From contig CAWHDR010000001.1 of NCBI GenBank assembly GCA_963828165.1, forward strand, positions 1,952,001-2,016,000: DNA of 64,000 nt, given 5' to 3'. A program made the translations under genes and the position numbers. Numbering within the stretch: position 1 is the first letter of the stretch; each line of letters starts with the position of its first letter. Positions 1 to 64,000 of the stretch are shown in pieces. The notes under the pieces were generated by a model. The model worked only from the letters and a program-made list of their open reading frames with translations, had not been told where the DNA came from and ran no database searches. This stretch comes from an uncultured Chloroflexia bacterium. Lineage in GTDB: Bacteria; Chloroflexota; Limnocylindria; Limnocylindrales; CSP1-4.

Positions 1-462
1 GGCCCCCGCACCCGTTCCGGTGCTGCTCGCACCGGCGCCGGCCGTACCGAGCAGTCCGCCCAGCAACCCGCCGAGGTCGGGCATCCCGCCTTGACCGGCG
101 GCCCCATCGAGGCCGCCCGACGGGGCCGAACCGCTCGGCGTCAGCATGTCGATGATCTGGGGCAGGAACATGGCCAGCAGGGGCAGGAGCGCACCGATGT
201 CGATGCCGGATCCAGTCGAGAGCTGTTGCACGGTGTCGGGTCCGAGCGCCTGGCTGAGCCGCTGTGGGTCGACCGGCTGGTTCGGCCCGGTCGAGACCCA
301 CGAGTCGACCTCGTTCGAGAGCCCGCCTTGGCGGAGCTTGCCGACCAGGCCGTCGAGACCCCCGGTCTGCTCGATCGCACTGGTCAGGCCGGTCAACGCG
401 GCCGGATCGGCCGCAGCCCCGCCGCCGCCCAGGCTCCTGGAACGCTGCGAGAGGTCGTCCAT
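1..462 (-). CDS. YidB/DUF937-family protein (3' end runs off the window)
   Basis: Manual translation from ATG 462, with a GGAGGAGA RBS upstream: MDDLSQ...GGLDGLVGKLRQGGLSNEVDSWVSTGPNQPVDPQRLSQALG...LPQIIDMLTP, the YidB signature. Not in the supplied ORF track. Confidence 0.8.
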   Translation of the reverse strand, partial: MDDLSQRSRSLGGGGAAADPAALTGLTSAIEQTGGLDGLVGKLRQGGLSNEVDSWVSTGPNQPVDPQRLSQALGPDTVQQLSTGSGIDIGALLPLLAMFLPQIIDMLTPSGSAPSGGLDGAAGQGGMPDLGGLLGGLLGTAGAGASSTGTGAGA

Positions 463-552
463 TGGTCTCTCCTCCGCCCGATGGGCACCTGGGAACAAAG
501 GTCTGGGGGCGTCGATGGTACGCCGTCGACGTACCGCAGAGGAGGGTGCGCC

Positions 553-1590
553 TCAGCCCTCGTCCGGCAGCGGATCGATCGGTCCTGTCGGGGCGTCCGC
601 CGCCGGCACCTCCGGAGCGGCCTCGCCCGCCGGCAGGTCCCACGGCCAGGTCTTGAGGCGTCGCAGCAACCGCCGGCCCGTGAGGTCCAGGTGGATCGGC
701 GTGATCGCGATCCGCCGGTTGATGACCGCGTGGTAGTCGGTGCCCGGCACGGCGAGGCCTGACGGCGGAGGTCCGCCGATCCAGAAGTAGGGGATGCCGC
801 GCGGGTCGCGTCGCTCGACGAGCTGGTCGGAATACACCCGCCGGCCGAGGCGGGTGACCTCGAATCCCCCGGACTCCTCGAGGGACGCGGCCGGGACGTT
901 GACGTTGATGAGCTCGCCCCGCGAGAGCCCCTCGGTGAGGATGTTTCGGGCCACCACCGTTGCCGCGTAGCCGGCCAGCGCGAAATCCGGGTGCTCGTAG
1001 TACTCCTGCGAGATCGCGAACGCGGGGCAGTTGTTGATCACGGCCTCCATCGCGGCGCTGACAGTCCCCGAGTACGTGATGTCGTCGCCGAGGTTGGCCC
1101 CGTAGTTGATGCCCGCGGCGACGAGATCGAAGCCGTGCTCGAAGTAGCCCAGGAAGGCGAGGCTGACCGCGTCGGTCGGCGAACCGTCCACGGAATACGC
1201 GGGAGAGCCGTCCGCCAGGATCCTTTCGCGCACGCGCAGCGGTCGCATCAGCGTCTTCTGGTGACCCACGGCGCTCTGGTTCGTGTCGGGCGCGACGACC
1301 GTCACGTCCCCGATCGGCTCGAGGGCCTGCTTGAGCGCGAGCAGGCCACGTGACTCGACCCCGTCGTCGTTGGTGACGAGGATGCGCGGCCGGCTGGTGT
1401 ATTCCGGCTTGGGACGCGACGGCGTCCGGAGGGCGCGCGGGCCGCCGCGCTCGCTCCCGCCTGCCAGCGGCTCACCCCGCTCCAGGTCGACGTCGCGCCG
1501 CTCGGACCGGGCGCGCTCGCGGGTCATGTCCGGGACCTCGGCCTTGGCCGGCGTCGAGTCTCCCTTGCGAGCGCCCTTCTCGCCGCTCAC
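553..1590 (-). CDS. surE: 5'/3'-nucleotidase SurE with an N-terminal extension
   Basis: ILVTNDDG, GSPTDAV, GINYGANLG and YSGTVSAAMEA motifs. GTG 1590 overlaps the upstream stop; ATG 1527 is an alternative start. Confidence 0.93.
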   Translation of the reverse strand: MSGEKGARKGDSTPAKAEVPDMTRERARSERRDVDLERGEPLAGGSERGGPRALRTPSRPKPEYTSRPRILVTNDDGVESRGLLALKQALEPIGDVTVVAPDTNQSAVGHQKTLMRPLRVRERILADGSPAYSVDGSPTDAVSLAFLGYFEHGFDLVAAGINYGANLGDDITYSGTVSAAMEAVINNCPAFAISQEYYEHPDFALAGYAATVVARNILTEGLSRGELINVNVPAASLEESGGFEVTRLGRRVYSDQLVERRDPRGIPYFWIGGPPPSGLAVPGTDYHAVINRRIAITPIHLDLTGRRLLRRLKTWPWDLPAGEAAPEVPAADAPTGPIDPLPDEG

Positions 1591-2777
1591 GGGTCGACGA
1601 CGTCCGTGGCGCCTCCGGGCACGGGTTCGCGTGGGACCCGCACCGGCCGGCCCTCGCGCTCGCTCAGGCGTTTCGCGGCACGGCCGGTGACCGAGCGATC
1701 GCCCGAGGTGCGGTGCAGGAAGTGGAAGAAGAACGCCGAGGCCACGGCCGCGATCGGGATCCCGAAGATGGCTCCGGGGATGCCCGCGATCTTCGACCCG
1801 ATCAGGACCGAGCCGAGCACCACGATCGGGTGGATCCCGACCGCGCCCTGCATGATCCGGGGCTGGAGCACGTTCATCACGATCACCCAGCCGATGCCCA
1901 TGATCACGATCGTCGGCACCAGGGCCTCGGGTTTGAAGATCAAGGCCGAGATGACGGGCGGGGCCCAGGCCAGGAACGGCCCGAAGAACGGGATCGCCAT
2001 CAGGAGGCCCGCGGCGGTCGACGTCAGCGCCTCGAGCGGCAGCCCCAGCAACACGCTCGTCGCCATCGCGATCAGGAAATAGACGATGCCCATGAGCGCC
2101 TGGCCGCGCAGGAACCCGCCGAACGAGCGGGCGACCGAGGTCTGCAGGAGCCGAGCCTCTTCGGCGTAGGTCGGTGGTACGAGGCGGAAGATGAAGGCCA
2201 TGATCGCGTCGCGATCGATGACCATGTAGATCGACAGGATGAACACGATCAGCATCGTCCCGATCGCGCCGACGCTGGCGACCGCGATCGACTGGAGGGG
2301 AACGATCAGCTGGGCCGCGACGACATCGAGGTTGTCGAGGATCGCGAGCGCCTGCGCGGCGAGGTCCACCTGTCCGAGCCCGATGCCGGTCAGCCAGCCC
2401 TGCAGCGGGGCGAGGATCGTGCCGATGTCGGCGCGGATCTGCGGGAGGGAAGCGATGAGCTGCGTGATCGACGTGGACAGCGCCTGGGCCACGATGAGCA
2501 CGATGAACACCAGGATCACGACGATCGCGCTGTAGACGATCACCGTCGCCAACACCCGCGGCAGGCGTGGGATCAGCGCGACGATCCGGGTGACGATCGG
2601 GCTGATGATGAACGCGAGCAGCCAGGCCAGGAAGAACGTCAGCAGGGTGTCGCCGAAGTAGCCGATGGCCGCAGCCGCCAGGCTGACGGCGGTGAAGAAC
2701 AGGACCACCGTCGCGAGCACGAGGATGGCGCCGACGAGTCGGCGTTCGCGAGTGGCGGTTCCCAGGGCGTCGATCAT
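1587..2777 (-). CDS. AI-2E (PerM) family transporter
   Basis: Multi-TM protein with AWLLAFIISP, GFLRGQ, IPFFGP and 'LQPRIM...GIHP...GAIFGIP' family motifs. Confidence 0.9.
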   Translation of the reverse strand: MIDALGTATRERRLVGAILVLATVVLFFTAVSLAAAAIGYFGDTLLTFFLAWLLAFIISPIVTRIVALIPRLPRVLATVIVYSAIVVILVFIVLIVAQALSTSITQLIASLPQIRADIGTILAPLQGWLTGIGLGQVDLAAQALAILDNLDVVAAQLIVPLQSIAVASVGAIGTMLIVFILSIYMVIDRDAIMAFIFRLVPPTYAEEARLLQTSVARSFGGFLRGQALMGIVYFLIAMATSVLLGLPLEALTSTAAGLLMAIPFFGPFLAWAPPVISALIFKPEALVPTIVIMGIGWVIVMNVLQPRIMQGAVGIHPIVVLGSVLIGSKIAGIPGAIFGIPIAAVASAFFFHFLHRTSGDRSVTGRAAKRLSEREGRPVRVPREPVPGGATDVVDP

Positions 2778-2785
2778 GGCGGGCC

Positions 2786-3805
2786 TTACCGGAGCCCCAT
2801 CTTCTCGCGAACCTCGGCCATCGTCGCCTCGGCGATCGGGCGGGCACGCCCGGCACCGTCGTCCAGGATGCGTGCGATGCGGGCCGGATCGGCCATCAGC
2901 TCGGCGTAGCGCTCGCGGGCCTCCGCGTAGTGCCGGATGATCCGCTCTGCGAGGAGGCGCTTCGTGTCGACGCAGCCCGTCCGCGCCGTCCGTTCGCCGT
3001 CCCAGATCTCCTCGAAATCGTCGCCGAAGAACCGGTGCAGCTGGCATACGTTGCAGACCTCGGGGCGACCCGGGTCGGTCCGCAGGATGCGCTTGGTGTC
3101 GGTGACCATGCTCATGACCTGCTTGGTCACCACCTCGGGCGGTGCGAGGATATCGATGGTGTTGGCGAGCGACTTGGACATCTTCCGCACGCCGTCCGTG
3201 CCCAGGACGATGGGCGATTCCGTGAAGACCGCCTGCGGCTCGGGGAAGGTGTCGCCATACAGCGTGTTGAACCGGCGCACGATCTCCCGCGATAGCTCCA
3301 GGTGTGCCGCCTGGTCCTTCCCGACTGGCACGAGCGACGCCTTGTAGAGGACGATGTCGGCCGCCTGCAGCACCGGGTAGCTGAGCAACCCGTGGTTGAC
3401 GTCGTCCGGCTGCTGCTGCTTCTTCTCCTTGTACGTGGGCGTGCGCTCCAGCCAGCTGACCGGCGTGACGGTCATCAGCAGCCAGCCGAGCTCGGTCGCC
3501 TCCGGCCGGTGGCTCTGGACGAACAGGGTGCAGCGCTCCGGGTCCAGGCCCAGCGCGATCAGCGAGGCGGCCATCTCGCGCGTCCTGGTCCGGAGCGCGT
3601 CGGGGTCGTGGAGGCTCGTCAGGGCGTGGTAATCGACGATGCAATAGATCGCCTCGTACTCCCACTGGAGCTTCACGTAGTTGCGGATCGCACCCAGGTC
3701 GTTGCCAAGGTGGGGCGCCCCGGATGGTTGGATCCCGGAGAAGATCCGCGGCCGTGGCGAGGGCGCCGCGACCGGCACGGGGGCAGGGGCGATCTCGGTC
3801 GTCAT
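2786..3805 (-). CDS. trpS: tryptophan--tRNA ligase
   Basis: FSGIQPSG, HLGN (HIGH-like), YPVLQAADI, VPVGKDQ and KMSKS motifs. Confidence 0.97.
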   Translation of the reverse strand: MTTEIAPAPVPVAAPSPRPRIFSGIQPSGAPHLGNDLGAIRNYVKLQWEYEAIYCIVDYHALTSLHDPDALRTRTREMAASLIALGLDPERCTLFVQSHRPEATELGWLLMTVTPVSWLERTPTYKEKKQQQPDDVNHGLLSYPVLQAADIVLYKASLVPVGKDQAAHLELSREIVRRFNTLYGDTFPEPQAVFTESPIVLGTDGVRKMSKSLANTIDILAPPEVVTKQVMSMVTDTKRILRTDPGRPEVCNVCQLHRFFGDDFEEIWDGERTARTGCVDTKRLLAERIIRHYAEARERYAELMADPARIARILDDGAGRARPIAEATMAEVREKMGLR

Positions 3806-3863
3806 CGGCGAGGCGAGTGTAGCCGACGCCTCTGCGGGGGGACGGTCGGCGGGGAATGCGATC

Positions 3864-3928
3864 TGCAACGCAGTTGCAACCCGAGAGTCGTACCGGACCT
3901 AGCCTTGGGTAGTCGCATCGCAGTTGCA
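3864..3928. promoter_or_regulatory. two related inverted-repeat sites (putative operators) in the trpS/MFS divergent intergenic region
   Basis: TGCAACgcaGTTGCA at 3864-3878 and CGCATCgcaGTTGCA at 3914-3928, 50 bp apart. Confidence 0.45.
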
Positions 3929-4085
3929 TCGCAGCGAAGCCCGAATGCCGTTCGGCACCGTCGGTCGAATCGACGGGAGGTGCGCCTCCGGTACGACCCG
4001 TCTGCAGTCAGCGCGGCCCGAAACGGCCCGCGCGTGCCCAACGCGCTCGCCCGCTCGCAAGCGGCGACCCCAGGAGGAACGACCC

Positions 4086-5552
4086 GTGGCAACCACGGCT
4101 GCACCCGTCCCCGCCCAGCCGTCCGACGAGACCGCCGTCGCCCGCTACCAGTTCAAGCTTCCCTTCGTCATCGGCGCGTCGGCCGCCGGCACGGTGATCG
4201 AGTGGTATGACTTCTACCTCTACGGCGTGTTGGCTGCGTTCTTCGCGACGCAGTTCTTTCCGCCGGGCAATGAAGTCGCTGCGCTGCTGTCGTCGCTCGC
4301 CACGTTCGGCGCCGGGTTCGCCGTCCGGCCGTTCGGGGCAGCGTTCTTCGGTCGGATCGGCGACATCATCGGACGCAAGTTCACCTTCCTCGTCACCATC
4401 TCCCTGATGGGCGGGGCCACCGCCCTCGTCGGCCTGCTGCCGACCTACGCCCAGATCGGCGTCCTGGCGCCGATCATCCTCGTGGTCCTTCGCCTGGCAC
4501 AGGGGCTGGCCCTCGGTGGCGAATACGGCGGTGCCGCGATCTACGTCGCTGAGCACGCCCCCGATCACCAACGTGGCAAATACACGAGCTGGATCCAGAC
4601 GACCGCGACCGTCGGCCTCCTGCTGGCCCTGGCAGTCGTCGCCTTCTTCCGACTATCGATGGGCGACGCGGCCTTCCGCGAGTACGGATGGCGCATCCCA
4701 TTCATCCTGTCGTCGGTCCTGGTGGTCCTGGCGCTGATGATCCGCTTGCGCCTGCAGGAGACCCCACTCTTCACACGCCTCAAGGCGGAGGGAAATTCCT
4801 CGACATCGCCCTGGCGCGAGAGCTTCGGCGATCCGGCCAACCGGAAGCTCATCCTCTTGGCCTTGTTCGGCATGACCGCCGGTCAGGCCGTGGTCTGGTA
4901 CCAGGGCCAGTTCCAGGCCCTGTTCTTCATGCAGACCATCCTGGGGATCAACTTCAGCACGTCGTACCTGATCGTCGGAACGGCCATCGTCCTCGCGACG
5001 CCGTTCTTCATCTTCTTCGGGCGCCTGTCGGACCGGGTCGGTAGAAAACCGATCATCCTCGGTGGTTGCCTGATCGCAGCGCTGTCATACCTCCCGATCT
5101 ACAACCTCATGTTCGCGGTCGCGAACCCGGTCGCCAACCCGAAGACCGACCCCGCGATCACCTCGACCTACATCAGCGCCAACCCGAACGTGATCGCGCT
5201 CATCGCGCTGGTCTGGATCCAGGTGGTGTTCGTGACCATGGTCTACGGGCCGATCGCGGCATTCCTGGTGGAGTACTTCCCGGCGCGCATCCGCTACACG
5301 TCGCTGTCCATCCCGTACCACATCGGCAACGGCTGGTTCGGCGGGTTCCTGCCCTTGATCGCGGCGAGCCTGTTCGCGGCGACGGGAAACATCTTCGCCG
5401 GGTTGATCTATCCGATCGTGGTCGCGCTGATCACGGCCTTCATCGGCTGGCGGTACGTACGCGAGTCGAAGGACGTCCGCATCTGGGACGAGGTCGGCGG
5501 CGAGACGGACAATGTGGTGACGGCCTCCCAACGGACCGAGTCCACGGCCTGA
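4086..5552 (+). CDS. MFS transporter, metabolite:H+ symporter (MHS) family
   Basis: AGGAGG RBS before GTG. GTVIEWYDF, RPFGA...GRIGDIIGRK, QGLALGGEYGG and SDRVGRK motifs. Confidence 0.93.
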   Translation: MATTAAPVPAQPSDETAVARYQFKLPFVIGASAAGTVIEWYDFYLYGVLAAFFATQFFPPGNEVAALLSSLATFGAGFAVRPFGAAFFGRIGDIIGRKFTFLVTISLMGGATALVGLLPTYAQIGVLAPIILVVLRLAQGLALGGEYGGAAIYVAEHAPDHQRGKYTSWIQTTATVGLLLALAVVAFFRLSMGDAAFREYGWRIPFILSSVLVVLALMIRLRLQETPLFTRLKAEGNSSTSPWRESFGDPANRKLILLALFGMTAGQAVVWYQGQFQALFFMQTILGINFSTSYLIVGTAIVLATPFFIFFGRLSDRVGRKPIILGGCLIAALSYLPIYNLMFAVANPVANPKTDPAITSTYISANPNVIALIALVWIQVVFVTMVYGPIAAFLVEYFPARIRYTSLSIPYHIGNGWFGGFLPLIAASLFAATGNIFAGLIYPIVVALITAFIGWRYVRESKDVRIWDEVGGETDNVVTASQRTESTA

Positions 5553-5567
5553 ATCCCAGCAGCCCGA

Positions 5568-5600
5568 GCCGCCCTGGCCTCGTGCCAGGGCGGCGTCTTC
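5568..5600 (+). terminator. GC-rich stem-loop, putative intrinsic terminator
   Basis: GCCGCCCTGGC-ctcgt-GCCAGGGCGGC 11-bp perfect stem just after the MFS stop; weak U-tract (gtcttc). Confidence 0.6.
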
Positions 5601-5641
5601 GTCCCCGGGCCCGAGCGGCCGTCGGCTACCATTCGCGGGCG

Positions 5642-6934
5642 ATGACCCGCCCATCACCCGCCCCGTCCGTGCACGTCGACACCCTGTCGGTCGCCATGCT
5701 TGGCGCGGGCACCGTCGGTCGCGCCGTCGCGGAGTGGATGCTCGGCCAGCCCGACCGGCTGGTCATGGCTGACGGGGGCGGCGTCACCCTCGTCGCGATC
5801 GCCGTTCGCGACCTCGAACGCGCCCGGGAGGCGGGCATCCGCGGGGACCTGCTGACCGACGCGCCAGCCCACCTCGTCGCCGACCCGGAGACCGACGTCA
5901 TCATCGAGGTGATGGGCGGCGACGAACCGGCGCGGACGCTGATCGTGGCCGCGCTCCGTGCCGGCAAGGCGGTCGTCACCGCGAACAAGCACGTGATCGC
6001 CCACCACGGCCCGGACCTCGAGGCGGCTGCCCGGCTGACCGGGGCGGCCCTTCGGTTCGAGGCCGCCGTGGCCGGAGGCATCCCAGTGCTGGGCACGCTG
6101 GCCGGCGACCTCGCCGCCAACGACATCCAGCGCGTCCGCGGCATCGTGAACGGCACCACGAACTACATCCTGACGGCGATGGCCGACGATGGCCGGCCGT
6201 ACGACGAGGTCCTCGAGGATGCCCAGGAGCTGGGCTACGCGGAGGCTGACCCGACCGGCGACGTCGAGGGCGATGACGCGGTGAACAAGCTCGTGATCCT
6301 CGCTCGGCTCGCGTTCGGTCAGTGGCTGGATCCCGGAACGGTCGGGCGACGGCCGCCGTCGGCGCGCGGCGACGGCAAGCCCGGCATCACCGGCGTCACC
6401 GACCAGGAGCTCGAGGGTGCGGCGGCTCTGGGCCTGACGATCAAGCTGCTTGCCACCGCCACGCGCCGCGACGGGGCTATCGAGGCCTCCGTCATCCCGA
6501 CCGCGGTGCCGGCCGACAGTCCCTTCGGCTGGACCGAGGGCGTCACCAACCGCATCGAGATCGACGCCGAGCCGCTTGGCACGCTCGGCCTGTCGGGACC
6601 GGGCGCCGGTGGGCCCGCGACCAGCAGCGCCATCCTCGGCGATCTCCTGGCGATCGGTCGCGGCCTCGGATCGACCTGGGCCGCTCTGCCCGCGGCGACC
6701 GGACCGGCCACGGCAGCCGCCGACCCCTTCGATGGCCGGCGTCACTGGTTCGCCTTCCTGCCGGCGGTCAAGCCGGGGCCGCTCCCTGACGCCCTCGACG
6801 AGGCCGCCGCAGTCGGGTTCGAGGACGGCACGGCCATCCGCAGCGAGGTCGTGACCCTGGCCCAGGCGAAGGCGGCCTTCGCGGCCATCCTGCCGGACGG
6901 CGTCGACGTCACGCTCTACCCCGTCGATGACTGA
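5642..6934 (+). CDS. hom: homoserine dehydrogenase
   Basis: [41 protein letters not shown] and GPGAG motifs. Confidence 0.95.
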
Positions 6935-8015
6935 CGCGGTGACGGCCGACGCGACCGCCCGGCCGCGGCTGATGGAGCGGTACCGCCGCTTCCTGCCGAT
7001 CACGGATGCCACCCCGGCGCTGACCCTCGGGGAGGGAGCGACGCCGCTCGTCCGCGCCGAGCGTCTCGGGGCGGCGATCGGGGCCCCGAACCTGTACCTC
7101 AAGGTCGAGGGCCAGAACCCGACCGGGTCGTTCAAGGACCGCGGGATGGTCGTGGCGGTGGCCAAGGCCGTGGAGGCTGGGGCGAGGGCCGTCGTGTGCG
7201 CGTCGACCGGCAACACGTCCGCGTCCGCTGCCGCGTACGGCGCCCACGCCGGACTGGAGGTCATCGTGATCCTGCCCAAGGGCCAGATCGCCCTCGGCAA
7301 GCTCGTGGCCGCGCTCATCGCCGGCGCCCGGGTCGTCGCCATCGACGGCAACTTCGACCAGGCGCTCCACATCGTACGGGGACTGGCCGAGCAGGACGAC
7401 CATCCCGTCACCCTGGTCAACTCGGTCAACCCGTTCCGCCTCGAGGGCCAGAAGACCGCGGCTTTCGAGATCTGCGACGACCTCGGGCGCCCCCCTGACA
7501 TCCTGGCGATCCCGGTCGGGAACGCCGGCAACATCAGCGCCTACTGGGCTGGGTTCGGCGAGTACGCCGATGCCGGGCTCACGACATCGACACCCGCGAT
7601 GTGGGGCTTCCAGGCTGCCGGTGCCGCCCCCCTGGTACACGGTCGACGCGTGGAGCGGCCGGAAACGATCGCGACCGCCATCCGGATCGGCGATCCGGCG
7701 TCGTGGGAGAAGGCCGAGGCCGCGCGCGACGAGAGCGGCGGTCGCATCGAGGCGGTGACGGACGACGAGATCCTGGCCGCGTACCGCGATCTGGCTCAGA
7801 CGGAGGGCGTGTTCTGCGAGCCCGCCTCGGCGGCGAGCGTGGCCGGCGTCCGCAAGATGGCGGCGGCCGGCCGCCTGGACCCCGACGCCACGGTCGTCGC
7901 CGTACTGACCGGCCATGGTCTCAAGGACCCAGGAACCGCCGAACGCCAGGCCGCGGGCGTGCTCGAGGCCGCGCCGAGCCTGGGTGCCGTGGCCGTCGCC
8001 CTTGGCTGGAGCTAG
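6927..8015 (+). CDS. thrC: threonine synthase
   Basis: [10 protein letters not shown] (PLP Lys), [15 protein letters not shown] and LTGHGLKDP motifs. Confidence 0.96.
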
Positions 8016-8019
8016 GGCG

Positions 8020-8982
8020 ATGGGCGGGCACTGGCTGGCCGAGCTCGACGGGCGCCGGGTCACGGTAGAGGTCCCGGCAACGTCGGCCAATCTCGGGGCG
8101 GGCTACGACTGTCTCGGGGTGGCGCTGGACCTGACCAACCGCGTGGAGCTCGAGGTTCGCGGCTGGAGCCGCGGCGAGATCGAGCTGACCGTCGACGGTG
8201 AGGGCAGTGGTGAGCTGAGCGACAACCCGGAGAACCAATTCGTGCGCGGGCTCGAGGCGGCGCTCGTCGAGGGGCGCGGGGAGCTTCCGAACGGGGTGGG
8301 CTGGCGGATCTCCATGCGCAACAAGATCCCGCTCGCACGGGGCCTGGGTTCGTCGGCGGCGGCCACCGTTGCCGGCGTCGTGGCGGCGAACGCGCTCATG
8401 GGCGGGCCGCTGGACGGCGACGCCCAATTGCGCATCGCGACCTCGATCGAGGGCCACCCGGACAACGCCGCGGCCGCCATGCTGGGCGGGTTCGTGATAT
8501 CGGCTTCGACGCCGGACGGCGTGGAGGCGATCCGCTTCGATGTCCCCCGTGAGCTGCGGGCCGTCCTGTTCATCCCGGAGCTGCGGCTGTCCACGGCGGC
8601 GATGCGTCGCGCGCTCCCCAAGAACGTGCCGCTGGCCGACGCGGTCGCGAACCTGGGGGCTGTTGGCGTCGGCGTGGCCGGCCTGGCCGCCGGTCGGACC
8701 GATCTCCTGGCACGCATGACCGTGGACCGACTCCACGAGCCCTACCGGGCGAAGGTCTATCCCCAGCTGCCGCGGCTGGTCGCGGCCGCCCGCGAAGCCG
8801 GCGCCCTTGGGGCGTGCCTGTCGGGCGCGGGCTCCACGATCCTGGCCTTCGTGGATTCGATGACCGGGATCTCGAGGGTCGAGGGCGCGCTCGCGGCGGC
8901 CGCCGCCGACACCGACCTGGAGGGCCGCATCCTGGTCGTCCAGCCCCGGAACGCCGGGGCCAGGATCGTGTCGACCGCCTGA
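8020..8982 (+). CDS. thrB: homoserine kinase
   Basis: PATSANLGAGYD, IPLARGLGSS, EGHPDN and LSGAGS (GHMP kinase) motifs. Confidence 0.95.
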   Translation: MGGHWLAELDGRRVTVEVPATSANLGAGYDCLGVALDLTNRVELEVRGWSRGEIELTVDGEGSGELSDNPENQFVRGLEAALVEGRGELPNGVGWRISMRNKIPLARGLGSSAAATVAGVVAANALMGGPLDGDAQLRIATSIEGHPDNAAAAMLGGFVISASTPDGVEAIRFDVPRELRAVLFIPELRLSTAAMRRALPKNVPLADAVANLGAVGVGVAGLAAGRTDLLARMTVDRLHEPYRAKVYPQLPRLVAAAREAGALGACLSGAGSTILAFVDSMTGISRVEGALAAAAADTDLEGRILVVQPRNAGARIVSTA

Positions 8983-9000
8983 GATCCGGAGTGGTGCGGA

Positions 9001-9030
9001 GCGGTCCGCGACGGTCCGCGACGGTCCGCG
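9001..9030. repeat. 3 x 10-bp tandem repeat (NCGGTCCGCG)
   Basis: gcggtccgcg acggtccgcg acggtccgcg, read directly. Confidence 0.85.
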
Positions 9031-9060
9031 TCGGTTGACGCCGCCGCCACACTCGAAGGC

Positions 9061-9246
9061 ATGGATGGCTTGGTCGGGGCGGTCGGCAACGGCATCACGG
9101 GGCTCGTCGGTGGGGCCATGGACGCGATCGGCGGCGCGCTGCGCGGCATCGTCAACGCCGGGAACCAGGCGCTGCCGGGCGGCCTGTTCTGGGCAGTGAT
9201 CTTCGTGCTCCTGGTCATCGGCGGGTGGACCCTGGCGAAGCGCTGA
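9061..9246 (+). CDS. small hypothetical membrane protein (61 aa)
   Basis: GC-rich third positions, Gly-rich amphipathic N-terminus, C-terminal TM (LFWAVIFVLLVIGGW) and basic end. The 3' end overlaps the convergent hydrolase by 32 bp. Confidence 0.65.
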   Translation: MDGLVGAVGNGITGLVGGAMDAIGGALRGIVNAGNQALPGGLFWAVIFVLLVIGGWTLAKR

Positions 9247-10021
9247 CCGACGACGCCGACGCGATGAAGTCCTGGATCTCGCCCCACGCCGCCTCGCTCT
9301 CGGCCGCGAACTCCGTGGCCTTGCGGTCGAAGAAGCCGTGGGGAGCATCGGGGTAGGTCACGATCCGATGCTCCACACCCAAGGCGTCGAGGGCCGCGTC
9401 GAACGCGGCGACCTGATCCGGCGTGATGCTCTGGTCGGCCCCGCCGAACAGTCCCAGCACCGGCGAGGCGAACGAATCGACGAGGTCGAGCGGCGCCGGG
9501 GCGTCGTTACGCCACGGCCCGGCGAGCGTGCCGTACAGGCCGATCACGCCGGCGAGGTCTAGGTCGAGCGTCGCGGCCAGGAACGACATCCGCCCGCCCA
9601 CGCAGAACCCGAGCGTGAAGACCGCCTGCGGCTGCTCATCGTCGGAGCCGGGATCGCCGCGCACGGCCGTGACGGCCGCCTCGATGTCCGCCGTGATGCC
9701 GGCCCAGGTCGTTTGCGCCACGTGTGGTGCGTAGTCGAAGTCGGCGCCGCGTCGCTCGGCGCCCCCGGTCCGGCCGAACCAGTCGATCGCGATCGCGTCC
9801 GTGCCGCGCTCCGCGAATCGCAGCGCGAGCTCCTCGTAGTAGGGATGGAGCCCACGCACATCGGGCAGGATCACGACCGCGGCGGCGCCCGCCGAAGCCG
9901 GCCGGGCGCGGAAGGCCGCGAGCCGGTTCCCGTCGGCCGCCGTGAGCTCGGTCATGGCGCCGTCGATCGCCCCACCCGCGATCGGGGGGATCGGCGGCCG
10001 GCTGTCGTGGTCGAAACACAT
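9215..10021 (-). CDS. dienelactone hydrolase family protein
   Basis: LPDVRGL, GFCVGG nucleophile motif, GGADQSI and YPDAPHGF. Confidence 0.9.
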   Translation of the reverse strand: MCFDHDSRPPIPPIAGGAIDGAMTELTAADGNRLAAFRARPASAGAAAVVILPDVRGLHPYYEELALRFAERGTDAIAIDWFGRTGGAERRGADFDYAPHVAQTTWAGITADIEAAVTAVRGDPGSDDEQPQAVFTLGFCVGGRMSFLAATLDLDLAGVIGLYGTLAGPWRNDAPAPLDLVDSFASPVLGLFGGADQSITPDQVAAFDAALDALGVEHRIVTYPDAPHGFFDRKATEFAAESEAAWGEIQDFIASASSVSASPGSTRR

Positions 10022-10059
10022 GGCGAGACCTCGCGTGCGAGCCGACGCCCGGCGGGCGT

Positions 10060-10151
10060 CGAAACATTCGAATTCGAAGTATCCGCGAGGGGCCGCCGAC
10101 CGCCCACGACTGGCGACCTTCGTCGGCGAAAGCTTCGATTTCGAAGGATCC
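10060..10151. promoter_or_regulatory. duplicated 25-bp palindromic site between the divergent hydrolase and ask genes
   Basis: CGAAACATTCGAATTCGAAGTATCC (10060-10084) versus CGAAAGCTTCGATTTCGAAGGATCC (10127-10151), 21/25 identical. Confidence 0.55.
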
Positions 10152-10212
10152 CGTGCGCGGCAGCCAACGGCTCGCTCAGGAGCCCGAGGGCGTGACGGTA
10201 GAATGGCGCGCG

Positions 10213-11475
10213 ATGCCCAACCCGCTCGTCGTCCAGAAATTCGGTGGCTCATCGGTCGCCGGTGCGGATCGCATCAAGCGCGTCGCCCGGCGGATCGCAC
10301 GTGAGCGCGCGGCCGGCCACGACCTCGTTGTCGTCGTGTCCGCCATGGGCGACACGACGGATGAGCTCCTCGGGCTCGCCGCAGGCATCACCGATGAACC
10401 CGACCCGCGAGAGCTCGACGTCCTGCTCGCGACCGGCGAGCATCAGAGCGCGACGCTGGTCTCGATGGCCCTGCACGCGATCGGCGTTCCGGCGATCAGC
10501 CTGAGCGGCCCGCAGGCCGGCATCACGACCGACGGCACATACGGACGCGCCCGGATCGCGGGGATCGAGCCACGTCGTGTGCGCGCGGAGATCGAGGGCG
10601 GGAAAGTCGTGATCGTGGCGGGGTTCCAGGGTCAGAGCGCCACGTCCGCGATCGATCAGGAGATCACGACGCTGGGCCGCGGTGGCAGCGACACGACCGC
10701 CGTGGCGCTCGCGGCCGCCCTCCAGGCGGACCGCTGCCAGATCTTCACCGACGTGCGCGGCATCTTCACCGCCGATCCGCGCCTCGTGCCCATGGCCCGG
10801 CAGTTGCCGATCGTCGGCTACGAGGAGATGCTCGAGCTCGCCCACCAGGGCGCCCAGGTCATGCAGGTCCGGGCCGTCGAGCTCGGTTGGGTCAACGACG
10901 TCGTCATCGAAGTCCTGAGCTCCTTCGAGGACGCCCCGGGCACGCTCATCAAGGAGGACCCGCTCGTGGAGCAGCGCAACAAGGTCCGCGGGCTCGCCCA
11001 CGACCGCAACGTGGCCAAGGTCACGGTCGTCGCCGTGCCGGACCGGCCCGGCATCGCCCGCGCGATCTTCGATCCGCTGGCCGCCGCCGGCGTCAACATC
11101 GACCTCATCGTCCAGAACGTCGGCCACGGTGGTGAGACCGACCTCTCGTTCACCGTGCCCCAGCTCGAGCTCGGGAAGGCCAAGAAGACGCTCGATCCGG
11201 TCGTTCGCGAACTCGGGGCACGGGAGCTGACCACGGACGCCTCGGTCGCAAAGGTGTCGATCGTGGGGGCCGGGCTCCACAACGCACCGGGCTACGCCGC
11301 TCGGATGTTCGGCACGCTCGCCGATGCGGGCGTGAACATCGAGATGATCTCGACGTCGGAGGTCCGGATCACCTGCATGATCGCCGAGGATGAGCTCGAG
11401 ACCGCGCTGCGTGCGCTGCACGAGGCGTTCGAGCTGGAGCGACCCGAGCCGATCGAGGTCGCGGCGGCCGGCTGA
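10213..11475 (+). CDS. lysC: aspartate kinase with two C-terminal ACT domains
   Basis: VQKFGGSSV, VVSAMGDTTD, TTLGRGGSD, TDVRGIFTADPR and MISTSE motifs. Confidence 0.96.
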   Translation: MPNPLVVQKFGGSSVAGADRIKRVARRIARERAAGHDLVVVVSAMGDTTDELLGLAAGITDEPDPRELDVLLATGEHQSATLVSMALHAIGVPAISLSGPQAGITTDGTYGRARIAGIEPRRVRAEIEGGKVVIVAGFQGQSATSAIDQEITTLGRGGSDTTAVALAAALQADRCQIFTDVRGIFTADPRLVPMARQLPIVGYEEMLELAHQGAQVMQVRAVELGWVNDVVIEVLSSFEDAPGTLIKEDPLVEQRNKVRGLAHDRNVAKVTVVAVPDRPGIARAIFDPLAAAGVNIDLIVQNVGHGGETDLSFTVPQLELGKAKKTLDPVVRELGARELTTDASVAKVSIVGAGLHNAPGYAARMFGTLADAGVNIEMISTSEVRITCMIAEDELETALRALHEAFELERPEPIEVAAAG

Positions 11476-11486
11476 GCCGCAGCACC

Positions 11487-12305
11487 GTGACCGGGTTCCT
11501 CACCCGCCAGGAACGGTTCACCGTCGTCGGCTCGACGAACGACGTCGTGCGCGACTGGCTGGCCGCTGGGACCCCGGAGGTCTGCCTGGCGGTCGCCGAC
11601 GCGCAGACCGCGGGTCGCGGGCGAGAGGGCCGGACCTGGGTCGCCCCCGCGGGTGGCGCGTTGTTGCTCTCGCTCGGGTTCCGGCCGGCGTGGCTCGCAC
11701 CGGACCGGGTCTGGCGTCTGGCCGCGACGGCGTCACTGGCCATGGCCGAGGCGGCCGAGCACATCGCCGGGCTGCCGGACCGGACGATCCGACTGAAATG
11801 GCCAAACGACCTGGCGGTGGAAGCCACCGACGGCGTGCGCAAGCTGGCCGGAGTGCTCGGTGAGACCGATGGCCTGGGCGGGCCGGACCCGCGCGCGATC
11901 ATCGGCCTCGGGCTGAACACGGATTGGGCGGCAGACGACTTCCCACCCGAGCTTGCCGGGTCGATGACCTCGCTGCGCGAGGTGTCGTCGGGCCGTCCGA
12001 TCGACAACGACGCGCTGCTCGACGGGTTCCTCCGGCGACTGGAAGCGGACTTTTCGGCGCTGCGCCGCGGCCAGTTCGATATCGCCGCCTGGGCCGACCG
12101 GCAGATGACGAGCGGACGCCACGTCGAGCTCGTCGCCCCGGACGGTGCCGTGACCACAGTCCAGGCCCTTGGCGTGGACCCGGACACGGGTGCGCTCGCG
12201 GTCGAGGACGACAGCGTGCCGTCTGGCGCGCGCCACGTCGTCGTCGGGGAGATCCGTCACGTGCGCGTGGCCGCGACGGGCGCTGCGACCGGGGCCGGGG
12301 TGTAA
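11487..12305 (+). CDS. birA: biotin--[acetyl-CoA-carboxylase] ligase (no HTH domain)
   Basis: STND, QTAGRGREGRTW, LKWPNDL, KLAGVL and GLGLN motifs. Confidence 0.92.
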   Translation: MTGFLTRQERFTVVGSTNDVVRDWLAAGTPEVCLAVADAQTAGRGREGRTWVAPAGGALLLSLGFRPAWLAPDRVWRLAATASLAMAEAAEHIAGLPDRTIRLKWPNDLAVEATDGVRKLAGVLGETDGLGGPDPRAIIGLGLNTDWAADDFPPELAGSMTSLREVSSGRPIDNDALLDGFLRRLEADFSALRRGQFDIAAWADRQMTSGRHVELVAPDGAVTTVQALGVDPDTGALAVEDDSVPSGARHVVVGEIRHVRVAATGAATGAGV

Positions 12306-12309
12306 CGGG

Positions 12310-12948
12310 ATGGCACGACCGGCATTGAGGAGACTGGCACGACCGGAGGAGACCGTTCGTCCACGCCTCGCCCGCCTGGATCGCGATCGATCGCTCGTGG
12401 ATGCGGCGCGGAACGATCCGGCACGGTTCGACGCCCTGTATCGGAAGTACCTGGCCCAGGTGTACAACTTCGCGGTCTACGAGCTCGGCGACCACCACGA
12501 CGCCGAGGACGCCACCGAGCGCACCTTCCTGTCCGCCCTCGCCGGCCTGACCGGTTTCGAGGAGCGAGCGCGGCCAGAGGACGGGCCCGAGGCGTCCACG
12601 TTCCGGATCTGGCTGTTCCAGATCGCGCGCAACGTCGTGTCGGAGCGCCGGCGCCGCCGCCGTCGCCGACCGGAGGCCCCCCTCGAGATCGTCGCCGAGG
12701 CTCCCGACCCCGCCAACCTCGAGGAGACCGTCGTGCGGCGCGAGTTGGCGACCGCCGCATGGGGCGCCGTGGACCGTCTCACCGGGGATCGCCGTCGGGC
12801 GGTCGTCCTGCGGTTCGTCCACGAGATGACGACCGCGGAGATCGCGTCGATCCTGGGTCGGTCCGAGGGTGCGGTCCGGGTCCTCATCCACCGCGGCCTG
12901 CGGCGCGTGGCGGGCGATCTCCTGGCGCCGGATCGGGATCCTCGGTGA
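12310..12948 (+). CDS. ECF-type RNA polymerase sigma factor
   Basis: Region 2 (FDALYRKY...DAEDATERTF...FRIWLFQIARN) and region 4 (TAEIASILGRSEGAVRVLIHRG). Start is uncertain. Confidence 0.92.
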   Translation: MARPALRRLARPEETVRPRLARLDRDRSLVDAARNDPARFDALYRKYLAQVYNFAVYELGDHHDAEDATERTFLSALAGLTGFEERARPEDGPEASTFRIWLFQIARNVVSERRRRRRRRPEAPLEIVAEAPDPANLEETVVRRELATAAWGAVDRLTGDRRRAVVLRFVHEMTTAEIASILGRSEGAVRVLIHRGLRRVAGDLLAPDRDPR

Positions 12949-13412
12949 ACGGAGCAGGTACCACGCGCGATGGGGAGAACGAGGCGTTCGTGATCGACCG
13001 CTACCTCGAGTCGCTGCTGAGCCGAACACCGGCGGACGCGACCGACCTTGCGCCGGAGCTCCGTGAGACCGCTGCGGCGCTCGCGGGCGGGCTTCCCCGT
13101 TACCACCCGTCCTTCCGGTTCGAGGAAGCGCTCGCCCAGCGGCTCGCGCACGCCGCCGCGGCCATGGGACCCGCCGCCGAGCCGGTCGCCGAAACGGCTT
13201 CCGGCATCATCCCGTTCCCGCGACCCCTGGTCATGGATGCGGCGCTGGACGGGCGTCCCGGTACCTTCCGGCCAGCCGTCATCGGTGGCGTCCTGACGTC
13301 GGCGGCGATCTCCCTGGCCGGGGCGGCCTACGTCGCCTGGCGACGCAGCCGGCCGGCGGCCGATCCGATGGCCCGCGCGATCCGCGCCGCAGCCCGGCGA
13401 AGGACCGCCTGA
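12945..13412 (+). CDS. putative anti-sigma factor (single C-terminal TM)
   Basis: GTGA overlap with the ECF stop; PSFRFEEAL segment; TM AVIGGVLTSAAISLAGAAYVAW followed by RR. Confidence 0.6.
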   Translation: MNGAGTTRDGENEAFVIDRYLESLLSRTPADATDLAPELRETAAALAGGLPRYHPSFRFEEALAQRLAHAAAAMGPAAEPVAETASGIIPFPRPLVMDAALDGRPGTFRPAVIGGVLTSAAISLAGAAYVAWRRSRPAADPMARAIRAAARRRTA

Positions 13413-15403
13413 TGCCGCTCAAATTGCCGTCGTTCCGTGCCCGCCGGGACGTGTACCCGCCTGACCTGTGGACCAAGTGTCCGGTGTGCTCGACCATGCT
13501 CTTCAACAAGCAGCTCGAGAAGAACCTTCGAGTGTGCTCGACGTGCGGGCACCATTTCCGCCTGGCCGCCGGCGCGCGTCTCGAGCAGCTCCTCGACCCC
13601 GGCTCGTGGTTGGAGCGCGATGCCGGGCTGCAATCAGTCGATGCCCTGGGCTTCGTGGATCAGAAGCCGTACCCCGACCGACTGAGCGCCGCCCAGCTCG
13701 CGACGGGCATGCGAGACGCCGCCGTCTGGGGAACGGGCGCGATCGGGGGCACGCGGCTGGCCGCCTGCGTGATGGACTTCGGGTTCATGGGCGGCTCGAT
13801 GGGCGCGGTCGTCGGCGAGAAGGTGACCCGTGCGGCCGAACACGCCCTCGTGGCCCGCGTGCCGTTGCTGATCGTCAGCGCCTCGGGCGGGGCGCGGATG
13901 CAGGAGGGGACGCTGGCGCTGATGCAGCTGGCCAAGACCCTCGCGGCCCTCGAACGGCTACGCGCGGCGGGTGTGCCATTCGTCTCGATCCTGTCGGACC
14001 CGACGACGGGCGGGGTGTTCGCCTCCTTCGCGGCGGTCGGTGACGTGAACATCGCCGAGCCGAATGCCCTCATCGGGTTCGCCGGCGCCCGGGTCACGGC
14101 CGGCACGATCGCCGCCGAGCTGCCCGAAGGGTTCCAGCGCGCCGAGTTCCTGTACAGCCACGGGTTCATCGACCGGGTGGTGGCACGTCCCGAGATGCGC
14201 GGCGAGCTCACGCACCTGCTACGCCTGTTGCCCTCGCGCGGCATGACCGCCCCGCCGGTGGACCCCGCCGACGACGTCGCCGCGTTCCGGCCCCTGTCCT
14301 TCCTCTCGTCGATCGCGGACCGGGTGGGCGAGCTGGCGAACGGCGACGGTCCCCCGGCGCCCGCGCCTGCACGCGGCGAAGGCGGGAGCCCGGTCCCGAA
14401 CACGCTCCCGATGCCGGCGCCGGACAGCAACCCCACGGACGGGGCCCCGCCGAGCACGGCCACGACCGAGGAGGTCTGGGCGCGCGTCCAGCTGGCGCGC
14501 AACCTGCGCCGTCCGCGCACCCTCGAGTTCATCGCCGCGATGGCCGACGACTTCGTCGAACTCCACGGCGATCGGCTGTTCGGCGACGACGAGGCCATGG
14601 TCGCGGGCCTGGCCAGGATCGGGGGACGACGAGTCGTCGTGATCGGGCAGCAGAAGGGCGACGACACCGACGAGAACATCCGGCGCAACTTCGGCATGCC
14701 GCACCCCGAGGGCTACCGCAAGGCGATGCGGGTCATGGAGCTTGCCGAACGCGTCGGCCTGCCGGTCGTCACCTTCGTCGACGTCCCGGGCGCCCATCCG
14801 GGGCCCGAGTCGGAAGAGCGCGGCATCGCCGAGGCGATCGCCCGCTCGATCGGGCTGATGACCAGGCTGCGGACGCCGATCGTCGCGGTCATCACCGGCG
14901 AGGGTGGGTCGGGTGGAGCGCTGGCCATCGCCGTCGGGGACGTGGTCATCGCGCTCGAGAATGCCGTCTACTCGGTGATCAGCCCCGAAGGCTGCGCGTC
15001 GATCCTGTGGCGGACCTCGGATGAGGCCGCGACAGCCGCCGCCGCGATGCGCATGTCCGCGGCGGATCAGCACGCCCTCGGCGTGGTCGACATCGTCGTC
15101 GCCGAGCCAGGTGAGGGCGCGCACGCCGAGCCTGAGGAGACGGCCAAGCGCCTGCGCAGGATCATCGTCGACCGTCTCGACGCGCTGGCGGAGCTGCCCA
15201 CCGAAGCCCTGCTCGAATCGCGCTACCGGCGCTATCGGGCGTTGGGCGCCTACACTGAGGCCGCCCAACCCGAAGTCCCCGAACGTGTCGATCGTCGCCT
15301 GGCGGATCGATTGCGAGACCTGCTCGACCCGGCCCGTCGGGGCATGGCCCCGGTCACTGACAGCTGGTCCCGCGATGACCCGCCGGCGCGCGAGGAGGTG
15401 TAG
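13412..15403 (+). CDS. accD: fused acetyl-CoA carboxylase carboxyltransferase beta+alpha (AccD-AccA)
   Basis: AccD half: WTKCPVC...CSTC Zn finger, FMGGSMG, SGGARMQEG, PTTGGV. Pro/Ala linker. AccA half: ELHGDR, NFGMPHPEGYRKA, GEGGSGGA, YSVISPEG. Confidence 0.95.
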   Translation: MPLKLPSFRARRDVYPPDLWTKCPVCSTMLFNKQLEKNLRVCSTCGHHFRLAAGARLEQLLDPGSWLERDAGLQSVDALGFVDQKPYPDRLSAAQLATGMRDAAVWGTGAIGGTRLAACVMDFGFMGGSMGAVVGEKVTRAAEHALVARVPLLIVSASGGARMQEGTLALMQLAKTLAALERLRAAGVPFVSILSDPTTGGVFASFAAVGDVNIAEPNALIGFAGARVTAGTIAAELPEGFQRAEFLYSHGFIDRVVARPEMRGELTHLLRLLPSRGMTAPPVDPADDVAAFRPLSFLSSIADRVGELANGDGPPAPAPARGEGGSPVPNTLPMPAPDSNPTDGAPPSTATTEEVWARVQLARNLRRPRTLEFIAAMADDFVELHGDRLFGDDEAMVAGLARIGGRRVVVIGQQKGDDTDENIRRNFGMPHPEGYRKAMRVMELAERVGLPVVTFVDVPGAHPGPESEERGIAEAIARSIGLMTRLRTPIVAVITGEGGSGGALAIAVGDVVIALENAVYSVISPEGCASILWRTSDEAATAAAAMRMSAADQHALGVVDIVVAEPGEGAHAEPEETAKRLRRIIVDRLDALAELPTEALLESRYRRYRALGAYTEAAQPEVPERVDRRLADRLRDLLDPARRGMAPVTDSWSRDDPPAREEV

Positions 15404-15406
15404 CGA

Positions 15407-16033
15407 GTGCCCAGATCGCACCCAGGGGATGCGCGCGAACCCGTTGACGTGACCGTGGATCGCGCGGCGGACCATGCTGCGATCGACCGGCTGACGGACG
15501 AGCTGCTGCCCGCGCTCATCGCCAAGCTCGGCGCGACCGGCCTCGGCGAGCTCGAGGTCCGCGAGGGCGCCTGGCGGGTGCGCCTCCGCCGACCGATGGG
15601 CAATGGCACGGTCACCCCGGGTCCGACGCGGGAGCGCAAGGGCGGGGATCGCGCTGGAGGCGAGCGTTCGGAGGGCGCGCCCGACCGCGCCGGCGAACGT
15701 GCGCCCCGGACGTTGCATCGTCCGCTGGAGGCGAAGACCGCGCGGACCGAATCGCGCGCGGTGGCGACCTCGCCGGCTGTCGGGATCTATCGCTCGCGGG
15801 CCGACCTGTCCGCCGGGACGCGCGTCCGGGCCGGTGATCGACTCGGCGCGGTGGACATGCTCGGGGTCGCACAGGAGGTCGTGGCGCCCGTCGACGGGAT
15901 CCTCGGCACGAGCCTCGTGGAGTCGGGCGATGCCGTCGAGTACGGCCAGGAGATCCTGGTGATCCAGCTCACCACCGGCCATGCGCCCACGAACGGCACT
16001 GGGGCCGACGGCCGCGGACGAGGCACCGCCTGA
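15407..16033 (+). CDS. BCCP-like biotin/lipoyl-attachment-domain protein lacking the biotinyl-Lys (accB*)
   Basis: BCCP-type N-terminus (GLGELEVREG...VRLRR) and C-terminal SPAVG...GDRLGAVDMLG...EVVAPVDG...VESGDAVEYGQ; DMLG replaces EAMK. Confidence 0.85.
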   Translation: MPRSHPGDAREPVDVTVDRAADHAAIDRLTDELLPALIAKLGATGLGELEVREGAWRVRLRRPMGNGTVTPGPTRERKGGDRAGGERSEGAPDRAGERAPRTLHRPLEAKTARTESRAVATSPAVGIYRSRADLSAGTRVRAGDRLGAVDMLGVAQEVVAPVDGILGTSLVESGDAVEYGQEILVIQLTTGHAPTNGTGADGRGRGTA

Positions 16034-17403
16034 TGTTCAGAAAGGTCCTCATCGCGAACCGGGGCGAGATCGCGTTGCGGATCCTGCGTGCCTGCCGCAC
16101 GCTCGGCGTGGAAGCGGTCGTCGCCTACAGCGAAGGCGACCGTGATTCGCTGCCCGTGGGTCTCGCCGACGAGGCGATCTGCATCGGGCCGGCGGACGCG
16201 AAGCGCTCGTACCTGTCCGCTCCGGCCGTCATCTCCGCCGCGCTGGTCACCGGTTGCGACGCGATCCACCCGGGCTACGGGTTCCTGTCCGAGGACGAGG
16301 GGTTCGCCGAGGTGGTGGCAGCCCACGATCTGACGTTCATCGGTCCGCCGGCGGGCGTCCTGGAACGGTTCGCGAGCAAGGCTGGCACGCGCCAGCTGCT
16401 CGGCGGCTTCGGCCTGCCGACGATCCCGGGCTCCGAGGGGATGCTGCGCGACGACATGCACGCACTCGACGAAGCCAGTCGGATCGGCTATCCGGTCCTC
16501 GTGAAGCCATCCGCCGGCGGCGGGGGCAAAGGCATGCGCATGGTGCGCACGCCACGCGAGCTCGAGTCCGTGCTGCGGGTCTGCCGCAGCGAGGCCAAGG
16601 CCGCGTTCGGTGACGACTCCCTGTACCTGGAGAGGTGGCTCGACGAGAACCGGCACGTCGAGGTCCAGGTCGCGGTCGATCGGTACGGACACGGCGTCCA
16701 CCTGGGCGAGCGCGACTGCTCCGTGCAGCGGCGTCACCAGAAGATCCTCGAAGAGGCGCCCACGCCGGCGCTCTCCGATGCCGCCCGCGCCGACCTCGCC
16801 GAGCGTGCGCTCAAGGCCGTGGTGGCAGCTGGCTACGAGAACGTCGGGACGCTCGAGTTCCTCGTCGATCGCGACGGCAACTTCTATTTCATCGAGATCA
16901 ACTGCCGGATCCAGGTGGAGCATCCGGTGACCGAGGTCCTCACCGGCGTCGACCTCGTGGTCACCCAGATGCGGATCGCAGCGGGCGAGCCGCTCGGCAT
17001 CACGCAGGCGGACATCGCGTTCCGCGGGCACGCCATCGAGTTCCGCATCAACGCCGAGGATCCAGATCACGAGTTCCGGCCGAGCGCCGGGATCGTCGAG
17101 CGCTATCACGCTCCGGGCGGCCCGGGCATCCGTGTGGACTCCCATCTGTTCACCGGCTACGAGGTCCCGCCGTACTACGACTCGCTGCTTGGCAAGCTGA
17201 TCGTCTGGGGTCCCGACCGCCCTGCGGCGATCGCCCGCTCTCGGGTGGCCCTCGAGGAGCTCGTCATCGACGGGCTCGTGACGAACGTCGCCATCCATCA
17301 GGCGCTGCTGTCCTCGGAGGCCTTCCTCGAGGGCAAGATGACGACGAACCTGCTCGACCGGGTGGGGAGTGCCGCGTTCCTGGCTGCGGCCGCCCGGGTG
17401 TGA
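16033..17403 (+). CDS. accC: biotin carboxylase
   Basis: KVLIANRGEIA, HPGYGFLSE, GGGGKGM, ERDCSVQRRHQK, RIQVEHPVTE and YDSLLGK motifs. Confidence 0.97.
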   Translation: MFRKVLIANRGEIALRILRACRTLGVEAVVAYSEGDRDSLPVGLADEAICIGPADAKRSYLSAPAVISAALVTGCDAIHPGYGFLSEDEGFAEVVAAHDLTFIGPPAGVLERFASKAGTRQLLGGFGLPTIPGSEGMLRDDMHALDEASRIGYPVLVKPSAGGGGKGMRMVRTPRELESVLRVCRSEAKAAFGDDSLYLERWLDENRHVEVQVAVDRYGHGVHLGERDCSVQRRHQKILEEAPTPALSDAARADLAERALKAVVAAGYENVGTLEFLVDRDGNFYFIEINCRIQVEHPVTEVLTGVDLVVTQMRIAAGEPLGITQADIAFRGHAIEFRINAEDPDHEFRPSAGIVERYHAPGGPGIRVDSHLFTGYEVPPYYDSLLGKLIVWGPDRPAAIARSRVALEELVIDGLVTNVAIHQALLSSEAFLEGKMTTNLLDRVGSAAFLAAAARV

Positions 17404-17515
17404 CCCCGGACGCGACCGGACAGTCCGGTCCTATGCCATGCAGACCTGCACATGGTTCGTCGCAGGAGCCCGTCCGATTGGGCCAGACTGACGGACATCC
17501 CACCTGGAGCCGCCC

Positions 17516-18007
17516 GTGACCCACGCCGCACCCACCGCAACGACGACCGCCGCCCCGACCACGGTCCATACCGTCCGTGAGATCGAGGCCCTGATCCCGC
17601 ATCGCTGGCCGTTCCTGCTCATCGACCGCATCGTCGAGTACGACCAGGAGGCGAAGCGGATCGTGGCGATCAAGGGAGTGACCGCGGGGGAGTGGTTCTT
17701 CGCCGGGCATTTCCCGGGGCTGCCGGTCATGCCCGGCGTCATGCAGGTCGAGGCACTTGCCCAGACGATGGCCGTCTACGTGGCCAAGCAACCCGGATTC
17801 GGCGATCGGATCGGGCTGTTCGCCGGGATCGACGACGCGCGCTTCAAGCGCATCGTCAGCCCGGGCGACGTCCTCCGGCTGGAGATCACGATGGACAAGC
17901 TCGGCTCGCGGTTCGGACGCGGCCGGGGGATCGCCAGCGTCGACGGCGAGGTCGCCTGCGAGGCGACCATCAGCTTCGTGATCCCAGGAGAGGGCGTGCT
18001 CCGGTGA
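17516..18007 (+). CDS. fabZ: 3-hydroxyacyl-ACP dehydratase
   Basis: PHRWPFLLIDR and FFAGHFPGLPVMPGV...EALAQ motifs. Confidence 0.95.
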   Translation: MTHAAPTATTTAAPTTVHTVREIEALIPHRWPFLLIDRIVEYDQEAKRIVAIKGVTAGEWFFAGHFPGLPVMPGVMQVEALAQTMAVYVAKQPGFGDRIGLFAGIDDARFKRIVSPGDVLRLEITMDKLGSRFGRGRGIASVDGEVACEATISFVIPGEGVLR

Positions 18008-18750
18008 GTCGCCTCGCAGCCCTCTCCGACGTGCACGGCAACGCCACGGCGCTCGAGGCCGTGCTCGCGGACGTCGCGCGCGAGAAGCCGGACGCCGTGC
18101 TCGTCGCCGGCGATCTCGTGCTCAACGGACCGGAACCGGCGCTCGTCGTCGACGTCCTGCGCAGCCTGGCCGACGAAGGGGCGCTCGTCGTCGCCGGCAA
18201 CACCGACATCGCCGTCGCCGACTTCGACTATGCAGCAGCGTTCCCGTGGATGACCGACGGTGTGCCGGACGCCATCATCGACGCCGCGGAATGGGCGCAC
18301 GACGCGCTCGGCGCCGAGCGGATCGACTGGTTGCGTCGACTTCCGTCCGAGCGACGCTGGCGCACCGATGACGACACCCTCGTCCTGGTCTGCCACGCAT
18401 CACCCGGCTCGCAGACCGCGGGCTTCGACCAGGGGCTCGAGGCGTCCGTCACGATCGAGCGGGTCGCCCGGACCGACGCTCGCGTCATCGTCTGCGGCCA
18501 CACCCACCTGCCGGAGGTGCGCGATCTCGGCTGGAAGCTGATCGTGAACGACGGATCGGCCGGCTACGTGTTCGACGGCGAACCGACCGCGTCGTGGGCG
18601 CTCATCGACGTCGAGGGCGGTGACGTGCGCGCCGAGATCCGCCGGACCGAGTTCGACGTCCTGTCGGTCGCCAACGCCATCTCGGCGCGCGGGCTCGCTG
18701 GCGACGTATACCGTGCGGCCACCGTCCGAACCGGGAAGCTCGTCCGATGA
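18004..18750 (+). CDS. calcineurin-like metallophosphoesterase
   Basis: SDVHGN, GDLV, GNTD, HASP and GHTH motifs; start and stop overlap fabZ and fabF. Confidence 0.88.
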   Translation: MSRLAALSDVHGNATALEAVLADVAREKPDAVLVAGDLVLNGPEPALVVDVLRSLADEGALVVAGNTDIAVADFDYAAAFPWMTDGVPDAIIDAAEWAHDALGAERIDWLRRLPSERRWRTDDDTLVLVCHASPGSQTAGFDQGLEASVTIERVARTDARVIVCGHTHLPEVRDLGWKLIVNDGSAGYVFDGEPTASWALIDVEGGDVRAEIRRTEFDVLSVANAISARGLAGDVYRAATVRTGKLVR

Positions 18751-19997
18751 CGAGGCGGGTCGTGGTCACCGGGATGGGCATGCTCTCGGCGCTCGGCAAC
18801 GACGTGCCCTCCACGTGGGCGGGCCTGCTCGCCGGGCGACCCGGCATCCGGACGATCGAGGCCTTCGACCCGTCGCGGCTGACCGCACAGATCGCCGGCG
18901 AGGTGCGGGACTTCGACGCGAGCCACGTCCTGGACCGCAAGGACCAGCGCCGGACGGACCGTTACATCCAGTTCGGCCTCGTGGCCGCGCGCGAGGCGAT
19001 GGACCAGGCGGGGCTGCCGGCACGCCTCGAGGACAAGCTAGCGGAGCGGACCGGCGTGATCCTGGGGACCGGGCTCGGCGGCGTCGGGACCCTGAACGAC
19101 GGATTCTCGACGAACGCCCTGCGCGGCCCCGACCGGATCAGCCCATTCCTGATCCCGATGGGGATCCCGAACGTGGGTGCGGGGCAGATCGCCATCACCT
19201 ACGGCATGACCGGACCCAACTTCGCCACGGTGTCCGCATGCGCCACGGGTGGCCACGCCGTCGGTGAGTCGTACGAGACCATCCGTCGCGACGATGCCGA
19301 CATCATGCTCGCTGGCGGCTCGGAGGCGTGCGTCTTCGAGGTCCTCATCGGCGGGTTCGCCGCGATGCGCGCGCTCTCCACGCGGAACGACGACCCCGCC
19401 GCGGCGTCCCGTCCATTCGATACGGGCCGTGATGGCTTCGTGGTCGGCGAAGGCGCCGGTGTCCTCGTGCTGGAGGAGCTCGAGCACGCGCAGGGCCGCG
19501 GCGCGACCCCACTCGCCGAGCTCGTCGGGTACGGAGCGACCGCGGACGCGTCCCACATCACGCTGCCGGCTCCCGGTGGCATGGGAGCGGTTCGCGCAGC
19601 CAGGCGCGCCCTCGAGAAGGCCGGGCTCCAGCCCGAGGACGTCCAGCACGTCAACGCGCATGCCACCTCCACACCCGAGGGCGACAAGGCCGAGCTGCAG
19701 GCCATCAAGACGATCTTCGGTGACCATGCCGCGTCCCTGGCGATCACGGCGAACAAGTCGATGATCGGTCACACGCTCGGTGCCGCGGGTGCCGTGGAGG
19801 CGATCGCCACCGTGCTTGCCCTCCGCGACGGGTGCGTCCCTCCGACGATCAACCTGACCGACCCCGACCCGGAGGCCGAAGGGCTGGACATCGTCACCGG
19901 CGAGGCGAAGCGCCTTGACATGGCGGTCGGTCTGTCCAACTCGTTCGGGTTCGGCGGACAGAACACGGCCCTCGTCTTCCGCCGGTGGGACGCATGA
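18747..19997 (+). CDS. fabF: beta-ketoacyl-ACP synthase II
   Basis: RRVVVTGMG, SACATG (Cys), NAHATST, KSMIGHTLGAAG and NSFGFGG motifs. Confidence 0.96.
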   Translation: MTRRVVVTGMGMLSALGNDVPSTWAGLLAGRPGIRTIEAFDPSRLTAQIAGEVRDFDASHVLDRKDQRRTDRYIQFGLVAAREAMDQAGLPARLEDKLAERTGVILGTGLGGVGTLNDGFSTNALRGPDRISPFLIPMGIPNVGAGQIAITYGMTGPNFATVSACATGGHAVGESYETIRRDDADIMLAGGSEACVFEVLIGGFAAMRALSTRNDDPAAASRPFDTGRDGFVVGEGAGVLVLEELEHAQGRGATPLAELVGYGATADASHITLPAPGGMGAVRAARRALEKAGLQPEDVQHVNAHATSTPEGDKAELQAIKTIFGDHAASLAITANKSMIGHTLGAAGAVEAIATVLALRDGCVPPTINLTDPDPEAEGLDIVTGEAKRLDMAVGLSNSFGFGGQNTALVFRRWDA

Positions 19998-20605
19998 CCG
20001 ACGACGCGACGCAGTCGATGGAGACGCCCGAGGTTCCCCGGGCCCCGGCGTCGCCGGCCCCCGCTGCGTCAGCGGCCACGGCGGGCGACGCCGGAGACCA
20101 AACAGGCGCCGCGCCGCCGCGTGCCGACGACGACCTCGAGCTGCTGGGACTGATCGATCGGCTGGCGGCCCTCCTGGATCGCTCCGACCTGACCGAGCTG
20201 GAGGTCGAGTCGGGTGGGACCGGACTCGTCCTTCGCAAGCCCTCGGCCATCGCGCCCATCGCAAGCACCGCGCTGACGTCGGCACCGACGGCGGCCGGAC
20301 CGGAGACCGCGCCGACTGCGACGGGGGAAGCGACGACCGCCGGAGGCGACGTCGCCCCCGCGGCGAAGCCGTCGATCAAGGCGCCGCTGACCGGGATCTT
20401 CTATGCATCGCCGGCGCCGGGCTCGGCGCCGTACGTCACCGCCGGCGGGGAGGTCGCCGTCGGCCAGATCATCGGCCTGATCGAGGCGATGAAGCTCTTC
20501 AACGAGATCAAGTCGGACCTGGCAGGCCGCGTCGTCCGGGTGGTGCCGGAGAGCGGCACCCTGGTCAAGGCGAAGCAGCCGCTCATCGAGGTGGAACCGC
20601 TGTGA
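19994..20605 (+). CDS. accB: biotin carboxyl carrier protein (canonical)
   Basis: APLTGIFYASPAPG...IEAMKLFNEI, with the biotinyl-Lys motif intact. Confidence 0.93.
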   Translation: MTDDATQSMETPEVPRAPASPAPAASAATAGDAGDQTGAAPPRADDDLELLGLIDRLAALLDRSDLTELEVESGGTGLVLRKPSAIAPIASTALTSAPTAAGPETAPTATGEATTAGGDVAPAAKPSIKAPLTGIFYASPAPGSAPYVTAGGEVAVGQIIGLIEAMKLFNEIKSDLAGRVVRVVPESGTLVKAKQPLIEVEPL

Positions 20606-21807
20606 ACCAGCCCGACGCGCAGCAGCGCTACGCCCACGTCACCGGGTGGGGTCGCTACGTGCCGACGCAGGTCCTGACGAACCACGACCTCGAGCGGATG
20701 GTCGACACCAACGACGAGTGGATCGTCGCGCGCACGGGCATCCGTGAGCGACGGGTCGCCGCCGCCCACGAGACGACCGCGTCGATGGCCGCCGTTGCGT
20801 CGCTGCGGGCGATCCGGACGGCCGGGCTCGAGCCCGATGACATCGACCTCATCCTGCTCGCCACGCTCACGCCTGACTACTGGATGCCATCCACGGCCGC
20901 GCTCGTCAAGGAGGCCATCGGCAACACCACGGCCGCCGCGATGGACATCGCCGCCGCCTGCTCCGGGTTCGTCTACGCCTATGCCTCGGCGCAGGCCTAC
21001 ATCACGAGCGGGATGGCCCGCCACGTGCTCGTCATCGGCGCGGAGCTGCTGACTCGCTTCCTGGATTACACGGACCGGAGCACCTGCATCCTGTTCGGTG
21101 ACGGAGCGGGAGCGGTCGTGCTGTCGGCCAGTGAAGAGCGCGGCGGCGGTCTCGGGATCGAGATGACGACCGATCCGCAGGGCGCCTACATGATCTGGTT
21201 GCCGGCCGGCGGGGCCAAGGCGCCCCCATCCGCGGGCACGATCGCGCGCGGCGAGCACTACATCCGGATGGAGGGCAAGGAGACCTACCGGTTCGCGACG
21301 AAGACGATGGCCACGACGGCCCTGGAGAGCGTCCGCCGGTCCGGCCTGGATCCGTCCGATATCGCGCTGTTCATCCCGCACCAGGCGAACATCCGGATCG
21401 TCGAGGCGGTGGCCAAGGGCCTGGACCTGCCGATGGAGCGGATGTTCGTAAACCTCGACAAGTACGGCAATACCTCGGCCGCGTCCGTGCCGATCGCCCT
21501 GGCCGAGGCGGTCAACGAGGGTCGCGTGCAGGTCGGCGACAACGTCGTCCTCGTGGCGTTCGGGGCGGGCTTCACGAGCGGCGCCGTGACGATCCAATGG
21601 ACCACGGACCCGGCCCGGGGCATCGCCGGCGACGCCGCGGTCAACCCCGACGAGGTCACGGTCCGCTTGCCGGTCGACTGGAACTCGGTCGACCCCATCC
21701 CGGACGCGCTCGCCGCGATCATGGCCCAGCCCGGCTCGGTGGACGTGCCGCTCGACGACGTCGTCCCCGGCGAACCCGAGCCCGCCCACAAGGAGGTCCA
21801 CGCGTGA
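20602..21807 (+). CDS. fabH: beta-ketoacyl-ACP synthase III with a C-terminal extension
   Basis: RTGIRERR, AACSGF, LFGDGAGA, PHQANIRI and GNTSAAS (Cys-His-Asn triad). Confidence 0.94.
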   Translation: MNQPDAQQRYAHVTGWGRYVPTQVLTNHDLERMVDTNDEWIVARTGIRERRVAAAHETTASMAAVASLRAIRTAGLEPDDIDLILLATLTPDYWMPSTAALVKEAIGNTTAAAMDIAAACSGFVYAYASAQAYITSGMARHVLVIGAELLTRFLDYTDRSTCILFGDGAGAVVLSASEERGGGLGIEMTTDPQGAYMIWLPAGGAKAPPSAGTIARGEHYIRMEGKETYRFATKTMATTALESVRRSGLDPSDIALFIPHQANIRIVEAVAKGLDLPMERMFVNLDKYGNTSAASVPIALAEAVNEGRVQVGDNVVLVAFGAGFTSGAVTIQWTTDPARGIAGDAAVNPDEVTVRLPVDWNSVDPIPDALAAIMAQPGSVDVPLDDVVPGEPEPAHKEVHA

Positions 21808-22553
21808 TCGACCTCAGCGGCAAGTCCGCGCTCGTCACCGGCGGGTCGCGTGGTATCGGCAAGGCCATCGGGCTTCGGCTGGCGACGCAGGGGGCCGATG
21901 TCGCCTTCAGCTACAAGGGCAACGAGGCCGCTGCCCGCGAGACCGCTCGCGAGATCCAGGCGATGAAACGCAGGGCGCTCGCCGTCCAGGGCGATGTCGC
22001 GGACGTCGACTCCGCCGAGAACGTCGTGAAGTCCGCCCTCGATGCCTTCGGGAAGATCGACATCCTGGTCAACAACGCGGGTATCACCCGTGACGATCTG
22101 ATCATGCGCATGAGCCCCGAGGCGTGGCGCGAGGTCCTCGAGACGAACCTGTTCGGTGCCTTCTGGATGACGAAGGCGGTGACCCGCCCGATGCTCAAGG
22201 CCCGAGGCGGCCGGATCATCAACATCACCTCGGTGTCTGGGCAGGCAGGGCAGATGGGGCAGGCCAACTACAGCGCCGCGAAGGCCGGGCTCATCGGCCT
22301 GACGAAGGCCACGGCGCGGGAGCTTGCCTCGCGCGGCATCACGGTCAACGCCGTTGCGCCGGGGTTCGTGCTCACCGAGCTCACACAGGACCTGCCCGAT
22401 GCGCTCAAGGAGGAGATCACCTCTCGAACGCCCCTTGGGCGATTCGGGACGACCGAAGAGGTCGCGAACGCCGTCGCATTCCTCGCGTCGGACGAGGCCG
22501 CCTACATCACGGGCCAGGTGCTCGCGGTGGACGGTGGCCTCGTGATGATGTAG
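21804..22553 (+). CDS. fabG: 3-oxoacyl-ACP reductase
   Basis: TGGSRGIG, NNAGITRD, GQANYSAAK and YITGQVLAVDGG motifs. Confidence 0.95.
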   Translation: MIDLSGKSALVTGGSRGIGKAIGLRLATQGADVAFSYKGNEAAARETAREIQAMKRRALAVQGDVADVDSAENVVKSALDAFGKIDILVNNAGITRDDLIMRMSPEAWREVLETNLFGAFWMTKAVTRPMLKARGGRIINITSVSGQAGQMGQANYSAAKAGLIGLTKATARELASRGITVNAVAPGFVLTELTQDLPDALKEEITSRTPLGRFGTTEEVANAVAFLASDEAAYITGQVLAVDGGLVMM

Positions 22554-22696
22554 CTCGGGCCCGCCCCCGATCCCGCTCCGCCTCGTAGGGAACCGCGGCC
22601 CGCCCCCGACGCGTCGAACCCACCGGACCCGGTGCCGACGGTCCTATGCCAAGATGGCGCCTCCATATCGCTGTATCGAACGGAAACCACGACCCC

Positions 22697-24094
22697 TTGA
22701 CCACACGCTCCCACGCCCGCAGGACCCCGCAGGCGACCCCGTGGCGGCCCGACGAGCCGGCGCGCCGCTCGGCGTCCATCGCCACGTTCCTGTCGTTCCT
22801 GTGGCCCGGCCTGGGCCAGGGCTATGCCGGACGTCCCCGCGCCGGTGCGCTGTTCGCGCTGCCCGTGCTCGTCGTTGCGCTGATCACGTTGGTCCTCGTC
22901 CTTGACGGCGTCGGCCGTCTCGCATCCCTGGTTCTCGAACCGGCGACGGCGTTCGCGCTCATGTTCATCGTCCTCCTGCTCGGCCTGTGGCGGGTGGTGT
23001 CGATGGGTGACGCGATGAACGGGTTGCTGGGCACGGATCCCGCGGTTCGGCGTCGCGCCGTGACGACATTCGCGCTGCTGACGGTCATCGTGATCGTCGC
23101 CCATGCCTGGCTCGGCTACCTCACGTGGTCGGTCTATGACGCCGGTCAGCGGGTGTTCGCCGCGGAGGAGCCCGACGCTCGACCGTCCCTCGCACCGGGC
23201 GTCACGCCCGCCCCGATGGACGACTTCGGCTCGAAGCCGTTCGCCACCCCGGCCACGCAGAGCTCCCGGGTCAACATGCTGCTGATCGGTGTCGACTCAT
23301 CCGAGAACCGCAACACCGCGCTCACCGACACCCTCATGGTCGTGAGCGTCGATCCGGACACCGGGAAGATCGCGATGGTGAGCTTCCCGCGTGACCTTGC
23401 CGATTTCACGCTGTCGAACGGCGAGGTCTACACCTCCAAGATCAACTCCCTGATGACCCATGCCCGAAAGAATCCGGACGAGTTTCCCGACGGGCCGCTG
23501 CACACGCTCGCCACCGAGCTCGGCTACATCCTGGGCGTCCCCATCCAGTACTACACGGCCGTGGATCTCGATGGCTTCCGCAAGGTGATCGACCTCGTCG
23601 GCGGCGTGACGATCGACAACAAGCGGCAGATCAACGATCCCACCTACGACTGGCCCGACGGCCGGAAGGGATTTCAGCTGTCGCCGGGCCGCCATCACCT
23701 CGACGGAGTCACGGCGTTGGCCTTCGTCCGGACGCGCAAGGGGGTCGGGGACACGGATTTCGACCGGTCAAGACGCCAGCAGCAGGTCCTGCTCGCCCTG
23801 CGCAGCCAACTGGCACGGCCCGAGAACATCACCCGGATCCCGGAGATCACCCAGGCGGCGGGCAACGCGCTGCGCACGAACTTCCCGACCGAGCGCGTGG
23901 CCGAGTTCATCGGGCTGGCGGAGACCCTCGCCGACAGCGATGTGAGTGGGGTCGTGCTCGGGCCGCCGTACGCACTCAAGGCGACCGGTCCCGGCGTGTT
24001 CGACTACCGATTGCGCTTCGACGAGGAGCGCCTGGCGCGCAAGTCCGTGGAGCTCTTCGGCGATGACAGCCGCTACGCGGCGAGCGCGCCCTAG
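22697..24094 (+). CDS. LCP (LytR-CpsA-Psr) family glycopolymer transferase with N-terminal TMs
   Basis: NMLLIGVD, TDTLMVVS, SFPRDL, KINS, ALAFVRTR and DFDRSRRQQ motifs. The TTG start is approximate. Confidence 0.9.
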   Translation: MTTRSHARRTPQATPWRPDEPARRSASIATFLSFLWPGLGQGYAGRPRAGALFALPVLVVALITLVLVLDGVGRLASLVLEPATAFALMFIVLLLGLWRVVSMGDAMNGLLGTDPAVRRRAVTTFALLTVIVIVAHAWLGYLTWSVYDAGQRVFAAEEPDARPSLAPGVTPAPMDDFGSKPFATPATQSSRVNMLLIGVDSSENRNTALTDTLMVVSVDPDTGKIAMVSFPRDLADFTLSNGEVYTSKINSLMTHARKNPDEFPDGPLHTLATELGYILGVPIQYYTAVDLDGFRKVIDLVGGVTIDNKRQINDPTYDWPDGRKGFQLSPGRHHLDGVTALAFVRTRKGVGDTDFDRSRRQQQVLLALRSQLARPENITRIPEITQAAGNALRTNFPTERVAEFIGLAETLADSDVSGVVLGPPYALKATGPGVFDYRLRFDEERLARKSVELFGDDSRYAASAP

Positions 24095-25149
24095 CAGGTC
24101 CGGATCGAGGACTTCGGGGGATCCGGGCGATTCGGGCACTCGCAGAGCCCGGCCAGCGCCATGCCCAGCAGCGCGTGCGCATCGAAGCGCGGGACCCGTG
24201 GCGAGATCTTGAGGGTCTCGCACACCGCATTCGACCAGCGCCTGATGTCGCCACCCCAGCGCGCCGAGAAGGCGAGCGCGGCGCCCGTCCCGGACGTCTG
24301 CCACTGCGATCCCTTGCGCGCCTCCATCGACGGCGTCAGCACCATGTCGGTCGGATAGACGCCGCCGTACGTGTCCAGCGAATCGATGGCCTCCTCACGC
24401 GTCCAGGCGACCTCGAAGCCGGCGTCCCGCGCCCGCTCCGCACCCCACAGGATGTAGATGTGGTGGGCGAGGTCATTGACGATCGGCTGGCGCGCCGAGT
24501 ACGGCCAGCGCAGGCTCGCGTCATGCTGGGACGCGAGACGGACCAGGGATCCTTCGACTCGCTCGCGGAGGAACGCCGCGTCGGCCTCCGAGAGGGCGTC
24601 TCCGTGCTCGGTGAGGAACCGCGCAGCCGCCCCGGCAAGCATCCCGTTCACATTCGGCGTATCGATCGCGTCCTGGGGGGCGAGCGAGTACCAGAAGTAC
24701 CCGTCCGACCACGCCTCGCGAGCCCAGCGCATGAGGATCCGGCCGATCCGATCGGCCTCATCGGCATCGATGCCGGCCTCCAGCAGGCCGTCGATCGCGA
24801 TCGCGGTCGTGACGGCGAACGGCGTTCCAGCCTGGGTCATCGAGCCGTCGCTGAATGGATCCCACGTCCAATCCATCCCCCAGCCCGCGGGACGCTCGTC
24901 GTCCCGTAGCCAGGTGCGGGCGCGGTCCGCGGTCTCGGCGTCGCCGGCCGCAACGGCAGACTCCAGCACGAGCCCATAGGTCGTTGCGTATTCGAACTCG
25001 CCCGGACCGAAGATCGGGTCCTCGCTCGCCACCTGAACGACCGGCAACAGCTTGTCGTACGAATCAAGATCGCCGACGCGCGCGGCGACCTCGATCCCGA
25101 GCACCACGACGAGGAGCGGCGCGAGGATGACCGAGATGCGACGCATCAT
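24091..25149 (-). CDS. exported hypothetical protein, probable alpha/alpha-toroid carbohydrate-active fold
   Basis: Signal-like N-terminus; Trp-rich helical segments (GWGMDWTW, YFWYS...PNVN, WPYS...DLAHH); lies in the glycan locus. Confidence 0.6.
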   Translation of the reverse strand: MMRRISVILAPLLVVVLGIEVAARVGDLDSYDKLLPVVQVASEDPIFGPGEFEYATTYGLVLESAVAAGDAETADRARTWLRDDERPAGWGMDWTWDPFSDGSMTQAGTPFAVTTAIAIDGLLEAGIDADEADRIGRILMRWAREAWSDGYFWYSLAPQDAIDTPNVNGMLAGAAARFLTEHGDALSEADAAFLRERVEGSLVRLASQHDASLRWPYSARQPIVNDLAHHIYILWGAERARDAGFEVAWTREEAIDSLDTYGGVYPTDMVLTPSMEARKGSQWQTSGTGAALAFSARWGGDIRRWSNAVCETLKISPRVPRFDAHALLGMALAGLCECPNRPDPPKSSIRTC

Positions 25150-25166
25150 CGGGCCGCGCCGCGGGG

Positions 25167-26474
25167 TCAGGACACCTGGACCGAGGCGGGATCCCGCGGG
25201 CGCCGACCGACGCCTCGATAGCTGAGACCGGCCTCGGTCGCGACCGATGGGTCGATGAGCCCCCGGCCGTCGAAGAGGAACGGCTGGCGCATCCGCATTC
25301 GGAGCTCACCCAGCGGGAGCTGCGCGAACTGTGGCCACTCGGTTCCGATGACGACGGCGTCCGCGTCCTCGAAGACGTCCGCAGCGCTCGTGGCGATGAC
25401 GATGCCGGGAGCGGCGGTGACCGCACGGTCCGGTCGCACGGCCGGGTCGAACGCGATGACCTCGTGCCCCTCCTCGAGCAGGCGACGGGCCACGTAGAGC
25501 GCCGGGGATCCCCGCAGGTCGTCCGTGTCGGCCTTGAAGCTGAGTCCGAGCAGCCCGACCCGGGCGCCCTCGTCGGGCAGCTCGCCGAGGATGCGCCGGA
25601 CGAAGCGGTCCTGCTGCTCGACGTTGACCTGCCCGATCGCGCGGGCGACATGCATCGGGAGTCCGCGTCGCCGGCCCGCCGATGCCAGGACCTGGAGTTC
25701 CTTGGGCAGGCACGATCCGCCGAAGCCGAGGCTCGGCTTCATGTACGAGGAGCCGATACGGGGATCGAGCGCGATTCCCTCGAGGACCTGCTCGACCTCG
25801 ACGCCGTACTCCTCGGACAGGGCCGCCACCTCGTTCACGAAGCTCAGCTTCAGCGCGAGGAAGCCATTGCTGACGTTCTTGATGAGCTCGGCCGCCGCGA
25901 CATCGACATGGAGTCGGGGTGCCTCGATGGGGGCGAACACGCGCTCGAGCAGCTCGAGGTGCTCGGCCGAGGTGCTGGGGAACCGCCCGATGATGATCCG
26001 CGACGGGTGCGCGTAGTCGGCGACGGCGGAACCCTGGCGCAGGAATTCGGGATTGGTCGAGAGGCGTTCTCCGTCGGCGCGACCCATCAGGCGCGGCAGC
26101 CGGTTCGACATGCCGGGCGGCAGGGTGCTGCGAACGCAGACGTGGACGTCCGGCCAACGCTGGAGCTCGGTCGTGACGGACAGCAGCTGGGTCAGGTCCG
26201 ATTCCCCGTTGTCGGCGATCGGCGTGCCGACGGCCACGAAGACGAGGTCGGGACGCTCGACCTGGTCGAGCGAGCTGACGACGTCGATGCGGTCCCTCGC
26301 CTCCGCGAACGCCTCGGGCAGGCCCGGCTCCTCGATGGGCATGATCCCCGCCCGAAGGTCGTGCAGACGGGAAGGAGATTGCTCGACGAGCGTCACGTGA
26401 TACTGACCGATGCGGGCGAGACTGACTCCGGTGACCAGCCCGACATAGCCCGCGCCGATGACGGCGATGTGCAT
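25167..26474 (-). CDS. ugd: UDP-glucose/GDP-mannose family dehydrogenase
   Basis: IGAGYVG, VGTP, NPEFLRQG, GFGGSCLPK and GLSFKADTDDLR motifs. Confidence 0.9.
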   Translation of the reverse strand: MHIAVIGAGYVGLVTGVSLARIGQYHVTLVEQSPSRLHDLRAGIMPIEEPGLPEAFAEARDRIDVVSSLDQVERPDLVFVAVGTPIADNGESDLTQLLSVTTELQRWPDVHVCVRSTLPPGMSNRLPRLMGRADGERLSTNPEFLRQGSAVADYAHPSRIIIGRFPSTSAEHLELLERVFAPIEAPRLHVDVAAAELIKNVSNGFLALKLSFVNEVAALSEEYGVEVEQVLEGIALDPRIGSSYMKPSLGFGGSCLPKELQVLASAGRRRGLPMHVARAIGQVNVEQQDRFVRRILGELPDEGARVGLLGLSFKADTDDLRGSPALYVARRLLEEGHEVIAFDPAVRPDRAVTAAPGIVIATSAADVFEDADAVVIGTEWPQFAQLPLGELRMRMRQPFLFDGRGLIDPSVATEAGLSYRGVGRRPRDPASVQVS

Positions 26475-26527
26475 GGCCGGGAATGTACCAGACTGCCGCC
26501 TCGGGGCCGTCCGGTGACCGCTTCCGG

Positions 26528-28999
26528 TCAAGTCCCGGCGGCGGCCACGGTTTCGGCCGGGACTTCGACATCCTCCGACACGCCGGCCAGCAGCGCGCTG
26601 TACAGGTCGACGAGGCGAGCCCCCTGGGGCTCCCAGCGATAGCGCTCGAGGACCGCCTGACGTCCGCGCCGGCCCATCGCGGCGGCGCGCTCCGGGTCGG
26701 CGAGGAGCTCCTCGATGGCGTCCGCCACCGCGATCGGGTCGGTCGGATCGGCCAGCAGGCCGCAGTCGACCTCGGCCACGATCTCGCGCCAGACCGGGAA
26801 ATCGGATGCGACCACCGGCAGCTCGCTCGCCATGTACTCGAAGAGCTTCGTGGGGTACGCCTCGACGTAGTTGGCCACCGGTTGGAACAGCACCATGCCC
26901 ACCCGGGCATCGTGCAGGAGGGCCACGACCTCCGTGCGACCCAGCCGGCCAGGCAGCTCCACCAGCACGGCCGACGTCCGGCGCGTGATCGTCTCGGCCA
27001 GCTCAGGTTCGATCGGTCCCGCGAGCGTGAACCGGACATCGCGCCGTGGGGCGACGATCCTGGCCGCGTCGGCCATCACGATCGCGCCCACCTCGCGGGT
27101 CAGGCGGCCGACGTACGCGACGAGCGGCGGGCGCTCCTCGTACGGCCGTGCCGGACCCGCCGCGAACTCGCTCGCCAGGGGGAAGTTCTGGACCAGCGTC
27201 ACCTTCCCAGCGGGGAAGCGCGCTGCGATCCGGGGCGTGGCCGCGACCACGGCATCGAGCAAACGAGCCGCGCCCTGCTCCAGCGCTCCTGTGGCGAGGG
27301 CCACGGGTCGCTGCGCCCAGCCCGGGATGTACGGTTTGTAGGCGATCTGGCGGGGGAGATCCTCGTGCGCGTCGTAGATGACGCGGAGACCGAGGAGCTT
27401 GAGCAGGATGCCGAGGGGCAGGAGCTCCGGGTCGTGCAGGTGATACAGGTCGGCACGAAGGCGGCGAGCGGCGCGCAGGACGCGGACCGGCATCACGAGC
27501 ATCCGGGTAAGCCGCCCGCTCGCCTCGCCCAGCGAGACGAAGTCGACACCGACCGCCGCGGCGGGGGCGGAGCCCTGCGCGATGAGCGTGACGTCGTACC
27601 CCGCCTCGGCAAGCGTGGCGCATTCCTTGAGATAGATCCGTGGATCGTCGCTGCGGTGCACCGACGTGACGTGGGCGACACGCAGCGCGCGATCGGGCCG
27701 GCCACGCAGGCGGGCGGCGGGCATCAGCCAGATCAGAAGGAGCATCAGCACGAGCCCGTGCGTCAGCAGGGATGTCAGCAGACCCGAGTTGATGAGGCTC
27801 CACATCCCGATCCCGCCCAGGGTGACCGTCAGGAGGGCGGGTTTGCCGCGCGAGACCGTGTCCATGGCGATGAGGAACAACCCCAGGGCGACGGAGGCTC
27901 CGACGATGCCAACGAGGCCGAAGTTCGCCATGCCATCCGCCCAGACATTGCCGTTCGCATTGACCTGGGCATCATGGAAATAGCGTTCACCGATGAGCCG
28001 CGGAGGCGTCAGCTCGTACGGCCTCGGCATGAGGCTGCCCAGGATGCTGTGGGACAGGGCGTACACAGGACCCGTCGAGAACGCGTCGTAGTAGTACGCC
28101 ATGACCTGCCCCGGGACGACCAGCAGCCGCCGGACCAGGAGCGAGATGGGCGTGAACAAGCCGGCGGCCGCGACGGCGGAACAGGCGACGATCAGCAGGC
28201 TCGTGAGGATGGCGATCGTCGCCCCGAAGTCGCGCCGGACGCGGACGATCAGGGCGAGCAGCACGATCACCAGCAGAGCGATGAACAGCATGCTCCGGAA
28301 CGCCGCCGAGGCGTAGACGAGGGCCAGGATGAAGAACCCGCCCATCGCGAACCACGGGCGCCGGACCCACAAGCCGTACGCGACCAGCAGCGGAGCCACG
28401 ACCCCGCCCGTCCACCACACCGCGTAGCCGGCCAGACGGCCGGCTCCGGCCAGATCCTCCCGGAAGTCGAGCCGCGCGCCCGGGACTTCGCTCAATGACG
28501 GGATCCGCGTGGGGATGCCGAACCACCACAGGATCCCGACGACGCCGATCCCCGCCAGCCCGAGGAGGAGCCAGCCGTACGCCCTGACCGACATGCTGAC
28601 GGTCGGAAGCCGCAGGTGGACACGGCTGACGAGGACGAGCAGCACCGCGAACGCCAGGCCGAGCGTCAACCACAGCGGAAGGAGCGCCCAACCCGTGCCC
28701 AGGACGAACGGCGCGATCATGAGCGACGGGACGTACCCGCCCAGATAGAGGACCCACAGCCCGGCATCGGAGGGGCGCTCGGCCCTCGCCGGAAGCCACG
28801 GAGCGGGCGCGACCGCGAGGGCAGCGGCGAGCAGCAGCGACCCGTCCCCGGCCAGTCGGTTGACGATGCCCATGCCCGTGAAGTTCGGTGCGATGTACAG
28901 GACGTAGGCGAGCAGGAAGACGATGAGATAGATGACCGCGACGCGAAGTCGCGCGATCGATGGTGTCGTCGCGAGGGCCTTTGCGGGCACGTTGACCAT
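26528..28999 (-). CDS. Wzy-like multi-TM polymerase fused to a GT4 glycosyltransferase
   Basis: About 430-aa polytopic N-half, in frame with a GT4 domain (HVTSVH...DPRI, HLHDPEL, IYDAHE, PTKLFEYMA). Start at ATG 28999 is inferred. Confidence 0.75.
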   Translation of the reverse strand: MVNVPAKALATTPSIARLRVAVIYLIVFLLAYVLYIAPNFTGMGIVNRLAGDGSLLLAAALAVAPAPWLPARAERPSDAGLWVLYLGGYVPSLMIAPFVLGTGWALLPLWLTLGLAFAVLLVLVSRVHLRLPTVSMSVRAYGWLLLGLAGIGVVGILWWFGIPTRIPSLSEVPGARLDFREDLAGAGRLAGYAVWWTGGVVAPLLVAYGLWVRRPWFAMGGFFILALVYASAAFRSMLFIALLVIVLLALIVRVRRDFGATIAILTSLLIVACSAVAAAGLFTPISLLVRRLLVVPGQVMAYYYDAFSTGPVYALSHSILGSLMPRPYELTPPRLIGERYFHDAQVNANGNVWADGMANFGLVGIVGASVALGLFLIAMDTVSRGKPALLTVTLGGIGMWSLINSGLLTSLLTHGLVLMLLLIWLMPAARLRGRPDRALRVAHVTSVHRSDDPRIYLKECATLAEAGYDVTLIAQGSAPAAAVGVDFVSLGEASGRLTRMLVMPVRVLRAARRLRADLYHLHDPELLPLGILLKLLGLRVIYDAHEDLPRQIAYKPYIPGWAQRPVALATGALEQGAARLLDAVVAATPRIAARFPAGKVTLVQNFPLASEFAAGPARPYEERPPLVAYVGRLTREVGAIVMADAARIVAPRRDVRFTLAGPIEPELAETITRRTSAVLVELPGRLGRTEVVALLHDARVGMVLFQPVANYVEAYPTKLFEYMASELPVVASDFPVWREIVAEVDCGLLADPTDPIAVADAIEELLADPERAAAMGRRGRQAVLERYRWEPQGARLVDLYSALLAGVSEDVEVPAETVAAAGT

Positions 29000-29046
29000 C
29001 GTCCCCACGAGGCTGCGGTCGAGCGTCTTGGTCGCGATGTCGGTCC

Positions 29047-30066
29047 CTAGCCCGTCGTCATCGATCGCTGGGCGGCTTCGAGGGTCCGAACCACCCGAAG
29101 CCCCGCGCGCCCATCCGATCGTGGTGTTTCCCCGGTCCTGATGCAGTCTACGAAATGCTGGCACTCGATCTTGAGCGGCTCGATGAAGTCGAGCTTTGGG
29201 ATGAGCACGTCCCCCGCCCGCAGCAGGAGCTGGAACTCGCCGAACGTGCGGTAGCTGCCGAGCGACGCCTCGGACTTGTCGACCAGGAGCTTGGTGACGC
29301 CGCGGTCGTAGACCGTGATCTTGGCGTCTGCGCTGACGTCGTCGTAGACGACCATCTTCTCGCTCCCGACGACCGTCATCCGGCGGACCTTGAGCGGGTC
29401 GAGCCAGCTGATGTGGACGTTCGCCCCCACCCCGCCCGGGAACCCCATCGTCATGAAGACGACGTCCTCGATCCCGGGCTGGACATACGAGAAGCCGCGC
29501 GCCGTGACCTCTGTCGGCTCCGCATCCAGCCAGTCGCACAGGATGGAGACGTCATGTGGCGCGAAGTTCCACAGGGCATTGACGTCGTGGCGGACCTGGC
29601 CGAGGTTCAGACGCTGGGAGTAGATGTAGTAGACCTCCCCCAGCTCGCCACTGTCGATGAGCTCCTTGACCCGGCGGACGGCGGGGTTGTAGACGAAGAC
29701 GTGGCCCACCATCAGCCGGAGGTCGCGCTCGTCGGCCAGGGCGATGAGGGCCTCGCAATCGGCACTCGTCGTGGCGAGCGGCTTCTCGACGAGGACGTGC
29801 TTCCCGGCCTCGAGCGCGGCCTTGGCCAGCGGGAAGTGCGTATCGACCGGGGTGGCGATCACGACCCCGTCGATCGTGTCGTCGGCGAGCACGTCGGCGA
29901 AGTCCGTCACCAGGCGGGGACCCGGCAGCTGGCGGGCCATCCGCTCCAGGCGGCCCCGGTCGGCGTCGCACAGCATCGCGAGCTCGCCGCCGTCCACGAG
30001 CGCCAGGTTTCGAGCGAGATTTGGCCCCCAGTAGCCCAGGCCGACCTGGGCGAGGCGGACGGTCAT
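29047..30066 (-). CDS. Gfo/Idh/MocA-family oxidoreductase (WbpB/WlbA-like)
   Basis: GLGYWG, IATP..TH, GKHVLVEKP and APHD motifs. Confidence 0.88.
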   Translation of the reverse strand: MTVRLAQVGLGYWGPNLARNLALVDGGELAMLCDADRGRLERMARQLPGPRLVTDFADVLADDTIDGVVIATPVDTHFPLAKAALEAGKHVLVEKPLATTSADCEALIALADERDLRLMVGHVFVYNPAVRRVKELIDSGELGEVYYIYSQRLNLGQVRHDVNALWNFAPHDVSILCDWLDAEPTEVTARGFSYVQPGIEDVVFMTMGFPGGVGANVHISWLDPLKVRRMTVVGSEKMVVYDDVSADAKITVYDRGVTKLLVDKSEASLGSYRTFGEFQLLLRAGDVLIPKLDFIEPLKIECQHFVDCIRTGETPRSDGRAGLRVVRTLEAAQRSMTTG

Positions 30067-31163
30067 GCCGGGAACGCCCGGACCGCGTCCGCGACGTACC
30101 GCAGCGCGTCATCGGGCAGCTCCGGGTAGATGGGCAGCGACAGCACCTCGGCCGCGGCTCGCTCGGTGTGCGGCAGCGAGACGTCGCCGTAGCCGAGCGC
30201 AACGTACGCCGGCTGGCGGTGCAGCGGGATGGGGTAATGGATGCCGGCCATCACCTCGGCGGCCCTCAGATGCTCCAGGAGAGCATCGCGACGCTCGGAG
30301 CGCACGACGTAGAGGTGGTAGACGTGCCGGACACCGTCGCGCACCGTGGGGATGGCGACGTTCGCGCCGGACAGGAGCTCGTCGTAGCGGTCGGCGTGAC
30401 GGCGCCGGGCCTCGGTCCACGCCTCGAGGTGCGGCAGCTTCGCGCCGAGGATCGCGGCCTGCAGCGCATCGATCCGCTCGGCGTACCCGACCTCGACGTG
30501 CTCGTACTTCGTCGTCCGGCCGTGATCGCGCATGCGGCGGATGCGATCGAGCACGGCGGGGTCGTTGCCGGTGACCGCGCCGGCGTCGCCGTACGCGCCG
30601 AGGTTCTTGCCCGGGTAGAAGCTGAAGCAGGCGAGGTGGCCGATGCTGCCGCAGCGCCGACCGCCGACCTCCGCCCCGTGCGCCTGAGCGGCGTCCTCGA
30701 TGACCCACAGGCCCCGCCGCACCGCGATCTCCATGAGGGCATCGAGATCGGCGGGCTGACCGTAGAGATGCACGGGCATGATGGCGCGCGTCCGGTCGGT
30801 GATGAGGTCCTCGACGTGGGACGGGTCGACGTTGTACGTCATGGGGTCGATGTCGGCGAAGACCGGTCGTGCCCCGACATTCGTGATGGCCTCGGCCGTC
30901 GCGATGAACGTGTGGGCCGTCGTGATCACCTCGTCGCCCGGACCGATGTCCAGCGCCCGCAGGGAGAGCTCGAGCGCGGCCGTGCCGGAGCTCACCCCGA
31001 CCGCCCCGGCGGCCCCGACGTGCTGGGCCCAGGCCGCCTCGAACGCGCGCACCTCGTCGCCGAGGATGAAGCTGGTGTTGTCGAGGATGCGCTGGATCGC
31101 GCCATCGATCTCGCCCCGGATGGACTGGTACTGAGCGGCGAGGTCAACGAGCTCGACCCGCAT
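30063..31163 (-). CDS. DegT/DnrJ/EryC1/StrS aminotransferase (WbpE/WlbC-like)
   Basis: SSGTAAL, PVHLYGQ, IEDAAQAHGA and SFYPGKNLGAYGDAG motifs. Confidence 0.93.
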   Translation of the reverse strand: MRVELVDLAAQYQSIRGEIDGAIQRILDNTSFILGDEVRAFEAAWAQHVGAAGAVGVSSGTAALELSLRALDIGPGDEVITTAHTFIATAEAITNVGARPVFADIDPMTYNVDPSHVEDLITDRTRAIMPVHLYGQPADLDALMEIAVRRGLWVIEDAAQAHGAEVGGRRCGSIGHLACFSFYPGKNLGAYGDAGAVTGNDPAVLDRIRRMRDHGRTTKYEHVEVGYAERIDALQAAILGAKLPHLEAWTEARRRHADRYDELLSGANVAIPTVRDGVRHVYHLYVVRSERRDALLEHLRAAEVMAGIHYPIPLHRQPAYVALGYGDVSLPHTERAAAEVLSLPIYPELPDDALRYVADAVRAFPA

Positions 31164-31186
31164 GCGTCTCCTTTCGTGGGCCGGCG

Positions 31187-31810
31187 TCAGCCCGCCCGAT
31201 ACTCCTCGATGTCGGTGACCTGGCGGACGATGCGGGCCGGGTTCCCGACCACGACCGCCCCGTCCGGGACGTCGTGGACGACCACGCTGCCGGCGCCCAC
31301 CAGGGCGTCCCGGCCGATGATCACACCCGGCAGCAGCGTCGCGTTGGCGCCGATCTTGGCGCCACGCCGCACGACCGGGCCGCGCAGGCTGGCCTTGGCA
31401 TCCCGGCCAAGCGGGTAGCGCGCATTCGTGAACGTGACGGACGGCCCGATCCAGGCGCCTTCCTCGATCACCGAGTACTCGGGGATGAAGGCGTTGGAGT
31501 GGACGCGCACCCGGTCCCCGATCTCGACGTGGTGCTCCACGATCGAATGGGTGCCGATGCTGACGTCGTCCCCGATCGTATTGGACTCGCGGATCATCGC
31601 GCCGTGTCCGGTCTGGAACCGGTCGCCGATGTTACTCGCGGGATACACGACCGTGTGGGAGCGGATGCGGGCCCCTCCTCCGATACGGAGCGGCGGCGCG
31701 TCGTCAGCAGCCGTACCCGAGCCGAGGACCACATAATCCTCGATGACCGAGTCGTCGCCAAGCTCGACGCGCGGATCCACGATCGCCGTCCGAGCGATGA
31801 TGATCGACAT
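31187..31810 (-). CDS. hexapeptide-repeat acyltransferase (WbpD/WlbB-like)
   Basis: Left-handed beta-helix repeats; IGPSVTFTN, IGANATLLPG and VVGNPAR motifs. Confidence 0.88.
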   Translation of the reverse strand: MSIIIARTAIVDPRVELGDDSVIEDYVVLGSGTAADDAPPLRIGGGARIRSHTVVYPASNIGDRFQTGHGAMIRESNTIGDDVSIGTHSIVEHHVEIGDRVRVHSNAFIPEYSVIEEGAWIGPSVTFTNARYPLGRDAKASLRGPVVRRGAKIGANATLLPGVIIGRDALVGAGSVVVHDVPDGAVVVGNPARIVRQVTDIEEYRAG

Positions 31811-31851
31811 GTCCCGCGCAGTCTAGCGTCGGGCGCCCGGTCGGCGCTCTG

Positions 31852-33132
31852 CTACACCCGTGGCTGACGCGCGGATCCCACGACGACCAGGCGATACAGG
31901 ACGACCAGGTACACGCCGTAGGCCAGGGCCTGGAGCCAGGCCAGCAGGCGGATCGTCTCGAAGGCGTCCAGGCCAGCGGCGCTCCCGCCAAGGATGCTGC
32001 CCGCCACCGCGCCCAAGCTCAAGACGTCGTAGATGAGCTTCTGTCCCTGGGCCTGGTACACGAGGGCGACCCGGCTGAGCGGACTCACGATCATCGCCGC
32101 CACGAGCCACGGGGCCATCAGCGCGGCCACCGTTCCCGCGTCGCGCCATGGCTCCCCGAAGACGAAGGCGAAGAGGTCCGGGCCGACCAGTGCCAGGACG
32201 AGCGCCCCCGGCACGCCGATCGCCGCCAGCGCGACCGCGATCCGTCGAAAGAGCGGCAGGGCGGCCGAGGGATCGGAGCGGGCCTGTTCGGACATCCGGC
32301 CGAGCATCGCGTCGCCGACGCTCGTCCCGATGACACTGAGCGGGAGCCCGAGCACACGTTGCACGAGCGCGAACTGACCCGCGATCGGCAGGCCGTACAC
32401 GCCCGCCAGGAGCGGGACCGGGAGGGCGGCAGCCGCGGCGTTCAGCAACGATGACGGCGCCCCGAAGACCGGGAACCGCCAGAACTCCCGGGCCACCCTC
32501 CGTGTCACGACCGTCGCCCCCGCGCCCGCGACCGCGAGCGTCCCCCAGGCACTGCGGATGACGCTGCCCAGGCCCAGCACACGGCCGAGCACGTCCGAGA
32601 GCAGCAAGCCGGCGATGCCGGCACCGAGCAGCCCGAAGACCACCTGGCTGACGGCCCGCGCGATGCTCTGCACGATGGCGACCTGCGAGACGGCGCGGTA
32701 GTCCCCGTGGCGGATGAGCCAGTAGCGCAGGACCCCCACCACGCCGTATCCCGCCAGGCCGATCGCGGCGAGCGGCACGGCCACCATCGGCAGCGTCCCG
32801 TACCCACCGACCCCGAGGACGATCAGCGCGGCGAGGATCCCGGCGGCCACGAGCGAGGTGATGGGCACCAGCGCCAGGGCGAGCGCCGCGAGCCGGGCCG
32901 CCACTGCCTCGGATGTCGGCAGGACGATCGCCTGCTCGTAGCGCAACGAGAGGGCGATGATCGCGACCTGGACGAAGGCCAGGAACAGCCCGAGCTGGCC
33001 GACCTGGGTCGGGTCGTAGAGCCGGGTCAGGAACGGGGCGACGAGCGTGTTGATGAGCTGTGCGCCGGCCGCGCCGCCGGCCAGGACGAGGACGCTCCGA
33101 GCGAACCCGGGCCCGCGTAGCCTTGCTACCAT
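31852..33132 (-). CDS. Wzx-type oligosaccharide flippase
   Basis: AQLI...PFLTRLYDP...SLRYEQAI and FGEPWRDAG motifs; about 12 TMs. Confidence 0.85.
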   Translation of the reverse strand: MVARLRGPGFARSVLVLAGGAAGAQLINTLVAPFLTRLYDPTQVGQLGLFLAFVQVAIIALSLRYEQAIVLPTSEAVAARLAALALALVPITSLVAAGILAALIVLGVGGYGTLPMVAVPLAAIGLAGYGVVGVLRYWLIRHGDYRAVSQVAIVQSIARAVSQVVFGLLGAGIAGLLLSDVLGRVLGLGSVIRSAWGTLAVAGAGATVVTRRVAREFWRFPVFGAPSSLLNAAAAALPVPLLAGVYGLPIAGQFALVQRVLGLPLSVIGTSVGDAMLGRMSEQARSDPSAALPLFRRIAVALAAIGVPGALVLALVGPDLFAFVFGEPWRDAGTVAALMAPWLVAAMIVSPLSRVALVYQAQGQKLIYDVLSLGAVAGSILGGSAAGLDAFETIRLLAWLQALAYGVYLVVLYRLVVVGSARQPRV

Positions 33133-33141
33133 CCGGCGCGG

Positions 33142-34386
33142 ATGCATCTCGTCATCGTCAATCAGTATGGTCTGCCGGCCGGAGCGTCGGGCATCACGCG
33201 GCACGGGGACCTGGGGGCGGAGCTCGTCCGTCGCGGGCACGATGTCACGGTCATCGCGGCGCGGTTCAACTACCTCACGCGGTCCTCCGCATCGGCGGGA
33301 GCCCCGCCGGTCGAATCCCATTCAGGGGTACGTTTTCGGTGGCTGGATACCGGGTCGTACCGCACCAACGACCGCCAGCGGCTGCGATCGATGCTGTCCT
33401 TCACCCTCCGCTCCATCTGGTCGGGTCTGCGGCTTCATCCGCGCCCCGACGTGATCATGGCGTCCTCACCGCACCTGCTCGTGGGCATCAGTGGCATCGT
33501 CCTCGCCCGCCGATACCGGGTTCCACTGGTCTTCGAGATCCGCGACCTGTGGCCATCGGCCCTGGTCGACCTGGGAGCGATGCGGCGTGGCGGGCTCGCC
33601 CACCGCGGCCTGGAGCTGCTCGAGCGCCTGTGCTATCGCCTGGCCGACCGCATCGTGATCGTTCCTCCGCACGCCGATCGGCGGGTCCGCGAGATGGGTA
33701 CCGATCCGAGGCGCTGCGTCCACGTCCCCAATGCCTCAGAGCTCGATGTCTCGGTCAGCGCGCCCGTCCCCGACACGCTCGAGGCGGTCTTCGCCGCCTG
33801 TGGCTCGCGCGAGATCCTGATGTACGCCGGGGCGCAAGGGGTCTCGAACGGCCTCGAGGTCGTCCTCGACGCGCTGGATCACCTGCGCTCGACCGATCTC
33901 GTCACGTACGAACGCCTCGCGGTCGTCCTCATCGGCGACGGTGGCCGGCATGACGAGCTGGTACGTATGGCGACCGAACGCGGCCACCCCCACCTGTACT
34001 TCCACCCACCGATCGAGAAGGCCGCCGTGCCTGCCGCGCTGGCTCGGGCAACCCTCCTGTTGGTGGCGTTCGCCGACGCCGACGTCTATCGCTACGGGCT
34101 GAGCCCGAACAAGCTCTTCGATTACCTCGCGGCCGGACGCCCGGTCCTGCTCGCCTCGCGGCTCGACGACTCTCCGGTCAGCGAGGCGGACGCGGGCCGC
34201 CGCTACGAGCCGGGGTCCGGGCGATCCCTCGCCGAGGGCGTGGCTGCGCTCCTCGCGTTGCCGCCCGACGAGCGGGTGCTGATGGGCCGTCGCGGCCAGG
34301 AGCTCGTCCGGCGCCGGTACACCATCGCCGTGACCGGCGCCCAGCTCGAGTCCGCGCTTCTCGAGCTCGTCGGTCCGGGCGGATGA
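33142..34386 (+). CDS. GT4 glycosyltransferase (WbuB-like)
   Basis: NQY, ASSPHL, FEIRDLWP and SPNKLFDYLAAG motifs. Confidence 0.9.
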   Translation: MHLVIVNQYGLPAGASGITRHGDLGAELVRRGHDVTVIAARFNYLTRSSASAGAPPVESHSGVRFRWLDTGSYRTNDRQRLRSMLSFTLRSIWSGLRLHPRPDVIMASSPHLLVGISGIVLARRYRVPLVFEIRDLWPSALVDLGAMRRGGLAHRGLELLERLCYRLADRIVIVPPHADRRVREMGTDPRRCVHVPNASELDVSVSAPVPDTLEAVFAACGSREILMYAGAQGVSNGLEVVLDALDHLRSTDLVTYERLAVVLIGDGGRHDELVRMATERGHPHLYFHPPIEKAAVPAALARATLLLVAFADADVYRYGLSPNKLFDYLAAGRPVLLASRLDDSPVSEADAGRRYEPGSGRSLAEGVAALLALPPDERVLMGRRGQELVRRRYTIAVTGAQLESALLELVGPGG

Positions 34387-35321
34387 CCGGTCGCGTGGTC
34401 GTCTTCGGCGGCGGCGGGTTCATCGGATCGGGCCTGGTCGCCGGCCTCGGGCGCGACGTCACGGCGCCCGCGCGGTCGGAGGTCGATCTGATCGACGGCG
34501 ACCGGCTGCGTGCGTACCTCCGCCCGGGCGACCTCATCGTCAACGCGTCCGGGTATGCCATGGCCACCGATCGCTCCGCGGGCGGGCTTGCGCGCTTCCG
34601 CCGGGACAACGTGGAGGCGGTCCGAGCGCTCGCGACGGCGGCCTCGGCGGTCGGCGCGGCACGGCTGCTCCACCTGAGCAGCGTCGCGGCGATGGGTCAC
34701 CGAGAGGGCGAGGACCTGCGGGAGGACGATTTGGCGCCGCCGCGAACGCCCTACGGCCAGAGCAAGCGCGACGCCGAGGAGGTGGTCGTCGAGGCGGCGG
34801 AGGACGTGCCGGTCACGATCCTGCGGCCCACGTCGGTCTTCGGGGAAGGGCGCGGCCTGGCAGCCGTCCTGTGCCGGATCGCCGGTCTGCCCATCGTGCC
34901 GCTTCCGGCCGGGGGGACCGCCCTGATCCCGTTCAGCTACGTCGGCAACCTCGTCGCGGCCGTCGGCCTGGCGCTGGATCGGCCGGAGACGGCCGGACGG
35001 ACCTTCATCGTCGGCGACGATCGCTCGTACCGGCTGCGCGAGGTCCTGGCCACGCTGGCCGGGGCCCTCGGACGTGACCGACCGATGATGCTCCGGGTGC
35101 CCAAGCTCGCGGTCCGGGGTATGGGCGCCGCGGAGACCGCCGTGAGCCGGGCCGTGGGCCGGACGCCGCTGCTCGATCCGGTGCGCATCGAGACATTGAC
35201 GAGCTCCGTCTCGTACTCGACCCAGGCGTTTCGGGAGGCGACCGGGTTCGTCCCGCCCTTCACCATCGACGCGGCCATGGTCCGTATCGCGGCGTGGCAT
35301 CGCGGGGAGCGGCCGCGGTGA
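34383..35321 (+). CDS. NAD-dependent epimerase/dehydratase (extended SDR)
   Basis: GGGGFIG, LSS, YGQSK and LRPTSVFG motifs. Confidence 0.88.
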   Translation: MTGRVVVFGGGGFIGSGLVAGLGRDVTAPARSEVDLIDGDRLRAYLRPGDLIVNASGYAMATDRSAGGLARFRRDNVEAVRALATAASAVGAARLLHLSSVAAMGHREGEDLREDDLAPPRTPYGQSKRDAEEVVVEAAEDVPVTILRPTSVFGEGRGLAAVLCRIAGLPIVPLPAGGTALIPFSYVGNLVAAVGLALDRPETAGRTFIVGDDRSYRLREVLATLAGALGRDRPMMLRVPKLAVRGMGAAETAVSRAVGRTPLLDPVRIETLTSSVSYSTQAFREATGFVPPFTIDAAMVRIAAWHRGERPR

Positions 35322-36340
35322 CGGACCAGCTGCTGATCGCGCTCCTGGTCGCTGGGCTCGCGGCCACGATCGTGACCCGCGTGGTCGAAGGACTCGCGCG
35401 GGGGCGGAGCCTGCTCGACATCCCCAACGACCGGAGCTCCCACGACGCCCCGACCCCTCGGATCGGCGGGCTGGGCATCGTGGTGGGCACCGTCGTCGGC
35501 TGGTTGTTCGCGGCAGGCTGGACGGACGGGCAGGCCACGATCATCGTGCTCGCGGCGCTCGGCCTGGGCGCGGTCGGTCTGCTCGACGACGTCCACCACA
35601 CCAGTGTCCTCGGCAAGTACCTCGCGCAGCTGGCGGCCGCCGCGGTCGTCGCGGGCGTGCTGCAGCCGACGCTCACCATCGGGATCGGCGACAGCACCTG
35701 GTCGCTCGGTGGGATCCCCGCCTTCGTCATCACGACGATCGGCCTGACGGCGCTGGTGAATGCGGTCAACTTCATGGACGGCATCGATGGGCTCATCGGC
35801 AGCGTCGCGCTCGTCGCCGCGATCGTGGCGTTCGGACTGGTGATGCCCGCCGCGTGGCCGATCCTCGTGCCATTCGCGGCGGCCTGCGCCGGGTTCCTGG
35901 TGTGGAACCACGCCCCCGCATCCATCTTCATGGGCGACGGCGGAAGCCAGTTCGTCGGCCTGATCCTCGGCGCGGCGCTGCTGCGGCAGGAACGTGGAGC
36001 GGTCGATGTCGTCCCGGTGCTGCTGCTCGTAAGCCCGCTGCTGTTCGACACCGGCTTCACGCTCATCCGCCGGGCGCGAGCCGGCCGCGACCTGTTCGCG
36101 GGCCATCGCGAGCACCTCTATCAGCGAGTGGTGGTCGCGGGCCGCTCTCATCGCGAGGTCGCCGCGGGGTACGCGGCCGCCACGGCGGTCACCGGGGTGC
36201 TCGCGCTCTCATGGCCGGCGGCGCCGGCCGTTGTCCGGATCGCGATGCTCGCTGGGGTCGTGCTGGCCGCCGCCGCGTACGCTGTCTGGGTGACCCGGAC
36301 GGAGGCGCGGATCGCCTCGTCGGAGGCGCGCTCCGCCTAG
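35318..36340 (+). CDS. MraY/WecA-family polyprenyl-phosphate HexNAc-1-P transferase (WbpL-like)
   Basis: DIPNDRSSH..PTPRIGG, GLLDD, NFMDGIDG, FMGDGGS and HREHLYQ motifs. Confidence 0.92.
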   Translation: MTDQLLIALLVAGLAATIVTRVVEGLARGRSLLDIPNDRSSHDAPTPRIGGLGIVVGTVVGWLFAAGWTDGQATIIVLAALGLGAVGLLDDVHHTSVLGKYLAQLAAAAVVAGVLQPTLTIGIGDSTWSLGGIPAFVITTIGLTALVNAVNFMDGIDGLIGSVALVAAIVAFGLVMPAAWPILVPFAAACAGFLVWNHAPASIFMGDGGSQFVGLILGAALLRQERGAVDVVPVLLLVSPLLFDTGFTLIRRARAGRDLFAGHREHLYQRVVVAGRSHREVAAGYAAATAVTGVLALSWPAAPAVVRIAMLAGVVLAAAAYAVWVTRTEARIASSEARSA

Positions 36341-38307
36341 TCGGGGGCGCGTCCCGGCCCGACGGCCACGACCTCGTCGGGTACCCGGATCGTGGCCAGA
36401 TCCGACATGCCGGTGAGGGACGCACTCCGCAGCAAGAGCTCGCGGACGGCCTCGTCGTTGTGCTCCCGCGCCGCGGCGGCGAGCTCGTCGACGAACGCCT
36501 CGATCTGGTTCTCGATCGACGCCGACGCGGGTCGGGCCGCGCGCATGATGCCCGGGTGCCGGGTGCGTTCCGCGACCTCGTCGTCGTAGAACAGCTTCTC
36601 GTGGAGACGCTCCCCGGGTCGCAGCCCGGTGACGGTGAACTGCACCGAGTCGGGATCGACGCCATTGAGCCGGACGAGGTCTCGAGCCAGGTCCATGATC
36701 CGCATCGGCTCACCCATGTCGAGCACGTACACGTCGCCGGCGAGCGGGTCCGTCCCGGCCTCAAGGATGAGGCTGACCGCTTCCGCGATCGTCATGAAGT
36801 AGCGCGTCGCGTCGGGTTGCGTGATCGTCAGCGGCAGGCCATCGTCGAGCTGGCGCTGCAGGAGCGGCACGACGCTGCCGCTCGAGCCCAGGACGTTCCC
36901 GAACCGGACCGCAGCGTATGGGTGGCCCGTGCGGTGGCCGGCTGCGACCGTCAGCTGTTCGGCGAGACGCTTCGTGGCGCCCATGACGCTCACGGGCTCG
37001 ACCGCCTTGTCCGTCGAGATGAGGATGAAGCGCGCGATGTTGAGGTGCTCGCACGCGCGCAGGACGTTGCGTGTCCCGATGACGTTGGTCAGCACGCCCT
37101 CCGCCGGATAGAACTCGACGTACGGGACGTGCTTCAGCGCGGCGGCGTGGAAGACGACATCGGGCCGCGCCCCGCGGAGGACGGCGTTCAGGGCGGCGGG
37201 CGAGCGGACGTCGGCGAGCGCCGCGACGACATGGGCGCCGTCCGCCTCGCGGCGAAGGGTCGCGATGTCGCGCTCGACGTTCCACAACGCCCATTCGTTC
37301 TGGTCCACGATCGTCAGGACGCGCGGGCCGAGCGACAGGATCTGGCGGACGAGCTCGCTGCCGATCGAGCCACCACCGCCGGTCACCACGACCGAGGCCC
37401 CGTTGATCGAGCTAGCCACCGCCTCGAAGTCGATCTCGACCGGCGCTCGACGCAGGAGGTCCTCGACGTTCACGGCGCGGATGCCGGACACCTGGTAGTG
37501 GCCGGTCACCATGTCCCGCAACGGTGGGACGATCTTGACGCTCATCCCCAGCGCCTGGGCGGCCTCGAAAGCGCGACGAACCGGTCCCGATTCGCCGGAT
37601 GGGATCGCGACGAGCAGCTGGGCGGCGCCCGTCCGTTCGACCGCGTGGGGAAGCTCCTCGAGCCCGCCATACACGCGATGGCCCAGCAGGCGTGAACCGT
37701 GCTTCTGCTTGTCGTCGTCGACGAACCCGACGATCCGCATCCCGCGCAAGCCGCCCGCGGTGGCCATGCGCGCGATGATCGCGCCGGCGTTGCCGGCCCC
37801 GTAGACCAGCGTCGGCGTCGAGCCTCCGGACGACACGACTCCGTTGCGGCGCTCGAGTGATGTCCGCACGAGGATCCGCGCACCCGCCGTGAGGGCGAGG
37901 AACACGAGGGGTTCCAGCAGGAAGAACGACCGCGGGAACGGGCTCGTGCCAGGCGCATCGAGCCGGTCGAGGACGAGGAACGCCACCACCACGATCGCGG
38001 TACCGACCATGACGGCCCTGACGAGATCGAGCAGGTCGCGGACCGATGCGTAGCGCCACTCGCGCCGATGGAGCCCGAAGGCGATGTGCACGAGTGGCCG
38101 GACCGCAAAGGGCAGCAATGCGGCCGGGAGGTAGGGCAGGACGGCGATCGCGAGGTCTGGTGTGTCGAAGCGGATGCAGAGCACGATGATGGCTGCGGCG
38201 AACGCGGCGACGATATCGAGCACGAACAGCAGCCAGCCCGTCCGGTGGAGACCCCGGCCCATCCCGAGCGCGGTCGAACCGTTCGATCCGCCCATCTGCG
38301 ACCCCAT
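36337..38307 (-). CDS. nucleoside-diphosphate sugar 4,6-dehydratase (CapD/WbpM/PglF family)
   Basis: N-terminal TMs; YGAG, TGGGGSIGSEL, HAAALKHVP, ISTDKAV and RFGNVLGSSGSV motifs; GGAGG RBS. Confidence 0.94.
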   Translation of the reverse strand: MGSQMGGSNGSTALGMGRGLHRTGWLLFVLDIVAAFAAAIIVLCIRFDTPDLAIAVLPYLPAALLPFAVRPLVHIAFGLHRREWRYASVRDLLDLVRAVMVGTAIVVVAFLVLDRLDAPGTSPFPRSFFLLEPLVFLALTAGARILVRTSLERRNGVVSSGGSTPTLVYGAGNAGAIIARMATAGGLRGMRIVGFVDDDKQKHGSRLLGHRVYGGLEELPHAVERTGAAQLLVAIPSGESGPVRRAFEAAQALGMSVKIVPPLRDMVTGHYQVSGIRAVNVEDLLRRAPVEIDFEAVASSINGASVVVTGGGGSIGSELVRQILSLGPRVLTIVDQNEWALWNVERDIATLRREADGAHVVAALADVRSPAALNAVLRGARPDVVFHAAALKHVPYVEFYPAEGVLTNVIGTRNVLRACEHLNIARFILISTDKAVEPVSVMGATKRLAEQLTVAAGHRTGHPYAAVRFGNVLGSSGSVVPLLQRQLDDGLPLTITQPDATRYFMTIAEAVSLILEAGTDPLAGDVYVLDMGEPMRIMDLARDLVRLNGVDPDSVQFTVTGLRPGERLHEKLFYDDEVAERTRHPGIMRAARPASASIENQIEAFVDELAAAAREHNDEAVRELLLRSASLTGMSDLATIRVPDEVVAVGPGRAPD

Positions 38308-38491
38308 CCAACCTCCCGCCTAGCGTGTTCGGACGTTCCCGGGGGGCATGGTACTTCGCCACCGTCCGAAACGATGAGATCGCCGGGAGCCTCGTCCGTG
38401 CTCCCAAGGCGCCGGTAGTACCTCCGTACTCCCACGCAAGTACCGATGGTCCGGCGGCATGAGGGGTCGCGGGTGGGACGATGCAGCGGCC

Positions 38492-40693
38492 ATGAGCGCG
38501 CGCCAGCACCCGCACGAACCCTCGCCCGAGCACGGATCGGATCCTGGCCTCGCACTGACCCGACCCTCGCTCTATCGCCGCCTCCTCGGCGGTTCGGGCG
38601 CGTTCGGCGATGTCCTGACGGCCGACTCGAGTGACAGCCCGGAGACCCAACTCGCCGAGCGGCTCGACACGATCCTGAACATCGCCGAACGGCTGGCGGC
38701 CACGCACGATCGCACGGAGCTGTTCCGGACGATCGTCGACGAGACGCTTCGCGCGCTGCAGGTCGACCACGTGACGATCCGCGTCGTCGAAGACGGCGGC
38801 CTGGTCGTCGCCGCCTGGGCCGGCTTGTCCGATGAGGCGGCGCGGGCGCTGCCGGTGTTCCGCGTCGATGAGGGTTGGGTCGGGGAGGTCCTGCGGACGG
38901 GGCAGGTCGCCGCCTGGTCGGAGGCTCGCGAGGAACGCCCCATCGACCCCGAGCGATCCGAGGCCATCGTCGACGTCGCGGGCGACCTCATCGCGCCGCT
39001 CATCCACCACGACCGGGTCATCGGGGCGCTTTCCGCCGTCAGTCGCGAGCCGCGCGACTGGACCGATGGCGACATCGCGTTCCTGACCACCCTGGCCACG
39101 CATGCCGGCATCGCGCTCACGAACGCCGAGCTCTTCGAGCAGACCGAGGCGCGCGCGGCGCAGCTCGCCGTGCTGCAGGCCGCATCAGGGCGCCTGAACC
39201 GAGCGTCGTCCGTCGAAGCGGTGGGCCGGACGATCGTCGAGGAGACCCGCAAGATCATCGACTACCACAACGCCCGCGTGTACCTCGTGGAGCTGCCCGA
39301 CGAGGTGGTGCCGATCGCCTTCGAGGGCCGGGTCGGCGCGTATGAGCACGTCGACATGGACCTGCTTCGCTGCCACATCGGCGAAGGATTCACGGGCTGG
39401 GTCGCCGAGCATGGCGAGCCCCTGCTGATCAACGACGCGAACGCCGATCCGCGCGGCCAGACGATCACCGGCACGGACGACATCGATGAATCGATGCTCG
39501 TGGTGCCGATGCGGTACGACGGCATGACGGTCGGGGTCATCACCCTGTCCAAGCTCGGCTGCGACGGTTTCGACGCCGACGACCTCCGATTGCTCATGAT
39601 CCTCGCGGACCATGCCGCCACGGCTGCCGAGACGGCCCGGCTGCTGACGCGCAGCCAGGAGCTGGCCGGCGAGCTACGCCGCCTGCTCGAGATGTCCAGC
39701 GAGCTGTCCGGCAGCCTGGACCCGCGGCAGGTCGCCAACCTCATGGCGGGACACCTGACCCGTGCCATGGGCGTCGACGAATGCGCGATCAGCTACTGGG
39801 ATCGGCCCGGCGGAAGGCTCGAGTCGCTTGGGTTCTATCCGCCCATGGACGAGGCGCTCGAGCCGTACTTCCTGCTCGCGGGCTACCCGGAGACGCTGCG
39901 CGTCCTCGAGAGCCAGCAGCCCGCGATCGTCGACGCGGATGATCCGGCTGCCGATCGCGACGAAGTCAGGCTCATGGTCAGCGATGGGAACCGGATCCTC
40001 GCGATGCTGCCGCTCGTCGCGAAGGGCCAATCGATCGGTCTCGTCGAACTCTTCTCGAAGACCAAGATCCGCTGGGACGCCCAGCGGCTCGAGCTCGCTC
40101 GGACGATGGCCAACGAGGCGGCCATCGCGCTGGAGAACGCACGCCTGTACGAGGACGCGCGCAAGCTCGCCGACCGGGACCCACTGACCGGGTTCTACAA
40201 CCACCGGTTCCTGCACGAGCGCATGGGCGAGGAAGTCGTTCGCTCGCAGCGCGGCCGGCGGCCGTTGAGCGTGCTGATGCTGGACCTCGACGACTTCAAG
40301 CTGGTCAACGATACGTTCGGTCACCTCTTCGGCGACCGGGTCCTGACCTGGGCCGCCGAGGTGATCCGCTCGACCCTGCGTCTCTCCGACATCGCCGCCC
40401 GGTACGGCGGCGACGAGTTCGCCCTGATCCTGCCCGACACCGACGCGGACGAGGCGCGCCGCGCCGCCGAACGGATCCTCGACGCCTTCCGCGAGCGACC
40501 GTTCGTCGGGGAGAAGCGCGGGCCGGTGCCGATCGCGGCGTCGATCGGCGTCGCGACCTTCCCGGCGGACGGGCGAACCGGTACGGACCTGATCGCGGCC
40601 GCCGATGACGCCCTCTACAAGGTCAAGCGCGGGGGAGGCCACGACGCGGCCGCAGCCGGCAAGCCCGACGCGGGCAAGGGTGCGGCCGCGTAG
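38492..40693 (+). CDS. triple-GAF diguanylate cyclase
   Basis: Three GAF-like segments; DPLTG, DLDDFKLVND and RLSD-IAARY-GGDEF (I-site RxxD intact). Confidence 0.92.
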   Translation: MSARQHPHEPSPEHGSDPGLALTRPSLYRRLLGGSGAFGDVLTADSSDSPETQLAERLDTILNIAERLAATHDRTELFRTIVDETLRALQVDHVTIRVVEDGGLVVAAWAGLSDEAARALPVFRVDEGWVGEVLRTGQVAAWSEAREERPIDPERSEAIVDVAGDLIAPLIHHDRVIGALSAVSREPRDWTDGDIAFLTTLATHAGIALTNAELFEQTEARAAQLAVLQAASGRLNRASSVEAVGRTIVEETRKIIDYHNARVYLVELPDEVVPIAFEGRVGAYEHVDMDLLRCHIGEGFTGWVAEHGEPLLINDANADPRGQTITGTDDIDESMLVVPMRYDGMTVGVITLSKLGCDGFDADDLRLLMILADHAATAAETARLLTRSQELAGELRRLLEMSSELSGSLDPRQVANLMAGHLTRAMGVDECAISYWDRPGGRLESLGFYPPMDEALEPYFLLAGYPETLRVLESQQPAIVDADDPAADRDEVRLMVSDGNRILAMLPLVAKGQSIGLVELFSKTKIRWDAQRLELARTMANEAAIALENARLYEDARKLADRDPLTGFYNHRFLHERMGEEVVRSQRGRRPLSVLMLDLDDFKLVNDTFGHLFGDRVLTWAAEVIRSTLRLSDIAARYGGDEFALILPDTDADEARRAAERILDAFRERPFVGEKRGPVPIAASIGVATFPADGRTGTDLIAAADDALYKVKRGGGHDAAAAGKPDAGKGAAA

Positions 40694-40779
40694 GACGGAA
40701 GTACCACCCCTGGGCGCCATCCGTACCACGTCGCGGTACTGGACGCGATGGCCCCGTACCGCCATCCTCTATTTCCGAG

Positions 40780-41985
40780 GTGACCCAACCAACCCTGCGG
40801 CCCGCTCGTCCCGTTGATCCGTCGGATCGACGGATCCGCCGGTCCTGGTGGCTCTTCTCCGGTGCCTTCCTCCTGATCGGCGTTGTCGCGATCGCGCGCG
40901 CCCTTGGCCGCGAAGCGGGTCCGATCGATTGGTTCCTCCTGGTGGCGGTGGTCGTGGCCGGCGTCGCGGCCCTGCTGCACGTCTCAGCCGTCCAGGGGCT
41001 CGACGCGCGCAGCCGATCCGAGACCGAATCGTTCGCCCGCATCCTGTCCGGGCTCTCGCGCTCGGTGTCGCCCGATGCGATCGTCGACGCCATCGTGGAG
41101 GAGCTCGGTGAGGCGACGCGTGCCGACCACATCGTGGTGGTGCGGCGACGACGCGGCACGAGCGTCGTGGAGGCTCGACTCGTCAGCTCGCACCCGGGCG
41201 TCCCCCACCACACAACCCTGCTCCCGGCCGGCGATCTCGGCGATCCCATCGACGGCGGGCGTCCTCCCCGACAGGCGGAGGCCGTGGAGCGGATCGCCCA
41301 CCGCGTCCGTGCCGTCTACGGGCTGACCCACGCCCTGGCCGAGCCGCTGACCGCGGGCGACGAGGTGGTGGGCGCGATCGTCCTCTCCCAACGGATCGGC
41401 GGGCGCTGGACCGACGCCACGCGTCGCCTCCTCTCGGCGGCCGCCGCCGAGGCATCGGCCGCCCTTGCCCGCGCTTACTCGCACCGAGCCGCCGAGGCAC
41501 AGGCCTCGACCGATTCGCTGACCGGGTTGCCCAACCGCCGCTACTTCGAGGAGTTCGTGTCGCTGCTCGCCAAGCGCCGTCGCGCGGGGGACGCCGTGGG
41601 GATCCTCATGGTCGACATCGACAAGTTCAAGGTCCTCAACGACACGCACGGCCACGCGACCGGCGACGAGGTGCTGCGGGCGGTCGCGAGCGCCATCGTG
41701 TCGGCGGTGCGCGAGGACGACGTCCCGGCGCGCTTCGGCGGGGAGGAGTTCGTCGTCCTGCTGCGAAACCCCGACCCCGGCGTGGCGATCGAAGTCGGGG
41801 AGCGGATCCGCGCCGCGGTCCGCGGCCTGGACCTCGGACGGTTCGGGGTGGCCACGGTCAGCGTCTCGGTCGGCGTCGCCGTCGCGGACGGACCGGACGA
41901 GCCGATCGAGGCTCTCATCGAGACCGCCGACCAGGCCCTGTACCGGGCGAAGCGCGGAGGTCGAGACCGGGTCGTCGCGGCCTGA
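40780..41985 (+). CDS. membrane-anchored GAF-GGDEF diguanylate cyclase
   Basis: Two N-terminal TMs; DSLTGLPNRR, DIDKFKVLND and REDD-VPARF-GGEEF motifs. Confidence 0.92.
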   Translation: MTQPTLRPARPVDPSDRRIRRSWWLFSGAFLLIGVVAIARALGREAGPIDWFLLVAVVVAGVAALLHVSAVQGLDARSRSETESFARILSGLSRSVSPDAIVDAIVEELGEATRADHIVVVRRRRGTSVVEARLVSSHPGVPHHTTLLPAGDLGDPIDGGRPPRQAEAVERIAHRVRAVYGLTHALAEPLTAGDEVVGAIVLSQRIGGRWTDATRRLLSAAAAEASAALARAYSHRAAEAQASTDSLTGLPNRRYFEEFVSLLAKRRRAGDAVGILMVDIDKFKVLNDTHGHATGDEVLRAVASAIVSAVREDDVPARFGGEEFVVLLRNPDPGVAIEVGERIRAAVRGLDLGRFGVATVSVSVGVAVADGPDEPIEALIETADQALYRAKRGGRDRVVAA

Positions 41986-42003
41986 CCGACTACCATCGCG
42001 TTC

Positions 42004-43893
42004 GTGACCGACGACCCGGGCCTCGGATCGGCCCCCGACCTCGACGACGACGTCCACGACCCGGCCGATGAGGACGACGGCCCGGGCGAGCTCACCAACG
42101 GCGACCTCGCCCGGATCTTCCACGACATCGGCGACATGCTCGAGGTGAAGGGCGAGCTCGTCTTCAAGACGGTCGCCTACCACCGCGCCGCCGATGCGAT
42201 CGGTCGCAGCCCCGTGGATCTCGTCGCGGCCTACCGCAGCGGCGAGGCCCCCAAGGTCCCGGGTGTGGGCGCGGCGATCAGCGACAAGATCAGGGAGCTC
42301 GCCACGACCGGCCGGATGGGCTTCTACGACCGGCTCTGCGCGGAGATCCCACCCAGCCTCGTGGAGCTGTTGCGGATCCCGGGGCTCGGGCCGCGGAGCG
42401 TCCGCCAGATCCACGCCGAGCTCGGTATCGAGACGATGGAAGATCTGCGCACGGCAGCCGAGGCGGGCAGCCTGCGCTCACTGCGCGGACTGTCGGTGAA
42501 GACCGAACAGCTCATCCTCGAGGGGATCGCCCGCCTCGAGTCGGCACCGAAGCGGATGCTCCTCCACCGCGCCGAGGCGACCCTGCTGGGGCTCATGGAG
42601 GCGCTGACCGACATGCCCGGCGTGCGGTCGATCGAGCCGGCGGGCTCGTTCCGGCGTCGCCGCGAGAGCATCGGCGACCTGGACCTCCTTGCCGAGACGG
42701 ACGACGGGCCGGGCCTGATCGAGCGCTTCACCACGCTGGGTGTCGTGGACCACGTCGTGAACAAGGGTGGCTACAAGGCGGCGGTCGGCCTGCTTCGCGG
42801 CCCCCAGGCCGACCTGATGGTCATGCCTCCAGGCACGGCCGGCACGTATCGCATCCACTTCACGGGGTCCAAGGAGCACAACGTGCGGCTCCGCGAGCGC
42901 GCCCGCGACGAGGGCTGGAGCCTGTCCGAGAAGGGCTTCCAGCGCATCGGCGAGGACGGGGAGCCGCTCACGGGTCCCGCTGCCGAGCTCCGGACATTCG
43001 CCACGGAGGCCGAGGCGTACGCCTTCCTCGGTCTCCCCTTCATCGAGCCGGAGCTGCGCGAGGATCGCGGCGAGATCGAGGCGGCCCTCGCCGGCACCCT
43101 GCCCCAGCTGATCGACCTCCCGGACCTGCGCGGCGACCTGCACAGCCACTCCGACTGGTCCGACGGGACGCACTCCATCGAAGTCATGGCCGAGTTCGCC
43201 CGCCGCCGGGGCCACGCCTACCAGGTGCTGACGGACCACTCCCAGTCACTGGCCATCGCCCGCGGCCTCACCCCCGACCGCGTGGAGCAGCAGCGGGTGA
43301 TCATCGCGGAGCTCAACGAGCGCTTCGCGGCCGAAGAAGCGGCGGGAACGGCGCCCCCGGAGACGCCGCCCGAAGGGTTCCGGCTCCTGCACGGCTGCGA
43401 GCTCGAGATCCGGGCGGATGGCGAGCTCGATTATCCGGACGAGCTGCTCGAACGGTTCGACCTGGTCGTGGCGTCGGTGCACGTCTCGCGCCGGCAATCG
43501 AAGGCGGACCTGACGCGGCGGACGCTTAACGGCATCCGCAGTCCGCACGTCGACGTCATCGCCCATCCGTCGGGGCGGATGATCGGTACCCGCGACGACC
43601 TTGACCTGGACTGGGACGCCGTTTATGCCGAGGCCGCGCGGACGGGGACCGTGCTCGAGATGAACGGCTCGCCCCACCGGCTCGACCTTGCGGTCGAGCG
43701 GGCACGACGGGCCGTCGAGGTCGGTTGCACGCTGTCGATCGACTCGGATGCCCACAAGACCGGCGAGTTCGAGCACCTGCGCTGGGGGATCAGCCAGGCG
43801 CGGCGGGCCTGGGTGGAGCCGCGCCACGTATTGAACACGCGCTCCCGGGCCGACCTGTTGGCCTGGGTCGCGGGCAAGCCGGGACGCGTGTGA
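42004..43893 (+). CDS. polX: DNA polymerase X / PHP-domain protein
   Basis: HhH motifs (IPGLGP), GSFRR...GDLD, FTGSKEHN; PHP domain with HSHSDWSDG, TDHS and IDSDAH. Confidence 0.94.
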   Translation: MTDDPGLGSAPDLDDDVHDPADEDDGPGELTNGDLARIFHDIGDMLEVKGELVFKTVAYHRAADAIGRSPVDLVAAYRSGEAPKVPGVGAAISDKIRELATTGRMGFYDRLCAEIPPSLVELLRIPGLGPRSVRQIHAELGIETMEDLRTAAEAGSLRSLRGLSVKTEQLILEGIARLESAPKRMLLHRAEATLLGLMEALTDMPGVRSIEPAGSFRRRRESIGDLDLLAETDDGPGLIERFTTLGVVDHVVNKGGYKAAVGLLRGPQADLMVMPPGTAGTYRIHFTGSKEHNVRLRERARDEGWSLSEKGFQRIGEDGEPLTGPAAELRTFATEAEAYAFLGLPFIEPELREDRGEIEAALAGTLPQLIDLPDLRGDLHSHSDWSDGTHSIEVMAEFARRRGHAYQVLTDHSQSLAIARGLTPDRVEQQRVIIAELNERFAAEEAAGTAPPETPPEGFRLLHGCELEIRADGELDYPDELLERFDLVVASVHVSRRQSKADLTRRTLNGIRSPHVDVIAHPSGRMIGTRDDLDLDWDAVYAEAARTGTVLEMNGSPHRLDLAVERARRAVEVGCTLSIDSDAHKTGEFEHLRWGISQARRAWVEPRHVLNTRSRADLLAWVAGKPGRV

Positions 43894-44741
43894 GCGGGCG
43901 CGCACTCGCCGCACGCGGCGACGACGTGGCCGGGCGGCGCGATCTCGCGCTCGCGGCAGTCACGGTCGTTGGCCTATCCCGCCTGATCGAGCCGCCGGGC
44001 ATCTGGCTGGCCGCGATCTTCCTGCTCGGGGCGATCCTCCTCGGCACCCTCCAGGTGCTCGGCGATGAGCGAGCACGGGTCGAGGGCCCTGGTCTCGGCG
44101 TCCCCGTGGAGTCGCTGATCCTCCCGGCCGTGGCCGCGGCCGCCTGTGTCGGAGCCATCCGGCTCGTGCCGTTCGGCCTCGGCCTGGCGCCGGCCCTGCT
44201 CATCACCGGGCTCATCGTGGATCGTTGCCTGGCCCTCGAGGCGCGGATCCTGGGGTCGCCATCGGGCGTGGACGCGGAGTCGCGCACGGCCGTCCTGGTC
44301 ACGACCCTGATCGTCGCCTTCCTCGGGTTCGTCGGTGTCGCGGCGATGATCCCCGGGGGCCTCGTCCAACCCGCGCCCGCTGGGGGCGGCGGCGCGCCCA
44401 TGCCGGAAACGGACCTCCTGGTCCTGGTGGCGGGTGACGCCATCATCGCGTTCCTGCTCGGATACCGGGCGGCCGCCCTGCGGGTATCGAATGCGCGGGA
44501 TGCACTGCTGTCGGCGGCGACCTACGCGGCGGCGATCGCCATCGGTGCGGCCGCCGTGCGGTTCATGGAGATCCCCCGTCTGCTTGGCCCCGCGTTGCTG
44601 ACCCTTGTGTTCTACCTGTGGGACGCGTTCCATGGCGCCGCCCCGGCCCATCGCCGCGACCCGCGCTGGCTGTGGCAGATCGCGCTCCTCGGCGTGCTCG
44701 GGCTCGTGGTCATCGTGCTCAACCTCATGACGAGGGCGTAG
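43890..44741 (+). CDS. multi-pass membrane protein of unknown function
   Basis: GTGA overlap with the polX stop; about 9 hydrophobic segments. Confidence 0.75.
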   Translation: MSGRALAARGDDVAGRRDLALAAVTVVGLSRLIEPPGIWLAAIFLLGAILLGTLQVLGDERARVEGPGLGVPVESLILPAVAAAACVGAIRLVPFGLGLAPALLITGLIVDRCLALEARILGSPSGVDAESRTAVLVTTLIVAFLGFVGVAAMIPGGLVQPAPAGGGGAPMPETDLLVLVAGDAIIAFLLGYRAAALRVSNARDALLSAATYAAAIAIGAAAVRFMEIPRLLGPALLTLVFYLWDAFHGAAPAHRRDPRWLWQIALLGVLGLVVIVLNLMTRA

Positions 44742-45720
44742 CCAGGGTCGCCCCGAAGAACCCGACGAGCCGCTGCTCGTACCCGGCGGGATCCGTGACC
44801 ATCGCCTCGGTGTGCTTCGCGCCCTCCACGAACCAGCTGTCGACATTGCCTCCGTCCGCCCGGACCGCCTCCTCGAGGGTATGCCCATACGCCACGCTCA
44901 GACGCTCATCGTTGGTGCCGTGGGTGATGAACAGCGGCCGCCCACCGAGGGCCCGAACGGCGTCGAGCGGGCTGTACGACACGAGATCGTCGCCGGAGAT
45001 GAGGCGCGCCATGAAGACGCCACCCGGCGCCAGGAACGACGGGTACCCCTCTCGCGCGAGCTCGGCATCGATCGCGGTCTCGAGGTCCGCATAGCTCGAA
45101 TCCTCCCAGACTGCCGCCACGGCCGGTTCCTGCCCGGCAGCCAGGAGCACCGTCGCCGCACCCAGGGAGATGCCGACCAGCCCGATCGACGCCGCCGGGA
45201 GGGCCTGCTCGGTCCGCAGCCAGTCCCACGCACCCAGGACATCGCGGTATTCGTCCGTGCCGCCCGCAAAGCGGCCGTCCTCCTGGGTGGAATCACCGTG
45301 GTCGCGCAGGTCGATGACCAGGACCGAGAAACCGTTACGGTGCAGCATCCCGGCCGGCAGGAGGACCGCATGGTCGTGGCGACAGGCCGTGTAGCCGTGC
45401 ACGACGACGACGGCGGGCGCGGGCCCTTCACCACCGCGCGGAGCGGCGGGCAGCCACCAGCCGGCGATCTCGATCCCAGGGTCGCGGCTGGGGATGCGCA
45501 CCTCCTCGGGAGCCGGCATCGCCCACGGGCTGGTGTCCAGTGCGTATTCGGCCGGAACCTCGAACGCCCCCGGCGTGTTCTGGACCCAGCGGCCTCCACA
45601 TTGGGTCGACACGCTGGTGAGCTTGTCCCAGACGACCGCACTCGCCCCGCCATAGGCAGCGAGCGGGACGGCGATCAAGGTCATGAGCAGCAGCGCCCGA
45701 CCACGTGACACGGAGGCCAC
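44725..45720 (-). CDS. alpha/beta hydrolase with N-terminal anchor
   Basis: VVVHG, DLRDHG, GISLG nucleophile, HGTND and GAKH motifs. Start is approximate. Confidence 0.88.
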   Translation of the reverse strand: MASVSRGRALLLMTLIAVPLAAYGGASAVVWDKLTSVSTQCGGRWVQNTPGAFEVPAEYALDTSPWAMPAPEEVRIPSRDPGIEIAGWWLPAAPRGGEGPAPAVVVVHGYTACRHDHAVLLPAGMLHRNGFSVLVIDLRDHGDSTQEDGRFAGGTDEYRDVLGAWDWLRTEQALPAASIGLVGISLGAATVLLAAGQEPAVAAVWEDSSYADLETAIDAELAREGYPSFLAPGGVFMARLISGDDLVSYSPLDAVRALGGRPLFITHGTNDERLSVAYGHTLEEAVRADGGNVDSWFVEGAKHTEAMVTDPAGYEQRLVGFFGATLATPSS

Positions 45721-45809
45721 CTTCCGATGGGTCGTTCGAGGAAGCAACGCGCGACCGCCGGATCCGTTACCCGACGACGCCGGATCGCAGGGTACGCCCG
45801 GCCCGTCGT

Positions 45810-45838
45810 TTGACGCGACGCCCCACCGGTGCTAGAAA
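45810..45838 (+). promoter_or_regulatory. sigma70-type promoter for the TPR gene
   Basis: TTGACG-17 nt-TAGAAA, with TG one base upstream of the -10 hexamer. Confidence 0.55.
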
Positions 45839-45975
45839 GCAAGGCCGCGCAGCGACCCGCGAGACGGTCGCGCGACCCGATCCGACGACCGTGCCGCGAT
45901 ACGCCGCGCACGACGACCAGACACGATGAACCGCAAGCTGCCCGATGAGTTCGCGCCCGAAAGGACGACCCGCCC

Positions 45976-46836
45976 GTGACCTTCCCCCCCGAAGTCGAGA
46001 CCAACGCCCAGAGTCCGGTCAACCTGACCCGCCAGAAGCGCCAGCTCGCCGAGCAGGCCATCGCCCAGGCATCGGCCGCCGACTGGACCGAGGCCGCCGC
46101 GACCAACCGCCGGCTCCTGGAGCTCGGCCCGGACGCCGAGGGTGAGAACCGGCTCGCCAAGGCGCTCTGGGAGCTCGGGATGCTCGGCGAAGCACGCGAG
46201 CACTACCAGACGGCTCTGGCGCTCGACCCCACGAACCGCATCGCCGAGCGCAACATCGACCGGCTCAAGGTGCTCCTGAACGCCGCCGGCGAGAAGACGG
46301 TCCCGGCGCAGGAGGGCAGCAAGGCCCCGGTCTCGATCTTCGTGGAGGAGACGGGCAAGACCGGGTTCGCCTTCCTGACCGACCTCGCCACCCCCAGGGA
46401 GCTGGCCCAGGTCAACCCCGGCGACGCCGTCGAGCTCACGCCCGAGAAGAACCGCCTGATCGCGTTCAGCAACGGCATGCGCATCGGCGTCGTCGAGCCC
46501 CGCGTCGCGGCCCGCCTGCTCAAGCTCATGGCGGACGGCAACAAGTACTCCGCCGGCGTCACGAGCCTCGGCGACAAGGACGTGCGCCTGATCATCCGCG
46601 AGATCTTCCAGGACCCGAGCAACTACGGGAAGGTCAGCTTCCCGACCGCGGCCAAGTCGACCGACCTGCGGCCCTACACGAAGGGCACCCTGGTGCGCGA
46701 GGAGATGGAGCTCGAGGAGGACCTCGAGGACGACGAGGAGGACGAGGAGATCGAGGATCTGGACCGCGTCCTGCCGCCGGAGTCGACGACCGAAGAAGCG
46801 TTCGAGGAAGAGCCCGACGAGCTCGACGAAGCGTAG
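45976..46836 (+). CDS. TPR protein with HIRAN-like domain and acidic tail
   Basis: GAAAGGA RBS; TPR (NRLAKALWELG..EAREHYQTALALDPTN); GDAVEL...IGVVEP...LLKLM..GNKY; Asp/Glu-rich C-terminus. Confidence 0.8.
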   Translation: MTFPPEVETNAQSPVNLTRQKRQLAEQAIAQASAADWTEAAATNRRLLELGPDAEGENRLAKALWELGMLGEAREHYQTALALDPTNRIAERNIDRLKVLLNAAGEKTVPAQEGSKAPVSIFVEETGKTGFAFLTDLATPRELAQVNPGDAVELTPEKNRLIAFSNGMRIGVVEPRVAARLLKLMADGNKYSAGVTSLGDKDVRLIIREIFQDPSNYGKVSFPTAAKSTDLRPYTKGTLVREEMELEEDLEDDEEDEEIEDLDRVLPPESTTEEAFEEEPDELDEA

Positions 46837-46840
46837 GGCG

Positions 46841-47704
46841 TCAGCCCGGGCCGGCCGCCCGCACCGACGCCGCCGTCGCGGCAGCGTTCTGGGCAGCATC
46901 CAGCGCCACGCCGATCGCGCTCCCGTCAGGGGGTCGCGGCCAGACAGCGGCCTCGAGCCGACCCCAGGCGGCCGACACGAGCCGCACGAGGCGTTCGACC
47001 TCGGATGGCTGGCGGCCCAGCCACACGAGCGTCTTGTCGACCTGCACGGTGTGTTCGGTGATGTGCGAGGCCCAGCGCCCCTGACGGAAGCCGACCGTGA
47101 CGGGGAGGCCGGACCAGCGCGCCGCGAGGCCCAGCTCCTCGGCCGTCAGGTCGGACATCAGGTTGGCGGCGTCCTCCACCGCCACATGGATGCGGCTCCG
47201 GATCTCATCGAGGGACCCGTTCGCGGCGACGTCTTCGTCCCAGGCCGGGTCGATGAGGCCGTCGGGCGCGAACGGCAGATGCTCGTCGCTGATGCGGATG
47301 CGCTGCCGGCGCCACCAGTCGTTGTAGACAGCGTACCCATGCTGGCTCGCGATGATGTGCGCCACGGTCTGACGGACCGTCCATTCGCCCCCACCCGGAT
47401 CGGCGTCGAGATCCGCCTCGGTCAGTGGCGCCAGCAGGCCGATCAGCTCCCAGCGAGCGATCGTGGCCGGCGCGACGATCGCCTGGTCGGCGGGACGGGC
47501 GACGCCGCGGGCGTCGAACGTGGCGGTGACCGCGTCCAGGTCCTCGATGATCCGGAACAGTCCGGAGCGTCGATCAAGCTCGCCGTGATCCGGCCATGTC
47601 CACGCCACCTCGAGCGTGTCGTCGCCGACCGCAAGCAGGTCGCCGAGAGCGCCCTCGATGAGGCGCCGAGCGTCGTCCAGACCGGGATGCGGGTCGGTCG
47701 TCAT
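46841..47704 (-). CDS. DinB/YfiT-superfamily protein
   Basis: EWTVRQTVAHI and SHITEH..Q His pattern. Confidence 0.75.
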   Translation of the reverse strand: MTTDPHPGLDDARRLIEGALGDLLAVGDDTLEVAWTWPDHGELDRRSGLFRIIEDLDAVTATFDARGVARPADQAIVAPATIARWELIGLLAPLTEADLDADPGGGEWTVRQTVAHIIASQHGYAVYNDWWRRQRIRISDEHLPFAPDGLIDPAWDEDVAANGSLDEIRSRIHVAVEDAANLMSDLTAEELGLAARWSGLPVTVGFRQGRWASHITEHTVQVDKTLVWLGRQPSEVERLVRLVSAAWGRLEAAVWPRPPDGSAIGVALDAAQNAAATAASVRAAGPG

Positions 47705-47790
47705 CTCGGTCGCAACACTACGAGCGTGCGTGCGTGCTGTCGACCCGCCGTGACCGCGGCTGGCGGCCGTGGGCTAGCATCGTCGGCAGC

Positions 47791-50568
47791 ATGACCAGCC
47801 GTGTCGCCTCTGCGCGCGCCGAAGCGGGGTATTCGCTACCCGCCTTCGAGCGGCTCGCGCCTGCCCCGTCGGCGACGTTGCTCGCCGCCCGCATCGAGGC
47901 GCACACGGGGCCAGGCGACATCGTCGTCGACCTGGCGGGGCGGGGTGGCTGGGTGGCTCGCGCCGCCCTGGACCGTCAGCGTCGCGCCGTGTCCGTCGAA
48001 TCGACCCCGCTGACGCGGATGCTCGCGGAGGTCGTGCTTCGTCCGCCGGACGTGCGCCACCTCGACGCCGCGTTCCAGGGCATGTCGGCGTCTCCGCGGC
48101 GGGAGACCAGCCTGAAGGTGTCGATCGGCGACCTGTTCGCGACCCGCTGTGCGACCTGCGGGCGGATGCTCGTCGCCGACGAGTTCACCTGGTCCGCCGA
48201 GGAGGATGGGCCGGCCAAGGCCGTCACCCGCCACTACCGCTGCACGGTCTGTCGCGACCAGCGGGGTGGATCCGAGCAGCGGCAGGCCCCGCTCGAAGCC
48301 GATGACGTGGCGCGCTCGCTGGCCGATGCCGACCTCGAGGCGGCGCGTGCCTGGGCGATCGAGCGGTTCCCGGTGGTCGAGGGGGCCCCGGGGCTCGTCG
48401 ACGAGCTGCTCGAGCTGCACACCCCACGTCAGCTCATCGCGCTGACCGCGATCATGGAGCGGATCGAGACCGACCTGCGTGCGGCCAACGTCCTTGCCGC
48501 GCTCCGTCTCTCGCTCCTGCATGCGCTGCTGCCGTCCAGCCGGCTCGTCGGCGCGGCCGGCCGGGGCGGATCCCTGCGCGTCGCCGGCGGTCACGTCCGG
48601 CTCCCGGCAGCCACGCAATGGCGTGAGCGCAACCCATGGCTCGCGTTCGAGGATGCCTTCCGTGCCGTGCGCGGGTTCGTCCAACGCCTCGAGGGCGGGG
48701 CGCTCGGACCCATGCAGGCGCGTTTGGGCGAGGACCTGCGCTCGCTCGGCGAAGGATCGGCCACGGCGGTCCTGGCGATCGCCAGCCCGTCGGCGGTGCG
48801 TGCGCTGAGCGACGGGAGCCTCGCCCTCCACGATCGGGCCGGCGCACCGGCGCCGCGCGTCCGACTCGTCCTGGGTCAGCCACCGATCCGACCCAGCCTC
48901 GAGCGGCTGGCCGCCGCCTACCACGGAACGGCGTGGACCCTGGGCCGCGAGGCCGCGGCGATGCTGCCCATCGATGCGCTGGCCGACACGTCCTTGCGGG
49001 CGCCGTGGTCGTGGCAGGCGGTCGCGATCGGACGGTCGCTGGCGGCGGTCGAGCCGTCGATGGCGCGCGACGGTCGCGTGGTCCAGCTCGTCGACGGCGG
49101 GATGGAGGCCCTGGCCGCGGTGGCGATCGGCGGAGCCTCGGCCGGCTACCGCGTGACGGTCGCACGGCTCTCGGATCCCGACGATGCCGGCGCCGGCGTG
49201 ATCGAGCTCGTGCCACCCGGCGCCGCCCTGCCTCCCGGTCCGCGCACGAGAGGCAACGTCGGATTGCCCGCGATCCCGGGCGGGGCGGGAGATCCGGACA
49301 TGGTCCCGGGACGCGGGTTGTTCGCTCCGCCAGAACGGTTCGACCAGCGTCCGTTCTCGCCGGCAGAGGCAGCGACCGCGGTCACGGAGTCCGTGGTCGA
49401 GACCCTGCGTGCCCGGGGCGAGCCGGCTCGCATGGAACGGCTCTTCGGCGAGGTCCTCGTCGGCCTTGACCGGTCGGGCCAGCTCCGCCGCCTCGCCGCG
49501 GGCACCCGTCCCGCCACGACCGACGGCGGCGACGGCAAGCCTGGGTCCGCTCGTCCAGCCTCAGGCGGGACGGCCGATGTCGCCCCGGTCCCCAAGGTGC
49601 CTGACCCGCCCTCGGTCGACCCGGCGGTCGCCGCGGCGGACGCGCGGGAACCGCATGCCGATGCCCGTTCGAACGGCGGTGCTCCCGACCCCGTCGACCG
49701 TCTGCTCGCCGTGATCCGCGATGAGCTGGCGCGGCCGAACCACCGCCGTCTGACCGAGATCGAGCCCGGCCGCTGGTGGTTGGCCGACCGCGACGATGTC
49801 GAGGCGGCTGCCGCACCGCTCGCAGACCGGGTGGAATGGGCGGTCTTCAGCCTCCTGTCCACCGCGGGACCCCTGTCGGAGACCGCGTTCTACGATCGGA
49901 TGGCGACGATGTTCAGCGGCCACGACCTGCCCGACGAGACGCTCGTCCATGCCTGCCTGGACAGCTATCGGAGCATGGCCAGTACGCCCGACCGGCTCAT
50001 CACCGGCGATGACCTGCTCAAACGCAGCCAGGAGCACACCGAGCTCCTGGCGATGCTCGCCGACGCCGGGCATCGCATGGGGATGCGGGTCTGGCTGTCG
50101 CAGCGCGAGCAGGCACGTCGCCACGGGCGGGGGATGCTCGCCGATCTCCTCGGTGAACGCGAACAGACCGTCGGCCTTGGTGGCATCGCGCGATCGGTGC
50201 CCGAGATCGCGGACGTCGACGCGATCTGGTACGTGCGCGGCAAGGTCGCGTTGTTGTTCGAGGTGGAATGGACGGCGGTCCTCGGCGAGCCGCTGCTGCG
50301 CCGACACCCGCGCATCGGCGCGGACGAGAAGCTCATCCGGTTCCTCGCGGTCGCCCCGGAACGGACCGATCTCGTCCGGCACAAGCTCGAGCGCTCCCCG
50401 CTCCTGCGCGCGGCCATGGACGAGTACGGCTGGCACATCATCAAGTGGGATCACCTTCGGACATTCCTCGCCGCGGACCTGCCGGACCTGGATGCCCTGG
50501 AACCGCTGCTGGGTCTCGATCCGTTCGTCGAACGCGGCGGCGAACAGATGCCGCTGTTCGGCGGCTGA
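47791..50568 (+). CDS. degenerate amino-DNA-methyltransferase fold with Zn ribbon and C-terminal restriction-endonuclease-like domain
   Basis: GDIVVDLAGRGG (degenerate motif I), CATC/CTVC, VLGQPP (degenerate motif IV); C-terminal HTELL...RVW...DVDAIW...FEVEWT. Confidence 0.7.
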   Translation: MTSRVASARAEAGYSLPAFERLAPAPSATLLAARIEAHTGPGDIVVDLAGRGGWVARAALDRQRRAVSVESTPLTRMLAEVVLRPPDVRHLDAAFQGMSASPRRETSLKVSIGDLFATRCATCGRMLVADEFTWSAEEDGPAKAVTRHYRCTVCRDQRGGSEQRQAPLEADDVARSLADADLEAARAWAIERFPVVEGAPGLVDELLELHTPRQLIALTAIMERIETDLRAANVLAALRLSLLHALLPSSRLVGAAGRGGSLRVAGGHVRLPAATQWRERNPWLAFEDAFRAVRGFVQRLEGGALGPMQARLGEDLRSLGEGSATAVLAIASPSAVRALSDGSLALHDRAGAPAPRVRLVLGQPPIRPSLERLAAAYHGTAWTLGREAAAMLPIDALADTSLRAPWSWQAVAIGRSLAAVEPSMARDGRVVQLVDGGMEALAAVAIGGASAGYRVTVARLSDPDDAGAGVIELVPPGAALPPGPRTRGNVGLPAIPGGAGDPDMVPGRGLFAPPERFDQRPFSPAEAATAVTESVVETLRARGEPARMERLFGEVLVGLDRSGQLRRLAAGTRPATTDGGDGKPGSARPASGGTADVAPVPKVPDPPSVDPAVAAADAREPHADARSNGGAPDPVDRLLAVIRDELARPNHRRLTEIEPGRWWLADRDDVEAAAAPLADRVEWAVFSLLSTAGPLSETAFYDRMATMFSGHDLPDETLVHACLDSYRSMASTPDRLITGDDLLKRSQEHTELLAMLADAGHRMGMRVWLSQREQARRHGRGMLADLLGEREQTVGLGGIARSVPEIADVDAIWYVRGKVALLFEVEWTAVLGEPLLRRHPRIGADEKLIRFLAVAPERTDLVRHKLERSPLLRAAMDEYGWHIIKWDHLRTFLAADLPDLDALEPLLGLDPFVERGGEQMPLFGG

Positions 50569-50679
50569 GGGTCCCGCGCGCTACATTACGGCTCCAATCA
50601 GGCCGCAGCCACGACCCGGGCGGCGCGGCTCGGATCCGGGCGGCGCAGCCCGCTCGCAGGGGAGGCATCGAGACCCACG

Positions 50680-52356
50680 ATGACCGACGACCGTTCCACC
50701 GTGGACGCATTGTCCGACCGCTACTGGGAGAGCATCCTCGAGCTCGATCCGACGACCGCCACCTTCTACGGCGACGAGCGCTATGCGGACCGGTTGGAGG
50801 ACCCGTCACCGGCTGGTCGTGCGAAGGTCCGCGATTTGATGGCCCGGACGGCGGCGGAGGCGATGGCCATCCCGGTGGAGGGGCTCTCGACCGAGGAGCG
50901 CATCACCCGCGACATGCTCCGCGTGATCGGCGAGCTTCGTGTCGAGGAGGACGACCAGGGCCTGCACCAGCTCCGCGTCGTGGACCAGATGGGCGGGCCC
51001 CAGCAGCTGCTGCCCCAGCTGACGCAGTTCCAGCCGGTCGACACGCCCGAGCGGCTCGACGCGTTCATCGCGAGGCTGCATGCGTATCCCGCGTTCATGG
51101 CCGCCAACGCCGACATCCTGCGCGAAGCGCTCGGCACCGGCCTGACGGCACCATCGATCGTGACCGAGCGGACGATCGCCCAGATCGAGCGCATGCTCGA
51201 GATCCCGATCGACGAGGCGATCATCCCCTCCAGCGTGAAAGGTGCGTCCGACGCCGATCGGGAGCGCATCCGCGAGGTCGTGCGCGACGTCGTCTATCCC
51301 GCGGATGAGGCCTTCCTCGAAGTGCTCACTGGCGACTACCGGCGCGCCAGTCGCGAAGAGCCCGGCATCTGGTCGGCGCCCAACGGCGAGGCGATCTATC
51401 GGACGGCGATCCGGAGCTGGACCACACTCGAGATGGACCCCCGCGAGATCCACCAGATCGGCATGGACGAGCTCGAGACCATCGAGGATGAACGACGAGA
51501 GATCGCCGGAGCCGCCGGCTTCGGCGACGACACGGCCGCCTATCGTGCCAGCCTGGACGCCGACGACGCCAACACACCGGGGACCAAGGATCAGCTCGTC
51601 CAGCGCGCGGCCGAGGATCTCGACCGAGCCATGGCGGCGGCCCCGCGCTACTTCGGCCGGCTGCCGAAGGCGGGGCTCGACGTCCGGCCGGTCGAGGAAT
51701 ACAAGGAGCGGGACGCTCCGTTCGCCTACTACTACCCGCCGTCCGCCGATGGATCGCGCGATGGCATCTACTACGCGAACGGCTACGACCTCCAGTCGCG
51801 CAAATACACGAAGCTCGCCTCGACGACGTACCACGAAGCGGCACCGGGCCACCACTTCCAGATCGCCCTGGAGATGGAGAACACGCGCCTGAACACGTTC
51901 CGCCGGCTCGGCGCCCGTGCAGTAGGTGGCGCCTACGTCGAAGGCTGGGGCCTCTACAGCGAGCGCCTCGCCGACGAGATGGGTCTCTACCGATCGGAAG
52001 GGGAGCGGTTCGGGATGCTCGACGCGCAGGCGTGGCGGGCGGCGCGGCTCGTCGTGGACACCGGGTTGCACGCCCTGCGCTGGGAGCGCCAGCGCTCGAT
52101 CGACTTCCTGCGGAACGCCGGGCTGTCCGAAACCGACGCCGTCATCGAGACCGACCGCTACATCTGCTGGCCGGGCCAGGCCCTGACCTACAAGCTGGGC
52201 CAGCGCCAGATCGAGAAGCTGCGACGGGAGCTCACGGAGCGGGACGGCGCGCAGTTCGACCTGCGCGAGTTCCACGACCAGGTCCTCGGGCACGGGTCGC
52301 TGCCACTCGCGACGCTCGCTCGCGAGCTGCCGACCTGGGTTGCGACGCCAGCCTGA
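50680..52356 (+). CDS. DUF885-family protein (putative metallopeptidase-like)
   Basis: YHEAAPGHHFQ, EGWGLYSE, RAARLVVDTGLH and WPGQALTYKLG motifs; GGGAGG RBS. Confidence 0.9.
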   Translation: MTDDRSTVDALSDRYWESILELDPTTATFYGDERYADRLEDPSPAGRAKVRDLMARTAAEAMAIPVEGLSTEERITRDMLRVIGELRVEEDDQGLHQLRVVDQMGGPQQLLPQLTQFQPVDTPERLDAFIARLHAYPAFMAANADILREALGTGLTAPSIVTERTIAQIERMLEIPIDEAIIPSSVKGASDADRERIREVVRDVVYPADEAFLEVLTGDYRRASREEPGIWSAPNGEAIYRTAIRSWTTLEMDPREIHQIGMDELETIEDERREIAGAAGFGDDTAAYRASLDADDANTPGTKDQLVQRAAEDLDRAMAAAPRYFGRLPKAGLDVRPVEEYKERDAPFAYYYPPSADGSRDGIYYANGYDLQSRKYTKLASTTYHEAAPGHHFQIALEMENTRLNTFRRLGARAVGGAYVEGWGLYSERLADEMGLYRSEGERFGMLDAQAWRAARLVVDTGLHALRWERQRSIDFLRNAGLSETDAVIETDRYICWPGQALTYKLGQRQIEKLRRELTERDGAQFDLREFHDQVLGHGSLPLATLARELPTWVATPA

Positions 52357-52391
52357 GCCTCGGGCGGTCGCCCGCGGCGGTGGCGTCGCGG

Positions 52392-53786
52392 CTAGGAGTC
52401 GAAGCCGATGCCGAGCGCGTCGAGCGTCTTGAGCAGGACCCCCCGGCGGCCCTCGTTGCGGTCGGCCCGATCCAGCTCGTGACGGACGGACTCCACGGCG
52501 AGCGATCGCAGCGGCTCGGGTGGGAACGGCACCGGCGGCGATGTGACGATCCGTAAGCGCAGGCGGTCCTCGTCGGGGCGCAGGAGGAGATCGCGGACGA
52601 CGCCCGCCGCCCAGCGGCTGGCCCCGACGCCGAGGCCCGTGTAGCCCAGCGCATAGGTCAGCCGGTCACCCATCGTCTGGCCGAACGTGACGGTGAACCG
52701 CGAGGTCGTGTCGATCGCCCCGCCCCAGCGATACGGGAACGCCAGGCCGTCAAGCTGGGGGAACGCCCGGAAGAAGTGCGCCTCGAGCCGTTCGAAAGTC
52801 TGCGGCCGGTCGTCGAGCTCCGGCTCGACGCGGCTGCCGAAGTGGTGGATCGCGTCATAGCCGCCCCACAGGATCCGGTCGTCGGCGGTGAGCCGGAAGT
52901 AGTGGAACTGGTTGTTCCCGTCGCTGAGTCCCTGGCGCCGTTCCCAGCCGATGGCCGCGCGCTGGGTGGGCGTCAGCGGGTCGGACACGAGGACGTAGTC
53001 GTAGACCGGCACGAACAGCGGTGACAGACGGCGCAGCCAGGCCGAGTAGGCCGAGGTCGCCACGACGACCTGATCGGCTCGGACCGAGGCGCCGACGGCC
53101 GTCGTGATGGTGACGCCGCCGGCCCGTCGCTCGACGCGGCTCGCGCGAGTGTGCTCGTGCACCGCCACCCCACGCTCGCGGGCGACGCGTGCCAGGCCGC
53201 GGCACAACTTCGCTGGGTCCAGGAGCACATCGCGGCCGGGGGGTCGGTACAAGCCGGCGTGCCACAACGGCGAGTGGACCTCGTCGCGGGCGGCGTCGCG
53301 GTCCAGGAACACCAGGTGCTCCCCATGCTCGGCCGCCTCGTCGACCCACGCCCGGAACGCATCGACCTGGTACGGCTGGTCGGCGAGGCCGAGGGTTCCG
53401 GTCTCCTCGAGGTCGCAGTCGATGCTGTGCTCGCGGGTGAAGGCGACCAATGCCGCGAGATTCTCGATCCCTTCCTTCTCCAGCCGCGGCAGCTCGTCGG
53501 GGAAGTGCCTGATCCCGTTCGCCAGGCCGTGGGTGAGGCTCGCCTCGCAGAAGCCGCCGTTGCGGCCGCTGGCCCCGAATGCCACGGTCTCCGCCTCCAG
53601 GACCACGACCCGCAGGGAAGGGTCGGTGTCGGTCAGCGCGATCGCGGTCCACAGTCCGGTGAACCCGGCGCCGATGATCGCGACGTCGGCGTCCACGCGT
53701 TCTCCGGCGTCAAGCGGCGGATCCGCCGGCGGTCCCGGCTCGCGCAGCCAGTAATTGACCGGGGCGGTCGGGCCCGTTGATGGCAT
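52392..53786 (-). CDS. FAD-dependent oxidoreductase (DAO/PuuB-like)
   Basis: IIGAGFTGLW, GASGRNGG, YRWGG and GYTGLGV motifs. Confidence 0.88.
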   Translation of the reverse strand: MPSTGPTAPVNYWLREPGPPADPPLDAGERVDADVAIIGAGFTGLWTAIALTDTDPSLRVVVLEAETVAFGASGRNGGFCEASLTHGLANGIRHFPDELPRLEKEGIENLAALVAFTREHSIDCDLEETGTLGLADQPYQVDAFRAWVDEAAEHGEHLVFLDRDAARDEVHSPLWHAGLYRPPGRDVLLDPAKLCRGLARVARERGVAVHEHTRASRVERRAGGVTITTAVGASVRADQVVVATSAYSAWLRRLSPLFVPVYDYVLVSDPLTPTQRAAIGWERRQGLSDGNNQFHYFRLTADDRILWGGYDAIHHFGSRVEPELDDRPQTFERLEAHFFRAFPQLDGLAFPYRWGGAIDTTSRFTVTFGQTMGDRLTYALGYTGLGVGASRWAAGVVRDLLLRPDEDRLRLRIVTSPPVPFPPEPLRSLAVESVRHELDRADRNEGRRGVLLKTLDALGIGFDS

Positions 53787-53862
53787 GGGCTCGAAGTCTA
53801 GCCAGCGGAAGGACGCCGTGCGTATCCGCACAGAACCGCTGGTGATGGCGCGGGATTCGTGG

Positions 53863-53922
53863 CGTTCCAACCAGAACGTGACGAAAGTCGCGTTGACGCC
53901 GCGGACGGGCCTGTGGCACGAT
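53863..53922 (+). promoter_or_regulatory. palindrome plus sigma70-like promoter upstream of the aminotransferase
   Basis: CGTTC-caacca-GAACG at 53863-53878; TTGACG (53893)-18 nt-CACGAT (53917). Confidence 0.45.
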
Positions 53923-54013
53923 GCCCCGACCGCCGTCCCGCATCGCGCAACGCGCGTCCCGTGGGCCGGGTCGCCACGCCCGCCGGATCGAACGCACGTA
54001 CAACGAGGACTTG

Positions 54014-55414
54014 ATGGCCACGGAACCCGCCGCCCGGACCACGCCCACGCTCCGTCGCGACGCCCAGAATGCGCTGTACCAGCGAGCGCTCGAGTCGCTC
54101 CCAGGTGGCACCGATTCGAATTTCCGCGCCTGGGGCGAGAGCACGATCTACGTCGACCGGGGCAAGGGCGGCAAGGTCTGGGACGCCGACGGCAACGAGT
54201 TCGTCGACCTGCGCATGGGCTACGGCCCGGTGATCCTGGGGCACGGGGACGAGCGGGTCGACGACTATGTCAACGAGCGCATGCGTCGCGGCGTCAGCTT
54301 CAGCCTGACGAGCGAGGACGAGGTCCGCGCGATGGAGCTCGTCAAGGAGCTCACGGGGTGGGTCGATATGGCCCGCATGACCGTGTCGGGCACCGAGGCG
54401 ACGATGCACGCGATGCGCATCGCCCGCGCCTACACGGGCCGCGAGAAGATCGTGAAGTTCGAGGGCCAGTACCACGGTGTCCACGACTACGCCCTCATCA
54501 GCGTCGGCCCGGACGACATGTCCGAGCTCGGCGACGCGGACGCGCCCGTCGCGCTCGCCTGGGGCCGCGGCATCCCGGGCGCCGTCGCCGACACGATCAT
54601 CCCGGCTCGCTACAACAACATCGACGCCCTTCGCCGCATCTTCGAGCGGCACGGCGAGGAGATCGCAGCGATCATCGTCGAGCCGGTCCTCGGCAACGCC
54701 CAGGCGATCATGCCGCAGGAGGGCTTCCACCGGCAGATGCGCGCCCTCACCGAGGAATTCGGGATCCTCCTGATCTTCGACGAGGTCAAGACCGGGTTCC
54801 GGCTGGCCCGCGGCGGGGCCGCCGAGTTCTTCGGCATCAAGCCAGACCTCGGCACGTTCGCCAAGGCGATGGGCAACGGCTATCCGGCGGCCGCGTTCGG
54901 CGGGCGCCGCGAGGTCATGGACATGCTGCCCGACAAGGTCAGCCATGGCGGCACGTACGCCGGCAACCGGGTCGCCGCCGCGGCAGCGGTCAAGACCCTC
55001 GAGATCCTCCGTGATACGAACGCGCTCGAGACGATCCACGCGACCGGCCGCACGATCCAGGACGGCCTGCGCGAGATCCTCGACCCGGTCGGCATCGCGT
55101 ACCACTTCACCGGTCACCCGTCCATGTTCGGGATCATGTTCCGCGAGGACGTCGCGACCGAATACCGCGACTGGGCCACGACCGACCATGAGCTGTACGA
55201 CGCGATCGCGATCGGCATGCACGCTCGCGGCGCGATGCCGGAGCCGGACTCCCGAGAGCCCTGGTTCATCTGCGAGGCGCATGCCGACGCGGACATCATC
55301 GACCGCGTGCTGACCGCCTTCTCGGATTCACTCGACGCGGCGCTCGAGGATCGCGCGCACGGCCTGCCCGCGCCCACCGCCACGGGCGCGATGTCGTCGC
55401 CCGGCGCCGGCTGA
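54014..55414 (+). CDS. class-III PLP aminotransferase, GSA-aminomutase-like
   Basis: SGTEATM, FEGQYHG, FDEVKTGFR, FAKAMGNG and HGGTY motifs; GAGGA RBS. Confidence 0.88.
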   Translation: MATEPAARTTPTLRRDAQNALYQRALESLPGGTDSNFRAWGESTIYVDRGKGGKVWDADGNEFVDLRMGYGPVILGHGDERVDDYVNERMRRGVSFSLTSEDEVRAMELVKELTGWVDMARMTVSGTEATMHAMRIARAYTGREKIVKFEGQYHGVHDYALISVGPDDMSELGDADAPVALAWGRGIPGAVADTIIPARYNNIDALRRIFERHGEEIAAIIVEPVLGNAQAIMPQEGFHRQMRALTEEFGILLIFDEVKTGFRLARGGAAEFFGIKPDLGTFAKAMGNGYPAAAFGGRREVMDMLPDKVSHGGTYAGNRVAAAAAVKTLEILRDTNALETIHATGRTIQDGLREILDPVGIAYHFTGHPSMFGIMFREDVATEYRDWATTDHELYDAIAIGMHARGAMPEPDSREPWFICEAHADADIIDRVLTAFSDSLDAALEDRAHGLPAPTATGAMSSPGAG

Positions 55415-55439
55415 ACGCGCGCCCGGGAAGAGAGAACAC

Positions 55440-56243
55440 ATGGTCGTCGACGGCAACGCTGTCCGCTCCGTCGATCGAGCGGCCGCCCTGCTCCTGGCTC
55501 TCGGTGAGTCGCAGGGCGAGGCCGGGGTCACCGAGCTTGCCCGACGGCTGGGTCTCCACAAGTCCACGGCATCGCGGCTGCTGGCCACGCTTCAGAAGCG
55601 CGGCCTCGTGGAGCAGGACGACGAGACCGGCAAGTACCGGCTCGGGTTGGTGGTCATCCGCCTCGCCGAGCGCGCCGAGCGCACCCTCGATTTGCGCGGC
55701 ATCGCATCCCCAGAGCTGGAGCGGCTCGCCCGCCTGACGCATGAGACGACGGGGATCGGGATCCTCGATGGCGACTCGCTGCTCACCGTCGCGCAGGCGG
55801 ACGGCCCCAACCTCATCGCGGTGGGCGACTGGACCGGCCGGGCCACGCCCCTGCACTGCGTGGCCTCGGGCAAGGTGCTCATGTCGGCCCTGGCCGAGCG
55901 TGACGTCCTGCGGATCGTCCGGCGCGGACTCGTGAGCTACACGGAACGCACGATCGTCGAGCTGGAGCCCCTGCTCGAGGAGCTGGCGCGCATCCGGCGG
56001 CGCGGATACGCCACCGCCATCGGCGAGTACGAGCTGGGTCTCAATGCCGTGGCCGCCCCGATCCACGACGCCCGCGGAAACGTGATCGCGGCCGTGGACG
56101 TGTGGGGGCCGGCCTTCCGGCTCACCCCGCGGCGCATCCCGGAGCTCGCTGCGCAGGCCCGCGAGGCCGCAGCCGCGATCTCGGTGCGTCTCGGCGGCAA
56201 CGCCCCGATCCGCCAGCCGGCTGCGGTGCCCGCAACGGCCTGA
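55440..56243 (+). CDS. IclR-family transcriptional regulator
   Basis: VRSVDRA, ELARRLGLHKSTASRLL, PLHCVASGK and GLNAVAAP motifs. Confidence 0.94.
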   Translation: MVVDGNAVRSVDRAAALLLALGESQGEAGVTELARRLGLHKSTASRLLATLQKRGLVEQDDETGKYRLGLVVIRLAERAERTLDLRGIASPELERLARLTHETTGIGILDGDSLLTVAQADGPNLIAVGDWTGRATPLHCVASGKVLMSALAERDVLRIVRRGLVSYTERTIVELEPLLEELARIRRRGYATAIGEYELGLNAVAAPIHDARGNVIAAVDVWGPAFRLTPRRIPELAAQAREAAAAISVRLGGNAPIRQPAAVPATA

Positions 56244-56391
56244 ACCCGCCGACCCGAAGCCCCGACGGCCTGAACCCGGGCTGAACCGCCGACCTCGGAG
56301 GCTCGACGGCCTGAACCCGGGCTGAACCCGCCGACCCGAAGCCCCGACGGCCTGAACCCGCCGACCTCGGAGCCTCGACAACCTGATCCCG
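56235..56391. repeat. imperfect modular tandem repeat (30-41 bp units)
   Basis: ACGGCCTGAACCCG at 56235, 56265, 56306 and 56347; degenerate ACAACCTGATCCCG at 56378. Confidence 0.85.
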
Positions 56392-56583
56392 GTTCTCGCC
56401 GACCGACCCTCGTCACGCTCAGGCACCATTTCCCGACAGTTGTTCGTGATAGCCGGCAGCCTGTCACCCCCAGATACCAATCGCCCACAGCCTTGCACGA
56501 GCGATCGCCCAAACCGACACGACGGGCATACGAGGCGGGCGAGCACGCGGCACCTGTGTGGCAACCGTGCCTCAGGGTGACGA

Positions 56584-57360
56584 TCACGGACTGAAACGGC
56601 GAGCGGCGTCGGCGTATCCGCGATACGGGGCCTGGCTGCGCCGCCCGTCCGACCGACTTCGGATCAACCACTCGCGGCGCCGGCTCGAGGGATCGATCAG
56701 CGCGATCCCCCGGCTTGAAGGATCCGGGACGATCCGCCCAGCGACGACTCCACACATCGCGACGGCCCGCATCGGGAAGGCAGCGGCCAGCGCATCGCGG
56801 TTCGTGGCGACCGCCACATCGACTTCCTCGCTCGCGAGCACGATCAGCCAGCTCGCAAGGCGACGAGGTCGCCATCCGAGGTCCCGGGCAGCACCCATCG
56901 CAGAGCGCTCGTACCAGCCAAGCTGGCGTTCGATGGCGCCAAGATCGTCCAGGCGGGTCTTCACCTCGATGATCAACAACATACCGGTCCGCCGATCAAA
57001 GGCGAGGAGGTCGATCCAGCCATGGCTCCGACCATGCACGATCTCGACCTCGCGCTGGACCTCCCAACCGGCACGCCGCAGTCGCCGGTCCAGGTATCCA
57101 GAGCAGCGGGCGTGGACCAGGTCGTGTTGTGGTCTGGCGATCACCACCGGTGGGCGTGCGACCAAGCCGATCTCGATCCCCAACCGATCAGCGACCCTGT
57201 TCACCAGGTCGAGGGAGGGATTCGCTCGTCCACTCTCGATGGTCGCGATGTACGCCCGCGACACGCCGACCGCGTCCGCCAGGGTTTGCTGGCTGATGTC
57301 GAGCATCGTCCGGGTGTCAAAGCAGAGGCGCGCGAACGTGACCCTAAGGTGGGAGGACAT
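56584..57360 (-). CDS. XRE-HTH fused to a PD-(D/E)xK nuclease-like domain
   Basis: SQQTLADAVGVSRAYIATIESGRANPS HTH; GWEVQREV...GWIDLLAF...IIEVKT. Confidence 0.82.
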   Translation of the reverse strand: MSSHLRVTFARLCFDTRTMLDISQQTLADAVGVSRAYIATIESGRANPSLDLVNRVADRLGIEIGLVARPPVVIARPQHDLVHARCSGYLDRRLRRAGWEVQREVEIVHGRSHGWIDLLAFDRRTGMLLIIEVKTRLDDLGAIERQLGWYERSAMGAARDLGWRPRRLASWLIVLASEEVDVAVATNRDALAAAFPMRAVAMCGVVAGRIVPDPSSRGIALIDPSSRRREWLIRSRSDGRRSQAPYRGYADAARRFSP

Positions 57361-57445
57361 TCATCGAGTGAAGCACTCGTGCCTTATCGCCGACTCAACT
57401 GCGATGGCGCCGCAGGGCTCCCCGGCGACTCGTTACCCTTGAGCG

Positions 57446-58399
57446 ATGCCCGACTTCACCGAGCCACCGTGGAGCGACATCGCGGCCTTCGTCCGCGAGT
57501 CCCTGGTCCCGGTCCTCCTCATCGTCATCGTGACGATCGTCGCGATGCGGCTCGCGAGCCTGTTCGTGCACGGGATCGTCAAGGCCCTCCTCGACCGCGA
57601 GGCCACGGAAGGCACCGCCCAGGAGCTGAGCGCGGTCGAGCTCAAGAAGCGGATGGATACCCTCGACGGCCTGGGGGCGCACGCGATCCAGTTCTTCATC
57701 GTGGTCATCGCCGCGCTGATGGTGCTCGGGCAACTCGGCCTCGACATCGGGCCGGCGATCGCGGGCTTCGGGGTCATCGGCATCGCGGTGGGCTTCGGGG
57801 CGCAGACGCTCGTCCGTGACTACCTCAACGGCGCCCTGATCCTTCTCGAGAACCAGTTCTCGAAGGGCGATGTCGTGCGCCTCGCCGGCATCGACGGCAC
57901 GGTCGAGGACTTTAACCTGCGACGGACCACGGTGCGTGACCTCGACGGGGTCGTGCACACGGTCCCAAACGGGGAGATCAAGGTCGCCTCCAACCTGACG
58001 CGCGTGTGGGCCAGGATCAACCAGGACATCACGGTCGCCTACGGGACGGACATCGACAAGGTGATCGAGACCGTCGACAACGTGGGGCGCGAGTTCTCGT
58101 CCGATCCCGTCTGGAAGCGGCGGGTCCTCGAGACGCCCCGCGTCGAGCGGATCGAGGCCATCGGCGAGTACGGCGTGACGATCAAGATCCTGGGCTCGGT
58201 CCGGGCACCCGAGCAGTGGGCTGCCGGCGGGGAGTTCCGCAAACGACTCCTCACGGCGCTCGAGGCGAACGGCATCGAGATCCCGAGGCCACAGCGCGTG
58301 ATCCTTTCGCGCGACCCGTCCACTCTCGCCGCCGCCGGCCTGTCGGCCGCCGAGGTCGAGGGTGGACCCGACGACGACCCCCCGCTCGACGCCGACTGA
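57446..58399 (+). CDS. MscS-family mechanosensitive channel
   Basis: [31 protein letters not shown] and VPNGEI..ASN motifs. Confidence 0.93.
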
Positions 58400-58487
58400 C
58401 GACCCCGCGAAAACCCCATCGCGCGGGCCCGTCGCCGCCCGCGGTACGATGGCTCGGCCAGCAGATCACTCGGAAAGGGTGCCTCCC

Positions 58488-60473
<1,986 letters not shown>

Positions 60474-60474
60474 C

Positions 60475-61119
60475 GTGCCATTCGACTTCCTCAAGCGGAA
60501 GAAGGACGGCGCCGGCGCGCACACCCAGATCGCCGGCGTCGGTGGCTCGGGCGTCCGCGGCGTGCCGTTCGACGGCCTCACGGACGAGTGGCGGATCGTC
60601 GGCGAGATGCACATCCCGGCCAGGCTGTCCGACGCGCTCAACAAGCGCGAGGCGGTCACGATCTCGGATGTGCGCTGGGCGCCCGTCGATGGGAGTGGGG
60701 AGCTGACGCCGGCGTCGGGTCTCAAGGCCGTCGATCCGTACGACCTGATCCTCGTGCTGGCCGGCGCCGCCACGCTGCCGCCGTTGACCGATGCCGAGCG
60801 GACCGCCTACAAGGTCCACAAGATCCCCTACGACGTGGCGCTCGAGGTGCCGCCCTACCGGGTGATCGGCACCGTCTACATGACCCCTGGATCCGAGCCC
60901 GACCGGCTGCTGGATCGGGCGACCGAGATGTTCTTCCCGGTCGTGGCGGCCACGGCGTTTCTCGGCGAGGCCCAGCTCGGGGACGAGATGGACGCGATCC
61001 TCGTCAATCGCTTCTATCTGCGCGGCCTCGAGCAGATCGACCGGCGGACCGGCGAACGCCCGCAGCCCCTGCCCGGCCAACCGCTCGGTGGCATCTCCTG
61101 GCGCGACAGGTCTCGATAG
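60475..61119 (+). CDS. hypothetical protein with two similar beta-rich modules
   Basis: GTG 1 nt after the acs stop; WRIVGEMH..RLSDALN and YRVIGTVY..PDRLL..FFPV..ILVNR segments. Confidence 0.7.
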   Translation: MPFDFLKRKKDGAGAHTQIAGVGGSGVRGVPFDGLTDEWRIVGEMHIPARLSDALNKREAVTISDVRWAPVDGSGELTPASGLKAVDPYDLILVLAGAATLPPLTDAERTAYKVHKIPYDVALEVPPYRVIGTVYMTPGSEPDRLLDRATEMFFPVVAATAFLGEAQLGDEMDAILVNRFYLRGLEQIDRRTGERPQPLPGQPLGGISWRDRSR

Positions 61120-61200
61120 GCCGGCGTTGCTCCGACGGCGACGTGTAACGGGCCGCGGCCAAGGCCACGACCCGTCGGTCCACAGGGAGAGCGCGCGAGG

Positions 61201-62430
61201 CTAGGCTCGGACGGCGACCTTCTGGCGGTTGAAGAGTCCGAACGCAGGCTTCGCGGCGGGGGCGGACACCGGCGTGCCCATGACCCGGTCGGCCAACGCG
61301 TCGAAGTCCTCGCTGATCTTCTCGCGCGGGAACATCTCGATGACGGTCCGGCCCTCGTTCGCCGCGCGAACGAAGAGCAGCCCACCGGAGCGGAGCAGGG
61401 CCAGCGATGGCATCCCGACGGTTCGCTCCATGTCGGCGACGGACACGCCACTGTTGGCTCGATTGATGACCAGGGCCAGGCGCTCGCGAAGGCCGAGCTC
61501 GGTCGCGAGATCCGCCAGTTGCACGGCCGCGCGGATGGCGGGCACGTCCGGGGTGACCGGCACGAGGATCCGGTCGGAGACCTCGAAGATCGCCTGATTG
61601 AGCGCGCCGTACGACGGATGCAGATCGATGACGATGTAATCGAAGCCGCGACGGGCGGCGTTGATCAACGCGGTGACGCGCGACGGCTCGAGGACCTCGT
61701 TGTTCAGCGGCGACGACGTGAGCGACACGACCCGCAGGCCGGATGAGTGCGCCGCGGCGAGATCCGCGAGCGTCTCGACCGGGCCGCCGTCGGGCTCGTC
61801 GCGCAGGCTGTCGACGACCGTCCGGACCTCGTTCATGCCCAGCGACGTCGTCACGTGTCCGGTCACGGTGTCCGCGTCGACCAGGAGGACGTTCTGGCCC
61901 TTGCGCATCTGGAGCGCCGAGGCCAGGTTCGTGGCGACCGTCGTCTTGCCGACGCCGCCCTTCGGATTGAAGACCGAGATGACCGTGGCCGGGTGCGACC
62001 AGCCGTCGGCCTCCAGCGGGCCACTCTGCAGTACCGGCCCTGAGCCGTCGTCGACGGTCTGGCTGCGGATGCACATGGCCTCGACCCGCCAGCGCAGGGA
62101 CTCGGCGGAGTAGGGGCGAGTGAAGTATTCGTCCTCGACACTGCCCGCGCCACCCGATCCGAGCTTGTCGAGCGTTCGGGGTGACACGACCATGAGCGCC
62201 GGGATCGCCCGGCCACCATCGCGCAGCAGACCGTAGAACTCGAGGGACTGGTCGAAGTCGGTCTCGCCGTCGAGGATGGCGACCGCGACGTCGCGATTGC
62301 CCGCCAGGAAGGCCTCGAGCTCATCGGGGTGGCTCACCGTCACGACGGTGAAGCCAGCTTCCCGGAGCTCAGCGGCGACCGGGACGGACTCCTCGGCCGG
62401 AAGCGATACGGCGACGCTTGGTCGAGCCAC
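61201..62430 (-). CDS. receiver-like domain plus MinD/ParA-type ATPase (CpaE/TadZ-like)
   Basis: Degenerate REC (AILDG; TRPY instead of KP); deviant Walker A PKGGVGKTT; LLVDAD, IVID and VINR motifs. Confidence 0.85.
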   Translation of the reverse strand: MARPSVAVSLPAEESVPVAAELREAGFTVVTVSHPDELEAFLAGNRDVAVAILDGETDFDQSLEFYGLLRDGGRAIPALMVVSPRTLDKLGSGGAGSVEDEYFTRPYSAESLRWRVEAMCIRSQTVDDGSGPVLQSGPLEADGWSHPATVISVFNPKGGVGKTTVATNLASALQMRKGQNVLLVDADTVTGHVTTSLGMNEVRTVVDSLRDEPDGGPVETLADLAAAHSSGLRVVSLTSSPLNNEVLEPSRVTALINAARRGFDYIVIDLHPSYGALNQAIFEVSDRILVPVTPDVPAIRAAVQLADLATELGLRERLALVINRANSGVSVADMERTVGMPSLALLRSGGLLFVRAANEGRTVIEMFPREKISEDFDALADRVMGTPVSAPAAKPAFGLFNRQKVAVRA

Positions 62431-62432
62431 GT

Positions 62433-63908
62433 TCAGCCTTCGGCTTCGGGATCTTTGGCGGTGACGGTCAGTTCGCCGTCGGCCTCGGCAGTCACGCGAG
62501 CCCCGAACCCGGGGAGGGTCGTGACGGCGTCCCGAAGGACGATGCCGGGGTCGTGGGCGACTGCGAAGAGGAACTCGCCGTCGGGGCCGGACGAAACGCC
62601 CACCGACTGGACCCCCGCGACCCGGGAGAGCTGGCGCTTGAAGCCGGCGATGCTCGCGACGCTGACCAGGCCGGTCACCACGACCCGGGTGGTCTGCCCC
62701 TCGGCTTCTGTGCTGTCGGCGTCCGGCACGAGTCCCGCGAGGCGGGCCGCCAGGGCGTCGTCGCCGATCACGGGGATCTCTTCTTCGGAGGAAGCGTCCT
62801 CGGAGTTGAAGACGGCGGCCTCGGCCTCAGCGGCATCGAAGTCGGGCGTCAGGCCCAGCGCGGTCACGCGCGGATCGATCGCGTCGACCTCATGCTCCGA
62901 CTCGATCGTGACGGTGTCCTCGTCCGACTGCTCGTCCGTGGCCACCGGTTCGGCTTCGGCTTCGGCGGGCTGCGCCTCGTCGGTCGCGGCCCAGTCGGTG
63001 GACCCGGGCGCGTCGACCGTCTCAGCGACGGCCTCGGCGGTATCGGCCGTGGCGTCGGGCGAGGGATCGACGAGGACCCCCTGCTCGGCGAGGGCCTCCT
63101 CGATCTGCGCGTACATGTCGTTCGCAGGCTCGGTGTCGGTCAGCGTCGCGAACTCGCCGTTCGACATCTCGTCCCAGGGCGGCGGCTCGGGCAGGCTCGC
63201 GGCCATCGCCGCGAAGCGAGTGGCGTCCTCTTCGGCGATAAGGCGCTGGAAGAACTCGGCCATCTCGGCCTCGAAGGCGTCGACACGTCGCTGGACGCGC
63301 TCGATGCGTCCTTCGATGTCGGCCGCATGGGCGTCGATCTCGCGCTCGAGGCGGGACTTGCGGTGGGTGATGCGCTCGTCGGTCTCCTCGCGAATTCGGG
63401 CGATCTCAGCCTTCGACCACTCGCGGATGGACGCGACGTCATCGTCGGCCTGCTTGCGCAACTCCGTCGCTTCGACGGCGGTCGCCGCATGGATCGACTC
63501 GATGTGGGCCTTGGCATCGGCGCTGAAGCGCGCGAGCGTGTCGGCCTTGGCGGTCTCCGCCGCACCCTGCATGGCGCGCGTCAGGTCGGCCATGAACTTG
63601 CTGGGCTTCGACCGGCTCGCGTTCGAGGCCCCCGTCGCGTCGGCGGGCGACGGGTCGGCGGATGCGGTCGCTTCGACCGGCGCGCTGTCCTCGATCGTGG
63701 TGTCCGCGGCCGGCCCGTCGTCGACGGCTGCCGCCTGGTCGGTTTCTGAAGGCGCTGCGTCGATCATGTCAGGTGCCTCGATCTCCTGGTCTGTGGTGAG
63801 GGCTGCGCCGACCGGCGCGTCACCGGTCATCTCGGCGCGGGCTTCGGACTCGTTTCGGTCCGCGCTCCACGGGAGACGGAAACCGGGCTTGGCATCGGTC
63901 GTGGCCAT
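62433..63908 (-). CDS. acidic coiled-coil protein with a C-terminal alpha/beta domain
   Basis: Ala/Glu/Asp-rich low-complexity ends; central heptad region (EATELRKQADDD...RVQRRVDAFEAEM); ends 2 bp before the ATPase start. Confidence 0.75.
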   Translation of the reverse strand: MATTDAKPGFRLPWSADRNESEARAEMTGDAPVGAALTTDQEIEAPDMIDAAPSETDQAAAVDDGPAADTTIEDSAPVEATASADPSPADATGASNASRSKPSKFMADLTRAMQGAAETAKADTLARFSADAKAHIESIHAATAVEATELRKQADDDVASIREWSKAEIARIREETDERITHRKSRLEREIDAHAADIEGRIERVQRRVDAFEAEMAEFFQRLIAEEDATRFAAMAASLPEPPPWDEMSNGEFATLTDTEPANDMYAQIEEALAEQGVLVDPSPDATADTAEAVAETVDAPGSTDWAATDEAQPAEAEAEPVATDEQSDEDTVTIESEHEVDAIDPRVTALGLTPDFDAAEAEAAVFNSEDASSEEEIPVIGDDALAARLAGLVPDADSTEAEGQTTRVVVTGLVSVASIAGFKRQLSRVAGVQSVGVSSGPDGEFLFAVAHDPGIVLRDAVTTLPGFGARVTAEADGELTVTAKDPEAEG

Positions 63909-64000
63909 GCGATGGGGTCCTCTGTCGGGTCTTGGGGTCTGGGGTTCTATCTAGGCGTGTCGGCATAGTGCCTCCGGGGTCTGGTCCGGTGGAGTCCGCT

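Follow-up and report, generated by a model that had tools for sequence, protein, structure and literature searches.

The window analysed here is a 64-kb stretch of DNA from a soil Chloroflexota bacterium. Within it, between a gene for a fused carboxyltransferase (accD-accA, hereafter accDA) and the biotin carboxylase gene accC, lies an open reading frame for a lysine-less paralogue of BCCP (biotin carboxyl carrier protein), which we call BCCPx. Its GTG start is four bases past the accDA stop, and its TGA stop overlaps the accC ATG in a TGATG at 16031-16035, as read from the sequence. The first-pass annotation, made from sequence alone, had reported this coupling of a BCCP-fold gene to accC and was right. 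A start coupled to accDA and a stop overlapping accC fit equimolar synthesis with the catalytic subunits. A Shine-Dalgarno-like motif lies within the last accDA codons (Table 1), and GAGGAGGT was present upstream of the BCCPx start in 6/6 same-genus loci examined. GC3 in the BCCPx frame was 0.85, compared with 0.80–0.95 in neighbouring genes.

The accDA product matched TIGR00515 (accD) with 348.8 bits over residues 11-273 and NF004344/TIGR00513 (accA) over residues 354-617, with PF17848 Zn_ribbon_ACC on residues 20-45. Three biotin carboxylase (BC) genes were found in the genome, accC and two BC-BCCP fusions. As the first-pass annotation had stated, the cluster holds two BCCP-fold copies, and the second is a Lys-bearing AccB with E-A-M-K and a full thumb; this copy reads LVKAKQ where BCCPx reads AVEYGQ.

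Table 1 Genes and sequence features in and around BCCPx within the 64-kb window.
Feature	Position	Strand	Basis or detail
birA-type biotin-protein ligase	11487..12305	+	TIGR00121 117.5 bits (cut-off 83.1); 1.1 kb upstream of the acc operon
accD-accA fusion (carboxyltransferase beta+alpha, N-terminal Zn ribbon)	13412..15403	+	profile matches
Shine-Dalgarno-like GGAGG	15392..15396	+	within the last accDA codons, ~10 nt 5' of the BCCPx GTG
BCCPx (Lys-less BCCP paralogue, 208 aa)	15407..16033	+	ORF, family profiles, BLASTP, AF2/Foldseek
N-terminal alpha/beta/beta motif, residues 15-61	15449..15589	+	helix 15-44, strands 48-53 and 56-61; block pLDDT 77-93
Disordered Arg/Gly/Pro-rich linker, residues 62-115	15590..15751	+	pLDDT 45-63; length varies in alignments
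Biotinyl-type beta-sandwich domain without Lys, residues 116-188	15752..15970	+	pLDDT 94-98 (residues 120-190)
Hairpin D150-M-L-G153 replacing E-A-M-K	15854..15865	+	codons gac atg ctc ggg; biotinyl-Lys position taken by Gly
V177-E-Y-G-Q181 patch, predicted to contact AccC	15935..15949	+	V177, E178 and G180 invariant; Y179 and Q181 in >=90% of 61 sequences
accC (biotin carboxylase)	16033..17403	+	NF006367 646 bits, TIGR00514 622 bits
fabZ	17516..18007	+	PF07977 FabA-like, 4.2e-30
fabF	18747..19997	+	PF00109 + PF02801
Lys-bearing AccB	19985..20605	+	between fabF and fabH; TIGR00531 107.9 bits, residues 57-204

Two alignments placed the BCCPx hairpin at the biotinylation site. BLASTP against the window AccB (25% identity over 157 columns, E 3e-4) set D-M-L-G opposite E-A-M-K, and the BCCPx family profile against E. 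coli BCCP chain 4hr7_B (E 7.8e-17) set Gly153 opposite the Lys of A-M-K, with gaps falling within the thumb. The substitution was first described in the first-pass annotation, which had also proposed the comparison with E. coli AccB. BCCPx has only three lysines (K39, K78, K109), all N-terminal to the C-terminal domain (C-domain) and none within residues 110-208, in line with the earlier claim of a Lys-free domain. The stretch from the xVG to the next conserved Gly is 9 residues in BCCPx versus 15 in the Lys-bearing copy, so that the thumb, previously called lacking, is six residues shorter; the retained N-terminal ELEV segment of BCCP type had also been observed correctly. A lipoyl-Lys at the hairpin tip is absent as well, with Gly there and no Lys in the domain, and the best matches by family profiles, PDB sequence and fold were BCCPs rather than lipoyl domains. 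BCCPx scored 20.8 bits against Pfam Biotin_lipoyl, under the 22.1 cut-off (window AccB, 46.8), and 31.3 bits against NCBIfam TIGR00531 for BCCP, with a cut-off of 115.2; the latter alignment matched residues 37-187 to model positions 9-155. Judged from its sequence, BCCPx is a non-biotinylatable paralogue of BCCP, and because the biotinyl-Lys is absent we expect it to be non-biotinylated in vivo. Some BCCPx homologues carry Pfam BSH_RND tags. A membrane-fusion function was considered from these and rejected, and we take the tags as fold-level cross-matches.

The site is conserved in its altered form. Among the 120 closest homologues, 119 had [M/I/L]-L-G at this position, the remaining one being an unrelated chimera, and all 27 orthologues from two families had x-L-G. 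A Lys at the biotinylation site was found in 0/120 closest homologues and 0/150 of the best 50%-identity cluster representatives. The last 80 residues were free of any Lys in 112/120 closest homologues, and a search of the same 120 for an alternative conserved Lys in the C-domain found none. Across 61 BCCPx sequences reaching 27–30% identity, 13 positions were invariant, including L152 and G153, and 14 near-invariant.

The conserved gene order that the first-pass annotation had proposed to look for in relatives, accDA-BCCPx-accC, was present in 77/81 loci, and the other four were interrupted by contig ends. The order was kept in 8/8 loci of a second family and, except for an insertion of fabD, in a third; the reading frame was intact in every same-genus, second-family and third-family locus read. 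We estimated dN/dS by the Nei-Gojobori method pooled over 27 independent pairs, keeping one outlier (L138/L155, dN 2.1) that we take for a misaligned fragment. The pooled value was 0.38 for whole BCCPx, with 0.26 for the N-terminal motif, 0.57 for the linker and 0.31 for the C-domain, compared with 0.17 for AccC and 0.22 for AccDA. The purifying selection for which the first-pass annotation had suggested a test is thus evident, most of all in the folded parts. With orthologues lacking the Lys in every set examined, these values rule out a local sequencing error or recent decay as the cause of the missing M-K. BCCPx does evolve at roughly double the rate of AccC. Identity between families was 30–35% for BCCPx, 45–50% for AccB, 64% for AccC and 56% for AccDA; the AccB C-domain was far more conserved, with its best 120 matches 93–100% identical, compared with 65–100% for BCCPx. 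Retention of BCCPx spans at least one whole class, and similar Lys-less copies occurred in 17 families of the phylum. The first-pass annotation had read the gene as a carboxylase subunit or regulator and had named outcomes that would speak against this, among them orthologues with the Lys and a lack of purifying selection; none occurred among those examined, and its reading is supported.

Four metatranscriptome runs were available as contigs. One (X15) held a 764-nt contig over 15270-16031 at ~90% identity, and another from the same sample (X16) a 512-nt contig over 15068-15567. These give a weak hint that BCCPx is co-transcribed with accDA, weak because the contigs are sequences of relatives and RNA libraries may contain DNA.

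The AF2 model of BCCPx had a mean pLDDT of 77.8 and divided the protein into an N-terminal motif, a linker and a C-domain (Table 1). The N-terminal motif, the most conserved part of BCCPx after the C-domain, aligned to E. coli BCCP from residue 29 of chain 4hr7_B, and L33, P35, L37, L41, G45, L46, E48, E50, R59 and R61 were invariant in 16 sequences. By AF2 and Foldseek the C-domain has the flattened beta-barrel fold of biotinyl domains, with the E. coli biotinyl domain 1bdo as the best PDB match (E 4.4e-6, TM (target) 0.81, rmsd 1.7 A, 75 columns).

Binding to AccC, which the first-pass annotation had treated as a point to be checked, was examined in silico. AccC modelled in complex with residues 14-190 of BCCPx reached an ipSAE of 0.78 (runs 0.77, 0.80 and 0.78), while the best of three controls was 0.00. 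The ipSAE mark used was reached by 58/80 solved complexes and 2/110 mismatched pairs, counts that hold roughly here, since the model was built on our own alignments. The runs had at least 31% of contacts in common and a partner pLDDT of at least 62. In the model, AccC residues 34, 49-53, 59, 64-73 and 98 contact BCCPx residues 124-127, 151-154 and 176-181, and the VEYGQ patch is predicted to touch AccC residues 34, 49-53, 59 and 65-69. The modelled BCCPx contact residues are the invariant residues of the family (the AVG, LG and VEYGQ patches). The passing score may reflect likeness to an already solved complex of this family (4HR7) rather than this particular pair. According to a preprint (10.64898/2025.12.30.697075), helix 64-73 of BC is where E. 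coli BCCP binds in that structure, and PMC11160672 describes this site in the ACC filament of E. coli as non-catalytic. We infer from the model that the BCCPx C-domain would dock on AccC at this E. coli-type parking site.

E. coli AccB (4HR7) was also the best solved-structure sequence match to BCCPx, with an alignment that took in the N-terminal motif as well as the biotinyl domain, and shares with it the xMVG ... VE[FY] patches and an alpha/beta/beta N-terminus (PMC11160672). On AccC helix 64-73 the modelled contact coincides with the site reported for E. coli BCCP in the above preprint, which also proposes that BCCP N-termini build an alpha/beta/beta barrel tethering the carriers. The systems differ in that the single E. 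coli BCCP both parks and carries biotin, whereas BCCPx is without the Lys and has a shortened thumb. The window also has a second, Lys-bearing paralogue without the VE[FY] patch. E. coli BCCP in addition touches the AccD Zn ribbon.

We classed the BCCP copies of 79 Chloroflexota genomes by the presence of the Lys and of the patch. A Lys-less copy with the patch and a Lys-bearing copy without it occurred together in 54/79 genomes, which are not independent replicates since the partition may go back to a single ancient event or a few of them. One further genome held all three types, bringing those with the complementary pair to 55/79, and in 19/79 a Lys copy with the patch was the sole type. In none of the 79 was a Lys-less copy accompanied solely by a Lys copy that bears the patch. 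For 9 of the 19 carrier-only genomes and the related G316, deeper searches with TIGR00531 (E up to 1e-3) or PF00364 (E up to 0.01) recovered no Lys-less copy. The VEYGQ patch was retained by each of the 48 distinct Lys-less copies in the phylum, and 44/48 had Leu before the lost Lys. At the level of sequence motifs, the carrier's two features are partitioned between the two paralogues across the phylum, an observation that is new here and that the first-pass annotation, which saw one branch of this pair of BCCP types, did not make. Judged from sequence, the Lys-bearing AccB has probably lost its docking surface.

Outside the class of the window, other Chloroflexota classes have their Lys-less gene in a pepP-efp-BCCP*-xseA cluster that does not adjoin acc genes. 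An efp-accB neighbourhood is common in bacteria, and the pepP-efp position resembles it, so this position may be inherited rather than functional. The efp-linked copies are like BCCPx in architecture, in keeping xVG and VEYGQ and in each being paired with a Lys-bearing AccB without the patch. They are unlike BCCPx in lying away from accC/accDA, in mostly having a full thumb (15 residues in 28/48 copies) and in the residue at the Lys site, which may be G, Q, N, R, A, D, H or M. We found no paper on these efp-linked copies in the literature searched.

In a 57-row tree all 27 Limnocylindria BCCPx sequences formed one clade (SH-aLRT 97), apart from the five Limnocylindria AccBs (97), and the 15 Lys-bearing rows fell on one side of a branch (94). 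A recent duplication of the neighbouring AccB is ruled out by these separate clades. An efp-linked copy (L074) was sister to the clade of the window (SH-aLRT 89). Once the trait columns were removed, a tree of 129 rows and 64 columns gave no resolution, and a grouping of Lys-less with patch-bearing Lys copies was not rejected with a p-AU of 0.60 that shows nothing either way; for so short a domain, trees cannot tell which BCCP type the Lys-less copies came from. As a hint, the distant matches of an efp-linked Lys-less query were E-A-M-K carriers with VEYGQ. A contig scan returned Chloroflexota MAGs only among the best 80 of 418 loci, a protein atlas returned Chloroflexota 'hypothetical protein' clusters only, and a homologue search with the AccB C-domain returned near-identical carriers only, results that cannot show absence elsewhere.

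Among the closest known systems are the BADC (biotin attachment domain-containing) proteins of plants and algae, which serve plastid heteromeric ACCase as non-catalytic subunits. BADC is a BCCP paralogue, 25–30% identical to BCCP, that has no biotinylation motif and is not biotinylated (PMC11926652), and it binds BC and BCCP (PMC10440990). BCCPx resembles it as a Lys-less BCCP homologue that exists alongside a normal BCCP, to which it is 25% identical, and it is placed on BC by the complex model. The PDB matches of the BCCPx profile included no BADC. In contrast to BADC, which is nuclear-encoded and plastid-targeted, BCCPx is bacterial and is encoded in an operon between accDA and accC in Chloroflexota MAGs. 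The proposed role also has an analogue in the actinobacterial acyl-CoA carboxylase epsilon subunits, small non-catalytic 'glue' proteins that are not known to be BCCP homologues. Epsilon subunits help to assemble and activate a bacterial biotin carboxylase complex (Gago et al. as cited in PMC11926652).

Our leading explanation, which we hold with about even confidence, is that BCCPx is a biotin-free anchor or assembly subunit that docks like plant BADC. Through a contact surface formed by its AVG, LG-hairpin and VEYGQ patches, the C-domain would occupy the BCCP docking site on biotin carboxylase that is non-catalytic, AccC helix 64-73, and the N-terminal alpha/beta/beta motif would co-assemble with its counterpart in the biotinylated AccB. 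Anchoring and assembly would then fall to the biotin-free twin, and the Lys-bearing AccB, without the VEYGQ patch, would be the swinging arm.

The same binding evidence, namely the conserved patches and the modelled AccC complex, would also suit a negative regulator that competes with holo-AccB for biotin carboxylase and damps malonyl-CoA synthesis, a reading that we consider unlikely. An inhibitor model was the first put forward for plant BADC, which has been described as a BC-binding, non-carboxylatable competitor (PMC10440990; PMC13585458 on the Chlamydomonas ACCase), and a docking surface without biotin would occupy BC unproductively if the site matters for turnover. However, translational coupling among catalytic genes suggests constitutive, equimolar output and not conditional control, and the model puts BCCPx at the non-catalytic parking site rather than at the active site (PMC11160672). 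The Lys-bearing AccB is without the patch, so BCCPx and AccB may not compete for one surface. Even for plant BADC the sign of the effect is disputed, an assembly ('glue') role having been proposed by Shivaiah et al. 2020 (as cited in PMC11926652 and PMC10440990).

Less probable again is a role outside the AccC/AccDA enzyme, with BCCPx as a partner of a BC-BCCP fusion or with its N-terminal segment acting on operon expression. The two fused biotin carboxylases of this genome and the link of the Lys-less gene to pepP, efp and xseA instead of acc in other classes would allow for such a role, and residues 1-68 of AccB repress accBC expression in E. coli (PMC11160672). Against it, the gene is fixed between accDA and accC in nearly all loci of the window's class, the surface with the strongest conservation belongs to the C-domain and lies against AccC in the model, and the pepP-efp position may, as noted above, be a matter of inheritance. 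A decaying, functionless duplicate retained merely for lying inside an essential operon could account for the faster evolution and the scores under the family cut-offs, but we regard this as very improbable, since it is already contradicted by the intact frames, the low dN/dS of the folded parts, the invariant positions and the retention across a class and beyond.

An anchor or assembly subunit of this kind in a bacterium would have consequences beyond this operon. The plant literature treats non-biotinylated carrier look-alikes as a plant and algal speciality, and PMC11926652 terms BADC 'unique to the plant htACCase'; we found no report of a bacterial BADC-like protein in the literature searched. 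Whether BADC acts by inhibition or by assembly is still disputed (PMC10440990), and a bacterial counterpart, if that is what BCCPx is, would offer a simpler system in which to settle the function, since it comprises four or five soluble proteins and is free of transit peptides and paralogue families. That one copy has lost the Lys and the other the docking patch amounts to a concrete, testable model for a division of labour. Current annotations call these proteins 'biotin carboxyl carrier protein' or 'hypothetical protein', and pathway reconstructions that count BCCPx-type proteins as carriers would be wrong. More tentatively, and with less confidence than we give to the anchor or assembly role of BCCPx itself, we suggest that most Chloroflexota, and perhaps members of other phyla as well, may have divided the carrier's work between two paralogues, a biotin-free anchor with the E. 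coli-type docking patch that parks on BC and keeps the complex together, and a biotinylated arm without the patch that swings biotin from one active site to another. If so, a five-protein ACCase with a 'dummy' carrier would be an old bacterial invention that did not originate with plants, and BADC in plants would either descend from a bacterial dummy carrier or repeat it by convergence.

BCCPx, the lysine-less biotin carboxyl carrier protein (BCCP) paralogue of 208 aa, is real and conserved. It sits within a fatty-acid initiation cluster on the plus strand of the window, whose G+C content is ~70%. Its GTG start lies four bases past the stop of accDA (an accD-accA fusion) with GGAGG in front, and its TGA stop overlaps the accC ATG, an overlap that the first-pass annotation had described. 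GC3 was 0.85, typical of coding frames in the source genome. Of the three biotin carboxylases (BC) encoded in the genome, AccC alone stands free, and two are fused to BCCP. Between the accD and accA halves runs a Pro/Ala/Gly-rich linker of ~70 residues (AccDA ~280-350) that neither family model matches. The birA-type ligase has no N-terminal repressor domain, and only the gene for the ECF sigma factor and an ORF of 217 aa without a family lie between it and the acc operon.

Features of the fatty-acid initiation cluster and two further reading frames, in window coordinates
Feature	Position	Strand	Remark
ORF, 626 aa	5654-7534	-	coding-like GC3; no Pfam family at E up to 1e-5
lysC	10153-11475	+	
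birA-type biotin-protein ligase	11487-12305	+	upstream of acc operon
ECF sigma factor and possible anti-sigma	12169-13412	+	
accD-accA fusion	13412-15403	+	
accD-accA linker	14250-14470	+	
BCCPx	15407-16033	+	
accC	16033-17403	+	
fabZ	17516-18007	+	
calcineurin-like metallophosphoesterase	17692-18750	+	inside fatty-acid cluster, between fabZ and fabF
fabF	18747-19997	+	
Lys-bearing accB	19985-20605	+	
fabH, fabG		+	downstream of accB
ORF, 352 aa	24091-25149	-	coding-like GC3; no Pfam family at E up to 1e-5

BCCPx scored weakly against BCCP models (31.3 bits against the TIGR00531 cut-off of 115.2; 20.8 bits against the Pfam Biotin_lipoyl cut-off of 22.1), yet aligned over the whole model length. 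Pairwise alignment with the Lys-bearing AccB of the window (25% identity) placed D-M-L-G opposite E-A-M-K, confirming the initial reading of two BCCP-like proteins. With a 16-sequence profile of the BCCPx family, the best solved relative was full-length E. coli BCCP (4hr7_B, E 7.8e-17); the family Gly fell on its biotinyl Lys, and gaps fell in the thumb, the protruding loop of ACC-type BCCPs. The claims of a missing thumb and a Lys-free C-terminal domain also held: the thumb segment has 9 residues versus 15 in the Lys-bearing copy, and all three Lys of BCCPx are upstream of the domain.

AlphaFold2, run with a 61-sequence alignment, predicted a helix (15-44) and hairpin (48-61), at block pLDDT 77-93, followed by a disordered linker (62-112) and a beta-sandwich (117-187; pLDDT 94-98) that Foldseek matched to 1bdo, the E. 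coli biotinyl domain (E 4.4e-6, TM 0.81, rmsd 1.7 Å). Modelled as a complex, AccC and BCCPx residues 14-190 reached an ipSAE of 0.78 (runs 0.77, 0.80, and 0.78), whereas the best of three controls scored 0.00. The ipSAE mark was reached in calibration by 58/80 solved complexes and 2/110 mismatched pairs, and is rough here with our own alignments. Runs shared at least 31% of contacts, with partner pLDDT of at least 62. The model favours BCCPx-AccC binding without proving it, and its pass may be memory of likeness because E. coli BC-BCCP is already solved. The predicted location of the contacts appears to be the informative part: AccC 34, 49-53, 59, 64-73, and 98 against BCCPx 124-127 (A-V-G-I), 151-154 (M-L-G-V), and 176-181 (A-V-E-Y-G-Q), which take in most invariant or near-invariant C-domain positions among the 61 sequences. 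As described in a plant-BC preprint, 4HR7 has E. coli BCCP on BC helix 64-73 (10.64898/2025.12.30.697075). A preprint on the E. coli ACC filament treats this BC site as non-catalytic and common to BCCP and the AccD N-terminus, and proposes the alpha/beta/beta N-termini of BCCP as a barrel tethering the carriers (PMC11160672).

The best reading, which we hold with about even confidence, is that BCCPx serves as an anchor or assembly subunit of ACCase. It would sit on biotin carboxylase at the non-catalytic BCCP site, and its N-terminal motif would hold biotinylated AccB within the complex. Translational coupling with accDA and accC agrees with a stoichiometric subunit. A competitor or negative regulator would show the same binding with the opposite sign of effect, and we consider this rather unlikely.

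The accDA-BCCPx-accC order proposed for comparison was kept in relatives, in 16/19 same-genus loci (the other three end at contig edges), 8/8 second-family loci, with Lys-bearing accB again ~4 kb downstream, and 77/81 further loci. In the third family of the class, fabD (Acyl_transf_1, 5.5e-42) lies between BCCPx and accC (L047-L058, e.g. L053:1956-2921), its start overlapping the BCCPx stop. A role for BCCPx outside the AccC/AccDA enzyme seems improbable, and less likely than an anchor.

BCCPx represents a conserved family rather than a chance occurrence. Orthologues retaining M-K, the first-pass annotation's mark of local error or decay, did not appear among those read. M/I/L-L-G occupied the Lys site in 119/120 of the closest homologues (65-100% identical), the exception being one chimeric sequence, and the last 80 residues were Lys-free in 112/120. 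Matches occurred in 39/41 relatives' genomes, including 15/15 of high completeness; the two without were 69% and 59% complete. When 1.84 billion cluster representatives were searched with a profile, 150 proteins matched at E ≤1e-30, 1055 at E ≤1e-10, and 8796 at E ≤1e-3. At least 146 of the 150 listed had x-L-G (DVLG, DMLG, DLLG, EVLG, DCLG, NVLG, and similar), three of the remainder were truncated or frame-shifted and one was ambiguous, and none of the 150 had Lys at the hairpin site. By record title, the matches listed were uncultured Chloroflexota, 'Candidatus Limnocylindrales/Limnocylindria'. In the phylum sample BCCPx was present in 15/15 genomes of the window's family, 2/2 of the second, and 15/15 of the third, a tally that takes in one unpublished genome (G184) used in no other result. 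Both BCCPx and AccB persist in relatives from the order's second family (G025-G040), whose genomes measure only 1.0-1.4 Mb (84-93% complete).

Pooled Nei-Gojobori dN/dS (27 independent pairs with AccC dS <0.6, including one outlier taken as misalignment) indicated purifying selection on BCCPx, at 0.38 for the whole protein, 0.26 for the N-terminal motif, 0.57 for the linker, and 0.31 for the C-domain. AccC had 0.17 and AccDA 0.22, so BCCPx is under constraint, though a weaker one than acts on the catalytic subunits. Identity across families was 30-35% for BCCPx, 45-50% for AccB, 64% for AccC, and 56% for AccDA. Functionless decay is very improbable, far below the anchor reading.

Outside the class, the best profile match in 20 Chloroflexota genomes was Lys-less in 15 (at the lost-Lys site, seven had G, four N, two A, one M, and one R) and canonical in 5. 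None of the 10 Lys-less loci read for gene context had accC or accDA nearby; pepP (aminopeptidase P) belonged to the cluster in 8, efp was recognised in 5, and xseA was adjacent in 7. These genes form a conserved pepP (M24 peptidase)-efp-BCCP*-xseA cluster far from accC (L159-L168, e.g. L162:3825-7476, L168:4260-7712), which we take to resemble the common bacterial efp-accB neighbourhood minus accC. The genomes of these loci also have a Lys-bearing accB elsewhere, adjoining accC in 2/5 examined.

We classed every BCCP-like domain fetched from 79 Chloroflexota genomes. A Lys-less copy with xVG ... V-E-[YF]-G-Q, the predicted AccC-contacting patch, was paired with a Lys-bearing copy with P-L-T-G ... 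L-V-x-x-G-x in 54 genomes (16 families), counts that are not statistical replicates since these genomes are related and one or a few events may underlie the pattern. Nineteen genomes (8 families) had only a Lys-bearing copy with E. coli-like patches, three only short thumb-less biotin proteins, and two only a Lys-less copy among the domains fetched. One genome (G144, family f39) had all three types, Lys-less with patch (L285), Lys with patch (L219/L302), and Lys without patch (L253); either an intermediate state or a mixed bin (contamination ~5%) may explain this. In none of the 79 was a Lys-less copy accompanied by a patch-bearing carrier alone. Nine seeming exceptions went away once their weaker matches were fetched. 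No Lys-less copy came up when 9 of the 19 single-carrier genomes and the related G316 were searched more deeply. The V-E-[YF] patch was kept in 48/48 distinct Lys-less copies, and Leu preceded the lost Lys in 44/48. The partnered AccB of 55 genomes, including that of the window, had P-L-T-G ... L-V-x-x-G-x versus the E. coli-like P-M-V-G-T ... V-E-[YF], and most fell below the TIGR00531 cut-off of 115.2 (e.g. 107.9, 111.9, and 98.2 bits).

Among described systems, plant and algal BADC comes nearest. In the accounts consulted, BADCs are paralogues that share 25-30% identity with BCCP, lack the biotinylation motif, bind BC and BCCP, and are variously held as inhibitor or 'glue' of the enzyme (PMC11926652, PMC10440990, PMC13585458, PMC12706156); according to one, the plant enzyme alone has them (PMC11926652). 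BCCPx appears alike on every point compared, its partner binding being predicted. We found no report of a bacterial Lys-less BCCP in the limited library searched, and the phylum-wide pair of carrier types is new in the present analysis. BCCPx can be regarded as a bacterial counterpart of the BADC idea, a likeness in features. Judged from sequence, it also belongs to a division of the carrier protein into two types across the phylum, a pattern that shows a putative docking surface long retained in the copy unable to carry biotin and lost in the biotin-carrying copy.
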